Part shown: one piece after another, positions 1 to 51,617 of the stretch | Layout of the letters: every line of letters begins with the position of its first letter | Position numbering within the stretch: the stretch's first letter is position 1 | Assembly (NCBI GenBank): GCA_001829875.1 | Contig: MICN01000097.1 | Coordinates: forward strand, 1-51,617 | DNA length: 51,617 nucleotides | Direction of reading: 5' to 3' | Source: Syntrophus sp. GWC2_56_31 | Lineage (GTDB): Bacteria > Desulfobacterota > Syntrophia > Syntrophales > UBA5619 | Notes under the pieces: generated by a model | What the model was told of the DNA's origin: nothing | Database searches by the model: none | Seen by the model: only the letters and a program-made list of their open reading frames with translations | Position numbers and translations under genes: made by a program

Positions 1-162
1 CCGCTTGAAAGCGGATAGTGATGCCATGTTATTTTTTCCAGCGCGGGAGAATACGGATGCGGACCTTGTTTGTCAAGGAGATGTTCGACTTGATTTTATT
101 TGACATACAGTGTTGCCGCAGTCATAACCATTTCTATCGGGGTCATAACGAATTTCCTGTCC

Positions 163-618
163 CTAAACTTGATCGAGGAACGGCAACGGTTTATCCAGCC
201 TGTAGACGAGGGCCTGGCAGGAGGCCAGAAGACGGTTCTCACCTTCAACCACCTTGATGTCATAAACCGCGGTTTTATTGGTTCGGTTTATTTCCCTGGC
301 TTCGGCGGTTAATGTGGCGCCCGCAGAAGGGGAGGCAAGGTAGGCGATGTTCATGTTCAAGGCAACGGCAATAGTGCCATGCGAATTGGACGCGGTTTCA
401 AACGCTTCATCGATGAGAGCAAAAAGTGCCCCTCCATGGGCTTTCCCAAACATGTTCTCCATATCCGGTGTGAAGACCATCGAAACTTTTGAATAGCCGT
501 CGTCCAGATCCATCAGCGTTAGGCCGAATTTCCCGGCAAAGGGTTCGTGCTCGACCCGCCTGAAGATTGCTTCCCTGATTTTGCTCTCCATGCTGTTTCT
601 CCCTGTTTTAATCGACAT
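163..618 (-). CDS. PaaI/hotdog-fold thioesterase family protein
   Basis: ORF 163..648(-). Motif GKAHGGALFALIDEAFETA is typical of PaaI-type thioesterases. ATG at 618 follows GAGG; alternative starts are ATG 591 and TTG 648. Confidence 0.75.
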   Translation of the reverse strand: MSIKTGRNSMESKIREAIFRRVEHEPFAGKFGLTLMDLDDGYSKVSMVFTPDMENMFGKAHGGALFALIDEAFETASNSHGTIAVALNMNIAYLASPSAGATLTAEAREINRTNKTAVYDIKVVEGENRLLASCQALVYRLDKPLPFLDQV

Positions 619-650
619 CACTATTACCTCAACCGCACAAGACACCAAAG

Positions 651-941
651 TTAATGAAATTTATGATCAATCGAGACAATGTCCTTAATACTGCCAAATT
701 GTTTTTCGTATTTATCGAGATTTTCATTAAGGGCGTGGATGATTCGTTTGACATGCGAGGGAGTCACAATGATTCTCGAGACCAGATGAACACCACTGGG
801 CGAGTTTAAAAGCCAGTCAAGAATAAATTCATCGGCACTGTGAGCGGCGATCATGTTATTGCTGTATTTACCCCGCAGAATTTCATCCCCGGTGTTAATC
901 TGGATCTCCGTTGCTTGCTGTTTTTTCAATTGATCTTCCAT
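651..941 (-). CDS. DUF3467-like small protein
   Basis: ORF 651..953(-). The track start is TTG inside the GGAGG RBS, so ATG at 941 is the better start. The pattern YSNNMIAAHSADEFILDW resembles DUF3467; this is a recalled family, not a searched one. Confidence 0.55.
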   Translation of the reverse strand: MEDQLKKQQATEIQINTGDEILRGKYSNNMIAAHSADEFILDWLLNSPSGVHLVSRIIVTPSHVKRIIHALNENLDKYEKQFGSIKDIVSIDHKFH

Positions 942-971
942 TGTGCCCTCCAAAGAATTGACGGGTTCATA

Positions 972-1589
972 TTAGAAACTTGGTTTCAGAATGTATTCCA
1001 GAACATCATCGAGGTTTTGAAAAAGCCTAAAGCCGTTACTGACATAAGCCCTGTTCCAGGGGAACAGCAATCCGGCGCCCAGCGCTCCATTATCTATCGC
1101 TTTTTCAAGTGTAAGCGGTGAATCATCCACGACGACGTCGGCATTCGCAAAGAGAACAGTCTTGTTCAATGAGAGATGAAGTTCGTCGTAGTGAAGTCCG
1201 TGCCGATTGAGCCATTGCTCGGTCGGCTGCTTTGTTGTCGGCACACGATGACTGGCAAGAATGACATGGAAACCATGTTCTTTGAGTGATGACAAAAATC
1301 GCGGTGATTCCGGGTATGGTTGGTATTGGTCGTTGTCCTGATGATGGTGAATCGCGTTGATCGCGGTGATAAAATCCTCAACCGAACAGTATCCTTCCCA
1401 AATGTCATAGGTGGTCCAGTGGTCGGGCGTTGGAAAATCCGGGTTGATTTTCTTCAACTCCTGATAAAAAGCGTCGCTGAATTGCCAGAGGGTGTTGTCT
1501 ATATCAATTATCGCTGTTTTGCTCACGGTTGTTTTATGCTCCGCCTTATGCGCAACGTCATCATGTCCGCCGTTCAACCCATCATTCAC
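972..1589 (-). CDS. HAD-superfamily hydrolase (5'(3')-nucleotidase-like)
   Basis: ORF 205 aa. HAD motif I is present as IIDIDNTLW (DxDxT), with a later VVVDDS acidic motif. Overlaps the upstream gene by 8 nt, consistent with an operon. Confidence 0.6.
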   Translation of the reverse strand: MNDGLNGGHDDVAHKAEHKTTVSKTAIIDIDNTLWQFSDAFYQELKKINPDFPTPDHWTTYDIWEGYCSVEDFITAINAIHHHQDNDQYQPYPESPRFLSSLKEHGFHVILASHRVPTTKQPTEQWLNRHGLHYDELHLSLNKTVLFANADVVVDDSPLTLEKAIDNGALGAGLLFPWNRAYVSNGFRLFQNLDDVLEYILKPSF

Positions 1590-1863
1590 GCTTTCGTCTC
1601 AGCACCATCCGGATCGCAATATAAGGGAAGAGGAAAAAAAGAAAATTGCAGCCCTTCACAAACGCCATGCCGTAATAATTCAGCAAATCGTATTCGTGTC
1701 TTGATATTTGAAACCACTTGGCATGCATCGTATAACCCAACTCACCGCCGACCAGGAAAAAGATGAACCAGAGCGTAATGAAGACAGCACCCAAGACAAA
1801 GCATCGGATCAAGATACGGGACAGGATTTCCAGACCGCTTTTGAAACTCGAAGATTCATTCAT
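1582..1863 (-). CDS. small integral membrane protein, unknown function
   Basis: 93-aa ORF with two or three hydrophobic spans (CFVLGAVFITLWFIFFLVGG, FLFFLFPYIAI). First gene of the minus-strand operon. No family recognised. Confidence 0.45.
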   Translation of the reverse strand: MNESSSFKSGLEILSRILIRCFVLGAVFITLWFIFFLVGGELGYTMHAKWFQISRHEYDLLNYYGMAFVKGCNFLFFLFPYIAIRMVLRRKRE

Positions 1864-2235
1864 AGGGTTCCTCCTGACTGTCTGCTCGGCTGACCTTCGA
1901 TCGGTTACAGCACCATGACGCCTCTCGTTTTCCGGTTGTTCGAAATACCATCGTTCGGCGGGGGTTTAATGCAATCAATACAGGCAGATCATTATTTGAT
2001 CGTCATCTCGCATACTTTTCAAAATCAGTCAATAACCGCTTTCGGGCACGAATTGCCGCCGGTTATGGCCTTGACTTCCAGAATTGATGGATGTAGTAAG
2101 TACGATCAACAAAATATAGCAATCGTTATTAATTTTTTTAACCCTAAACCGTGAGGGTGCAATCGACGGACGGCCCAAAGACCCCGTGTCTCCAAAAAAG
2201 AGAGGGGGGGTCTTCTTTTTTTGGAGGTAAATGCC

Positions 2236-2943
2236 ATGGATGAACCTGTGATTTTGGATAAGGCGTTTCATGTCATCATGAAGCGCATGGTGGAAACCGG
2301 CCAGGCGCCGTTTTATACGGAACTGGCATCCTCGCTCGGTCTTGCCGTCGAAGAGGGGAGAGCCGCCCTTCACGACCTTTTCGGCTCGGGCATCGCCGGA
2401 TGGCTGTATCCGAGAACCGACCACATCGTCTCCTTTGCACCCTTCAACAACCTCCCCACCCATTACCGCATCAGCATAGACGGCCAGCAGAAATGGTTCG
2501 GCCAGTGAGGATTCGAATCGCTGGCGGTCTGCTGGCTCTTCCCCGGCAAAACGGTAACGGTGGATTTCCCTTGTCTGGACTGCGGCGAACCTCTTCAGGT
2601 CGTGCTCCGGGATGGCGTGATCCTGAACGAAGAAGCCTCCGGATACATGGCCTATGTGTCCGTTCCGCTGTGGAAATGGGTAGAAGACATCGGATATGCC
2701 TGAGCGACCATGAACCTCTTCCGGTCGGAAGGGCATGTTCGCAATTGGGCCTCGTTTGACCAAGGCAGCGACGAAGGAATTACGCCGATCACCGATATGA
2801 TGAGGCTTTTCTCGGGACCCTACTTCAAACGGCGGCTGGATCGGGATTATGTCTCACACATGTTCGAGTACGTCCGTGAGATGGGCCAAACCATGAAGGA
2901 GATCGGAAAGACCGGTCCGTTCTGGAGACGGCAAAAGAAGTGA
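2236..2943 (+). CDS. MerB (alkylmercury lyase) family protein, putative selenoprotein with two UGA-encoded Sec residues (TGA at 2506-2508 and 2701-2703)
   Basis: Track ORFs 2221..2508 and 2710..2943 share one frame, and the 64 codons between them contain no other stop. GGAGG lies 8 nt upstream of ATG 2236. KWFGQ-U-GFESL aligns to MerB YAW-C96-ALD99TL, and GYA-U-ATMNLF aligns to MerB SF-C159-CHVHFF. The stretch between aligns to MerB [26 protein letters not shown]. Confidence 0.65.
2515..2541 (+). promoter_or_regulatory. candidate bacterial SECIS stem-loop for UGA 2506-2508
   Basis: Hand fold: 2515-2517 pairs with 2539-2541, followed by a 2x2 internal loop. The 6-bp upper stem pairs 2520-2525 with 2531-2536 (two G-U pairs). 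The apical loop GGUCU (2526-2530) begins 18 nt after the UGA. Confidence 0.5.
2712..2740 (+). promoter_or_regulatory. candidate bacterial SECIS stem-loop for UGA 2701-2703
   Basis: Hand fold: lower stem GAAC/GUUC pairs 2712-2715 with 2737-2740. The 7-bp upper stem pairs 2716-2722 with 2727-2733. The apical loop GGUC (2723-2726) begins 20 nt after the UGA. Confidence 0.55.
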
Positions 2944-2970
2944 CCGTACGATTTTGCGCCGGAGGCACCC

Positions 2971-3198
2971 ATGACCATTATCGAATCCATCAAAACCCGA
3001 AAACCCTGCCGGTCGTATAGCGCCAGAGCGATTGAACCGGAGAAGCTGGCTGAATTGAAACAATCCCTGACATCGGACACAAAGACACCTTTCGGAAGCA
3101 AGGTTTGCCTTCATCTCATAGATTTCAACGAAATGGACATCGGTGAGCTTAAAAATCCTACCACCTATGGTGTCATCAAGGGAGCCCGGCGATTATAA
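2971..3198 (+). pseudogene. N-terminal remnant of a nitroreductase-family gene (truncated at ~75 codons)
   Basis: MTIIESIKTRKPCRSY...TYGVIKGARRL matches the N-terminus of nitroreductase-like proteins, which normally run to well over 200 aa. A TAA stop follows and no frame continues the homology. Confidence 0.45.
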
Positions 3199-3308
3199 GC
3201 TGGACATGACACCATCCTTGCCGGTCGGAAGTTCATGATAGCGGACCGCCGGAAAGTTTGCCTTGATCCATGTTGCCGTTTGTACTATCGTCCTCCGCGA
3301 TGAACCGT

Positions 3309-3317
3309 TGGTATACT
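3309..3317 (+). promoter_or_regulatory. possible extended -10 promoter (TGgTATACT) for the nitrilase gene
   Basis: TGnTATACT lies 27 nt upstream of ATG 3344. No good -35 element is present. Confidence 0.3.
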
Positions 3318-3343
3318 GCGATTTCAGATAAAGGGGGTTTACG

Positions 3344-4387
3344 ATGGGCGACCACTATCCTACAGTAAAGGTTGCCGTTATTCAGGCCGCACCGATATTT
3401 CTCGACCGGGAGGCAACCACTCAAAAGGCCTGCTGCCTTATCAGGGAAGCGGGGCAGGCCGGAGCCAAACTCATCGCTTTCCCGGAAGGATTTATCCCGG
3501 GTCACCCGCTCTGGTACCATTTCCATCCGGCAACCGGGCCCACCAGCCGGGATATGGCTTTGCGGCTTTTTAAAAACTCCGTGGAAATACCGGGCCCTCA
3601 AACCGAAGCACTCTGTCAGGCGGCAAAAGAGGTCGGCGCATATGTCGTGATGGGTCTCTGCGAAAAAAGACCGGGAACCTTTGGAACCATGTTCAATTCC
3701 CAGCTTTTCATCGCCTCGAGCGGAGAAATTATGGGCAAGCACCAAAAACTTACCCCGACCGTCGGAGAGAAACTCGTTCATACAGGGGGTTTTGGCGATA
3801 CGCTCAGGGCGTTCGATACGGAATTCGGAAAGATTGCCGGTTTGATCTGCGGTGAGAGTTCAAATCCCCTCTCCCTTTTCGCCCTTATTGCCGAAGGGAC
3901 GATGATCTTGATCATTTCGTGGCCAAATCTGCCGGGCCGAAAAATGCTGAACAGGGCCGACCGGGCGGTAATGGCAGGACGAGGCTGCGCATTTATGTCG
4001 AAAGCTTACATTCTAAACTGTGTGGGCGCCATGAACGATGAAATGAAAGCGATGCTCGCCTATACCGAAGAGGACAAAAAATTCCTGGCCGATGACACAT
4101 TGACGGGCGGATCTTCCATCATTTCACCGAACGGAGAGCTGCTTTGCGGGCCGTTGGGACATGAAGAAGGCATTCTGTATGCCGATCTGGACCTGGAACG
4201 GTCCGTGGAGGAAAAGCTCATCCACGACCTGGCCGGACACTACAACCGACCCGACGTCTTTTGCCTTAAAGTCAACAGCGAGGCGCCCTCCCTGTACCTC
4301 AGAGAAAAGTGGTACGGGCAAAAGGAGCAGGGCGGGCCGCATATCGATGGGTCGACTTGCGGTGAAGACCCCGATGCGGAAGTCTGA
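3344..4387 (+). CDS. nitrilase / carbon-nitrogen hydrolase family protein
   Basis: 347 aa. VKVAVIQAAP...AFPEGFIPGHP supplies the catalytic Glu, HQKLTPT the Lys and GLICGES the Cys, matching the nitrilase E-K-C triad. RBS AAGGGGG precedes the ATG. Confidence 0.85.
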   Translation: MGDHYPTVKVAVIQAAPIFLDREATTQKACCLIREAGQAGAKLIAFPEGFIPGHPLWYHFHPATGPTSRDMALRLFKNSVEIPGPQTEALCQAAKEVGAYVVMGLCEKRPGTFGTMFNSQLFIASSGEIMGKHQKLTPTVGEKLVHTGGFGDTLRAFDTEFGKIAGLICGESSNPLSLFALIAEGTMILIISWPNLPGRKMLNRADRAVMAGRGCAFMSKAYILNCVGAMNDEMKAMLAYTEEDKKFLADDTLTGGSSIISPNGELLCGPLGHEEGILYADLDLERSVEEKLIHDLAGHYNRPDVFCLKVNSEAPSLYLREKWYGQKEQGGPHIDGSTCGEDPDAEV

Positions 4388-4411
4388 CAGTCAGCGGTGG
4401 CCATAATTCAA

Positions 4412-4440
4412 TTGACACACCCTATTGTTCTTCGTATACT
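4412..4440 (+). promoter_or_regulatory. sigma70-type promoter candidate (TTGACA-17 nt-TATACT)
   Basis: Perfect -35 at 4412-4417, a 17-nt spacer and TATACT at 4435-4440, about 63 nt upstream of ATG 4504. Confidence 0.45.
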
Positions 4441-4503
4441 CGCGCGAAAAAGCAGTACCTTGAGACCTTTGCGCAACTTGGACATCATGTCCCGAAGGGT
4501 ATA

Positions 4504-6021
4504 ATGAAAAAGAAAACAACGGTGACCCTTGGTGTCGCCACGGGCGATCATTCCTACCTGCCCCTCCGGGAGGACACTGTCGAGGCCCCAGAGCCTTCCG
4601 GGATTCTTGATCCCCCATACCCGGACGGCGGAATCATAAAGGGCCCGGCCGGTTTTTGGCGGCGTCTAGGGGCAGCCACCGCGGATTTCATGCTCTGTCT
4701 CGTCCTCTACGCGCTCCTGTATATAGGGGCGGTGAAGACCCTCGACTACCTGAAAAGCGAAATGGTATTTGATATTTTCCGGCAGGTCATCCCGGGCTTT
4801 TTTATTTTCCTCTTTCTGTATCACCTGATCCTGGAAGCGACGCCCTTGCAGGCAACACCGGGCAAGCTTCTCTTCGATATCCGTGTCTTTGACCGAAATG
4901 GCCGGCGAGCCGGCACCGTTTCTAACCTATTGCGCCATCTGGCAAAGCTCCTGACGCTGCTGACGGCCGGCGTCGGCTTCGTCATGGCGGCCTTTCGGAA
5001 AGACAAGCTTGCCATGCATGACCTTCTATCGGGCTGTTCCGTCATGATGATAAGAAAAAAGCCGCTTCAGACGGGTCATCGGACCGCCCTCTCGGAGCAG
5101 GCGCAGAAAACGGGGATGCAAGCAGGCGGCGAGTCAGGGCCCGACACCAGGACTGGACCAGGCCCCGGATCGGGTGCAGGGAAACTGTCGGCTACAGGTT
5201 TGATCAAGATCTATGGGGGCAGGCGGGCGGTCAATGGCGTCAATCTGGAGATTTATCCCGGCGAGGTCGTGGGTCTTTTAGGCCCCAACGGCGCCGGGAA
5301 AACGACCACGTTCTATATGATCGTGGGATTGATCCGTCCCGACGGCGGCCAGATTCTCATCGACGGCGAGGACGTAAGCCGATGTCCGATGTATATCCGG
5401 GCGCGGAAGGGATTGAATTACCTTCCCCAGGAGCCCTCGATCTTCAGAAAGCTGACCGTAGAGGAGAATATACTGGCGATCCTGGAGACACTGGATCTTA
5501 GCCGGCAGGAGCGCCGGGAACGTTTGAAGGAACTGCTGGGAGAACTGGATCTGACTCCGCTGGCAAAAAACCGCGCCTATTCTCTCTCCGGAGGCGAGAG
5601 GAGGCGGGTGGAGATCACGCGGGCGCTCGTGACATCGCCAAAATATATCCTCCTCGACGAACCTTTCGCCGGCATTGACCCCCTGGCCGTGGCGGACATT
5701 CAGAATATCATCGGAAAACTCAAGGCCAAGGGAATCGGGGTGATCATTTCCGATCACAACGTGCGCGAAACACTTTCCGTCTGTGATCGGGCCTATATCG
5801 TCAATGAGGGTTCCATCCTGGTAGAGGGAGATCCCGATACGATCTCACGATCCGAGATTGCCCGGAAAATTTATTTCGGCGAGAAATTCAACCTGGAGTC
5901 TCCTGCCGTCAATACGATGGGGGACACAGAAATGATCCTCTCCTATGACGGTGAAAGTTTTCGCCTGAAAAGCCGCACCCAGCAGGACGACCTGCCCCAG
6001 AAAACAACCGTAATTCCTTGA
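4504..6021 (+). CDS. lptB: RDD-family membrane domain fused to an LptB-type ABC ATPase
   Basis: Single 505-aa ORF. Residues ~45-185 carry RDD hallmarks (FWRRLGAATADF, TPGKLLFDIRV, MHDLLSG) and TM segments. A Gly/Pro-rich linker follows. Residues ~228-464 are near-canonical LptB (GPNGAGKTTTFYMIVGL..YLPQEPSIFRKLTVEENI, LSGGERRRVEI). A ~41-aa tail follows. Confidence 0.8.
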   Translation: MKKKTTVTLGVATGDHSYLPLREDTVEAPEPSGILDPPYPDGGIIKGPAGFWRRLGAATADFMLCLVLYALLYIGAVKTLDYLKSEMVFDIFRQVIPGFFIFLFLYHLILEATPLQATPGKLLFDIRVFDRNGRRAGTVSNLLRHLAKLLTLLTAGVGFVMAAFRKDKLAMHDLLSGCSVMMIRKKPLQTGHRTALSEQAQKTGMQAGGESGPDTRTGPGPGSGAGKLSATGLIKIYGGRRAVNGVNLEIYPGEVVGLLGPNGAGKTTTFYMIVGLIRPDGGQILIDGEDVSRCPMYIRARKGLNYLPQEPSIFRKLTVEENILAILETLDLSRQERRERLKELLGELDLTPLAKNRAYSLSGGERRRVEITRALVTSPKYILLDEPFAGIDPLAVADIQNIIGKLKAKGIGVIISDHNVRETLSVCDRAYIVNEGSILVEGDPDTISRSEIARKIYFGEKFNLESPAVNTMGDTEMILSYDGESFRLKSRTQQDDLPQKTTVIP

Positions 6022-6070
6022 CCGGGAGCGCATCCCGCAAGCCCCGCCCTGTGGGCGGGGAGCTTCACAT
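6015..6070. repeat. ~50-nt repeat unit, copy A (intergenic), containing hairpin CCCCGCCC-TGT-GGGCGGGG (6041-6060)
   Basis: The 13-mer GACCGGGAGCGCA (6020-6032) recurs at 6282-6294. The 3' half CCCCGCCCTGTGGGCGGGGAGCTTCACAT recurs at 6366-6394 with 25/29 identity. Confidence 0.7.
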
Positions 6071-6075
6071 ACGAC

Positions 6076-6900
6076 ATGGGAAAATCTCAGACATATTATG
6101 TCGTCGCCAAAGGAAGGAAGCGGGGCATCTACACCGCCTGGTTCGGTCCGGGAGGCGCCGAGGAGCTGACCCGCGGATTTTCCGGAGCGCACTATAAGAA
6201 GTTTGTCTCTCTGTCCGAGGCTGAGCGGTGGCTCGAGAATCCGATATCCGCCACTGCCGCGTCAGGGAAGACCACCTTCCCGACCGGGAGCGCAACCGGC
6301 GGGTCCCGCCTTGCAGACGGGGACAGGAGGCGCAACACAAAACAGGCGCCTCCCTTGACGGGACGCCCCACCCCGTGGGCGGGTAGCTCCACATTTCCCG
6401 TCCCCGACCTCCCACCGGGGAAGATCGTCGTGTATACCGACGGCGGCTGCCGAGGAAATCCGGGACCGGGAGGATACGGCGTCATCATTATCGCGGGCGA
6501 AGCACGAGTCGAGCTCGCCGAGGGCTTCCGCCTCACCACGAATAACCGCATGGAGATGACGGCCTGCCTTGCTGCGCTCAAGGCACTGCCCCCCCCTTCC
6601 GACGTCATCCTGTACAGCGATTCGCGCTACGTGATCAACGGAATCAACAAGGGTTGGGCCCGCAAATGGCGGGCCAACCGCTGGATGCGGACGAAGAGTG
6701 ACGCCGCCGAGAACAGTGACCTGTGGGCGCAGCTGCTGGATCTTTGCGAGTCGCACCGGGTGCAGTTCGTCTGGGTCCACGGGCATGCCGGTCAAACGGA
6801 AAATGAGCGCTGCGACGAGCTCGCCGGTGCAGCGGCGGTGGGTCCGGACCTGAAGGAGGACCTCGCTTATGTGCAGGGCCGCACACGAGCGTCTGGGTAA
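6076..6900 (+). CDS. rnhA: ribonuclease HI with N-terminal hybrid-binding (RNase H1 N-terminal/Cauli_VI-type) domain
   Basis: Residues 6-52, YYVVAKGRKRGIYTAW...FSGAHYKKFVSLSEAERWL, form the HBD. Residues ~116-265, VVYTDGGCRGNPGPGGYG...NNRMEM...YSDSRYV...WVHGHAGQTENERCDELA, form the RNase HI core with DEDD residues. Confidence 0.85.
   Translation: MGKSQTYYVVAKGRKRGIYTAWFGPGGAEELTRGFSGAHYKKFVSLSEAERWLENPISATAASGKTTFPTGSATGGSRLADGDRRRNTKQAPPLTGRPTPWAGSSTFPVPDLPPGKIVVYTDGGCRGNPGPGGYGVIIIAGEARVELAEGFRLTTNNRMEMTACLAALKALPPPSDVILYSDSRYVINGINKGWARKWRANRWMRTKSDAAENSDLWAQLLDLCESHRVQFVWVHGHAGQTENERCDELAGAAAVGPDLKEDLAYVQGRTRASG
6282..6323. repeat. repeat unit copy B (inside the rnhA linker coding region)
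   Basis: 42-nt ungapped hand alignment to 6020-6061 gives 33/42 identities. The palindrome core is degenerate. Confidence 0.6.
6352..6394. repeat. repeat unit copy C (inside the rnhA linker coding region)
   Basis: CCTTGAC...CCCCACCCCGTGGGCGGGTAGCTCCACAT aligns to copy A, with an internal ~11-nt deletion. Confidence 0.6.
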
Positions 6901-6925
6901 CAAGGAATAAAGGAGAGATCTGGTC

Positions 6926-8347
6926 ATGACGCTCCCGAAACAGAAAACCAAAATTGTGGCCACCATCGGACCGGCATCGGCGTCTCAAGCGGTCATGGAA
7001 AGAATGATCCGGGCCGGAATGGCTGTGGCCCGGATCAATTTCTCGCACAGCGATTTTCAAGGCCACAAACAGATGATCGACAACATCCGTGCCGCCTCCC
7101 GTGCAGTGGGAGAGAGGATCGCCATCCTCGCCGATCTGCCCGGTCCGAAGATACGGATCGGCCAGCTGTCGGTCGAGCCGATCGAGTTACTGCCGGGGTC
7201 TTTTTTCACCCTTACGACCCGTGAAATCGTCGGAGATGCCGGTCGGGTTTCGGTCAGCTTTTCAGGTCTTCCCCGGGCGGTCAAGCCCGGCGATGTGTTG
7301 TTCCTGAACGACGGCCTCATCCAACTAGAAACCATAAAAGCAGAGGGTCAGGAGATCACCTGCCGGGTCCTCGTGGGCGGGGAATTGCGCTCCCGCAAAG
7401 GCCTCAATCTTCCCGGCATCGACCTCGGGATCGGCGCCTTCACAGAGCGTGACCGCGAATGCCTGAACTTCGCCGCTTCGGAGGGGGTGGATGCGGTCAG
7501 TCAATCCTTCGTGGAGAGCGCTGCGGATATGCTCGCCGTCCGGGAGGCCGCCTCCGCAATGGGTTACAACCCCTTGCTGATAGCGAAAATCGAACGCGCC
7601 ACCGCCCTGAAGCACATGGACGAACTCCTCGCGGCGGCGGACGGCATCATGGTGGCGCGCGGCGATCTCGGGGTAGAAATCCCGATCGAGCAGATTGCCG
7701 TCGTTCAGAAGCAGCTCATCCGCAGCGCGAATCGAGCGGGGAAACCCGTCATCACCGCCACGCAGATGCTCGAGTCCATGATGGACAACCGGCGCCCGAC
7801 CCGGGCGGAGGCAACCGATGTGGCCAATGCGGTGCTCGACGGCACGGACTGCGTCATGCTCTCGGAAGAGTCGGCGATGGGGAAATATCCGGTGGAGGCT
7901 GTGGCTATGCTGGCAAAGATCGCCGCTGCGACGGAACCTCAACGCTCCCGTCAGGGGATCAAGGACGCTTTCCTAGCCGATCGACGCGATGTTCCGATCG
8001 GTCTCACGGATTTGATCGCCTTGAGCGTGGAGGCAACCCTGGAGCGGATTTCCCCGGCCGCTGTGTTTGTTCCAACCCATAGCGGCTACACAGCCCGCTC
8101 GATCGCCCGCATTAAACCCCCCATGTGGATCGTGGGGGTGAGTTCCCAGGAGACGACCTGCCAGAAACTTCTCTTCAGCGGCGGGATCTATCCGCAATAC
8201 GAAACCGATTACCCCGGAGACTGGAACGGATATGTGCGGGATTGGCTGCGGCGGCAGGGACTGGAGGGCGAGCTCGCGATCCTGACAGAGGGGCCGTCAA
8301 CGAACCACCCCGAGGCGAACCACCGAATGGAGATCATCCGTCTCTGA
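6926..8347 (+). CDS. pyk: pyruvate kinase
   Basis: 473 aa. KTKIVATIGPAS, ARINFSHS, MVARGDLGVEIP and MLESM are canonical pyruvate kinase motifs. Confidence 0.95.
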   Translation: MTLPKQKTKIVATIGPASASQAVMERMIRAGMAVARINFSHSDFQGHKQMIDNIRAASRAVGERIAILADLPGPKIRIGQLSVEPIELLPGSFFTLTTREIVGDAGRVSVSFSGLPRAVKPGDVLFLNDGLIQLETIKAEGQEITCRVLVGGELRSRKGLNLPGIDLGIGAFTERDRECLNFAASEGVDAVSQSFVESAADMLAVREAASAMGYNPLLIAKIERATALKHMDELLAAADGIMVARGDLGVEIPIEQIAVVQKQLIRSANRAGKPVITATQMLESMMDNRRPTRAEATDVANAVLDGTDCVMLSEESAMGKYPVEAVAMLAKIAAATEPQRSRQGIKDAFLADRRDVPIGLTDLIALSVEATLERISPAAVFVPTHSGYTARSIARIKPPMWIVGVSSQETTCQKLLFSGGIYPQYETDYPGDWNGYVRDWLRRQGLEGELAILTEGPSTNHPEANHRMEIIRL

Positions 8348-10001
8348 CAGCGAGCTTTTCCTTCTCCTCTTCCTGTAAAATCCGCCTCAGCACCTTGCCT
8401 ACCAGCGTCTTGGGGAGGCTCTTGCGGAACTCGATATGACGCGGCACCTTGTACCCGGTCAGTTTCTTGCGGCAAAACTCCTGCAGCTCCTCTGCGGTCG
8501 CCTCCTGCCCCTCCTTGAGAACCACCCAGGCCTTTACCGCCTCGACTTGCCGAGCATCGGGAACACCGCCGACGCAAACTTCGGCAACCGCCGGATGCAT
8601 GCTCAGGATCTCCTCCACGTCCCGCGGCCAGACCTGGAAACCGCCGCACTTGATCACATCCTTCTTGCGGGACGTGAGGAAGAGATATCCGTCTTCATCA
8701 AGGTAACCTATGTCGCCGGTATAAAGCCAGCCGTTGCGGATGGCCTCAACCGTTTCCTGCGGCCTGCCCCAGTAACCCTGCATCAATTGAGGCGCACGGA
8801 TAAGCACTTCTCCCGGCTCATGGGGCGCCATATCCTCGACGCCGGTCTCGATATCGACCACGCGTATCGCCACGTCCGGCATGGGAATGCCCACAGAACC
8901 CTGTTTCCATACACCCCTGGCAGGCGTCGCCGTCATGGCCAGCGTGCCCTCGGTCAACCCATATCCCTCGGTTATCGGACCGCTGATCCGCGCTTCAAAG
9001 CTTTGTTTGGTCTCGGTCATGAGCGGCGCCGCCCCCGAACCGGTGCGCCGCAAGGATTTGAGGTCGTCCGGCTTCAGGTCGGGATAGTTTAGCATGGCAA
9101 TGAGCATCGTGGGGGAAACCGCCATGGTCGCAACTTTGAAGTCCCTGATCGTTTCGACCACATTTTTCACGTCCCGGGGGTTGAGGATCAGCACCATGGT
9201 CAGGTGGTCCATGAGGGCAACCCCGAAAGCCGAGTAGATGCCGAAAACATGGAAAAGAGGCAGAGGCACCAGCATCCTGTCCTCCCACGGTGTTGCCAGT
9301 CCCCTGAACCAAGCCGTCACCTGCGTGCCCGTGATGACCAGCGAATGGTGGCTGCCCATCACGCCCTTTGGGATACCGGTTGTACCCCCGCTGAAGAGTA
9401 TGACGGCCGTATCGTTTGTGGCGATTTCGACATCCGGCCTCGTCGACCCTAAGTGTTTCTCAATGAGATCGCTCCACCACCTGTCGTCCGCTTCGAGTTC
9501 GACCGCCCCTCCTTCCTTTTTCATGAGCGCCTGCGAGTATGTGTCCAGGTCGGTCACCACTGTCAAACGCAGTTTGGTGCCCGGCTGGAAAGATTTGACG
9601 GTCGAGTACCACAGCGATCCGACCAAGGCGACCTCGGCTTCGACATCGTTTATCGACTGCTCGAGCTCGGACGGGGTATACAGGGGGTTGAGCGGGACAA
9701 CAATCGCTCCGGCTTTCCATACAGCAAAAAAGGCAATAAAACTCTGCGGGCAATTGAGGAACAGGAGCACAACGCGGTCGCCCTTCTTGACCCCGCAGGC
9801 TATCAGCGCCGCGGCGAGTGCATTGCTGTGATCCTCGATCTCACGGTACGACACCTCCCTGCCCTGGTAGATCAGCATCGGATGCCCCGGTCTCGCGCCG
9901 ACCGAGTCCGCCAGCACATCGAGCAGAGTGATCAGCGGATAGGGTTCCAACGTATGCGGCACACCGGGATCGTAATGATTGAACCAGCGATATTCAGCCA
10001 T
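8334..10001 (-). CDS. AMP-dependent long-chain-fatty-acid--CoA ligase family protein
   Basis: 555 aa. AMP-binding motif ILFSGGTTGIPKGV is present, along with YGLTE and GWLYTGDIGYLDEDGYL. RBS GAGGAGG precedes the start. Confidence 0.9.
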   Translation of the reverse strand: MAEYRWFNHYDPGVPHTLEPYPLITLLDVLADSVGARPGHPMLIYQGREVSYREIEDHSNALAAALIACGVKKGDRVVLLFLNCPQSFIAFFAVWKAGAIVVPLNPLYTPSELEQSINDVEAEVALVGSLWYSTVKSFQPGTKLRLTVVTDLDTYSQALMKKEGGAVELEADDRWWSDLIEKHLGSTRPDVEIATNDTAVILFSGGTTGIPKGVMGSHHSLVITGTQVTAWFRGLATPWEDRMLVPLPLFHVFGIYSAFGVALMDHLTMVLILNPRDVKNVVETIRDFKVATMAVSPTMLIAMLNYPDLKPDDLKSLRRTGSGAAPLMTETKQSFEARISGPITEGYGLTEGTLAMTATPARGVWKQGSVGIPMPDVAIRVVDIETGVEDMAPHEPGEVLIRAPQLMQGYWGRPQETVEAIRNGWLYTGDIGYLDEDGYLFLTSRKKDVIKCGGFQVWPRDVEEILSMHPAVAEVCVGGVPDARQVEAVKAWVVLKEGQEATAEELQEFCRKKLTGYKVPRHIEFRKSLPKTLVGKVLRRILQEEEKEKLAVRDG

Positions 10002-10039
10002 ACGGGATCCTCCTCACGGGCGCTCAGCCGGATCACACT

Positions 10040-10324
10040 TTACTTACCAGGCTTGTTGATCTTTTCCTTTAATTCTTTACCGGCTTTGAAATAGGGTAGT
10101 TTCTTCGGACCGACCTCAACGCGTTTCCCGGTTTTCGGATTCTTCCCCAGATAGGGAGAATAGTCGCGAACGGTAAAACTTCCGAACCCCCTGATTTCAA
10201 TCCTTTCGCCCTTCCGGAGGGTTTCTGTAAAACCCGAAAACACCATGTTTACGATTTCAAAGGCCTCCGGTTCCCGAAGACTCTCCTTTTTGGACAGTGC
10301 CAGGATCATATCGGATTTTTTCAT
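10040..10324 (-). CDS. HU/IHF-family DNA-binding protein (IHF beta-like)
   Basis: MKKSDMIL...IEIRGFGSFTVRDYSPYLGKNPKTGKRV matches the family. ATG 10324 follows AAGGAGAAG. The longer track ORF (to 10498) overlaps the pspC-like gene. Confidence 0.85.
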   Translation of the reverse strand: MKKSDMILALSKKESLREPEAFEIVNMVFSGFTETLRKGERIEIRGFGSFTVRDYSPYLGKNPKTGKRVEVGPKKLPYFKAGKELKEKINKPGK

Positions 10325-10337
10325 AGTCGTCTTCTCC

Positions 10338-10541
10338 TTACGGTTGTTCTTTCGGCATAAATACCCACAGCAGGACATAAAAGAGTAATCCCGTCCCAAA
10401 GCAAAAAAAGAGCAGGGTGAATATGACCCGCCAAGCCCAGGAGGGAATCGGCGTATGACTGCCCAATCCTCCGCAGACGCCCCCCATCCACCGATCATCC
10501 CTTGATCGGCAAAGATTCCGTAACCAATTTTCTTCAGACAT
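10338..10541 (-). CDS. PspC-domain membrane protein
   Basis: 67 aa. LCRSRDDRWMGGVCGGLG followed by one TM span ending ...W.FMP is the PspC-domain pattern. Confidence 0.7.
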   Translation of the reverse strand: MSEENWLRNLCRSRDDRWMGGVCGGLGSHTPIPSWAWRVIFTLLFFCFGTGLLFYVLLWVFMPKEQP

Positions 10542-10706
10542 ATACCCCCCCTGTGTACATGAAAATATTCGCTGCGGAAATCTATTTTAATACATTTGAC
10601 ATTTTTTTTCCGCAGGTTTCTTTTTTAGTGCTGGAAATTTGTATGAAAAGTGGTATTGTCACCCCTGTCATTGTGATTGATCACGTATCAAATATGGAGG
10701 AGACCC

Positions 10707-12020
10707 ATGATGAATACCACTCTCAGCAAAAGGGCGCTTTTACTTTTTACCTTTCTGACCGCCCTGTTCCTGCTCGGCCCTTACGGAGACAGCCGCGTCT
10801 CGGCTATCGACCGCAATACATACAAAAACCTCAAGACCTTCAGCGAGGTCCTGGACATGGTGGAGAAGAACTATGTGGAGCCGGTTGATAACAACAAGCT
10901 CATCCAGGGCGCGATCAACGGAATGATCAAATCCCTCGATCCACACAGCAGCTTCATGACCCCAGATATGTATAAGGATCTTGAAGTAGAGACACGGGGG
11001 AGCTTTGGCGGGCTAGGGATCGAGATCACCATCCGGAAAGATGTGCTCACCGTCGTCTCCCCAATCGAAGATACCCCCGCCTATATCGCCGGAATCAAGG
11101 CGGGCGATCAGATCATCAGGATCGATGGCAAAACGACAAAAGACATCACCATCACGGAAGCGGTCAAAAAGCTCCGTGGCCCGCGAGAGACAAAAGTGAC
11201 CATCACGATCATGCGTGAAGGCTTGACCAAGCCGAAAGATTACGTCATCACCCGGAGCATCATCAAAATCAAGAGCGTCAAAATAAAGATCTACGACGGT
11301 CAGATAGGCTACATCCGGATCGCCTCGTTTCAGGAACGGACGGTGGACGATGTGAAGAAAGCCCTTCGAGAAATAGAGGCAAAAGCCCAACCCCTGAAAG
11401 GGCTTGTTATCGATATGAGAAACAACCCCGGCGGTCTCCTCAATCAATCGGTAGAGGTGTCGGATCTTTTCATGAAATCGGGGGTCATCGTCTCTACACG
11501 CGGTCGATCCAAGGACATGGAGAGCAAAGCCACAGCGAAAAACGACGGGGATGAACCGACCTGCCCGATCGTCGTTATCGTCAATGAGGGAACGGCCAGC
11601 GCCGCAGAGATCGTCTCCGGCGCCCTCCAGGACAGCGGACGGGCGTTGATTCTGGGCGCCCAGACCTTCGGCAAGGGCTCCGTGCAGACGGTCATCCCGC
11701 TGGAAGGCGGCTCAGCACTGAAACTGACGACAGCGAAATACTATACCCCTAACGGACGATCCATCCAGGCGGAGGGGATTACCCCGGATATCGTGGTGAA
11801 GCTCATCCGCCCTGCTGAAGAAAAAGAGCCCCCGGAAGATCATCTGCTCCGGGAACGGGATCTGAAAGGCCATATCAAATCACCGAAAGAGGTTGACGCC
11901 AAACCGGAGGGATCGAATAAGGACAAGAGCGAGGAGACCCTCACGCAGGACAACCAGTTGAAGAACGCGATCGACATCCTCAAGAGCTGGGACATTCTCA
12001 AGAGGAACATGAAGGGATGA
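10707..12020 (+). CDS. S41 carboxy-terminal processing peptidase
   Basis: Signal peptide, then a PDZ region (GGLGIEIT...GDQIIRIDG). Peptidase core: LVIDMRNNPGGLL, GTASAAEIVSGALQD, FGKGSVQ. ATG 10707 follows GGAGGAG. Confidence 0.9.
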   Translation: MMNTTLSKRALLLFTFLTALFLLGPYGDSRVSAIDRNTYKNLKTFSEVLDMVEKNYVEPVDNNKLIQGAINGMIKSLDPHSSFMTPDMYKDLEVETRGSFGGLGIEITIRKDVLTVVSPIEDTPAYIAGIKAGDQIIRIDGKTTKDITITEAVKKLRGPRETKVTITIMREGLTKPKDYVITRSIIKIKSVKIKIYDGQIGYIRIASFQERTVDDVKKALREIEAKAQPLKGLVIDMRNNPGGLLNQSVEVSDLFMKSGVIVSTRGRSKDMESKATAKNDGDEPTCPIVVIVNEGTASAAEIVSGALQDSGRALILGAQTFGKGSVQTVIPLEGGSALKLTTAKYYTPNGRSIQAEGITPDIVVKLIRPAEEKEPPEDHLLRERDLKGHIKSPKEVDAKPEGSNKDKSEETLTQDNQLKNAIDILKSWDILKRNMKG

Positions 12021-12060
12021 GAGCCGTCGGCAGACAGTGCAGCAGGAAGGAAATCTTGAC

Positions 12061-13770
12061 ATGAGACGAACAATGCTCCGAAAGACAGGCCCTCTTCTCC
12101 TGATGATCCTGGCCCTGGGCGGATGCGCCGTCTCCCCCGCCAGACAGGACCTTCCCCAACCGTTACCGAAGCAGGCGAATCTGTCATCCGGCGCTTCCTT
12201 TCACTATATCCTGGGCGTCCTCAATTCCCTCAATGAGAATCTGCCGGAAGCGATCAAGGAGATCGAGGAGGCCAACCGCCTCGATCCCTCTTCTCCTTTT
12301 CTGGCCAAGGAAATCGCTTTTCTCTACACGGAAAGAGGGGAGATGGAAAAGGCCCTGGCGATCTGTACAAAAACCCTGGAGACGCATCCGAACGACATCG
12401 ACATCCGCCTTCTCCGTGGGGGCATCTACCTGAATCAAAAAAACTACCTAAGCGCCGTTGCTGAGTACCGGCGTGTGATCGATCTCGACCCGAAAAATCT
12501 CACCGCCCTTTTCTATCTTGGAACGAGCCAGGTGGAGCTGAAGCGATTCGGCGAGGCAGTCGCCTCTTTTCAGGAGCTCATCAGGATCGATCCGGATCAT
12601 TTCATGGCGAATTATTATCTTGCCCGGCTACTTACGGATCTGCAACGTTATAAGGAAGCGGAAGCAGGCTTCAGAAAGACCCTAACCCTCAGACCCCAGT
12701 TTGAACCGGTCCTGATCGATCTTGCCTCCCTGTATGAAAGACAGAAGCGGATTACCGAGGCGATTCAGGTCTATAAAGATTTCACAACGGCATTCCCGGC
12801 CAAGCTGCAGGCCAGGATCAAGCTGGGTGAACTGTTTCTGCGGGAGAAGCGCTACGACGAGGCGGAAGACACATTCCGGGAAATTCTGAAACTGGACCCG
12901 GCAAACCGGGAGGTACGCCTCACTCTGGGGCTCATCCACCTGGAAAGAGGCCAGCATGAAAAGGCGATCACAACATTGGCTTTGCTGGTGCAGGAATACC
13001 CGACCGATTACCGACTTGCGTATCTCCTCGGCACGGCTTATAGCGAGACCGGGGCCCCGGATAAGGCGCTTTCGTTTTTGGATAAGATCCCCGTTACGTC
13101 GGACCAGTTCACCCTTGCCCGGATCCGCATCGGGATGATTCTAAGGAAGCAGCAGCAGGCAAACGCAGCCATAGATTCCCTTCGCAAAGCGATCCAGCAG
13201 AAGAACGACTCGCCGGGACTCTATGCGTACCTCGCCTCCCTTTACGAGGAAGGCAAACGATTCCCGGAAGCGGAAGCGATACTCCGCGAGGGGCTTCGAA
13301 TCATTCCGGGCAGTGTCGATCTCCATTACAGTTTCGGCGTTTTTTTCGAAAAGACCAACCGTTTTGAGGAGAGTATCTCCGCAATGCGGACTGTGCTGAA
13401 ACTCGATCCGGATCATGCGGACGCCCTCAATTTCATCGGGTACATGTACGCGGACCGCGGCATACATCTCGACGAGGCGGAAGGGATGATCAAACGGGCT
13501 CTCCAGTTGAAACCGGGAAGCGGTTACATCACCGATTCGTTGGGATGGCTCTACTTCAGGAAGAACAGGCTTGATGAGGCCATCCGGTATCTGAAGGAAG
13601 CGTCGGAGACCCAGCCCGAAGATGCGGCGATCCTTGAGCATCTCGGTGATGCCTATGCCCGCGCGGGACAGGTCCGGGAGGCCCTTGAGGCTTACGGAAA
13701 GGCCAACAAATTCAATCCCGAAAGCGAGCTCCTCAAGAAGAAGATCGAGGATCTACGCGGGGGAAATTAG
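12061..13770 (+). CDS. TPR-repeat lipoprotein
   Basis: Lipobox LALGGC near the N-terminus and more than 10 tandem TPR-like 34-aa units (A..Y....L..DP pattern) along the whole length. Confidence 0.8.
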   Translation: MRRTMLRKTGPLLLMILALGGCAVSPARQDLPQPLPKQANLSSGASFHYILGVLNSLNENLPEAIKEIEEANRLDPSSPFLAKEIAFLYTERGEMEKALAICTKTLETHPNDIDIRLLRGGIYLNQKNYLSAVAEYRRVIDLDPKNLTALFYLGTSQVELKRFGEAVASFQELIRIDPDHFMANYYLARLLTDLQRYKEAEAGFRKTLTLRPQFEPVLIDLASLYERQKRITEAIQVYKDFTTAFPAKLQARIKLGELFLREKRYDEAEDTFREILKLDPANREVRLTLGLIHLERGQHEKAITTLALLVQEYPTDYRLAYLLGTAYSETGAPDKALSFLDKIPVTSDQFTLARIRIGMILRKQQQANAAIDSLRKAIQQKNDSPGLYAYLASLYEEGKRFPEAEAILREGLRIIPGSVDLHYSFGVFFEKTNRFEESISAMRTVLKLDPDHADALNFIGYMYADRGIHLDEAEGMIKRALQLKPGSGYITDSLGWLYFRKNRLDEAIRYLKEASETQPEDAAILEHLGDAYARAGQVREALEAYGKANKFNPESELLKKKIEDLRGGN

Positions 13771-13825
13771 GGACAGAGCCCCTATTAATTCGGAATTAAT
13801 AGGGGCTCTGTCCCTAATTTCCCCC
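13759..13825. repeat. 67-nt near-perfect palindrome (33-nt arms) overlapping the TPR gene stop codon; possible terminator or REP-like element
   Basis: GGGGGAAATTAGGGACAGAGCCCCTATTAATTC / GAATTAATAGGGGCTCTGTCCCTAATTTCCCCC. Its core is shared with the palindrome at 51423-51482. Confidence 0.8.
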
Positions 13826-13838
13826 GACGATGTGAACC

Positions 13839-14660
13839 ATGAGAATCCTACCCTCAGCGGACCGGGCTCTTTCCCGTCGAGTCCTGCTGCTGATCCTGAT
13901 CACAGCCCTCGGTAGCGCCTTCTTAGGATGCGCCGGAAGGAGGGTTGCCCCCTTTCACCCCCCCGGAGACGCCTATCTCTCGCCGGACGATGCCCTCCGG
14001 GCGCTGGCGGTGTCTGCCCCCGGCGATCAGACGCTCACGGTTACGGCAAGGATTGAAATCAACGCTCACGGTCAGCGGCGCCCACTGAAGGCTGCAATGA
14101 TGATGAGAAAACCGGCGAATCTCCGGTTGGAATCGGTTCCTCTCCTGGGCCCTCCCGATTTCTTCCTGTCGATCGACGCCGGCGAACTCCGTGTCTTTTC
14201 CCCGGAAAACAACGGCGGAATCTTTTACATAGGGCGATCCACGGCACGGAATGTCAACCGTTTTTTCCCCTTGGCCCTGCCGGCCGCCGACATGGTTTCC
14301 CTCCTGATGGGACAGCCACCGGCAATGGAGGAGGATTCTTCCTTGCGGGGGGAGTGGGAGGAGGGGCTCTACCGTGTTGATCGGTACATTGCAGGGGAAA
14401 AGACCCTCTCGCTCTGGATCGACCCGGCCGGGGATCGCCTCCTCCGGGTCCGGGCATTTACCGAAGGGGGAGATATCGCCTATACGGCGGAATTTGCAGA
14501 TCATACCTCTGTGGGAAAAAGTTTCCTGCCGCAGCGATTGACGATCACCGGGGAAGCCGTGTCACTGTCGCTCCGCTACACGGAGGTTCGCCTGGACAAT
14601 GATAGTGAGCCGTTCGCCCTCCCGATTCCGGAAGGGGTTGAACCCATTTCTCTCGATTAA
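13839..14660 (+). CDS. LolB-like / DUF4292-like outer-membrane lipoprotein
   Basis: Lipobox AFLGCA. Length and the pattern LTVTARIEI...LKAAMMMRKPANLRLE...FFLSIDAGELRVF resemble LolB/DUF4292 lipoproteins; this is a recalled family. Confidence 0.55.
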   Translation: MRILPSADRALSRRVLLLILITALGSAFLGCAGRRVAPFHPPGDAYLSPDDALRALAVSAPGDQTLTVTARIEINAHGQRRPLKAAMMMRKPANLRLESVPLLGPPDFFLSIDAGELRVFSPENNGGIFYIGRSTARNVNRFFPLALPAADMVSLLMGQPPAMEEDSSLRGEWEEGLYRVDRYIAGEKTLSLWIDPAGDRLLRVRAFTEGGDIAYTAEFADHTSVGKSFLPQRLTITGEAVSLSLRYTEVRLDNDSEPFALPIPEGVEPISLD

Positions 14661-14666
14661 TAATTT

Positions 14667-15593
14667 TTATTTGATTTCGAGAAGTTTCGTTCGCGCGATC
14701 CGCGATTGACTGGTATTGGGAAAATCCCTGATCACCTGCTGGAGGAGAAGCTTGGCGCTCGCCTTATCCCCTAACTTTTCGAAGGAAAGGCCCTGTTTAA
14801 GGAGGGCAAAGGGAACTTTGTTGCCCTCGGGGTAATTCTTGACAACCTTGTCGTATTCAACGATGGCCTTCTCGTACTTCTTCTCGAAGTAGAAACACTC
14901 GGCAATCCAGAACTGAGCATTGTCGGAAAATTCCGTATCGGGGTGCAGCTTGAGGAAATTTTCGAACCCTTCCCGCGACCTCTCGTACTTTGCCTCCCGG
15001 AAGAGCTCGTAGGCCGCTGCGTAAAGGGATTCCTTATCCGTTCTCACCTTGCCGCCCGCTTCCTTCGGCGGCGCCGGCGGTTTTACATTTTTTTCTACCG
15101 CGCCGTCCGCCGCGGTTTCATCCTTTTTCCCGATCCCGAGGAAATTCTCGAGGAAGTTGATCTTAAATGTCAGACTGTCCAGCTTTTCTCGAAGACCCTT
15201 CTCCTCTTCTTCGCGCTTGCTCGTCCTGGTAGAAGAGGAGGAAATATCTCGCTTCAGGCCATCGATGGCCCCTCGGATCTGCTGTATCTGATCCCTGAGC
15301 TCCGTCGTCGCGGCCCGGCTTTCCGCCTGGCTGCCGCGAAGCGATTTGATCGCCCCATCGGTCTTTTCGTTGGCTTTTTCGACTTCCTTGAGGATACCGG
15401 CCGTTCCATCCTTGACGCCGACCATTCCCTGCTCGACACCCGTGATCCTATCATTGGCAAGCCGAATCTGCTGGTTCAGATCGCCGCGAACCCGCCGGAG
15501 ATCGTCTGTCGTTGCGCATCCCGCCACGAACAGAAGCGCGATCAAAACCAAGATGGGAAATTTCCTGTGCACGATGTTCCCCTCTGCGGTCAT
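14667..15593 (-). CDS. cpoB: Tol-Pal system protein CpoB (YbgF)
   Basis: Signal/lipobox VAGCA, a coiled-coil N-terminal half and C-terminal TPR-like YbgF repeats (YAAAYELFREAKYERS..., NAQFWIAECFY, ALLKQGLSFEKLGD). Last gene of the tol-pal operon. Confidence 0.85.
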   Translation of the reverse strand: MTAEGNIVHRKFPILVLIALLFVAGCATTDDLRRVRGDLNQQIRLANDRITGVEQGMVGVKDGTAGILKEVEKANEKTDGAIKSLRGSQAESRAATTELRDQIQQIRGAIDGLKRDISSSSTRTSKREEEEKGLREKLDSLTFKINFLENFLGIGKKDETAADGAVEKNVKPPAPPKEAGGKVRTDKESLYAAAYELFREAKYERSREGFENFLKLHPDTEFSDNAQFWIAECFYFEKKYEKAIVEYDKVVKNYPEGNKVPFALLKQGLSFEKLGDKASAKLLLQQVIRDFPNTSQSRIARTKLLEIK

Positions 15594-15679
15594 GGACCGC
15601 CCCGGAAGTATTTCAATATCAAAGCAGCCAGCCCCTATGGCGGGTTCTGCGGGCTGCGCTTCAGGTCACTGCACGACAT

Positions 15680-15715
15680 CCCTGTGAGCCCTGATCTCCG
15701 TCAGGGCTCACAGGG
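15680..15715 (-). other. perfect 15-bp stem-loop in the pal-cpoB spacer
   Basis: CCCTGTGAGCCCTGA-TCTCCG-TCAGGGCTCACAGGG. It is nested inside a further 7-bp pairing of 15639-15645 with 15721-15727. Confidence 0.7.
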
Positions 15716-15864
15716 CCCTTACCCGCCTCGGACCGGCCAAGCACCGAATGATCCATACTTCAGTCGGCAGAATCTCTCCTGCCGCATAGGCCGCCGTGAG
15801 CCAACGGTGGGCTCCTGGTGAGCGTCGCTTTCCCCCAGGCACAAGGCCCCAAGGCAGGAGAATA

Positions 15865-16515
15865 TTACTTCACCGGCGGGAAAATCACGAAGCGGTCCCT
15901 TCTGTTCTTTGCCCAGGCGGCTTCGTCGTGTCCCTTATCCAGAGGCATTTCCTTGCCGTAGCTGATGGTCTTGATTCGCTCCTTCGCGATGCCCAGGTCG
16001 ACAAGGTATTTTGCGGCCTCTACCGCGCGTTTCTCGCCGAGGGCCAAATTGTATTCCACCGTGCCTCGCTCGTCGCAATGCCCTTCCACCACCAGCTTAT
16101 AATCCTGATACTTCAGATACGCCGGCGCGGCCGCTTTCAGTGTCGACTGGGCAAGAGGCTTGAGGTTATACTTGTCATAATCAAAGTTGATGTCCGGAAT
16201 CTGGAGTTCCTTCAGAATCGCCGCCGCCCTGGCAGCCGCTTCTCTCTTGGCCCTTTCGGCCGCTTCCTTCGCCGCCGCATCCCTGGCCGCCTTTTCCCGC
16301 GCTGCCTGATCGCGAAGCGCTTTTTCCCTGGCGGCCGCATCATCACTACTCTTCGAAGGTGTCGGCGACGCCTTGGCTGCCGGCGGTGTCGACCCAGGTG
16401 CAGCCATCGCCGTTTCCTTCAACGCCGCCTTTTTGGCGCAACCGGTGAGGAACGCGACGGAGACGCATAAAACCAGGGCGATCAGCCCTACCCAAAACAA
16501 GCTTCTTTTCATCAT
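15865..16515 (-). CDS. pal: peptidoglycan-associated lipoprotein Pal (OmpA-like domain)
   Basis: Lipobox FLTGCA, an Ala/Glu/Lys/Arg-rich linker and an OmpA_C domain (DINFDYDKYNL...VVEGHCDERGTVEYNLALGEKRA). ATG 16515 follows AAAGGAGAA. Confidence 0.9.
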   Translation of the reverse strand: MMKRSLFWVGLIALVLCVSVAFLTGCAKKAALKETAMAAPGSTPPAAKASPTPSKSSDDAAAREKALRDQAAREKAARDAAAKEAAERAKREAAARAAAILKELQIPDINFDYDKYNLKPLAQSTLKAAAPAYLKYQDYKLVVEGHCDERGTVEYNLALGEKRAVEAAKYLVDLGIAKERIKTISYGKEMPLDKGHDEAAWAKNRRDRFVIFPPVK

Positions 16516-16649
16516 GATTCTCCTTTCTTGGATCAACAGTGTTTTATGGCTCAATCGATTACCTATCGAATACTAACCACTACGGCCGATAAAAATCAAA
16601 CGAAAAAAACAGTTTTTTTTATTTACACTCTAAATACAATAGGTTACGG

Positions 16650-17966
16650 TCATCGCAGCCGGGGAGACCAGAAGGGACTCTGGCAAGCGTCGCCCCCCTC
16701 TTGAAGCGGCCGGGAATTCTGGCCGCCCGCATTGATGATCTCGATCCTGCTGCGACCGGCCCCCCGGACGCTGTAGACCAGATACCTCCCGTCCGGCGAC
16801 CAGGAGGGGGATTCATGATCGCCCCCTGCAAAGGTGATCTGCCGGGGAGCGCCTCCCTCCTCATCGATGGCGAAGATCTTGAATTGTCCGTTTACGGACC
16901 CCTCGTAGGCGATCTTCTTTCCCTTCGGCGACCAGGCGGGAGACGTGTTGTAATTTCCCTCCATGGTCAACCGCCGTACGTTGCCGCCTTCGGCATCCAT
17001 GATGTAGATCTGCGGGGAGCCGTTACGATTCGAGACGAAGGCGATCTGCTTTTCGTCGGGGGAACGGACGGGGGATACATTAATGGAGGATTCGCGGGTG
17101 AGACGCTGCAGCATCTTGTTTCCCACGGTCATATCATAAATCCCCGGAGACCCTTCCCGGCTCAGCGTCACAAGCAACTTCACTCCATCACGAGACCAGG
17201 AGCCGGGGAGATTCAGCCCCGAATAGGAGACAAGCTTCTCGGTCTTTCCGCTCTCCAGATCCTGGAGATAGATGTCGGGATTGCCGTCTTTGAAAGAGGT
17301 AAAGGCGAGCCGCCGGCCGTCGGGAGACCATCGCGGCGAGAGGGTCAGGGAGTTGTAATGAGTGATGCGGCGGAGATCCGAACCATCGAAATTGATCGTA
17401 TAGAGTTCCGCGGCGGATGAACCCTTCTTGACAAAGGCGATCCGGGTGTCGAACACGCCGGCCTCTCCCGTCAGGGCCAGGATGATTTCGTTGGCAAATT
17501 GCCTGACGATCCGGCTCCTGTCATCGGGCTTGCCGATATACTTTTTCCCGACAACGAGCGTTCCTTTCGTCACGTCAAAGAGGCGCAGCTCCAAGACGAG
17601 TTCCCGGTCATCCATCTGGTATCCGCCCTTGACCAGGTATTCAGCGCCAATCGTCGACCAGTCTCCGAAGCGGGTCCCTTCCTCCGTGATCCCCGCTTGG
17701 CCAGGGTCTTCCAGGAAGGCCCGTCGGTCGATGACATTAAAATATCCCGTGAGCAGCAGATCCCGGGAGAGGGCGTCGGCAAACCAAACGGGAAGATCGC
17801 TCTTCGCAACAACGGACCGCAAGGGTTTAAAATCAGCGATCGCGATAGGGAGTTTTTGAAAAGCAGGAGAATCGATATCGATGTATACCTTCCCATATGC
17901 CGGACCACTGTGAAACAGGCAAACGAGGAATAGACTTAAGGCCGCCAGATGCTTCAACCTTTTCAT
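16650..17966 (-). CDS. tolB: Tol-Pal system beta-propeller protein TolB
   Basis: 438 aa. Signal peptide, a TolB N-terminal domain and repeated ...SPxWSPDG... propeller blades. Confidence 0.95.
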   Translation of the reverse strand: MKRLKHLAALSLFLVCLFHSGPAYGKVYIDIDSPAFQKLPIAIADFKPLRSVVAKSDLPVWFADALSRDLLLTGYFNVIDRRAFLEDPGQAGITEEGTRFGDWSTIGAEYLVKGGYQMDDRELVLELRLFDVTKGTLVVGKKYIGKPDDRSRIVRQFANEIILALTGEAGVFDTRIAFVKKGSSAAELYTINFDGSDLRRITHYNSLTLSPRWSPDGRRLAFTSFKDGNPDIYLQDLESGKTEKLVSYSGLNLPGSWSRDGVKLLVTLSREGSPGIYDMTVGNKMLQRLTRESSINVSPVRSPDEKQIAFVSNRNGSPQIYIMDAEGGNVRRLTMEGNYNTSPAWSPKGKKIAYEGSVNGQFKIFAIDEEGGAPRQITFAGGDHESPSWSPDGRYLVYSVRGAGRSRIEIINAGGQNSRPLQEGGDACQSPFWSPRLR

Positions 17967-17994
17967 ACAGAGCTCCTTTCCCTGCCTCGGGGTA

Positions 17995-18759
17995 TTACGA
18001 TTTCAATTCCGACGAATGAAAGCGTATCCCCACCTGGATGCTGGTGTCTCCGATCCCCATCGGCAGGGGAGGAAAAGGACTCGCCTTACGTATGGCTTTC
18101 ATGGCGGACTCATCAAAATATCGGTTGCCGGAACGTTTTTCAAAATTCACCTCGCTAACCGCCCCGCTGCGCAGGATGGTCACATCGATCACCGCTTCCA
18201 GCACCTCCCCCGGCGACGGCGAGATAGATGTCCAACTGCCCTTGATTCGGGACCAGATCAGTGCATAGTAAGAGTGCATCCGGGCATTTATCTCGCCGTC
18301 ACCGGGCTGAGAAACCAAACCGGCTGTTTTCTCCGAAGCGGTACTCTCTTGAGCGGTTTTCGCTTTGGACCGCTTGGCCGAATCATCCGCGGCAGATGCT
18401 TTTCTTCGGATATCCTCCATTGCCTTTTCAAGGTCAGGATCCTTTTTCTTCCGGGTTTCTATGCTGTGGATCGGGATAGGCTTGACCGGTTCCGTCGCTT
18501 TCTTCAGAACCGTTTCGCGACGGTCGGCCTTTAGGAGTTCCTTTGCCGCAGCCGAGGCCCCCTTCGTTTGAACGGCTTTCCCGGAAAAATTCACCAGGGA
18601 GACGGTATATACCGGTCCAAAGGTCAGCTTCGGCGAAGGAAGGGAAGGTGAAAAAAACAGAAGTGTCAGGACCGCGATATGGAACAGCAAGGAGATAATG
18701 ACCATTCGGTTCAGACGCGACCCACCGTCTCTGTCGCTGACTACCCTTTCAGACATCAC
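17995..18759 (-). CDS. tolA: TolA / TonB-family energy-transducer protein
   Basis: N-terminal TM anchor, a charged Lys/Ala/Glu-rich middle region and a TonB_C-like C-terminus (AVIDVTILRSGAVSEVNFEKRSGNRYFDESAMKAIRKASPFPPLP). Sits between tolR and tolB. Confidence 0.7.
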   Translation of the reverse strand: MMSERVVSDRDGGSRLNRMVIISLLFHIAVLTLLFFSPSLPSPKLTFGPVYTVSLVNFSGKAVQTKGASAAAKELLKADRRETVLKKATEPVKPIPIHSIETRKKKDPDLEKAMEDIRRKASAADDSAKRSKAKTAQESTASEKTAGLVSQPGDGEINARMHSYYALIWSRIKGSWTSISPSPGEVLEAVIDVTILRSGAVSEVNFEKRSGNRYFDESAMKAIRKASPFPPLPMGIGDTSIQVGIRFHSSELKS

Positions 18760-19181
18760 TTTGATTCCTCGGGCGGTTCGGTAATCATCCCCAACTTGTC
18801 GACGCCGGCCTTTCGCACCTCGGCCATCACCTCGACCACAAACCCGTAAGGAACGTTTCGATCCGCCCGCAGATAGACCTCGCGCTCGATCCGAGCCGCA
18901 AAGATGTGCTGCAGCTTCACTTTTAGTCCGGCAAGCGGCGTCTGGGTTTTATTTAGGAAAATTTCTTTTGCACCGTTGATGGTGAGCACAAGCTTTTCTT
19001 CTGCAACGTCCACGGCTTTCGCCCTGACTCGGGGAAGATTGACGTCGATTCCCATCGACAGCATCGGCGCCGTCACCATGAAGATGATGAGCAATACAAG
19101 CATCACATCTACCAGAGGAGTGACATTGATTTCGGCCATCACCCGGCCGTCAGAATGTGCTCTCCGTTTCGAATATCTCAT
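18756..19181 (-). CDS. tolR: TolR (ExbD/TolR family biopolymer transport protein)
   Basis: 141 aa. EINVTPLVDVMLVLLIIFMV is the ExbD/TolR signature. Overlaps tolA by 4 nt. Confidence 0.85.
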   Translation of the reverse strand: MRYSKRRAHSDGRVMAEINVTPLVDVMLVLLIIFMVTAPMLSMGIDVNLPRVRAKAVDVAEEKLVLTINGAKEIFLNKTQTPLAGLKVKLQHIFAARIEREVYLRADRNVPYGFVVEVMAEVRKAGVDKLGMITEPPEESK

Positions 19182-19187
19182 GTCCGC

Positions 19188-19937
19188 TCATTTCTTCATG
19201 TAATGTCGTTCGACAATGTTCAGCATTTCCAAGGTGAAATGGTCCATATCGAGGGTCAAATTCTTGATCCGGCTCAGGTAGTAGTTATAGAAGATAACGG
19301 CTGGGATAGCGGCGGCAAGACCTGCCGCGGTTGCAATCAAGGCCTCCGATATTCCCGGCGCCACGATGGCGAGGGTCGCCGATCCCCGGGCGCCGATCCC
19401 CTTAAAGGTATCCATGATCCCCCAGACGGTTCCGAATAGACCGATGAAAGGGCTCGCGCTTCCCGTGGTTGCCAGAAACCCGAGGGTCGCCTCCATTTTG
19501 GCGGTCTCCGCCCCACAAGCCCTGTTCATGGCCCTTTCCACATTGTCGATATCGGCGATATCGAGACCCTGACTGCTCGCATCGACATCTTTTCCCGGCG
19601 GATTCCCCCGCGCCGTCCTGGATAGTTTTCCAAGCTCCGTATAGCCGGCCCGGAATACTTCCGCCAACGACGAATCCCTGAACCTCTTCGCCTCGGGCAA
19701 GAGTTCCGAGAGCTTCGTACTCTTCATGTAGGCGCTAAGGAAGAGTTCGTTCTCTCTCGCGACTTTCCGGATATTGAAGTGTTTCATGAGGATAATGGCC
19801 CACGAGATGATGGAAAAAATCAGCAGGACCAGCAGAACCAATTTGACGACAACCCCTGCGCTGACCACCATGTCGAAAATACTGGCATTGAAATTTCCTC
19901 CCAGGTTCATCGCGACAATCGGCGAAGCATCTTTCAC
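19188..19937 (-). CDS. tolQ: TolQ (MotA/TolQ/ExbB proton-channel family)
   Basis: C-terminal motif LATTGSASPFIGLFGTVWGIM...VAPGISEALIATAAGL. The track start TTG 19943 abuts the RBS, so GTG 19937 (AGGGAG plus 7 nt) is preferred. Confidence 0.9.
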   Translation of the reverse strand: MKDASPIVAMNLGGNFNASIFDMVVSAGVVVKLVLLVLLIFSIISWAIILMKHFNIRKVARENELFLSAYMKSTKLSELLPEAKRFRDSSLAEVFRAGYTELGKLSRTARGNPPGKDVDASSQGLDIADIDNVERAMNRACGAETAKMEATLGFLATTGSASPFIGLFGTVWGIMDTFKGIGARGSATLAIVAPGISEALIATAAGLAAAIPAVIFYNYYLSRIKNLTLDMDHFTLEMLNIVERHYMKK

Positions 19938-19978
19938 GTTCAATCTCCCTTAATGTGAAATGGAAAAGACGGTGCCCA

Positions 19979-20007
19979 CATATAATGGAAAAGAGGGTGT
20001 CTGTCAA
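19979..20007 (-). promoter_or_regulatory. sigma70-type promoter candidate for tolQ (TTGACA-17 nt-TATATG)
   Basis: On the minus strand, TTGACA lies at 20007-20002 and the -10 at 19984-19979, about 40 nt upstream of the tolQ start. Confidence 0.35.
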
Positions 20008-20036
20008 GCAGGCTGTTGAAATATGCGAAAACAATA

Positions 20037-20960
20037 TCACAGAGATTCGGGGGTAAAAGCAACCACGGCGTCGATTGTCGCCTGGTCGGCAAGGATCATC
20101 GCGAGGCGGTCGATTCCTAGGGCGATGCCGGCGGAAGGGGGCATCCGCGAAAGGGCCGTAAGAAATCGCTCCGGCAAGGGATAGGCGGGGCAGTTTTGCA
20201 GACGCCGGTCGCGGGAGGCCTTTTCAAACCGCCGTCTCTGTTCCGCCGCATCGGTCAACTCTGAGAAGGCATTGGCCAGTTCTAATCCGGCGATATAGAG
20301 TTCAAAACGCTCCGCGACCTCAGGGTTTTCCGCATTCACCCGTGCCAGGGCGCCCAGCTCCGCCGGATATTCACAAAGAAAAACGGGGCGCTCCATACCG
20401 AGATGGGGTTCGACCTTGCAGACCATGATCTCGTCGAAGCAACCCCGTCCCAAAGCCTCCTCAACGCTGAGTCCGGCATATCTGTCAAAAGCCTCACGAA
20501 CGGTGATCCTCTCCCAGGGAGGCAGCAAAGCGACCCTCTTTCCCTGCCAGGAAACGGCGCCGCCCAGGCCGAGCTCTCCGGCAGCATAGGCAATCAAGCC
20601 CTCGCAGTCGTCCATCAGCGTCCGGTAATCGGTTCCTGTCCGGTACCATTCCAGCATGGTAAATTCCGGAAGGTGAAAGGCGCCCCGCTCCCCGGCGCGG
20701 AAACATTTACAGATCTGAAATATTTTCGGATAACCGGCAGCCAGAAGCCGCTTCATGCAGAGTTCCGGGGAAGTCTGGAGAAACCATTCGCCCGAGGCGA
20801 CGGCATCGATATAGGATTCAGGTGCAGGCGCCGGAATCCTCAGCGGCGTTTCACATTCGAGAAACCCCTGATCCAGAAAGAACCGGCGGATTGACCGAGT
20901 CATAACCGCTCGGACTCTCAAGACCTCCGCTTTACCGGCCAGTCTCCAGTCTTCGTCCAC
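20037..20960 (-). CDS. epmA: EF-P--(R)-beta-lysine ligase EpmA (GenX/PoxA, class II LysRS paralog)
   Basis: 307 aa with no anticodon-binding domain. Class II aaRS motifs are present: FLECETP, CFRAGERGAFHLPEFTMLEWY, GIALGIDRL. Lies adjacent to efp. Confidence 0.85.
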   Translation of the reverse strand: MDEDWRLAGKAEVLRVRAVMTRSIRRFFLDQGFLECETPLRIPAPAPESYIDAVASGEWFLQTSPELCMKRLLAAGYPKIFQICKCFRAGERGAFHLPEFTMLEWYRTGTDYRTLMDDCEGLIAYAAGELGLGGAVSWQGKRVALLPPWERITVREAFDRYAGLSVEEALGRGCFDEIMVCKVEPHLGMERPVFLCEYPAELGALARVNAENPEVAERFELYIAGLELANAFSELTDAAEQRRRFEKASRDRRLQNCPAYPLPERFLTALSRMPPSAGIALGIDRLAMILADQATIDAVVAFTPESL

Positions 20961-20982
20961 GACCCTCCAGATAAAGAAATGA

Positions 20983-21546
20983 TCATCCCTTGACCCTGGT
21001 CAGGTACTCTCCGCTGCGGGTATCGATCCGGATCTTTTCTCCCTCCTCGATGAAGGGCGGCACCTGGAGCTGGTAACCCGTCTGGACGGTAACCGGTTTG
21101 GTGTTTCCCGATACGGAATCCCCCTTGGCCCAGGGGTCGGCCTTGGTCACCACGACATCGATGAAGTTGGGCAGGCTTATCCCTAAAGGGCGATCCTCGA
21201 AGAAGAGGATCTCCACCTCTATGTTATCCAGGAGAAAATTCTGCGCCTCCCCGACCTGATCCGCGGAGAGAAAGACCTGTTCGTAATTCTGGTTGTCCAT
21301 GAAGCAGTACTTGCCTTCTTCCTGGTAGAGGTACTGCATCTTCTTCTCTTGCATATCGGCCGCTTCAAAAATATCGACGGAACGGAAAGTCCGCTCGAAT
21401 TGATTTCCATTCATCATATTCTTCAGCTTGCACCGGTAGAGCGCTTGTCCTTTGCCCGGCTTGACAAAGTTGAATTCCGTGACGATGTAAGGATCGTTAT
21501 CGATCTTTATTCGCAGTCCTTTTCTCAAATCGCTGGCGGTGTACAT
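20983..21546 (-). CDS. efp: translation elongation factor P
   Basis: 187 aa. Contains ...VKPGKGQA..., which holds the modifiable Lys in the KPGKG loop, and is collinear with EF-P over its full length. Confidence 0.97.
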   Translation of the reverse strand: MYTASDLRKGLRIKIDNDPYIVTEFNFVKPGKGQALYRCKLKNMMNGNQFERTFRSVDIFEAADMQEKKMQYLYQEEGKYCFMDNQNYEQVFLSADQVGEAQNFLLDNIEVEILFFEDRPLGISLPNFIDVVVTKADPWAKGDSVSGNTKPVTVQTGYQLQVPPFIEEGEKIRIDTRSGEYLTRVKG

Positions 21547-21571
21547 ATTCTTGCCTTCCCCTTTTTTTTAC

Positions 21572-21600
21572 TTTTTAATCTATCCTGCCTGTCTTGTCAA
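21572..21600 (-). promoter_or_regulatory. sigma70-type promoter candidate for efp (TTGACA-17 nt-TAAAAA)
   Basis: On the minus strand, TTGACA lies at 21600-21595 and the -10 at 21577-21572, in the 62-nt epmB-efp spacer. Confidence 0.3.
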
Positions 21601-21608
21601 AAGAATGT

Positions 21609-22799
21609 TTATTTATCCCAGCCCCTCTCGCAGGCGGAATTGAAAAAATGCTGGAGGGGGATTTTACCTCTGCCGCCCGGACAATCCAGCACATACCGGG
21701 GGAGAGCGAGCCCGGAGACGTTGTGCCTAAGCGCCTCCATGATCTCCATGCCTCCGCGGATATCTGCCCGGAAATGGTTCACCCCGCGAACCGGATCGCA
21801 CTGAAAGAGGTAGTAGGGCCTGACCGAAATCCTCTCCAGGCCGATGAGAAGATCCCGCATCGTCGCATAGTCGTCGTTAATCCCTTTGAGGAGGACCGAC
21901 TGATTGGAGACGGGGATACCCGCCATGAGCAATCTCTCGCATGCCCGTGTGGATTCAGGTGTGATCTCTCTTGGATGGTTGAACTGCGTGTTGAACCAGA
22001 GCGGCCTGTGCCGCTTCAGCATAGCAGCGAGTCCCGGCGTGACACGCATCGGCAGGGTGACTGGCGCCCGGCTTCCGATGCGGAGGACCTCCACATGTGG
22101 AATCGCCCGGAGGGTCCCCAATAGCCAGTCCAGCACGCCTTCGGAAAGCAGGAGAGGATCGCCTCCGGAGAGGATCACCTCCCGAAGCGAAGGTGTCCGT
22201 GCGATGTGATCGATCATCGGCTGTATCCACTCTCGCACCCCTCCGGGCCTTTCATTACACCATATCCGTTTGCGGTTGCAGTGCCTGCAGTAGACGGCGC
22301 AGACATTGGTGACGATCACCAGGCAGCGGTCGGGGTAACGGTGGATAAGCCCCGGAACCGGCATTGCCCTCTCCTCACCGAGAGGATCGTCATCTTCCCC
22401 CAAAGAGCAGTCGAGCTCTCGGGGATCGGGAAAGCACTGCCTGCGAAGAGGATCACACTCCTCTGCCGCATCCATGAGCGACAGATAATAGGGTGTAACC
22501 GCAATAGGATAGGTTTTCGTGACAGGTCCGCACGCCGCAAGCGACTCTACAGGTGTATTTATCACCAAGGCAAGCTTCTCGAGGGAGCGGACCCGGTTTT
22601 GCAATTGCCACTCCCAGTCGCCCCACTGCGCAGCGGATACTCCTCCCCAGAGTCCCCTGCCGATCCTATGAACGCAGGCAAACGCGCCCGCCCGCAGGGT
22701 CGGGCTTCCCGGCAAGGAAGCGTTCTTTTTCTTATCACGCGCTTTATCTCTGCCAGCGAGACAGGGCTTGCCGATTGCACTCCCGGTAATGTTTTTCAT
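21609..22799 (-). CDS. epmB: lysine 2,3-aminomutase-family radical SAM protein (EpmB/KamA)
   Basis: The radical SAM cluster motif CAVYCRHCNRKR and the WQLQNRV lead-in are typical of KamA/EpmB. Operon context with efp and epmA. Confidence 0.85.
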   Translation of the reverse strand: MKNITGSAIGKPCLAGRDKARDKKKNASLPGSPTLRAGAFACVHRIGRGLWGGVSAAQWGDWEWQLQNRVRSLEKLALVINTPVESLAACGPVTKTYPIAVTPYYLSLMDAAEECDPLRRQCFPDPRELDCSLGEDDDPLGEERAMPVPGLIHRYPDRCLVIVTNVCAVYCRHCNRKRIWCNERPGGVREWIQPMIDHIARTPSLREVILSGGDPLLLSEGVLDWLLGTLRAIPHVEVLRIGSRAPVTLPMRVTPGLAAMLKRHRPLWFNTQFNHPREITPESTRACERLLMAGIPVSNQSVLLKGINDDYATMRDLLIGLERISVRPYYLFQCDPVRGVNHFRADIRGGMEIMEALRHNVSGLALPRYVLDCPGGRGKIPLQHFFNSACERGWDK

Positions 22800-23007
22800 A
22801 GAAAATCCGTACCACCTGTTTCTGACGCTTGCAAGAAATGATTTGCATTATCCGCTTCGTTTTTATATCTTAATAGCTACGGACGGGACAATGACCTTCC
22901 CGGCCGACCCTGATAGCGGGGCCCCGTTTGGCTCACGCCGTCACCATCCGGAAAATCTTCCACACACCCTTGCAAAGAGGGCTTAACACAAGAAGGAGGA
23001 TGGTCCA

Positions 23008-24156
23008 ATGAACATATTATCACAGGATGAATTAAAGACATTGATGGGAAAGCACCCGGGACTTTGCGTCTCGATTTTCATGCCCACCTTCCGCACCGGC
23101 GTGGAAAGCCAGCAGAACCAGATCCGGTTTAAAAATCTCCTCCGCAGTGCGGAGGAAAAGCTGCTGGCCGCCGGTATGCGTTCGCAGGAACTCAAAGAAC
23201 TGCTGGAACCTGCTCAGGCACTTCCGGGAAACGCACTATTCTGGCGGCGACAGAGCGACGGCCTGGCGCTTTTTCTCTGCGCCGGTCTGTTCCGCTGTTT
23301 CTGTCTTCCCGAGGCATTCGATGAGCTCATCGTCGTCGCCGACCGTTTTCACGTCAGACCCCTTCTGCCGGTCCTGAGAAACGACAGGCGGTTCTACATC
23401 CTGACCCTCAGCCAGAAAGAGGTCAGGCTCCTGGAAGGGACCGGGCAGGGCGTCAGAGAAATAGAACTGGAGGCGCTGCCCAAAAGCCTCGATGAGGCGT
23501 TGCAGCATGACGAACTTGAAAAACAGGTTCGTTTCCGTACAGGCTCTCTCAGCGGTGGAACAGGGATGGCAATGGTTTCCGGACACGGAGGGGTTGCTGA
23601 TGACACGAAAGATAATCTTCTTAAGTATTTCCGCATGATCGACAGAGAACTCCACGATCGGCTCAAGGACGAACACGCGCCTCTTGTCCTCGCCGGGGTG
23701 GACTATCTATTTCCCATCTACCGTGAGGCCAACACCTTTCCCCACCTTATCGAGGAGGGTATCCCGGGTAATCCCAGGGGGATCAATTCGGATTCCCTTT
23801 ATCGTATGGCATCGAAAATCGTTGCCCCCTTCTTTCAGAAGGCCGAAAACAACGCCCTCGCCCAGTACCGGCAGTCCTCAGGAACCGGGCTGACCTCTGC
23901 CGACATCCGGGAGATTGTCCCGGAAGCCGCCAACGGCCGGGTCGGCATGCTCTTCATCGCCGCGGGGAGCCGGAATGAGGGAACGTTCAACCGAGCGAGC
24001 GGAACGGTTAACCTGTACCGGACACCGGAGGCCGAAAATGAGGATCTGTTGGAGATCGCTGCGATTCAAACCTATCTCAACGGCGGATCGGTCTTCATCC
24101 TGCCTCCGAAAAAAATGCCGGAACCGAAAGACCTCGTCGCCGTGTTCCGCTACTGA
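23008..24156 (+). CDS. hypothetical protein, possibly a bacterial eRF1/Pelota-like (baeRF-type) protein
   Basis: Clean 382-aa ORF with AAGGAGG 7 nt upstream. CVSIFMPTFRTG..QQNQIRFKNLL and SGHGGVADDTKDNLLKYFRMIDRELH resemble the eRF1 central-domain context GRGGQSA..F.R.....Y.RKV. The family assignment is from memory, not a search. Confidence 0.5.
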   Translation: MNILSQDELKTLMGKHPGLCVSIFMPTFRTGVESQQNQIRFKNLLRSAEEKLLAAGMRSQELKELLEPAQALPGNALFWRRQSDGLALFLCAGLFRCFCLPEAFDELIVVADRFHVRPLLPVLRNDRRFYILTLSQKEVRLLEGTGQGVREIELEALPKSLDEALQHDELEKQVRFRTGSLSGGTGMAMVSGHGGVADDTKDNLLKYFRMIDRELHDRLKDEHAPLVLAGVDYLFPIYREANTFPHLIEEGIPGNPRGINSDSLYRMASKIVAPFFQKAENNALAQYRQSSGTGLTSADIREIVPEAANGRVGMLFIAAGSRNEGTFNRASGTVNLYRTPEAENEDLLEIAAIQTYLNGGSVFILPPKKMPEPKDLVAVFRY

Positions 24157-24313
24157 TCGACGGCTTCGTAAAAAGTCCGGATGCTGCGTTGCGCGTCATC
24201 CTTCGTCATTGCGGCGTACGCAACAGTACGCCTCATTCCTCAGGATTCGCGCGCCTTGCCTGCGGCCTTTTTACGAAGCCGTCCCATTTTCACGACTTTT
24301 AAGACTTACTACG
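24157..24313. repeat. ~155-nt structured repeat, copy 1 (rod-like imperfect palindrome plus ~30-nt tail)
   Basis: Roughly 85-90% identical by eye to 45998-46152. The 17-bp outer stem pairs 24159-24175 with 24267-24283. The central hairpin GGCGTAC-N6-GTACGCC lies at 24213-24232. Confidence 0.85.
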
Positions 24314-24336
24314 TGGTATTCATTAATCAATGGCTT

Positions 24337-25365
24337 TCAACTTCCGTCTCCACCGACCGGGGGCGCCAGATCCGGAGGCTTGACGGGTACTGGTGTTTGC
24401 GCGTCACGGGATGTCCTGCCCTTGTAGATGAAGCGATCGAACAAGCGGTGATAGGGCGTCCAGTCCGACTCCTCATCCCGGGCGTCTCTAATGGTTTCCT
24501 GGAAGGCATTCACCTTGGCGTCCAGGTCGTCCATGAAATGGACAATCAGAGCCTCCAGTGTTTTTGGCCGCTTGGGTGAACCGTACTCGAGAATACCATG
24601 ATGGCTGAGGATGAGGTGGCGAAGTTCCATGGCCACCGCTTCGGGAAAATCAGGGATGGCTGCGATCTTCCGATCGACCATCTCCACACCCATGACGATA
24701 TGTCCGATCAGCCGTCCAGGATCGCTGTACTCCACAATCCGCTCATAGGAAAATTCGTAAATCTTCCCGATATCGTGGAGGATGCCGCCTGCGATCAGGA
24801 GATCCCGGTCGATCCCCCGGTAGTGGCCGGCCGCCAGATCGAGCAGACGAACGACGGATAGAGTATGTTCCAAAAGGCCTCCAATGTAGACATGGTGAAA
24901 CCCTTTGGCCGCGGGCGCCCTTCGGAAGAGCGCGGTGAGCGTCTCATCCTCGAAGAATGATCGCAGGAGTGCGGAAAGACATGGTGTTTTGACCTGCTCG
25001 ACATAACCGAGGATGCCCGAGTACATCGCTGCGAGATCCCCTCTCGCTACCGGAAAATAGTCGGCCAGTTCGACCTCCCCATCTTCGACCTTACCGAGCT
25101 CGATGATCGAAAGCTGGATGGCATTTTTGAAACTCAGCGCCCGCGCCTGGATACGAATCAAGTCGCCCTTTTTGAACACCTTCTCCCAGGTCAAGGCATT
25201 TTCCCAGACCTTCCCGTCCACGTCCCCGGTCCTGTCCCGCAGACGGAGATTCAGATAGGGAGCTCCCTTCTGGGAATAGGCAAGGTTTTTCTCCGCCGCC
25301 AGAAAAACTTCATTCACCTTGTCCCCGCTCTTGATATCTTTCACGTAAATCGATTTCGGTTTCAC
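24337..25365 (-). CDS. YhaM-like 3'-5' exoribonuclease (OB-fold plus HD domain)
   Basis: N-terminal OB fold (YLNLRLRDRTGDVDGKVWE) and an HD domain (HHVYIGGLLEHTLSV...GGILHDIGK...LILSHHG). Starts 31 nt downstream of selB on the same strand. Confidence 0.75.
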   Translation of the reverse strand: MKPKSIYVKDIKSGDKVNEVFLAAEKNLAYSQKGAPYLNLRLRDRTGDVDGKVWENALTWEKVFKKGDLIRIQARALSFKNAIQLSIIELGKVEDGEVELADYFPVARGDLAAMYSGILGYVEQVKTPCLSALLRSFFEDETLTALFRRAPAAKGFHHVYIGGLLEHTLSVVRLLDLAAGHYRGIDRDLLIAGGILHDIGKIYEFSYERIVEYSDPGRLIGHIVMGVEMVDRKIAAIPDFPEAVAMELRHLILSHHGILEYGSPKRPKTLEALIVHFMDDLDAKVNAFQETIRDARDEESDWTPYHRLFDRFIYKGRTSRDAQTPVPVKPPDLAPPVGGDGS

Positions 25366-25396
25366 ATTTCCACCCGTCCTTCATGAAAAATATGAT

Positions 25397-27322
25397 TCAC
25401 TTTTCCTGTCTTTCGCGGAGGATCCGGTGTTCTCCCGTCCGCACGGTCAGTTTCGTCATATCGAAATACTCCATCAGAGGGATGATGAATTTTCGCGTAA
25501 GGCCGGTCATCTCTTTGAAGTTCGCCGGTGTTGCCCGGCCTTCTTTGATCAGAAATTGCCGGTAATCCTCACGAAGCCGCGCCAAGGCATCCTTGTGGAA
25601 GTTCAGATCTTCACTGATCCTAAACAGGTCCCCCTCACGGGTCATTACCTGGATGAGGTTTACGATCTCTTTTTTCCGGTCGGGAAACCGCTCCAGGACC
25701 TCCCTTACAGTCGGCGGCGCCAGTCCGCCCTCCCGATACAGACCGTCAATTTTTTCCCTCAGATCTCCCATCTCCCCCTTCAACTGGACACGATGCCCCG
25801 TCAGACGTGTCATTTCCTTCTCGGCGATGATTTCTCCCCTTTTTTCGAGATCCCTAAGGGCCATGCCGAAGATCTTCGGATCGACCCCATCGCCCATTTC
25901 GAGCGTCGTCCGGAGCTCCTCCCGGGACAGTCCCTCTTTCAGAGGAAATTGTTGATGATAATCTTCAAGTTCCCGGATGATCTCTTCCTGCAAACCGGTA
26001 TAAACCGACCCGGATAGGATCCTCGTCTCTTCCCGGTCTACGAGAATGGCTTCCTTTACGGAAAACATCCGCTCCAGGAGCTTGCGGAGCTCAGACCGGC
26101 GGATCCCTGTCCGAACCACGAGGCGGGATTCCGTGATGCCGCCGATACCGGCCCTCGCCATGATGACGGCCACCTTCTCACTCTCGCCCCCGCTGGAAAG
26201 ACGTCGGAATTCCTCCCGAATACTCTCTGCAAATCGCTTGTGTTTCACGGTCAGAGGATCGACGATCTCGCCACCCCCGATCGTCGTTACGGGGGAATAC
26301 CCCCGAACAACAAACCGGTCCCCGGCTACGGCAGCCAGCGGGGAATCGAGGACAAGCTGGGCGAAACCCTCCCCACCGGGTTCCAGTTCATCTCGGTCCA
26401 GAAGGATCAACCGCGCCATGACCTCGCTTGTGCCTGTATGAAAACGGACGAGGGTGCGGTTTTTCGCTTTCCGTCCGGCGCCGGCAAGATGGCGATAGAC
26501 ACAATCAAGGCGTTGCGACGCGACCAGGGCATTGGGCCCGGCAAGAACATATCCCCGCTCGATGACCGCCCTGTCTACCCCTTGAAGGTTGACGGCTGTC
26601 CGCTGCCCCGCTTCGGCGCTCTCCACGACCCGGTTATGGACCTGAATTCCCCTCACTCTGGCCCGTAACCCGACGGGGAAGATCTCCACCTCCTCACCGG
26701 TGGCCACCTTTCCGGAGGCTAATGTCCCCGTGACGACGGTACCGAAACCCTTCATCGTAAAAACACGGTCGACGGGCAGACGGAAGAGCCCGACATCGGC
26801 CGCCTCTTCCACCTCGTCCGCCACTCGAGCGATGGTCGCTATGAGCTCGGGAAACCCATCCCCCGTCAGGGAAGAGACCGGAACGAGCGGCGCTCTCTCC
26901 AGAAAAGTCCCTCCGAGAAATTCACGGACGTCCTCCCTGACCAGCGTCAGCCACTCCTCATCCACCATGTCAACCTTGGTGAGGGCGACAAACCCCTTTC
27001 GTATCCCGAGAAGGGTGCAGATCTGCAAGTGCTCCCGGGTCTGCGGCATAATTCCTTCATCGGCCGCGATCACCATCACCACAAGATCGATGCCGGCAGC
27101 GCCGGCTACCATGTTCCGGACAAACCGCTCGTGACCCGGGACATCGACGACACCGAGGACTCGACCATCGGGGAGAGACAGCGAGGCGAAGCCGAGCTCG
27201 ATGGTGATTCCACGCTCTTTTTCCTCTTTTAGCCGGTCGGTGTCCACGCCGGTGAGCCGCTTGATCAGTGCTGTCTTACCATGATCCACATGGCCGGCCG
27301 TACCCATTACGATATGCTTCAT
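25397..27322 (-). CDS. selB: selenocysteine-specific translation elongation factor SelB
   Basis: GTPase motifs [21 protein letters not shown] and TKVD, EF-Tu-like domains II and III, and a long C-terminal winged-helix region. ATG 27322 ([11 protein letters not shown]) is preferred over the extended track ORF start at 27592. Confidence 0.93.
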
Positions 27323-27387
27323 AAACGAGAAGGTAACAGACTCATCGCCTTTTCTCAACAGCAAAATAGACAGTTCTTGACAAACGA

Positions 27388-27396
27388 TGATATAAT
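27388..27396 (+). promoter_or_regulatory. extended -10 promoter candidate (TGaTATAAT) for ruvX-mltG
   Basis: TGnTATAAT lies about 47 nt upstream of GTG 27443. The nearby TTGACA (27377-27382) is only 8 nt away, so it is not a functional -35 for this -10. Confidence 0.35.
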
Positions 27397-27442
27397 AGCT
27401 CAGAAAATACCGATGTTGAACAGTGACGCTAAAGAGGACACA

Positions 27443-27889
27443 GTGAGGATACTGGGGATCGATTACGGCGACCGGCGAATCGGAGTCGCCGTCTGCGATG
27501 AACTTGGAATGACTGCCCAGGGAGCGGCGACTCTCAAGCGAAAGAATCGCGCGGCGGACATCGAGGCGATCGCCGAACTGGTGCGACGTCACGACGTCGT
27601 GCAGATCGTTATCGGCTACCCTCTCCGACTCGACGGGAGCAAAGGAATTCAGTGCGAGAAGGTCAATCGGTTTTGCCGGCGTTTGGAGGCCCGCCTTTCA
27701 CTTCCCGTCATCCGTTGGGACGAAACCCTCTCCACAAAAGAGGCCGACGATATCCTTCGCCGGGCCGGTGTGCCTCCGAAGAAAAGAAAAGGGATTGTCG
27801 ACCGCGTTGCCGCCTCCGTCATCCTCCAGGGATATCTCGACGCGCTGGCGCGCGGGGAAAAGGGCGAGAGTGTAAATAGAAACAAATGA
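27443..27889 (+). CDS. ruvX: Holliday-junction resolvase-like nuclease RuvX (YqgF)
   Basis: VRILGIDYGDRRIGVAVCD is the YqgF N-terminal motif. GTG 27443 follows AAGAGGA; in-frame ATG 27413 is an alternative start. Confidence 0.85.
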   Translation: MRILGIDYGDRRIGVAVCDELGMTAQGAATLKRKNRAADIEAIAELVRRHDVVQIVIGYPLRLDGSKGIQCEKVNRFCRRLEARLSLPVIRWDETLSTKEADDILRRAGVPPKKRKGIVDRVAASVILQGYLDALARGEKGESVNRNK

Positions 27890-28929
27890 AACCCATCAGA
27901 AGGATCTTGGAAATCGCTGCGTTTCACAGATGGAAAACGCTTATCCTGGTTATTCTGGTCGTTATGCTGACCGGCATCGCGTTCGCCCGCTATGCCACCT
28001 CCCCCATCGACCATTCTCTCACCGCAAAGATTGTCAATATTCCCAAAGGCGAAAGTTTTTTTTGGATAAGCGAGATTCTCAATGACGCCGGTCTGGTCGA
28101 GAATCGCCTTTTCTTCTGGGCACTCGCATTCGGAAAGGGGGCGACTAAATCGATCCGGGCGGGTGAATACGAGTTTACCGGTTCGATGTCGCCTGTCGAG
28201 ATCATCGAAAAGCTGGTCCGGGGGGAGATCAAGTATTATACCGTGACGTTTCCCGAAGACATTACGGTGAACGAAGTGGCCAGAAAACTTGCCACGCTCA
28301 AGCTCATCAACGAGAAGGAGTTCGCGACCCTCGCCACCGATAAGCCGTTTCTGGCTTCGCTCGGCATCGAGAGCAACAGTATCGAGGGATACCTCTTCCC
28401 CGAAACCTATCAGTTCAACCGGTCCATGACCACCAAAGAAGTCATCCGGGTCATCGTCCGCCAGTTCTGGAAGGAGATCACGCCGGAGATGAGGAAACAG
28501 GCGGAAAAGATCGGCCTGACTCTCAACGAGTGGGTGACCCTCGCCTCCATGATCGGAAAGGAAACAGGAAACAAGGATGAAAAAACCCTTATATCCGCGG
28601 TCTTCCACAACCGCCTGGCAAGGGGGATGAAACTGCAGAGCGATCCGACCGCCGTCTATCACCTGGAACAGGAAGGCACTCCCGTCAAAACTATCCTACG
28701 AAAACACCTGACTGCAGATACCCCGTACAACACATACCGGATAACCGGCCTCCCGCCTGGGCCCATCGCCAATCCCGGCATCGATTCCCTTCGGGCCGCA
28801 CTCCACCCCGACCGTGTCGGCTACCTCTATTTCGTGTCGACCAACGACGGATCACATTATTTTTCCTCCAACCTCGACACGCACAGCCAAGCCGTCTCAA
28901 AATATCAGATTAACAGGCAAAAAAAATAA
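27886..28929 (+). CDS. mltG: endolytic murein transglycosylase MltG (YceG family)
   Basis: N-terminal TM span and the YceG motifs EGYLFPETY and LASMIGKE...VFHNRL. ATGA overlap with the ruvX stop. Confidence 0.9.
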   Translation: MKPIRRILEIAAFHRWKTLILVILVVMLTGIAFARYATSPIDHSLTAKIVNIPKGESFFWISEILNDAGLVENRLFFWALAFGKGATKSIRAGEYEFTGSMSPVEIIEKLVRGEIKYYTVTFPEDITVNEVARKLATLKLINEKEFATLATDKPFLASLGIESNSIEGYLFPETYQFNRSMTTKEVIRVIVRQFWKEITPEMRKQAEKIGLTLNEWVTLASMIGKETGNKDEKTLISAVFHNRLARGMKLQSDPTAVYHLEQEGTPVKTILRKHLTADTPYNTYRITGLPPGPIANPGIDSLRAALHPDRVGYLYFVSTNDGSHYFSSNLDTHSQAVSKYQINRQKK

Positions 28930-28939
28930 AAAATTTTTC

Positions 28940-28968
28940 TTGACAAAGCAGAAATCCTCCTCTATCCT
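28940..28968 (+). promoter_or_regulatory. dcw-cluster promoter candidate (Pmra-like): TTGACA-17 nt-TATCCT
   Basis: Perfect -35 at 28940-28945, a 17-nt spacer and a -10 at 28963-28968, 46 nt upstream of the mraZ ATG. Confidence 0.5.
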
Positions 28969-28975
28969 GGCCCCA

Positions 28976-29002
28976 AAGTGGAGTAAAGTGGTTTATAGTG
29001 GA
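28976..29002 (+). promoter_or_regulatory. three direct AGTGG repeats at exact 10-bp spacing (putative MraZ operator boxes)
   Basis: GTGG occurs at 28978, 28988 and 28998, between the -10 and the mraZ RBS. In E. coli, MraZ binds three direct repeats with 10-bp periodicity at this position. Confidence 0.45.
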
Positions 29003-29013
29003 GGAAAAATCCC

Positions 29014-29460
29014 ATGTCCGTGTTTCGGGGCCAATATTACCACACCATCGATGACAAAGGGAGGGTCATTTTTCCATCCCGGCTCCGCGAAGTATTTTCC
29101 GAGAAGTACGACAACCATCTCGTGATCACAAACTGGGACGGCTATCTGATGGTCTTCCCTTACGACGAGTGGAGGGTGATCGAGGAGAAGGTTTCTCACC
29201 AGTCCCTCCTGCGGAAAGAAGTGCGCGCCTTTCAGCGGTTTTTCATGTCGGGCGCCGTCGATTGTACACTTGACGGCCAGGGGCGAATCCTCGTCCCCCC
29301 CAATCTCAGGGAATTTGCACAGCTGGAAAGAGACATTGTTCTGGCCGGAATGATCAAGGTTATCGAGATCTGGAGTAAGGAAAGATTCGAGGAGGAGATG
29401 AAAAAGAGCGGCGAAAACCTGGAGAGCTTCAGCGATTATATGGCGGATCTTGGGATATAA
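29014..29460 (+). CDS. mraZ: transcriptional regulator MraZ
   Basis: [22 protein letters not shown] and a second SpoVT/AbrB-like repeat, [13 protein letters not shown]. Confidence 0.95.
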
Positions 29461-29472
29461 AAGGCCCGGAAA

Positions 29473-30408
29473 ATGGGCGTCTTTCACATACCGGTCATGA
29501 TCAGCGAGGTTATCGCGTCCCTTCGGTGCCGGGCAGGGGCCGTGTACGTGGACGGTACGGTGGGAGGCGGAGGGCACGCCGAGGCGATCCTTCGCGGCAC
29601 GGCGCCGGATGGCATGCTGATCGGCATCGACACCGACGAAGAGGCGCTCGATGAAGCGGCAAAACGCCTGGCGCCTTTCAAAAATAGAACGATCCTGGTG
29701 AAGGGTAATTTCGCCGATATGGATGCAATTCTGACCGAGATGAATATCGGTAAGGCAGACGGGATTCTCCTTGATCTGGGAGTCTCTTCACATCAATTGG
29801 ACACGGCGTATCGGGGGTTCAGTTTTACCCTGGACGCCCCTTTGGATATGCGGATGGACCGCAGCCGGGGAAGCAGCGCTTATGATCTCATCCAGACACT
29901 CCCGGAAGAGGAACTTGAGAGGATAATCCGAAAGTACGGTGAGGAAAGAATGGCAAGACGGGTCGCCCGATCCATAGTGGAAAAAAGGAAGGTCACTCCC
30001 ATCAGGACGACGGCCGACCTTGCCGCCGTGGTGGTCAGGGCGTTGCCCCATGTGGCCGGACGACAGCGAATCCACCCGGCGACCCGAACCTTCCAGGCCC
30101 TCCGGATCGCCGTCAACGATGAGCTCACCGGATTGCACCGGGCAATCACAGACGGGATGGAACGGCTCGGGCCGGGGGGGCGTTTTTCGGTCATCTCGTT
30201 TCATTCCCTGGAAGACCGGATCGTCAAGAGCGCCTTCCGCATTGGAGAAAAGGGTTGCATCTGTCCCCCCGATCTCCCCGTCTGCGCCTGCCGACGGACG
30301 CCTACGCTGAAGGTCATCACACGAAAACCGATCATTCCCGGTGAGGCGGAAATCACGAGTAATCCGCGCTCAAGAAGTGCAAAACTCCGGACAGCAGAGA
30401 GGATCTGA
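29473..30408 (+). CDS. rsmH: 16S rRNA (cytosine1402-N4)-methyltransferase RsmH
   Basis: HIPVM..EV, DGTVGGGGHA, LLDLGVSSHQLD and SFHSLEDRIVK are canonical RsmH motifs. Confidence 0.95.
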   Translation: MGVFHIPVMISEVIASLRCRAGAVYVDGTVGGGGHAEAILRGTAPDGMLIGIDTDEEALDEAAKRLAPFKNRTILVKGNFADMDAILTEMNIGKADGILLDLGVSSHQLDTAYRGFSFTLDAPLDMRMDRSRGSSAYDLIQTLPEEELERIIRKYGEERMARRVARSIVEKRKVTPIRTTADLAAVVVRALPHVAGRQRIHPATRTFQALRIAVNDELTGLHRAITDGMERLGPGGRFSVISFHSLEDRIVKSAFRIGEKGCICPPDLPVCACRRTPTLKVITRKPIIPGEAEITSNPRSRSAKLRTAERI

Positions 30409-30410
30409 CT

Positions 30411-30731
30411 ATGCAGGCCGTAGAAGTTCTCAGACAGACAGTTCGTGAGCACGACAGGACTCCCGCCAATGTCGGCTACTCCGCCTGGATTTTCATCACT
30501 ACGGTTCTGATGGCGGTTTTGCTGATCTATGTCTGGAGCCACATCCACATGACGGAGCTGGAGTACCAGATCGCCAGAGAGCTGAGCAGCAAAGAGCAGT
30601 ACAGCGAAGAGCAGGCCAAGCTGAAGGTCGAACTCGCCACGCTGAAATCACCCCAGCGGATCGAAATCATCGCCCGGGAAAAGCTTCAGATGACGTATCC
30701 GGGAAGGGAACAGGTTATTCTACTCAAATGA
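30411..30731 (+). CDS. ftsL: cell division protein FtsL-like
   Basis: 106 aa with a single TM span followed by a coiled coil. Sits between rsmH and ftsI. Confidence 0.7.
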   Translation: MQAVEVLRQTVREHDRTPANVGYSAWIFITTVLMAVLLIYVWSHIHMTELEYQIARELSSKEQYSEEQAKLKVELATLKSPQRIEIIAREKLQMTYPGREQVILLK

Positions 30732-32713
30732 GCGGCGCATCCCAAAAATGGCTCAAATTTCGAATCGCCACCCTTTTGGCCTTCTTCCTGGTGCTCTTCA
30801 TCGCCCTGGGTTCGCGCGCCTTTCAACTCCAGATTCTTTCAAGCAAAGCGCTCAAAACCCTCGCCGCCGAACAGCATACCCAGACTCTCCAGTTGCAGCC
30901 CGACCGCGGAATTGTCTTTGACCGGAATGGAGAAAAGCTGGCAGCCACCATTTTGGTCGATTCCGTCTGCGCCGATCCTTCCAAAATAAGCGATCTCGGT
31001 GAAACCGCCGCAAATCTGGCCTCGATCCTCCATATGGATAAGAAGACGATACAGAAAAAACTCTCCAGCGTGAAGAATTTCTCCTGGATCACCCGGAGGA
31101 TAGCCCCCGAACAGGCCGCTCGCGTGAGTGAATTAGGCATCGAAGGGATTTTCATTGTTAAGGAGCCGAAACGATTCTATCCTTCCGGGGAGCTGGCCGG
31201 CCATCTTATCGGTTTTGTCGGCAGCGATGCCGTTGGACTGGAAGGGCTGGAACTCAAATATGACAAGCAACTCAGAGGTACACCCGAAAAATTGCTATGG
31301 ACGCGGGACGCCAAAGGGAAAAAGCTCTATCCCCGGGTGCAGAGACCCGCATCCGCCACCGGGGAGAACTACAACCTCATTCTGACTATCGACAGCCGTA
31401 TCCAGCACCTCGTGGAATCCCATCTGAAGGCGGCGGTGAAAGCCAAAGGGGCAAAGGGGGGTTTTGCCATCGTCATGGATCCCCGGACGGGTGAAATCCT
31501 GGCAATGGCCAACGAGATGGGATTCGATCCCAACACCTTCTCCACGATCAACCCCGCAACGGGGAAAAACAAGGCCATTACCGACTGCTTCGATCCCGGC
31601 TCCACCTTCAAGCCTTTTCTGGCGGCGGCAGCGCTTGAAGAAGGCGTGGTCAAAGAAACGGACATGTTCAACTGTGAAAACGGCGCGTACAAGATTGCCG
31701 ACCGGGTCATTCATGAGGCCCAGCGCAAGCGTCACGGCGCCCTGTCTTTCCACGACATCCTCAAATACTCCAGCAATATCGGCTCGGTCAAGGTGGCGGA
31801 GAAGCTCGGCAAAGAGGCGTTCTACGAGTACATCCGCAAGTTCGGATTTGGCGCCAAGACCGGGATCGACCTACCGGGCGAGGTGAGCGGACTTCTCAGG
31901 CCGGTGGAAAAATGGACGCGGGTGGATGCGTCGACCATCGCCTTTGGGCAAGGGATTTCCGTGACCGCCATTCAACTGATCACCGCCCTGTCTGCCATCG
32001 CCAACAAAGGGGTCCTGATGAAACCCTTCGTCGTCCGGGGGCTCATGGACAGGAAAGGAAAGCTTATACAGACGTATCATCCCACAGTCGTCCGTCGGGT
32101 CATTTCCCCAGAGACCGCCAAAACGCTCACCACCATTCTGACCGACGTCGTCGGCGCAAAAGACGGCACCGGCAAACACGCCCGCATCGTAAACATCGCC
32201 GTCGCCGGAAAAACGGGAACCTCGCAGAAATTCGATTTCTCCCGGCATGTCTACTCCAGCGAAAGGGTGAAGACCTCCTTTATAGGGTTCTTCCCGGCGG
32301 AGGATCCGCAGCTCTCCATCCTGGTCATTCTTGACGAACCTCAACGCGACAAGTGGGGCGGCGTGGCCGCGGCCCCGGTCTTCAGAGAGATCGGGGAGCA
32401 GCTTCTGACCCGCTTCAGGACGAACATCCGGGACAATCCTATCCAGGAAGAGGCAAATCCGGGTGTAAAAGTGAAGGTGAACCTGGCATCCGCGTCCGCA
32501 CCGCTTGCAGTGGATAAGACGATGGAGGCGGATGATTCCCTCATCCCCGACTTCCGGGGGATGACGATCCGCGAGGTGCTGAAGAAGTCTAAAGAAAAAG
32601 GATTGGAAGCCCGGGTCATCGGAAGCGGTTGGGCGACTACACAAAGACCGGCAGCCGGCCTCCCTGTACCGAAGGACCGTCTGTGCACCGTCACCTTCAG
32701 CATGGGTTCATGA
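30728..32713 (+). CDS. ftsI: peptidoglycan D,D-transpeptidase FtsI (PBP3 class) with C-terminal PASTA-like domain
   Basis: TM anchor, PBP dimerisation domain, then transpeptidase motifs STFKP, SSN and KTGT. The last ~60 aa are PASTA-like (PDFRGMTIREVLKKSKEKGLEARVIGSGWATTQRPAAG). Confidence 0.9.
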   Translation: MSGASQKWLKFRIATLLAFFLVLFIALGSRAFQLQILSSKALKTLAAEQHTQTLQLQPDRGIVFDRNGEKLAATILVDSVCADPSKISDLGETAANLASILHMDKKTIQKKLSSVKNFSWITRRIAPEQAARVSELGIEGIFIVKEPKRFYPSGELAGHLIGFVGSDAVGLEGLELKYDKQLRGTPEKLLWTRDAKGKKLYPRVQRPASATGENYNLILTIDSRIQHLVESHLKAAVKAKGAKGGFAIVMDPRTGEILAMANEMGFDPNTFSTINPATGKNKAITDCFDPGSTFKPFLAAAALEEGVVKETDMFNCENGAYKIADRVIHEAQRKRHGALSFHDILKYSSNIGSVKVAEKLGKEAFYEYIRKFGFGAKTGIDLPGEVSGLLRPVEKWTRVDASTIAFGQGISVTAIQLITALSAIANKGVLMKPFVVRGLMDRKGKLIQTYHPTVVRRVISPETAKTLTTILTDVVGAKDGTGKHARIVNIAVAGKTGTSQKFDFSRHVYSSERVKTSFIGFFPAEDPQLSILVILDEPQRDKWGGVAAAPVFREIGEQLLTRFRTNIRDNPIQEEANPGVKVKVNLASASAPLAVDKTMEADDSLIPDFRGMTIREVLKKSKEKGLEARVIGSGWATTQRPAAGLPVPKDRLCTVTFSMGS

Positions 32714-32722
32714 GAGGTTTCG

Positions 32723-34255
32723 ATGCGACTGTCGCTGCTGATGAGGGGAAGCGAAGCGCTAGGTTTCTCCGGAAATCCGGACGGCGAAGTTGCGTCGATT
32801 TGCTACGATTCCCGTCAGTGCGGACAAGGCAGTCTCTTTGTGGCAATTTCCGGCCTTAAGGAGGATGGCCATACATTCATTGCCGATGCCCTGGCCCGAG
32901 GCGCCCGATTCATCATCCATGAAAGGGAGTTTCTCCCCCCCGCCGGGGTGACCGCCGTCCGGGTGCGGGACTCTCGGCGCTGTCTCGGCGTCCTCGGAAA
33001 AAACTTTTTCGGAGATCCCTCCGCAGCACTGCGTCTTATCGCCATCGTGGGAACCAACGGCAAGACCACCGTGACTTACCTGCTCGAATCCATCCTTCGA
33101 GCGGCGGGACATAACGTCGGCGTCCTGGGTACGATCAATTACCGCTTTGGCGGAAACAGTTTCCCCGCACCCAACACCACTCCGGAATCCTTCGAAATGC
33201 AGAGGATTCTCCGAGAGATGACCAATCACGGGGTGACCCATTGCGTCGCCGAGGTCTCCTCGCATGCCATCGATCTTCGAAGGGTGGACGACTGCGCATT
33301 CGACCTCGGGGTTTTCACCAACCTCACGCAGGACCACCTCGACTATCACGGGACGATAGAAACCTACTACCAGGCAAAGAAGCGTTTTTTTTCCGAGGTG
33401 CTCCCCACCGGGGGAAAATCTCATCAGCAAAGGATGATCGTCAACAACGACGACCCCTGGGGGCAGCGCCTCCTCGAGGAGGTCATTGCCGGAGGTCTTA
33501 CCTACGGCCTTGAAAATTCCTGTAACGTCTCTGCATCCCCCTTTCACCTCACGCCCAACGGGAGCGATGCAATACTCCATTTCGGCGGCGAGCGGCTGGC
33601 CATCTCCTCCCACCTCCTGGGGAGATTCAATCTTTACAATATTCTGGCCGCCGCCGCCGCCGCTTTAGCCCTAGACATCCCCGGACGGTTGATCCGGGAG
33701 GGGATCGAGGCTCTGATCCTTGTCCCCGGACGTCTCGAAAAGGTCAGCACGGCGGGTCAACCCGCCGTTTTCGTCGATTACGCCCATACGGACGACGCCC
33801 TGCGGAGGGTCCTTCAGAATCTCTCGGAATTTTGCATGGGAAACATGATCACCGTCTTCGGGTGCGGGGGTGACCGTGACAAGGGAAAGCGTCCGCTCAT
33901 GGGAGAGGCCGCAACCGCCTATAGCGATCTGACGATTGTGACCTCGGACAACCCGCGGACGGAGGATCCGCTGGCGATCATCCGGGAAATCGAAAAAGGG
34001 ATTCGGACGGGTAAATTGGCAGATATCAGCGACGTGGCTGGGAAGCCTTCCGGTCAGCACTATCTCGTTATCCCCGATCGGAGGGAAGCTATTGCCGCGG
34101 CAATCGGCCTGGCCGGTAAAAAGGACATCGTCCTGATTGCAGGGAAAGGCCACGAGGATTACCAGATCATCGGCTCACAAAAATTCCCCTTCGACGACCG
34201 GACAATCGCCAGAGAGGAATTGTCACGATGGCAGGGGGCGAGGGACGTGTCATGA
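32723..34255 (+). CDS. murE: UDP-N-acetylmuramoyl-L-alanyl-D-glutamate--2,6-diaminopimelate ligase
   Basis: Mur ligase motifs GTNGKTT and HLDYHG, with the DNPR motif (SDNPRTEDP) indicating meso-DAP specificity. Confidence 0.95.
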   Translation: MRLSLLMRGSEALGFSGNPDGEVASICYDSRQCGQGSLFVAISGLKEDGHTFIADALARGARFIIHEREFLPPAGVTAVRVRDSRRCLGVLGKNFFGDPSAALRLIAIVGTNGKTTVTYLLESILRAAGHNVGVLGTINYRFGGNSFPAPNTTPESFEMQRILREMTNHGVTHCVAEVSSHAIDLRRVDDCAFDLGVFTNLTQDHLDYHGTIETYYQAKKRFFSEVLPTGGKSHQQRMIVNNDDPWGQRLLEEVIAGGLTYGLENSCNVSASPFHLTPNGSDAILHFGGERLAISSHLLGRFNLYNILAAAAAALALDIPGRLIREGIEALILVPGRLEKVSTAGQPAVFVDYAHTDDALRRVLQNLSEFCMGNMITVFGCGGDRDKGKRPLMGEAATAYSDLTIVTSDNPRTEDPLAIIREIEKGIRTGKLADISDVAGKPSGQHYLVIPDRREAIAAAIGLAGKKDIVLIAGKGHEDYQIIGSQKFPFDDRTIAREELSRWQGARDVS

Positions 34256-35673
34256 CCAGCGAGGCGCCTCTTCTCTCCGCCGGAGAGATACTCAAGGCGA
34301 CGGGAGGGTCACCGTTTTCGGGTGGTTCCGAATGGTCATGTCGCGGTATCTCCACGGATACACGAACACTCCGGGCGAGAAACCTCTTCATTGCCCTTCC
34401 GGGAAAAAACTTCGACGGTCACGACTGCCTCACCGCAGCCGCCGAAAAGGGAGCTTCCGGCCTTCTGGTCCGAATGGACCGGGGCGGAAAACTGGGTACA
34501 GGGGCGAAAGTGCTGCCGGTGATCGGTGTCCCCGATACATTGCGGGCGCTGGGAGACATCGCCTGCGCCTGGCGGAGGAAGTTTACCCTCCCGGTTGTCG
34601 CGATTACAGGGAGTTCGGGAAAGACGACCACGAAAGAGATGCTCTTGGCCGTCGCCTCCCGATCACGGAAAGTCGTTGCTACGGAAGGAAACTCGAATAA
34701 TCTTATCGGCCTTCCGCAGACACTGCTAAACATACGCGCAGAACACGAGCTTGCCGTGGTCGAAATGGGAACGAACAGTCCGGGAGAAATTGCACGCCTT
34801 GCCGCCATTGCCCAACCCGACATCGGTCTGATTACAAACATCGGCCCCGCGCACCTGGAGGGGCTCGGCTCGATCGAGGCGATCCGGGAGGAAAAGGGCG
34901 CCCTGTTTCAAGTCATGAACGGACGGGGGACCGCCATCATCAATCACGACGATGATGCAGTGGGCATTCTGGCCGGACGCTGGCGGGGCGACCGCATCAC
35001 CTTCGGCCTCAGACCGGGGGCGGATATCACTGCGCGGCGGATAGAAACGGCGGGCCCGGAAGGGGTCCGCTTCAACCTCGTCATCGATGGGACCGAGGTC
35101 CCGGTCCACCTGGCCGCCCCCGGAGAGCACCATATCCTGGACGCCCTGGCCGCCGGCGCCGCCGCTTGGGCGCTGGGTTTCGACCGGGAGGCGATCGCCG
35201 CGGGTCTGGCGACCTTTTGCCCCGTACCGGGACGGATGGAGATCCGCCGTCTGGGAAACGGCGCCTTTCTGATCATGGACACCTACAACGCCAATCCCGC
35301 CTCGATGCGGGAATCGCTCAAAACCCTGCGGGATCTTCGGGGAGAGGGCCGGGCAACCGTGATCCTGGGTGATATGCTGGAGCTTGGAGCACAGGCGCAG
35401 GAATTACACGAGGAAGTCGGGGGATTTCTTGTAAAGAGCGGTGTTGATCGGGTTTTTCTGAAGGGCGCACATTCCAGGTCCACGGCCGAGGGGGCGATGA
35501 AAAACGGCTTTCCCAGGGAGGGTATCGTCTTTTTCGATGATCCCGAAGAGGTCCTCGCCTCGCTCCTGTCTTTCCTGAAAAAGGAGGATTGGATCCTGAT
35601 CAAGGGATCTCGGATGATGAAAATGGAAGTCGCAGCGGAGGCCATCATTTCGCAATTTGACCTGAAGCCGTAA
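34252..35673 (+). CDS. murF: UDP-N-acetylmuramoyl-tripeptide--D-alanyl-D-alanine ligase
   Basis: [20 protein letters not shown] and [11 protein letters not shown] 34252 overlaps the murE stop (ATGA); ATG 34228 is an alternative start. Confidence 0.93.
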
Positions 35674-35726
35674 AGAGTGTAAAGGTTCGCCACCAAAAAA
35701 CCGGAGGCGCCGGCGAGGAAAGAAAA

Positions 35727-36806
35727 ATGCTTTTTCACCTTTTATACCCGCTCCATGAGACGTACTCATTCTTTAACGTCTTTCGTTACATCACGTTTAG
35801 GACCATCTATGCGGCGATCACCTCGCTCGTCATCTGCTTTGTCATCGGGCCCTGGCTGATCAGGAAGCTTCGGGCGCTCCAGATCGGCCAGACGATCCGT
35901 GAAGACGGGCCGGATTCCCACCTCTCCAAGAAAGGGACCCCGACGATGGGCGGCATCCTGATCATCTTTGCCGTCACGATTTCCACTCTGCTCTGGGCCA
36001 ATCTGACGATCGGCTATATTTGGCTCGCGGTCATGGTCATGCTCGGATTCGGGCTCATCGGTTTTCTCGACGATTACCGAAAGTTCACCCGGCAAAACAG
36101 CCGGGGCGTACCGGGCAAGATCCGCCTGACCGCGGAGATTGCGATTGCGCTCTTCGTCGCTCTCATCCTCTACCTGAAGCCGGGATACAACCCCATCGTG
36201 ACGATCCCCTTCTTCAAAACGGCGCTCCCCAACCTGGGCTGGGGGTATGTCCTTTTATCGACCTTCATTATCGTGGGCGCTGCCAATGCGGTCAATCTCA
36301 CCGACGGTTTGGACGGCCTTGCCATCGGCCCGGCGATTACCTGTTTCATGACCTATCTGTTGTTTGCCTACTTCGCCGGAAACATCAAGATCGCCTCCTA
36401 TCTCCAAATCCCTTATGTGGCCGGAACCGGGGAACTGGCCATCTTCTGCGGGGCGATCGTCGGCGCCGGCATCGGATTTCTCTGGTATAACGCCTATCCC
36501 GCCCAGGTCTTCATGGGGGATGTGGGCGCGCTCTCCCTCGGCGGTTCACTGGGCGCCGTTGCGGTTCTGACAAAACAGGAGATACTTCTGGCCATCGTAG
36601 GGGGGATCTTCGTCCTGGAGACTTTCTCCGTCATTTTCCAGGTCGGTTGGTTCAAACTCACCAAAGGCAGGCGCATCTTCCAGATGGCGCCGATCCACCA
36701 CCATTTCGAACTCAAAGGGTGGCCCGAACCCAAGGTGATCGTCCGCTTCTGGATCATCTCCATCCTGCTCGCCCTTGTGGCAATCAGCACGCTGAAACTG
36801 AGGTGA
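35727..36806 (+). CDS. mraY: phospho-N-acetylmuramoyl-pentapeptide transferase
   Basis: [34 protein letters not shown] and PIHHHFE. Confidence 0.97.
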
Positions 36807-36816
36807 TCGAGCGGCG

Positions 36817-38163
36817 ATGAATCTTCGAAATAAAAAAGTGGCGGTCATCGGCATCGGGAAAACGGGAGTCGCAACAGCCCGCTTTCTCACAGGTCTGGGA
36901 GCCGCGGTCGCCGTCACCGATGAAAAGCCGATAACGGCATGGGGAGAAGCTCTCTCCGAGCTGAAGAAGCTGCGGTCAGAGCCGGCCATCGTTTCTTATG
37001 GTCCGGAGATTCTCGCGGGCGTGGACCTCGTCGTCCCGTCACCGGGCGTCTATCCGTCAAACCCCATTCTTTTAGAGGCCATCCGGCGGGAAATACCGAT
37101 CGTCAGCGAACTCGAACTGGCCTCGCGATTTCTGAAGACGCCGCTTGTCGCCATCACCGGCACGAACGGAAAGACGACCGTGACAACGCTCATCGGGGAA
37201 ATTCTCCGCGCCGCGGGGAAAAGGGTCTTTGTCGGAGGCAATATCGGCGACCCCCTGATCGGCTACGTCGACGGGCCCCAAGAGGCCGCTTGGGCGGTCA
37301 TCGAGGTGAGCACCTTCCAGCTCCAGTGGATACGGGATTTCCACCCCGCTATCGCCCTTTTGCTGAACATCACAAGCGATCACATCGACTATCACGGCAG
37401 CTTTGCCGCCTACCGGCAGATCAAGGAATCGATCTTCTCTCGGCAGAGCGGTTCCGACCTCGCCATCCTCAATGCCGACGAGGCATCGACGGGATCGCTT
37501 ATCGGTCGCCTGAGAGCGCGGGTCGAGTGCTTCAGCTCTTCTACCACCGTCGCTCGCGGGATGTTCCTTGAAGGCGAGAAACTGGTCCGCGTTTCCCCCG
37601 ACGGCGATCGCGAGGGATACCCTCTCGCGATGATCCGGATCCCGGGACGTCACAACATAGAAAACGTGATGGCCGCCATCCTGACCGCCCGGGCGTGCGG
37701 CTGCGCCCCCCGGGATATCATCCGGGGTGTGGAGGGTTTTCGAGGCATCTCCCACCGGATCGAATTTGTCGAAGAGAAAAATGGTGTTCGCTTTTATGAC
37801 GATTCCAAAGGGACCAATGTCGGGGCGGTGATGCGCGCGCTCGAGTGTTTCTCCCAACCGGTCGTTCTCCTCCTCGGAGGACGGGACAAAGAGGGGGATT
37901 TCGAGACGCTCTCCCCCCTGATCCGGGATCGGGTCCGAGAGCTGATTCTTTTCGGCGAAGCAAGGGAGACGATCAACCGCCTCATCGGCGGGGTGGTTCA
38001 CACGCAATCGACGACCACTATGAAAGAGGCGGTGGCAATGGCCCGGAATCTTGCGTCGCATGGCGATGTCGTCCTCCTCTCACCCGGATGCGCAAGCTTT
38101 GACGAATTTGCGGATTACAAAGCCCGGGGAAGAGCATTTCAAGAACTGGTCAGGACATTGTAA
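36817..38163 (+). CDS. murD: UDP-N-acetylmuramoylalanine--D-glutamate ligase
   Basis: GIGKTGVA Rossmann N-terminus, GTNGKTTV, SDHIDYHG and DDSKGTNV. Confidence 0.95.
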   Translation: MNLRNKKVAVIGIGKTGVATARFLTGLGAAVAVTDEKPITAWGEALSELKKLRSEPAIVSYGPEILAGVDLVVPSPGVYPSNPILLEAIRREIPIVSELELASRFLKTPLVAITGTNGKTTVTTLIGEILRAAGKRVFVGGNIGDPLIGYVDGPQEAAWAVIEVSTFQLQWIRDFHPAIALLLNITSDHIDYHGSFAAYRQIKESIFSRQSGSDLAILNADEASTGSLIGRLRARVECFSSSTTVARGMFLEGEKLVRVSPDGDREGYPLAMIRIPGRHNIENVMAAILTARACGCAPRDIIRGVEGFRGISHRIEFVEEKNGVRFYDDSKGTNVGAVMRALECFSQPVVLLLGGRDKEGDFETLSPLIRDRVRELILFGEARETINRLIGGVVHTQSTTTMKEAVAMARNLASHGDVVLLSPGCASFDEFADYKARGRAFQELVRTL

Positions 38164-38165
38164 CG

Positions 38166-39269
38166 ATGAAAAGCGTGACGCAAGAAAAGAAACCGGATCT
38201 GATCCTCCTGCTGGTCACGTTGCTTCTGGTCACCATCGGGACGGTGATGATTTACTCCTCCAGCTCCATCCTCGCCATGGAACGATTCCGTGACGGCCAG
38301 TTCTTTCTCAAGAAACAGCTTTTTTTCTTTTTTCTCGGCCTGCTGCTCATGGTACTGATGACCCGGATTCCCTACTACAAGCTCCGGAAACTGGCCTGGC
38401 CGGGCATCGGAGTCACGATTTTCTTCCTGTGCGCGATCTGGATTCCCCATTTAGGGATCAAAGCCGGCGGCGCCGTTCGCTGGTTCAACCTCGGGGTATT
38501 CTCTTTTCAGGTTTCAGAGCTGGCCAAGGTTGCCCTGATCCTCTTTCTGGCCCATTTCCTGACCCAGCGGGCCAACCACGTGCGGGAGATCATCCAGGGA
38601 CTGCTCATCCCTTTGGGCGTTACGGGGGTCATTGTGGGGCTGATCCTGCTGCAGCCGGATTTCGGCACCACCGTCATCATCGTTGTCATCACCCTCATGA
38701 TGGTCTATCTGGCCGGCGGCAGGATCGTCCATCTGGCGGGACTCGCCGCCCTGTTCCTCCCCGTCCTGATCTGGCTCCTCATTTACAAACGATATCGCCT
38801 CACCCGGCTATTGACGTTTCTCGATCCCTGGAAAGACCCCCGTAACTCCGGTTTTCAGATTATCCAGTCCCTTATTGCCTTCGGCTCGGGCGGCGCCTTC
38901 GGGGTGGGGATCGGCGACGGGATGCAGAAGCTCTTTTATCTCCCGGAACCCCATACCGACTTCATCCTCTCGGTCATTGCCGAGGAGAGCGGTTTCGTCG
39001 GTGTCGGGCTGATCCTTTTTCTTTATGTCATTCTTATTATCCGAGGGTTCCAGATCTCGCTGCGGGCGCCTGATCTTTTCGGAAACCTGCTCGCCGCGGG
39101 GCTGACGATGCTGATCGCTCTGGAGACTTTCATCAACATCGCGGGCGTGACCGGTTTGATCCCTCTCAAAGGGCTCGCCCTCCCCTTCCTGAGTTATGGG
39201 GGAACCTCGCTGATGATGTCCCTGGTTGCGGCGGGAATTTTACTTAATATTTCTGCTTATGAAAGATAA
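38166..39269 (+). CDS. ftsW: peptidoglycan glycosyltransferase FtsW (SEDS family)
   Basis: ~10 TM spans and SEDS motifs QPSELAK-like (QVSELAKV), PDFGT, EPHTDFI and LPFLSYGG. Confidence 0.93.
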   Translation: MKSVTQEKKPDLILLLVTLLLVTIGTVMIYSSSSILAMERFRDGQFFLKKQLFFFFLGLLLMVLMTRIPYYKLRKLAWPGIGVTIFFLCAIWIPHLGIKAGGAVRWFNLGVFSFQVSELAKVALILFLAHFLTQRANHVREIIQGLLIPLGVTGVIVGLILLQPDFGTTVIIVVITLMMVYLAGGRIVHLAGLAALFLPVLIWLLIYKRYRLTRLLTFLDPWKDPRNSGFQIIQSLIAFGSGGAFGVGIGDGMQKLFYLPEPHTDFILSVIAEESGFVGVGLILFLYVILIIRGFQISLRAPDLFGNLLAAGLTMLIALETFINIAGVTGLIPLKGLALPFLSYGGTSLMMSLVAAGILLNISAYER

Positions 39270-40392
39270 ATCAACACCAAATCGCCGCGGCATCGGGATG
39301 ATCATCGCCGGAGGCGGAACAGGGGGTCATCTCTTTCCGGGGATCGCCATCGCCGAAGAGTTCCTCGGCAGGCATCCCGCAAACCAGGTTCTCTTTATCG
39401 GCACCGAACGGGGTCTTGAGAAGAAGATTCTGGGCGGACTGGGACTTCCGCTCAGGACCATCCATGTGGAAGGGATCAAGGGACAAAGGCCGCTTAGGAT
39501 CGCTGGCGCCCTCACGAAGATCCCCGGAGGCCTTTTCGCCTCATTCCGGATCCTTCGCGAATTCCGCCCGGACATCGTTGTCGGCGTGGGGGGTTACGCC
39601 TCGGGACCGGCGGTCCTCGCCGCCTTTCTCATGGGGGTGAAAACGGCAATCGCCGAACAGAACGCCTTTCCAGGGCTGACCAACCGAACCCTCGGCTATC
39701 TCGCCGATCGGATCTTTCTCGCCTTCCCGATATCGCAGAGGTGGTTCCCGAAAAGGCGGACACATATCACTGGAAATCCGATTCGTGCGGCTTTCACTGC
39801 AGAAAAACAGCAGGGGGAGAAAACGGACCCCCGGTTCACGATCCTTGTCTTCGGAGGGAGCCAGGGGGCTCACACGATCAACCGGATGGTCGGCGAGGCG
39901 CTGGCCGGCCTGCAGCACTTGAAGGACCTGCTCCGTTTCATACATCAGGCGGGGGAAAAAGATCTGGAGGCGATGAGCGCAACCTACCGTAAACACGGTT
40001 TTTCGGCCGAAGTTTCACCGTTCATCGTGGACATGGCCGCGGCTTACCATAAGGCCGATCTCCTGATCTGCCGGGCAGGCGCGACATCCATCGCGGAGAT
40101 CACCGCCGGCGGGAAGGCCTCGATCCTGATCCCCTTCCCTTTCGCGGTAAACGACCATCAGGCGCTAAACGCCGAGGTGCTCTCCCGTGCCGGGGCGGCG
40201 GAAGCGATCGCGGAAAAGGATCTGAGCGGACCGGGGCTGGCGAGGATGATTGAACAGCTTTATCAAAATCAGGGCGCCGTCCGGAAGATGGAAGCCGCCG
40301 CCGCCGCTTTGGGCAAGCGTAACGCGGCCAAGGAGATTGTCGACATCTGTCTGTCGCTGGTCCGAAACCGGCGACCAACCGAGAATGCCTGA
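39259..40392 (+). CDS. murG: UDP-N-acetylglucosamine--N-acetylmuramyl-(pentapeptide) pyrophosphoryl-undecaprenol GlcNAc transferase
   Basis: AGGGTGGHLFPG and RAGATSIAE...P....DHQ..NA. ATG 39259 overlaps the ftsW 3' end. Confidence 0.93.
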   Translation: MKDKSTPNRRGIGMIIAGGGTGGHLFPGIAIAEEFLGRHPANQVLFIGTERGLEKKILGGLGLPLRTIHVEGIKGQRPLRIAGALTKIPGGLFASFRILREFRPDIVVGVGGYASGPAVLAAFLMGVKTAIAEQNAFPGLTNRTLGYLADRIFLAFPISQRWFPKRRTHITGNPIRAAFTAEKQQGEKTDPRFTILVFGGSQGAHTINRMVGEALAGLQHLKDLLRFIHQAGEKDLEAMSATYRKHGFSAEVSPFIVDMAAAYHKADLLICRAGATSIAEITAGGKASILIPFPFAVNDHQALNAEVLSRAGAAEAIAEKDLSGPGLARMIEQLYQNQGAVRKMEAAAAALGKRNAAKEIVDICLSLVRNRRPTENA

Positions 40393-40400
40393 GGAAAGCG

Positions 40401-41819
40401 ATGAAAGAGTTCCTTCAGAAAAGCAGCATGTACCGGAAGATCAGACGTATCCACTTCGTCGGCATCGGCGGTATCGGCATGAGCGGGATCGCCGAGGTTC
40501 TCCTGAATTTAGGTTATGAGATCAGCGGTTCGGATCTCGCTTCGACCGACATTACCCAGCGTCTGGATGACATGGGCGCGGCGATCCACCGGGGGCATGA
40601 TGCCTCCCATATCGGCAATGCCGACGTCGTTGTCACCTCTACAGCCGTTCGGCCGGATAATCCCGAGGTGCTCGCGGCCCATCGGCGCAACATCCCGGTT
40701 ATTCCGCGCGCAGAGATGCTCGCAGAACTGTTGAAGATGAAATTCTCCATCGCCGTCTCGGGCAGCCACGGGAAGACGACAACGACCTCGATTGTCGCGA
40801 CGCTCCTCGCCCACGGAGGTCTGGACCCGACGATGGTGATCGGAGGCAAGCTTGCCAGCATCGGGAGCAACGCCCGTTTGGGCGACGGGGAAGTGATTGT
40901 AGCGGAGGCGGACGAGAGCGACGGATCCTTCCTCAAGTTGAGCCCCTGCCTCGCCGTCATTACAAATATCGACCGGGAGCACATGGACTATTACCGGGAC
41001 GTGGAAGAGATCAGGGAAGCCTTTCTTTGCTTTGCCAACATCGTCCCGTTTTACGGCTCGACTATCCTCTGCCTGGACGATGTCCACACGCGGGAGATCC
41101 TCCCCCGGATCAAACGAAAGATTGTGACCTTCGGCCTTGCAGCAGAGGCCGACTACAGGGCGACCGACATTGTCTACTCCGGTTCCACCTCCCGATTCTC
41201 GCTTTTCTATCGGGACATCCTTCTGGGAACCGTGAAACTCAATGTCCCGGGACTATTTAACGTCTATAACGCCCTGGCGGCGACGGCGGTGGCCCGGGAA
41301 ATGGATCTGACCTTCCCCGTCATCCGGGAAGGGCTGCAGCATTTTACGGGTGTTCAGCGGAGACTGGAAGTCCGCGGAGAGGCACAAGGCATGACCGTGG
41401 TCGACGACTACGGCCATCACCCGACAGAGATCCGCGCCACGCTCGCCGCGGCAAAACAGGTCTGGACCGGGCGGATCATCGTTGTCTTCCAGCCTCACCG
41501 TTATACCCGAACGCAGGCCCTGTTTCGGGAGTTCCTGACGGCCTTTACCGACGCCGATTCTCTGATCGTCACCGATATCTATCCCGCGAGCGAAGAGCCG
41601 ATCCCCGGGGTGAGCGCGGAAGCGCTCTGCGAGGCGATCCGCGAGGCCGGTCATCCGGACGCCGTCCATTTTTCGAGTTTTGACGCCGTTGTGGAGCATC
41701 TTGCTCAGGTCGCACAGCCTAAAGACGTGATCCTGACCCAGGGAGCGGGAAGTGTCTGGAAAGTGGGAGAGGCGTTTCTGAAACGGATGAGAGGGGAAAA
41801 GGCGGATGCGCAGGGATGA
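40401..41819 (+). CDS. murC: UDP-N-acetylmuramate--L-alanine ligase
   Basis: HFVGIGGIGMSGIAEVL, GSHGKTTTTS and DDYGHHPTEI. Confidence 0.95.
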   Translation: MKEFLQKSSMYRKIRRIHFVGIGGIGMSGIAEVLLNLGYEISGSDLASTDITQRLDDMGAAIHRGHDASHIGNADVVVTSTAVRPDNPEVLAAHRRNIPVIPRAEMLAELLKMKFSIAVSGSHGKTTTTSIVATLLAHGGLDPTMVIGGKLASIGSNARLGDGEVIVAEADESDGSFLKLSPCLAVITNIDREHMDYYRDVEEIREAFLCFANIVPFYGSTILCLDDVHTREILPRIKRKIVTFGLAAEADYRATDIVYSGSTSRFSLFYRDILLGTVKLNVPGLFNVYNALAATAVAREMDLTFPVIREGLQHFTGVQRRLEVRGEAQGMTVVDDYGHHPTEIRATLAAAKQVWTGRIIVVFQPHRYTRTQALFREFLTAFTDADSLIVTDIYPASEEPIPGVSAEALCEAIREAGHPDAVHFSSFDAVVEHLAQVAQPKDVILTQGAGSVWKVGEAFLKRMRGEKADAQG

Positions 41820-42726
41820 AACATGGCGTAGGGAACTCCAGACAAAGGTGTCCGGAGAGATCCGCTTCGACGAACCCGCGGACCGTCATACCTCGATGGG
41901 CGTCGGGGGGAAGATCGACGCGCTTGTCTTTCCGAAAAACCCGGAGGAACTCTTGGAGGCGGTCGCGTTTCTCAAGGCTAACCATATCCCTTTTCTCCCC
42001 GTCGGCAACTGGACCAACTTGATCGTCACAAGCGGCGGCTACCGAGGCGCCCTCATTTCGCTCGCGGCGATATGCGCCATTGAAGAGAAGAAGGACAGCA
42101 ACGGGACCGTCTGTCTGGAGGCGGAATCGGGCGTCTCGCTCGCTGAACTGGTCGCCCAGACCGAGCGCAGGGGTCTTTCGGGAATGGAATTCTGTGCCGG
42201 AATCCCGGGGAGCGTCGGCGGCGCCATCCGGATGAACGCCGGCGCTTACGGGAGAGAGATCAAGGATGTGTGCGTCTCGCTTCGTCTCTTGGACCCGGTC
42301 GAGGGTCTCCGCACCGTCACCCGTGAATCTCTCATTTTTACATATAGAAATCTTGACTTACCCGCAGAAACGGTTATCATCGGCGCAGTGTTCGGGTTTA
42401 AGCGGGGGGAGCGGGAGAAAATCGCCGGACGGGTCCGTGAAATTATTTCCCTCCGCAGGGAAAAGCACCCACTGGAATTCAGGAACGCCGGTTCAATCTT
42501 TAAAAATCCCCGGGAGATACCCGCCGGCAGGCTCATCGAAACGGCAGGGCTTAAAGGGATACGGATCGGCGACGCCCAAGTATCGGAGAAACATGGCAAT
42601 TTTATCATCAACCGGGGAGCGGCGAGCGCGGGGGAGATCCTCGACCTGATCGACCTTGTTCGGAAGCGGGTTTTTGAGACAACGGGCTATGCCCTTGAAA
42701 CCGAGGTAAAGATCATCGGAGAGTAA
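41806..42726 (+). CDS. murB: UDP-N-acetylenolpyruvoylglucosamine reductase
   Basis: FAD-binding domain (GVGGKIDALVFP, GNWTNL), GIPGSVGGAIRMNAGAYG and AGSIFKNP. Confidence 0.93.
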   Translation: MRRDETWRRELQTKVSGEIRFDEPADRHTSMGVGGKIDALVFPKNPEELLEAVAFLKANHIPFLPVGNWTNLIVTSGGYRGALISLAAICAIEEKKDSNGTVCLEAESGVSLAELVAQTERRGLSGMEFCAGIPGSVGGAIRMNAGAYGREIKDVCVSLRLLDPVEGLRTVTRESLIFTYRNLDLPAETVIIGAVFGFKRGEREKIAGRVREIISLRREKHPLEFRNAGSIFKNPREIPAGRLIETAGLKGIRIGDAQVSEKHGNFIINRGAASAGEILDLIDLVRKRVFETTGYALETEVKIIGE

Positions 42727-43572
42727 ATGAAGAAACCGTTCCGCCTGCGGTTTGAAGCGAAAAAAAACCGACTGAAGCGACACGCCGACGAGGTCCTACG
42801 GGAAATCGGCCGGGCGCTCCTGCTGACAGGAGGTATCGCCGCCGTCACCGCCCTGCTGCTTTTCGGCTTCGACTTGACGATTCGTTCCTCCACTCTCAGC
42901 ATCCGGGAGACCGTTGTTCGGGGATGCAAGGAACTGACCGAAAAAGATATCCTGACTCTGGCCGCCATCCGTCCCGCTGCGAACATCCTGACGCTCAATC
43001 CCGACGCGATTGCCCGTCGGATCAGGACAAACCCCTGGATCCGCGAGGTCTTCATCGGGAGGGAGTTTCCAGACCGGCTGGTCATCGTGATCCGGGAAAG
43101 AAAAGCGGTCGCCCTCCTGCAAAAGCAGGGTGGACTCTACCTCCTCGACAGTAACGGGGCGCCCTTCAAAAGGATGGAATCCGGCGATGAACCCAATCTT
43201 CCGGTTCTCACAGGCTTGGTCCGGGAGGGGATAACCGACGAGGCGTTGGTGATGAAATCCATCGCTCTGCTGATTTATCTTGCGGATGCGAAGGACATCC
43301 CCGCCATCGGTGCGGTATCGGAGGTCCATGGAAACGAGACCTTCGGGCTCTCTTTGTTCACCGAAACGGGTCTCTGCCTGCAGCTGGGTTTCGACGGTTA
43401 TGAAAACAAGCTGAAGCGACTGATCCCCGTCATGGCGGATTTGGACCGCAAGAACATGAAGACCGGTTTTTTACTTATCGATTTGAACGACCCGACGAAA
43501 ATCAATGTCCAGCAGCGCAATATCCTTGAGCCTGCAAGACCGGTTGGCGCCGGAAAGCGATACCGGATGTAA
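42727..43572 (+). CDS. ftsQ: cell division protein FtsQ
   Basis: N-terminal TM span, POTRA-like region (IRETVVRGCKELTEKDIL...) and FtsQ-type C-terminal domain. Sits between murB and ftsA. Confidence 0.8.
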   Translation: MKKPFRLRFEAKKNRLKRHADEVLREIGRALLLTGGIAAVTALLLFGFDLTIRSSTLSIRETVVRGCKELTEKDILTLAAIRPAANILTLNPDAIARRIRTNPWIREVFIGREFPDRLVIVIRERKAVALLQKQGGLYLLDSNGAPFKRMESGDEPNLPVLTGLVREGITDEALVMKSIALLIYLADAKDIPAIGAVSEVHGNETFGLSLFTETGLCLQLGFDGYENKLKRLIPVMADLDRKNMKTGFLLIDLNDPTKINVQQRNILEPARPVGAGKRYRM

Positions 43573-43611
43573 GGCGCGAAGGATGTGATTCAATCTGGAG
43601 CCGGAGGAGGC

Positions 43612-44838
43612 ATGGGGAAGAAAGAGAATGTGGTTGTCGGTCTGGATATCGGAACAACGAAAACCTGTATGATCGTTGGTGAGATCAAGGAGCTGGGACT
43701 CGACATTATCGGCCTCGGCTCCCACCCTTCGGAGGGATTGAGAAAAGGTGTCGTCGTCAACATCGAAAGTACGGTAGAGTCGATCAGGCGGGCCGTGGAA
43801 GAGGCGGAGCGCATCTCCGGCTGCGAGATCCGCTCCGTCTATGTCGGGATCGCAGGCGGTCACATCCGGGGACAGAACAGCCTCGGCATCGTGGCCGTCA
43901 AGGGTCGCGAGGTGGACGCCGATGATGTGGAACGGGCGATAGACGCGGCCAAGGCGATCGCCATCCCCTTAGACCGGCAGATCATCCATACCCTGCCACA
44001 GTACTACGTCGTCGACGAACAGGACGGCATCCGCGATCCGGTAGGGATGTCGGGGGTCCGTCTGGAGGCGAAGGTCCACATCGTCACCGGCGCCGTCACC
44101 TCCATCCAGAACGTTGTGAAATCGGTCAATCGTGTGGGACTGGACATCAACGACATCGTCCTGGAGCAGATCGCCTCCAGCGAAGCGGTCCTGAGCAGAG
44201 ACGAAAAGGACCTCGGGGTTGCCCTGATCGACATCGGCGGCGGGACAACCGACATCGCGATCTTCTCGGAGGGTAGCATCAAGCACACAGCGGTCCTGCA
44301 GGTTGGGGGCAACTATGTGACGAGCGACATAGCAACAGGCCTTAGAACACCCATCGCCGAGGCGGAAAAGATCAAGATCCGTTATGGTTGCGCTTACATG
44401 CCGATGATTCCCAAGGATGAATCGATCGAAGTCCCCAGCGTTGGGGGGCGGGAACCCCGTGAGGTCTCCCGGCAGATATTAGGCCGGATCATAGAGCCCC
44501 GTATGGAAGAGATCCTTTCGATGGCCTACAAGGAGATCACCAAATCCGGCTGCGAGGACATCCTGGCGGCGGGGGTTGTCCTGACGGGCGGGGCGTCGAT
44601 CCTTGAAGGGATACCGGAGCTTGCGGAGCAGATTTTCAACATGCCGGTCCGGCGGGGTTGCCCGATAAAGATAGGCGGGCTTACGGACGTGGTCAACAGC
44701 CCCCTGTACGCGACCGGCGTGGGACTCGTGGTTTACGGGAGCAGAAACATCGAACGGGAAATGCTGGGGCGGGCGGAGGGGAATTTTATCATCAGGAGTT
44801 TGAAAAGACTTAAACAATGGATTCTCGAATTTTTTTAG
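43612..44838 (+). CDS. ftsA: cell division protein FtsA
   Basis: Actin-like ATPase motifs [10 protein letters not shown] and DIGGGTTD, with a C-terminal amphipathic helix. ATG 43612 follows GGAGGAGG. Confidence 0.95.
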
Positions 44839-44852
44839 GGAGGAACGGCGTT

Positions 44853-45995
44853 ATGTTCGAATTGTCGGATACGGGCGTGCTGAGTGCAGCCAAGATCAAA
44901 GTGATCGGCATCGGCGGTGCGGGAGGGAATGCCATCAATACCATGATTTCATACCATCTTCGGGGCGTTGATTTCATTGCTGCCAATACCGATGCACAGG
45001 CACTCGAGAGGTCCTCCGCGCCGATCAAGATCCAGCTAGGCATTGAAGTCACCAAGGGGCTTGGCGCCGGTTCCGACCCGGATATTGGAAGACAGGCTGC
45101 CCTCGAAGCACGGGAACTGCTTAAGACCCATATCGAAGGAGCCGATATGGTTTTCATCGCAGCGGGTCTTGGCGGCGGCACCGGCACCGGGGGCGCCCCG
45201 ATCGTGGCAGAGATTGCCAAGGAGACGGGGGCGCTGACGGTTGCAGTCGTGACGAAACCCTTCCTGTTCGAGGGAAAGAGGCGAAACAGCCAGGCCGATG
45301 GGGGAATCAGCGAGCTGCGAAAGGCAGTGGACACCCTCATCATTATACCCAACCAGCGTCTCCTCAGTCTGGCCGGACGCAATATTTCACTCATCGAAGC
45401 CTTCAAAAAGGCCGATGATATCCTCTATCACGCCGTCAAAGGGATCTCCGATCTGATCATGATACCGGGTCTGATCAACCTCGACTTCGCCGATGTGAAG
45501 ACCATCATGTCCGAAATGGGCATGGCCCTGATGGGGACCGGTGTGGCCAGCGGCGAGAATCGAGCCGTGGAGGCCGCCCAGAAGGCAATCTCCTCGCCGC
45601 TCCTCGAAGACAATACCATCCAAGGCGCCCGCGGCGTCCTGTTGAACATCACCGGCGGCCCGGACATGACCCTCTACGAAATTCATGAGGCCTCCTCGCT
45701 GGTCCAGTCCGAGGCCCACGAGGATGCGAATATCATCTTCGGCACGGTCGTCGACGAGACGATGGGGGATGAAATCAGGATCACTTTGATAGCAACCGGG
45801 CTCGACAATGCAGAACTGCCCAGGAGCAACGTCACATCCCTCGGCAGCGTCCGGCGGAGCAATCTGGCCGTTCCCACATTCATCAGACAGGAAAAGACAA
45901 AGGACGGCGCCGCTCCGATAAATACCGGGATAGAGGACGCAGAGGAGAATACGGATCTGGAGATCCCTACGTTCTTGAGGCGACAGGCGGACTAA
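44853..45995 (+). CDS. ftsZ: cell division GTPase FtsZ
   Basis: [23 protein letters not shown] and NLDFADV, with the conserved C-terminal peptide [16 protein letters not shown] 44853 follows GGGAGGA. Confidence 0.97.
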
Positions 45996-45997
45996 TT

Positions 45998-46152
45998 TCG
46001 ACGGCTACGTAAAAAGCCCGGATGCTGCGTTGCGCTTCGTCCCTCGTTGCTGCGGCGTACGAAAAAGTACGCCTCACTCCTCAGGACTCGCGCGCCTTGC
46101 CTGCGGCCTTTTTACGAAGCCGTCACAGTTTCACGTTTTTAAAATTACTACG
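45998..46152. repeat. ~155-nt structured repeat, copy 2
   Basis: Collinear with 24157-24313 and starts 3 nt after the ftsZ stop. Central hairpin is GGCGTAC-GAAAAA-GTACGCC. Right arm CTTTTTACGAAGCCGTC is conserved. Confidence 0.85.
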
Positions 46153-46169
46153 AGGCCGTTAACTCAGTA

Positions 46170-47876
46170 ATGTCATGGAAACTGAAGAAGAAATGCCTTG
46201 ATCTCCTCGCCGGGGAGGACGGGGGCGTCCGGAAGATCTGGGGGGAGGCCGTGACAATCTGCCTCGCCTATCCGAATGTCTACCGGACCGGGATGTCCAA
46301 TCTCGGGTTTCAGGCCGTCTACGCCCTCATCAACCATCATCCCGCCTGCCTGTGCGAACGGGTCTTTCTCCCCGATTCCGGCGATGAGGCGCTCCATGTC
46401 GCATCTGCCGGTTCGCTCTTCAGCCTGGAATCGCAACGGCCATTGGTCGACTTTGACATGGTGGCGTTCTCCCTTTCCTTTGAAAACGACTATCCCAACA
46501 TCCTAAAGATTCTCGATATGGCTGCGATCCCTCTCACAGCGAAGGCGAGAGGCGAGAAAGCCCCTCTGGTGATCGGCGGCGGCATTGCCGTCACCCTGAA
46601 TCCCGAACCCCTCGCCGACTTCTTTGACCTCTTTCTGATCGGCGAAGGCGAGGCCCTGCTCCCCGATTTTCTCGACGCGGCGGTCGCCTTCCACAGAAAA
46701 CTCAAACGGGAGGCGTTTCTTGACCGAATACAGAGAGAAGTCCCCGGGGCGTACGTCCCCCGCTTTTACCGGGTAGCCACCGATACGCAAGGACGCATCG
46801 CAGCCCGGGAGCCCCTGGACGATGCCTTCACCCCGCGGATCGTCCGGCGCTTCGCCGCCGACCTCAACTCCTTCCCAACCGAGCAAGTCATCACGACAGA
46901 CAACAGCGATTTCGGCGGCATGTTCCTTACGGAAGTCAGTCGGGGATGCCGACGGGGTTGCCGCTTCTGCGCCGCCGGTCACGCCTGCGGACCCGTGCGT
47001 TTCCGCAGCGCCGCGACCCTGGCGGCATCCTTCCGCCGGGGTCTGGAAAAGAGGAAGAACATCGGCCTGTTAGGTACAGCGGTCTCGGACCATCCCGAAC
47101 TCATCCCCCTGTGCCGCTCCATCATGGAAAAAGGGGGATCGGTCGCCATCGGCTCCCTCCGTATGGATCGCCTCAACGGATCGATTGCGGCGCTTCTTAA
47201 GGAAACCGGCGTGAAGACCCTCTCGCTCGCCCCCGAGGCCGGATCCCAGCGCCTCCGGGACCTGATCCGCAAAGGGATTACCGAAGCGGAGATATTTTCC
47301 GCAGTGGACAACCTTTTGGAATATGATATAGTGTATTTGAGGCTATACTTCATGGTCGGCCTGCCGACGGAGACGGACGAAGATGTGGAGGCCATCATCC
47401 GTCTGGTGAAGGCAATGGAACACCGAGCCCGCCATTCATCTGCGGGAGCAAAAGGGTTTCGGCGTTTGACGCTCAGCATCAACCAGTTCATCCCGAAGCC
47501 TGCGACGCCGTTCCAGTGGTGCCCCCTGGAGGATACGGCGGTCGTCAAGCGGAGAATCCGGCGGATCACCACCAGCCTCCGCGGCGAGAGGGCAGTCTCG
47601 GTCATCCACGACCTCCCGAAATGGAACTACATCCAGGCATTACTCTCCCTTGGCGACAGACGGGTGGGAGAGCTGCTTCTCGCAGTCCATCGGTTCGAGG
47701 GCAACTGGGCACAAGCCTTCAGGGAGGTGAATCTGAATGCCAACTTCTATGTTTACCGCCGTAAGGAAACCGGGGAAATCCTGCCGTGGGATTTCATCGA
47801 TCACGGTGTAGAAAAAGCGTTTCTAGCGAGCGAATACCGGAAAGCCGTCGAGACCACGGGGGGGACAGATCTTTAA
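46170..47876 (+). CDS. B12-binding-domain-type radical SAM protein (TIGR03960-like family)
   Basis: 568 aa. N-terminal B12-like domain and radical SAM motif SRGCRRGCRFCAAG. The subfamily assignment is from memory. Confidence 0.8.
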   Translation: MSWKLKKKCLDLLAGEDGGVRKIWGEAVTICLAYPNVYRTGMSNLGFQAVYALINHHPACLCERVFLPDSGDEALHVASAGSLFSLESQRPLVDFDMVAFSLSFENDYPNILKILDMAAIPLTAKARGEKAPLVIGGGIAVTLNPEPLADFFDLFLIGEGEALLPDFLDAAVAFHRKLKREAFLDRIQREVPGAYVPRFYRVATDTQGRIAAREPLDDAFTPRIVRRFAADLNSFPTEQVITTDNSDFGGMFLTEVSRGCRRGCRFCAAGHACGPVRFRSAATLAASFRRGLEKRKNIGLLGTAVSDHPELIPLCRSIMEKGGSVAIGSLRMDRLNGSIAALLKETGVKTLSLAPEAGSQRLRDLIRKGITEAEIFSAVDNLLEYDIVYLRLYFMVGLPTETDEDVEAIIRLVKAMEHRARHSSAGAKGFRRLTLSINQFIPKPATPFQWCPLEDTAVVKRRIRRITTSLRGERAVSVIHDLPKWNYIQALLSLGDRRVGELLLAVHRFEGNWAQAFREVNLNANFYVYRRKETGEILPWDFIDHGVEKAFLASEYRKAVETTGGTDL

Positions 47877-47921
47877 ATCTATCCCCATCACCAGCCTCCC
47901 CATAAGCAAGGAGACAAGAAC

Positions 47922-50672
47922 ATGACCATTATCCATTTACCAAAGGCCCAAGCCAGGCAGATGAAAGGGATGATCGTCTTTGTCGTTGCGCTGGTCATAT
48001 TTGTTGCTTTACTTCGGATCATCGGTCTGATTACCGACTGGTTCTGGTTCCAGGAGGTGGGTTACGAGACGATCTTCACTGTGACCCTCCTGGCGAAGAT
48101 CAAGACCGGCGCCCTTTTCGGTGCGGGCTTTTTTCTTATCCTTTACATCAATCTGCTGATCGCCATGCGGTTGTCGCGGGAACCCCTTTTTGGCGATCCG
48201 GCGGCAGGGTTCGCTCTCCCCTTCAGGGAAATAGAACCGGCTTCCCTCAAGATACTGATCCTCGCGGGCTCGCTCCTCATCGGTCTTTTTTCCGCCGCCA
48301 ACGGATCCGCCCAGTGGGAAAACCTGCTCCTCCTCCTGAATCCCTCCCCCTTCGGCGTCACCGACCCGCTCTTTGAGAAGGATATCGGTTTCTATGTCTT
48401 CCAGCTTCCCTTTCTCCTGCACCTTTTCGGGTGGTTGAAGTTCGTCCTGATCGTGACGGCGGCGGCGACGGGATTCATCTATCTGACCCGGCGTTCATTC
48501 CTGTTCATACCGCCCCGAATATTCAAGATCGCCCCTGCCGCACGGATGCATCTGGCGCTTCTTCTGTCCCTCTTTTTTTTCTGGGGCGTCTTGGGCGCCT
48601 GGCTCGATCTCAACAACCTCCTCTTCACGAAGCGGGGGGTGGTCTTCGGCCCGGGATACACCGAGGTGACCACACAGATCTGGGTGCTGAAACTCATGAT
48701 GGGACTCTATGCCCTCGCCGGTCTTTCCGCGATCACTTTTGCCATCCGCCAGGACTGGCGTTTTCCGGCGGCAGCGATCCTGTTGCTCGTCGCCACGAGT
48801 GTCCTGGGCCAAGGCGTCTACCCCTCCCTCATCCAGAAATTCCAGGTCATTCCCAACGAGATCGTCGCCGAGACACCCTATCTGGAGAAGAACATCCGAT
48901 ACACCCGTCTCGCCTATGGCCTTACACAGATCGAAGAGCAAGAGTTTCCGACGGAAGAGAACCTCACGGCGAAGGACCTCGAGAAGAATGTTCTCACTGT
49001 GAAGAACATACGGTTGTGGGACCATGCACCGCTGCTCCAGACATACGCCCAGCTCCAGGAGATGCGGACCTACTACAAATTCACAGGCGTCGATAACGAC
49101 CGCTACACGATCGACGGCGAATACCGACAGATCATGCTCTCTCCGAGGGAGATCTCCTATCCGGCCCTGCCCTCCCGAACCTGGGTCAACGAGCATCTCG
49201 CTTACACCCACGGTTACGGCGTCGTCGTAGGCCCGGTGAACCGCGTCTCCGCCGAGGGGCTCCCGGAGTTTTTCATCAAGGACATCCCCCCCGTCTCGAC
49301 GGCCTCTCTGAAGGTCACTCGTCCCGAGATCTATTTCGGGGAGAACTCCAACGAATATGTGTTCGTCCGGACCAAGATGCCCGAATTCGACTACCCCGTG
49401 GGAGACAAGAATGTTTACTCGCGCTATGAAGGAAAGGGAGGCGTCCCCCTCTCTTTCCTGAAAAAATTGATATTTGCGGCCCGGTTCGGATCGATCACGA
49501 TGCTGCTGTCGGACGACATCACCTCCGAAAGCCGCATCGTCTACCACCGGAACGTCCGCGAGCGGGTCTCGATGATCGCCCCCTTTGCCCGCCTGGATCA
49601 CGACCCCTATCTCGTCGTCTCCCCCGAGGGGCGGCTGCTGTGGTTCATCGACGGTTACACGGTCACGGACCGTTTCCCCTACTCGGAGCCGACCCCGGAT
49701 ATGGGGAATTACATCCGCAACACCGTCAAGGCGATCGTGGACGCCTACGACGGGACGGTCCAGCTCTATGTAAGCGACCCGACCGATCCGATCATGCAGA
49801 CCTACAGCCGGATCTTCCCCGGCGTCTTTAAACCGATGGAAGCGATGCCCGAGGCGCTCCGGAACCATGTCCGCTATCCGCCCGGACTGATGACGATCCA
49901 GGCGCGGATGTACCGGGCGTATCACATGCAGGATCCGCAGGTCTTCTACAACAAGGAGGACCTCTGGTCCATCCCCGGAAAGCAGGTCTCCGGCAAGGGC
50001 AGCAAGCAGGTTATGGACCCCTACTACACGATCATGAAGCTCCCCGGGGCCGAGAAGGAGGAGTTCATCCTCCTTGCACCGTTCACCCCCAGCATGAAGG
50101 ACAACATGTCGGCATGGATGGCCGCCCGCTGCGATGCTCCCAATTACGGAAAAGTGATCGTCTACAAGTTCCCCAAGCAGAAACTGGTCTACGGCCCCCG
50201 CCAGATCGAGGCCCGGATCGACCAGGATACGAATATCTCACAGCAGCTGACACTCTGGCAGCAGCATGGATCGAATGTGATCCGGGGGAGCCTCCTGGCG
50301 ATCCCGATCGAGAAATCGATCCTCTACGTCGAATCCCTCTACCTGGCGGCCTCCAACGGCCAGCTTCCCGAGCTCAAAAGGGTCATCGTCGCTTACGGCA
50401 ACAACATCGCCATGGAGGAAACGCTCGATCTGTCCCTTCGGAAGATCTTCGGCGGGGGGCCGATGAAAGACCGGGAGTTGCGGGCGGAGGCAACCAAGCC
50501 GGCGGCCGGCGGTGAGATGAGCGACCGGCAGACGGCCCTCGAAGCCCTCGGCCATTTCCGGAAGGCGCAGGAATTTCTCCGGCAGGGGAACTGGGGGGCA
50601 TTCGGCGAGGAGCTCAAGAAAACGGGCGAGATCCTTCTTACCCTTGAAAAAAAGGGCGGAAAAGCAAAATAA
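47922..50672 (+). CDS. UPF0182 family membrane protein
   Basis: 916 aa. Seven N-terminal TM spans, then a large soluble region with the UPF0182 patterns NIRYTRLAYGL, IRLWD..PL..TY.QLQE.R.YY.F and LAYTHGYG, and a C-terminal ..GNWGAFGEELK. Confidence 0.85.
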   Translation: MTIIHLPKAQARQMKGMIVFVVALVIFVALLRIIGLITDWFWFQEVGYETIFTVTLLAKIKTGALFGAGFFLILYINLLIAMRLSREPLFGDPAAGFALPFREIEPASLKILILAGSLLIGLFSAANGSAQWENLLLLLNPSPFGVTDPLFEKDIGFYVFQLPFLLHLFGWLKFVLIVTAAATGFIYLTRRSFLFIPPRIFKIAPAARMHLALLLSLFFFWGVLGAWLDLNNLLFTKRGVVFGPGYTEVTTQIWVLKLMMGLYALAGLSAITFAIRQDWRFPAAAILLLVATSVLGQGVYPSLIQKFQVIPNEIVAETPYLEKNIRYTRLAYGLTQIEEQEFPTEENLTAKDLEKNVLTVKNIRLWDHAPLLQTYAQLQEMRTYYKFTGVDNDRYTIDGEYRQIMLSPREISYPALPSRTWVNEHLAYTHGYGVVVGPVNRVSAEGLPEFFIKDIPPVSTASLKVTRPEIYFGENSNEYVFVRTKMPEFDYPVGDKNVYSRYEGKGGVPLSFLKKLIFAARFGSITMLLSDDITSESRIVYHRNVRERVSMIAPFARLDHDPYLVVSPEGRLLWFIDGYTVTDRFPYSEPTPDMGNYIRNTVKAIVDAYDGTVQLYVSDPTDPIMQTYSRIFPGVFKPMEAMPEALRNHVRYPPGLMTIQARMYRAYHMQDPQVFYNKEDLWSIPGKQVSGKGSKQVMDPYYTIMKLPGAEKEEFILLAPFTPSMKDNMSAWMAARCDAPNYGKVIVYKFPKQKLVYGPRQIEARIDQDTNISQQLTLWQQHGSNVIRGSLLAIPIEKSILYVESLYLAASNGQLPELKRVIVAYGNNIAMEETLDLSLRKIFGGGPMKDRELRAEATKPAAGGEMSDRQTALEALGHFRKAQEFLRQGNWGAFGEELKKTGEILLTLEKKGGKAK

Positions 50673-50693
50673 GATTAAACTCTTCAGGAGGTT

Positions 50694-51419
50694 ATGGTCA
50701 TGGACAAGCTTAGCGCGACGGCATCCGCTGCCGCATGCAGAGTAAGGGGGGGAGACCCTGGCCGGTGGCCAATCCGGATAGCCATCTGCCTGTGTCTGCT
50801 GTTTTTACTCAACGGCTGCGCACCCCAAATATATAACATCAGCTTGCGGTATGAACCTACGAAAGTCATTCCGGCGGCGGTGACCGACGGTAGAAAATAC
50901 AGCCTGATAGTGGCATCGTTTACCGATCAGCGAAAGATAGACGACCCCCTGCTGATCGGCCGGGTGATCAAATCGGATGGGACACCGATCCCGATCCTGC
51001 CCAGATACGCCAAACCGACGGACACCGTCGCTGCTGCTCTCCGTGAGCTTTTATCCAAGTCAGGCTACGCCGTCGCACCGGACAGGCCAACCTGGGACCT
51101 CGACGAGAACACCCTCAAGCCGGAATGGGGGAAAATCCTTATCGGCGGGACCATCGACGCGCTCGATGTCACCTGTATCGAGATGTTCACAATGAAACGT
51201 TACAGCGCAAAAGTACGGGTCACACTCATCTTCGCAGACGTCCAAGCGAAGCGGATCTTCTATCGGGTTGTCTCGGAGAGCAGTTCCTCCCTGGATCATA
51301 TCCTCACCTCGGAGGAAAGGCTCGAAAGCCAGATCAACGGCGTCCTGTCGGACGCCATGGAAAAGGCGATCGAGGGACCGGAAACGGGTCGTCAAATTCA
51401 GGAGGCGCTCAGAAAGTAG
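50694..51419 (+). CDS. lipoprotein of unknown function
   Basis: Lipobox LLNGCA after a hydrophobic h-region. AGGAGG lies just upstream; ATG 50700 is an alternative start. No family recognised. Confidence 0.55.
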   Translation: MVMDKLSATASAAACRVRGGDPGRWPIRIAICLCLLFLLNGCAPQIYNISLRYEPTKVIPAAVTDGRKYSLIVASFTDQRKIDDPLLIGRVIKSDGTPIPILPRYAKPTDTVAAALRELLSKSGYAVAPDRPTWDLDENTLKPEWGKILIGGTIDALDVTCIEMFTMKRYSAKVRVTLIFADVQAKRIFYRVVSESSSSLDHILTSEERLESQINGVLSDAMEKAIEGPETGRQIQEALRK

Positions 51420-51422
51420 CGA

Positions 51423-51482
51423 GAAAATGGGGACGGAGCCCCTATTTTCTCGCGGCAAAATAGGGGCTCCGTCCCCATTTTC
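51423..51482. repeat. 60-nt perfect palindrome (26-bp arms, 8-nt loop) between convergent genes; likely bidirectional terminator or REP-like element
   Basis: GAAAATGGGGACGGAGCCCCTATTTT-CTCGCGGC-AAAATAGGGGCTCCGTCCCCATTTTC. The core GGGACGGAGCCCCTATT matches 13770-13786 at 16 of 17 positions. Confidence 0.8.
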
Positions 51483-51493
51483 CCCATTTTCCC

Positions 51494-51617
51494 TTATAAA
51501 GGTGATCGATCGAGAAAAGATGGCTTGCCGATCGCGAACTTCATATATTCAGACATTAAGAGGTTTTCCTGCTCTTCCCGGCTCATCCCGCGAAGGTATT
51601 TCCCGCTTTCGATCAGC
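51494..51617 (-). CDS. 3' end of an unidentified CDS running off the window
   Basis: The minus-strand frame is open from the window edge: LIESGKYLRGMSREEQENLLMSEYMKFAIGKPSFLDRSPL*. The stop is at 51496-51494. It is too short to be in the ORF track, and no family is recognised. Confidence 0.3.
   Translation of the reverse strand, partial: LIESGKYLRGMSREEQENLLMSEYMKFAIGKPSFLDRSPL

Follow-up and report, generated by a model that had tools for sequence, protein, structure and literature searches.

Does a gene of the MerB family that is crossed by two in-frame TGA codons, each at a catalytic cysteine position, still encode a working protein, and if so, which residues are inserted there and what might the protein do? 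Such a gene lies near one end of a contig of Syntrophus sp. GWC2_56_31, whose whole analysed stretch of 51,617 nucleotides is called the window below.

A single reading frame and its place in the MerB family

From ATG 2236 to TGA 2941-2943 the window sequence holds one frame. TGA interrupts it at codon 91 and again at codon 156, and the intervening 64 codons are free of stops. The preliminary description had proposed that two listed open reading frames share this frame and are split by the two TGA codons only, and reading of the frame bears this out. It had also expected annotation to split or discard the gene: the GenBank entry for the Syntrophus sp. GWC2_56_31 copy is a 90-aa 'hypothetical protein'. 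The elements of the gene are as follows.

2223-2227, forward strand: ribosome-binding site GGAGG, 8 nt upstream of ATG 2236, as read from the sequence
2236-2943, forward strand: predicted MerB-like selenoprotein gene, 235 codons followed by the terminal TGA 2941-2943, in a single frame
2506-2508, forward strand: UGA codon 91 (putative Sec91), aligned to MerB Cys96
2515-2517, forward strand: GAA codon 94 (Glu94), aligned to the MerB proton donor Asp99
2572-2583, forward strand: Cys113-Leu-Asp-Cys116 motif; Cys113 aligns to MerB Cys117, Cys116 is without MerB counterpart
2701-2703, forward strand: UGA codon 156 (putative Sec156), aligned to MerB Cys159

The true start of the gene is ATG 2236. 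The GGAGG motif is kept in the closest relatives, and homology to the window starts there. TTG 2221, at which the listed open reading frame begins, was rejected as a merely mechanical start, the ATG preceded by GGAGG being preferred. A scan for promoters and terminators over 1850-3400 gave nothing above shuffle expectation. At gathering thresholds Rfam has no match in the whole 51,617-nt window; its matches in 2450-2800 at permissive thresholds are solely chance microRNA matches.

The full-length product matches Pfam MerB PF03243 over residues 72-191 (E=2.2e-16, 60.4 bits, cutoff 27). In a phmmer alignment to MerB chains of the PDB, U91 falls on Cys96, E94 on Asp99, C113 on Cys117 and U156 on Cys159. 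The peptides flanking the UGA codons read WFGQ-U-GFESLAVCWLFPGK (Sec91) and WVEDIGYA-U-ATMNLFR (Sec156), and the segment FPGKTVTVDFPCLDCGEPL aligns with the MerB segment named for it in the preliminary description. The collinearity with MerB suggested earlier for the merged 235-aa product, with both stops at catalytic cysteine columns and Asp99 changed to Glu, is thus reproduced. Position 94 is Glu in all 152 unique DNA sequences with UGA at both sites, and Glu also in the protein-search set save for a few members with Asp. Among relatives, C113 is invariant and C116 at least 90% conserved.

Against curated subfamily models the protein scores below the cutoffs: 24 bits against a cutoff of 193 for the MerB equivalog NF009710 of NCBIfam, and 24.4 bits against 140 for NF040728 (SaoL). 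As a modelled stand-in we used a natural Cys/Cys homologue, P0035, which is 53% identical to the window protein and gives an AlphaFold model with a pLDDT of 94.3. Searched against the PDB with Foldseek, this model has significant matches only to MerB and MerB2 (E=8.5e-11, TM up to 0.68, ~21% identity). Very probably, then, the gene encodes an intact, cytosolic protein of 235 residues with the MerB fold, in which Sec91 and Sec156 replace both metal-ligand cysteines and Glu94 is the acid.

Decoding of the two UGA codons

Two hairpins and one gene of the selenocysteine machinery bear on how the UGA codons are read.

2515-2541, forward strand: putative SECIS element 1; lower helix 2515-2517/2539-2541, upper stem 2520-2525/2531-2536, loop GGUCU 2526-2530
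2704-2742, forward strand: putative SECIS element 2; upper stem 2716-2722/2727-2733, loop GGUC 2723-2726, lower helices 2709-2712/2734-2737 and 2704-2707/2739-2742
25397-27592, reverse strand: selB, Sec-specific elongation factor; ORF as listed, the true start probably internal; Pfam GTP_EFTU, SelB beta-barrel, SelB-wing_2 and SelB-wing_3

The stem-loop pointed out earlier after each UGA is recovered by folding, its apical loop starting at the 18th nucleotide after the codon at site 1 and at the 20th at site 2. Published bSECIS criteria comprise a loop of 3-9 nt, a stem of 4-16 bp, a G in the first two loop positions, a spacing of 16-37 nt and an MFE <= -7.5 kcal/mol. Both hairpins lie within these bounds: site 1 has a loop of 5 nt, a stem of 6 bp, a spacing of 17 nt and an MFE of -7.9 kcal/mol, and site 2 a loop of 4 nt, a stem of 7 bp, a spacing of 19 nt and an MFE of -8.2 kcal/mol for the upper stem or -17.3 kcal/mol overall. 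Compared with shuffles, the folding energies of the window sequence are unexceptional (z = +0.68 at site 1, -0.95 at site 2), so the case for hairpins beyond chance has to come from comparative data.

Stem pairs of SECIS 1 form in 136-139 of 139 sequences. Of the upper-stem pairs of SECIS 2, the six inner ones are present in 116-117 of 117 sequences, the outermost one in 98/117, with compensatory changes; both lower helices of this element are largely window-specific. Some compensatory pair changes alter both amino acids. Most stem positions are invariant, which leaves covariation support thin, and the RNA-level case is drawn mainly from suppressed synonymous variation: the ratio of synonymous entropy to expectation is 0.38 over hairpin 1 (codons 95-101) and 0.15 over hairpin 2, against 0.91 elsewhere (p=2e-8). 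Arg163, under hairpin 2, is CGG in 150/150 sequences, and a Cys/Cys member has the same NLFRS peptide written in other codons, with hairpin 2 gone.

Forms with Cys at column 91 provide a comparison for site 1, largely at the protein level, since true Cys-91 loci (TGC) number three (L170, L171 and L173, obtained by exact look-up). A scan of metagenome contigs with 155-residue proteins for Cys-91 DNA yielded none, all 80 returned loci being Sec/Sec. Peptide entropy over hairpin 1 is 0.35 in Sec-91 forms versus 0.95 in Cys-91 forms, and residue 98 is Val in 50/50 Sec forms but V, M, L, I or T in Cys forms. Judged from these alignments, both hairpins are under RNA-level selection, and the constraint at site 1 is specific to Sec forms.

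The same relatives bear on whether the gene is functional at all. TGA is found at both columns in 159 of 160 related loci of 60-97% identity (79/80 from genomes, 80/80 from metagenomes), the remaining locus being frameshifted, and the orthologues are full length. Among unique sequences codon 91 is TGA in 152/152 and codon 156 in 151/151; their terminal stop varies (TAA 56, TAG 46, TGA 36). With a dN/dS of 0.13 before the TGAs, 0.14 between and 0.22 after them, purifying selection acts on each of the three segments.

Internal stops could also mean that the gene is decaying into a pseudogene, or that it is made in pieces, a 90-residue N-terminal winged-helix domain with fragments restarting at GTG 2560 or ATG 2710. 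Gene callers do yield pieces of 90, 155 and 74-77 residues, translation might conceivably restart at the invariant Met159, and L037, L114, L127 and L129 are truly damaged. However, these are the extent of real decay, extra stops or frameshifts occurring in about 4 of the 160 loci, whereas two nonsense codons that are always TGA, at both catalytic columns, recur across nearly the whole set. Purifying selection is about equal on the three segments, no ribosome-binding site is seen upstream of the internal starts, and the separate pieces would be without both catalytic residues. We consider decay or splitting extremely improbable, and the earlier reading of a Sec/Sec enzyme rather than a pseudogene is upheld by the conserved TGA pair, by selection on all segments and by the RNA-level constraint on the hairpins. 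Partial homology, lack of SECIS-like structure and scattered decay, each of which had been named as pointing the other way, were looked for and not seen. As for orthologues, which were to show either Cys or TGA at the two columns together with conserved hairpins, they do so: the stems are kept, and Cys occurs in some relatives, with L009 and distant ones having it at both columns.

A different question is whether UGA could be read as Trp, Cys or Gly, by a reassigned code or near-cognate read-through, in which case the Trp of database records would be correct; about 50 database protein clusters have W at both Sec columns. Yet this W is TGA translated by a non-standard table, on contigs of 1-2 kb, and at both columns relatives have Cys, which is chemically analogous to Sec, and never TGG-encoded Trp. 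TGA is the ordinary stop of 17 of 36 long ORFs in the window, the MerB-like gene included, and its terminal TGA 2941-2943 has no SECIS-like hairpin 3' of it, while each internal UGA is followed by a selected hairpin that fits a SECIS element. Moreover, selB is present in the window, as noticed before, its product carrying the GTPase and SelB winged-helix domains. Decoding as another amino acid is therefore very unlikely. Neither selA nor selD turned up in a search around selB or in the 51,617-nt window; a tRNA scan of the same stretch returned no tRNA-Sec and no tRNA of any kind.

In all likelihood, Sec is inserted at both UGA91 and UGA156 by way of SelB and the hairpins, as predicted from sequence. 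At UGA91, hairpin 2515-2541 (loop GGUCU) would recruit SelB with Sec-tRNA(Sec); 195 nt later, hairpin 2704-2742 (loop GGUC) would act likewise at UGA156, and translation would terminate at the third UGA.

Relation to known families and possible chemistry

The family is a stand-alone gene, mostly of Thermodesulfobacteriota; species-representative genomes contain at least 520 loci, in syntrophs, sulfate reducers and other anaerobes. The second Sec hardly ever changes, whereas at the first position Sec and Cys have repeatedly replaced each other. The neighbourhood in the window consists of a HAD hydrolase, a nitroreductase remnant and a CN hydrolase. Clustering of neighbours over 163 loci revealed no conserved partner, with no family in more than 17 of 163; a mer operon (merA, merR, transport genes) was found neither beside the gene in the window nor among the 163 loci, and no hgcAB linkage was seen in these neighbourhoods. 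With no conserved neighbour, genomic context yields no functional clue.

Most bacterial selenoproteins contain one Sec. A 2026 review catalogues 119 selenoprotein families, of which only a small subset has 2-3 Sec, in agreement with the earlier remark that two-Sec bacterial proteins are uncommon; a two-Sec MerB-like family is absent from it, as from every selenoprotein catalogue searched. Whether any Sec-containing MerB family had been catalogued was left open by the preliminary description, and the answer is yes: SaoL, the MerB-like organometallic lyase selenoprotein of the SAO system (NF040728; Haft and Gwadz 2022, bioRxiv 10.1101/2022.07.06.499078). It shares with the window protein Pfam MerB PF03243, Sec at the MerB Cys159 column, occurrence in anaerobes including Deltaproteobacteria, and database records commonly truncated at UGA. 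It is nevertheless a different branch. SaoL has a Cys-Sec dipeptide (CU), whereas Ala precedes Sec156 in the window protein (Tyr-Ala-Sec; 90% of 152 sequences have Ala at codon 155). It has Cys at the Cys96 column and an Asp acid, where the window family has Sec (Cys in some members) and Glu. It belongs to a conserved nine-gene locus with transporters, and in the 2026 catalogue it has a single Sec, as opposed to two at both metal ligands.

MerB itself (plasmid R831b; PDB 3F0O, 3F0P and 3F2F; MerB2 5C17) has the fold in common with the window protein, with ligands, acid and buried Cys117 in register. Its Cys96/Asp99/Cys159 are replaced by Sec/Glu/Sec, and the extra Cys116 forms a CxxC motif; MerB is encoded in a mer operon, the window protein outside one, with no MerA nearby. 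Other multi-Sec metal-binding families of the 2026 review (for example MbdU NF045648, the UxxU protein NF041115 and FmdB-family UxxU) likewise have two UGA-encoded Sec, presumed to bind metal jointly. Theirs, however, lie in short local motifs (CU, UxxU), while those of the window protein are 65 residues apart and joined only by the fold; it also differs from them in having its own putative SECIS for each Sec, and in that the pair would stand in for the two catalytic residues of an enzyme. HgcA and HgcB in their selenoprotein forms resemble it as mercury-carbon proteins of anaerobes that contain Sec and were missed by annotation until recently, but their folds are unrelated and their reaction, methylation, is the opposite one. 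What is known, then, is a Sec-bearing MerB relative, SaoL; what is new is a stand-alone branch with Sec at both metal ligands.

Homology to MerB suggests, tentatively, that the protein may take an organomercurial as substrate. As in MerB, the fold would bring two chalcogenolates together; these would bind the organometal through its metal and weaken the metal-carbon bond; the acid at position 94 would protonate the leaving carbon, turning, for example, methylmercury into methane. The metal would be held between the two selenolates until handed on, with the Cys113-x-x-Cys116 pair as one candidate acceptor. A bis-selenolate site should grip Hg(II) with such strength that turnover becomes difficult to account for.

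Features that speak against lyase chemistry as such are the missing mer operon or conserved partner, the Glu in place of Asp, and scores below the curated MerB and SaoL cutoffs.

It is also possible that the same two-Sec selenoprotein is not an organomercurial lyase; this alternative concerns the chemistry step only. It might cleave other organometals or organometalloids, of tin, lead, arsenic or tellurium, or be a NosL-like high-affinity metal binder or chaperone. The 163 loci, with neither mer genes nor a conserved neighbour, are compatible with this, as are the sub-cutoff score for the MerB equivalog, the ~21% identity to MerB, the Asp99 to Glu change and the additional Cys that makes the CxxC motif. 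Haft and Gwadz regarded non-mercury substrates as plausible for SaoL on account of the Sec at its metal site, and also argued that MerB is able to bind other metals (10.1101/2022.07.06.499078); NosL, which binds copper, was reported as the sole other protein structurally similar to MerB. On the other hand, the full ligand-acid-ligand triad of the lyase is kept, of which a simple binder would not need the acid, and the P0035 model has MerB enzymes as its only significant structural matches. That selenolates prefer mercury is well known, and counts against a non-mercury role.

Going further, a dedicated bis-selenolate organometal lyase could account for part of the mer-independent methylmercury degradation that has long been observed in anoxic peat, sediment and groundwater, or act on a natural organometal not yet linked to an enzyme; we regard this as unlikely, if conceivable. 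That the first ligand changes repeatedly between Sec and Cys may reflect tuning of the enzyme to selenium supply or to product release.

Significance for selenium and mercury biology

Database forms of the family are fragments of 90, 155 or ~75 (74-77) residues, or full-length proteins in which Trp is wrongly given for both catalytic residues; about 68 database proteins stop exactly at the Sec156 column. Such fragment and false-Trp records propagate into alignments and structure predictions. Surveys of mer genes accept MerB homologues only with Cys96, Asp99, Cys159 and Cys117. The window protein presents Sec91, Glu94, Sec156 and Cys113 instead, so that the positions are kept and three of the four residues differ. 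Between these differing signature residues and the truncated ORFs, a two-Sec family is invisible to such surveys.

The mechanisms by which anaerobes degrade methylmercury are still unclear, and the family, whose carriers come from peat, wetland, groundwater and sediment metagenomes, offers a candidate gene for mercury biogeochemistry. As close relatives differ in having Sec or Cys for the first ligand, it also amounts to a natural experiment on what Sec contributes at a metal site. For selenium biology, the family would add an enzyme with Sec as both catalytic metal ligands.

A single reading frame with two internal UGA codons

The MerB-like gene runs in one frame of 235 codons, whose sole interruptions are TGA 2506-2508 and TGA 2701-2703. 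The preliminary description had reported this frame, collinearity with MerB, a SECIS-like hairpin after each UGA and a selB gene in the same window; all of its statements on the sequence are correct.

Features of the window
2223-2227, + strand: ribosome-binding site GGAGG, 8 nt before ATG 2236
2236-2943, + strand: MerB-like gene, from ATG 2236 to TGA 2941-2943
2506-2508, + strand: internal in-frame TGA, codon 91
2701-2703, + strand: internal in-frame TGA, codon 156
25397-27592, - strand: selB, gene of the Sec-specific elongation factor

TGA is the commonest ordinary stop in the window, ending 17 of 36 long ORFs, hence the genetic code is standard. To our knowledge, selB has no role besides Sec insertion. 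Its ORF as listed has 731 residues from a GTG and the GTPase domain begins at residue 92; the true start codon probably lies further downstream. Adjoining selB, 23008-24156 and 24337-25365 hold a baeRF-family gene ('bacterial archaeo-eukaryotic release factor') and an HD-domain/OB-fold gene. It is curious to find a release-factor-like protein beside SelB, a factor whose action at UGA is in competition with termination.

In the published model of bacterial SECIS elements, the loop measures 3-9 nt with G in its first two positions, the stem 4-16 bp and the spacing 16-37 nt, and the minimum free energy is at most -7.5 kcal/mol. Both hairpins agree with this. At site 1, a 6-bp stem carries the loop GGUCU at a spacing of 17 nt (-7.9 kcal/mol). 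The stem at site 2 has 7 bp, its loop is GGUC and the spacing is 19 nt; the upper stem alone gives -8.2 kcal/mol and the complete element -17.3. The fdhF SECIS of E. coli has an apical loop containing GGUCU, to which both loops are probably very similar, and the distance from loop GU to UGA is presumably within one nucleotide of that in fdhF.

Conservation of the UGA codons and their hairpins

Protein searches returned about 50 'full-length' database proteins (clusters among P0001-P0054 and others) that show Trp in the two catalytic columns, plus about 68 that are 155 residues long, have Cys at column 91 and end exactly at column 155. In the DNA behind the former every such Trp is a TGA codon, misread by gene callers that used a non-standard table (genetic code 4/25) on short contigs of 1-2 kb. 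The scan of species-representative genomes gave at least 520 loci; among the best 80 of these (60-91% identity), 79 carry the two TGA codons and are otherwise free of internal stops, and the remaining one, L037, is frameshifted. All 80 of 80 metagenome loci have TGA at both columns, with further damage in 3. For unique sequences (n=152), the internal codons are TGA in 152/152 (codon 91) and 151/151 (codon 156), and the terminal stop is TAA in 56, TAG in 46 and TGA in 36.

The dN/dS ratio of the segment ahead of the first TGA is 0.13, that of the middle segment 0.14 and that of the segment past the second TGA 0.22, thus all three segments are translated and under selection. These values rule out both a pseudogene and a product terminated at residue 90.

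Locus L175 (protein P0008), on a metagenome contig of 1 kb, shares 90% identity with the window gene; its codon 91 reads TCA (Ser), and its SECIS 1 is fully intact. The TCA reflects a sequencing error or else a Sec-to-Ser change of very recent date, which should inactivate the site.

As the hairpins lie within conserved coding sequence, where nucleotide conservation alone proves little, we measured synonymous codon entropy, at conserved residues only. Relative to expectation it is 0.38 in codons 95-101 and 0.15 in codons 161-166, versus 0.91 in the remaining 100 conserved codons (p=2e-8, Mann-Whitney test of hairpin codons against other conserved codons). Ranked by constraint over the whole gene, the top 12 codons are Ser157, directly after the second UGA, and 11 of the 12 tested hairpin codons; Arg163 is CGG in 150/150 sequences, Ser164 TCG in 146/146 and Ser95 TCG in 139/142. 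Of 139 sequences, 136-139 retain each of the six stem pairs of site 1. For site 2, 116-117 of 117 sequences retain the six inner pairs and 98/117 the outermost; a few double compensatory changes occur there (C-G to U-A, and U-A to G-C, the latter altering both encoded amino acids).

Two controls tie the hairpin constraint to UGA. In forms with Cys at column 91, DNA examples among them, the hairpin 1 peptide is less constrained: residue 98, whose GUC codon (Val98) is the source of the loop GU, is Val in 50/50 Sec forms and V, M, L, I or T in Cys forms. Peptide entropy there is 0.35 in Sec forms versus 0.95 in Cys forms, with a much smaller gap in the rest of the protein (1.15 versus 1.38). The sole natural Cys/Cys member, locus L009, encodes the same NLFRS peptide as CTC TTT CGA TCG, and hairpin 2 is absent. 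More distant full-length relatives have Cys at both columns, so that the usual Sec/Cys pairing is found at both sites.

Across related loci, each of the two columns is TGA or Cys, bar the Ser codon of L175, with conserved downstream hairpins in the TGA forms; this is the comparison that the preliminary description had proposed. Together with the dN/dS ratios and the UGA-tied constraint, it upholds the reading of an intact Sec/Sec MerB-like enzyme over a pseudogene, and we consider the 2236-2943 product very probably a two-Sec selenoprotein. As shown by comparison of sequences, two SelB/SECIS-dependent recoding events, 195 nt apart, would take place within one ORF, and translation would stop at the third UGA, which has no hairpin.

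Relation to MerB and SaoL

With U written as C, the product matches PF03243 (Pfam MerB) with E=2.2e-16 and 60.4 bits versus a cutoff of 27. Alignment to the crystallised MerB (phmmer) places U91 on Cys96, Glu94 on Asp99, Cys113 on Cys117 and U156 on Cys159; the ligand-acid-ligand triad is kept as Sec/Glu/Sec. Glu94 is present in 152/152 unique DNA sequences, and Asp replaces it in a few database members. The fold was assessed on a predicted model (pLDDT 94.3) of the natural Cys/Cys homolog P0035, 53% identical to the window protein and standing in for it; among solved structures, the model significantly matched only MerB and MerB2 (TM up to 0.68, E down to 8.5e-11, ~21% identity). The motif Cys113-x-x-Cys116 (Cys113-Leu-Asp-Cys116, window 2572-2583) is invariant or nearly so in the family. 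Cys113 corresponds to the buried structural Cys117 of MerB, whereas Cys116 has no MerB counterpart; the pair may pass on metal, resolve a Se-Se bond by redox chemistry or have a structural role.

The gene is a member of the MerB superfamily, neither canonical MerB (24 bits versus a 193-bit cutoff) nor SaoL (24.4 bits versus 140). SaoL, the MerB-like selenoprotein of the SAO system (NCBIfam NF040728), carries a single Sec, as part of a Cys-Sec dipeptide (CU) aligned with Cys159; it retains Cys and Asp at the Cys96 and Asp99 columns and belongs to a conserved SAO locus of nine genes (Haft and Gwadz 2022, bioRxiv 10.1101/2022.07.06.499078). The window protein, in contrast, has Sec at the Cys96 column and lacks both the CU motif and the SAO locus.

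In a May 2026 catalogue of 119 prokaryotic selenoprotein families, SaoL is the sole MerB-like entry, and 2-3 Sec are given for a small subset of families only, consistent with the earlier remark that two-Sec bacterial proteins are uncommon. Further full-text searches, in a library with few of the subscription journals, found nothing further. No member is named a selenoprotein in the database sources examined, short of a direct RefSeq query, and NCBIfam 20.0 holds no model capturing the family.

By analogy with MerB, the two selenolates would act as ligands to the metal of the organometal substrate, with Glu94 protonating the leaving carbon. From this we infer a putative organomercurial-lyase function, with mercury as a tentative, slightly doubtful choice of metal. 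Product release is already an acknowledged problem for ordinary MerB in genomes without MerA; here a bis-selenolate-bound metal would have to leave without MerA.

Distribution, mobility and annotation

Carriers are mainly Thermodesulfobacteriota (Syntrophales, Desulfobacterales, Desulfomonilaceae, Desulfarculales, Syntrophobacteraceae), with single ones in Dehalococcoidia, Poribacteria and Abyssobacteria. Acidobacteriota and Dehalococcoidia are among the groups with Cys-91/Sec-156 forms. A rough neighbour-joining tree of 118 members has Sec at column 156 in 117/118 and at least 17 changes of state at column 91; Cys/Sec and Sec/Sec members are up to 91% identical. The second Sec thus looks like a fixed family feature, and the first appears evolutionarily labile.

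No mer operon or other conserved neighbourhood was found, the commonest neighbour family occurring in only 17/163 loci. Around the window's own copy lie a HAD hydrolase, a nitroreductase remnant and a CN hydrolase. Directly downstream, 2971-3198 is an ORF of 75 codons similar to the N-terminal part of a TM1586-type nitroreductase (full length ~215 residues; Pfam E=1.7e-4, under the cutoff); it ends with TAA, has no continuation in any frame and looks like a truncated remnant, which fits a rearranged region. Directly upstream of the ribosome-binding site, 2178-2222 folds into a strong hairpin (AAGACCCC...GGGGGUCUU) with a run of U after it. This resembles a terminator or attenuator; a simple terminator scan made no call. 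The element is specific to the window, since homology to relatives begins just past it.

The closest relatives share only a ~740 bp unit (RBS, gene, ~18 nt past the stop) at 90-97% nucleotide identity, with unrelated flanks on both sides in every case.

Positions of the shared unit in the window and related loci
Window: 2223-2960
L010: 5966-6708
L011: 452-1220
L012: 5952-6730
L013: 5985-6724
L014: 1158-1812
L175: 18-763

Two copies, L010 and L011, lie 12 kb apart on one MAG contig, separated by a DEAD-box helicase and an M23 peptidase, with an SLT transglycosylase just beyond; the contig also has a 1,644-residue ORF without Pfam match. The isolated unit, its unrelated flanks and the paired copies suggest that the gene moves alone or resides in mobile DNA.

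Annotation does split the gene, as had been foreseen: its N-terminal fragment is identical to 90-residue GenBank 'hypothetical protein' records from Syntrophus sp. MAGs, and hundreds more family entries in public collections are fragments ending at residue 90 or 155, or starting at residue 159. Such fragments and the false-Trp entries would mislead alignments and structure predictions. We rate the family as a widespread, systematically mis-annotated MerB subfamily with selenocysteine at both metal-ligand positions.
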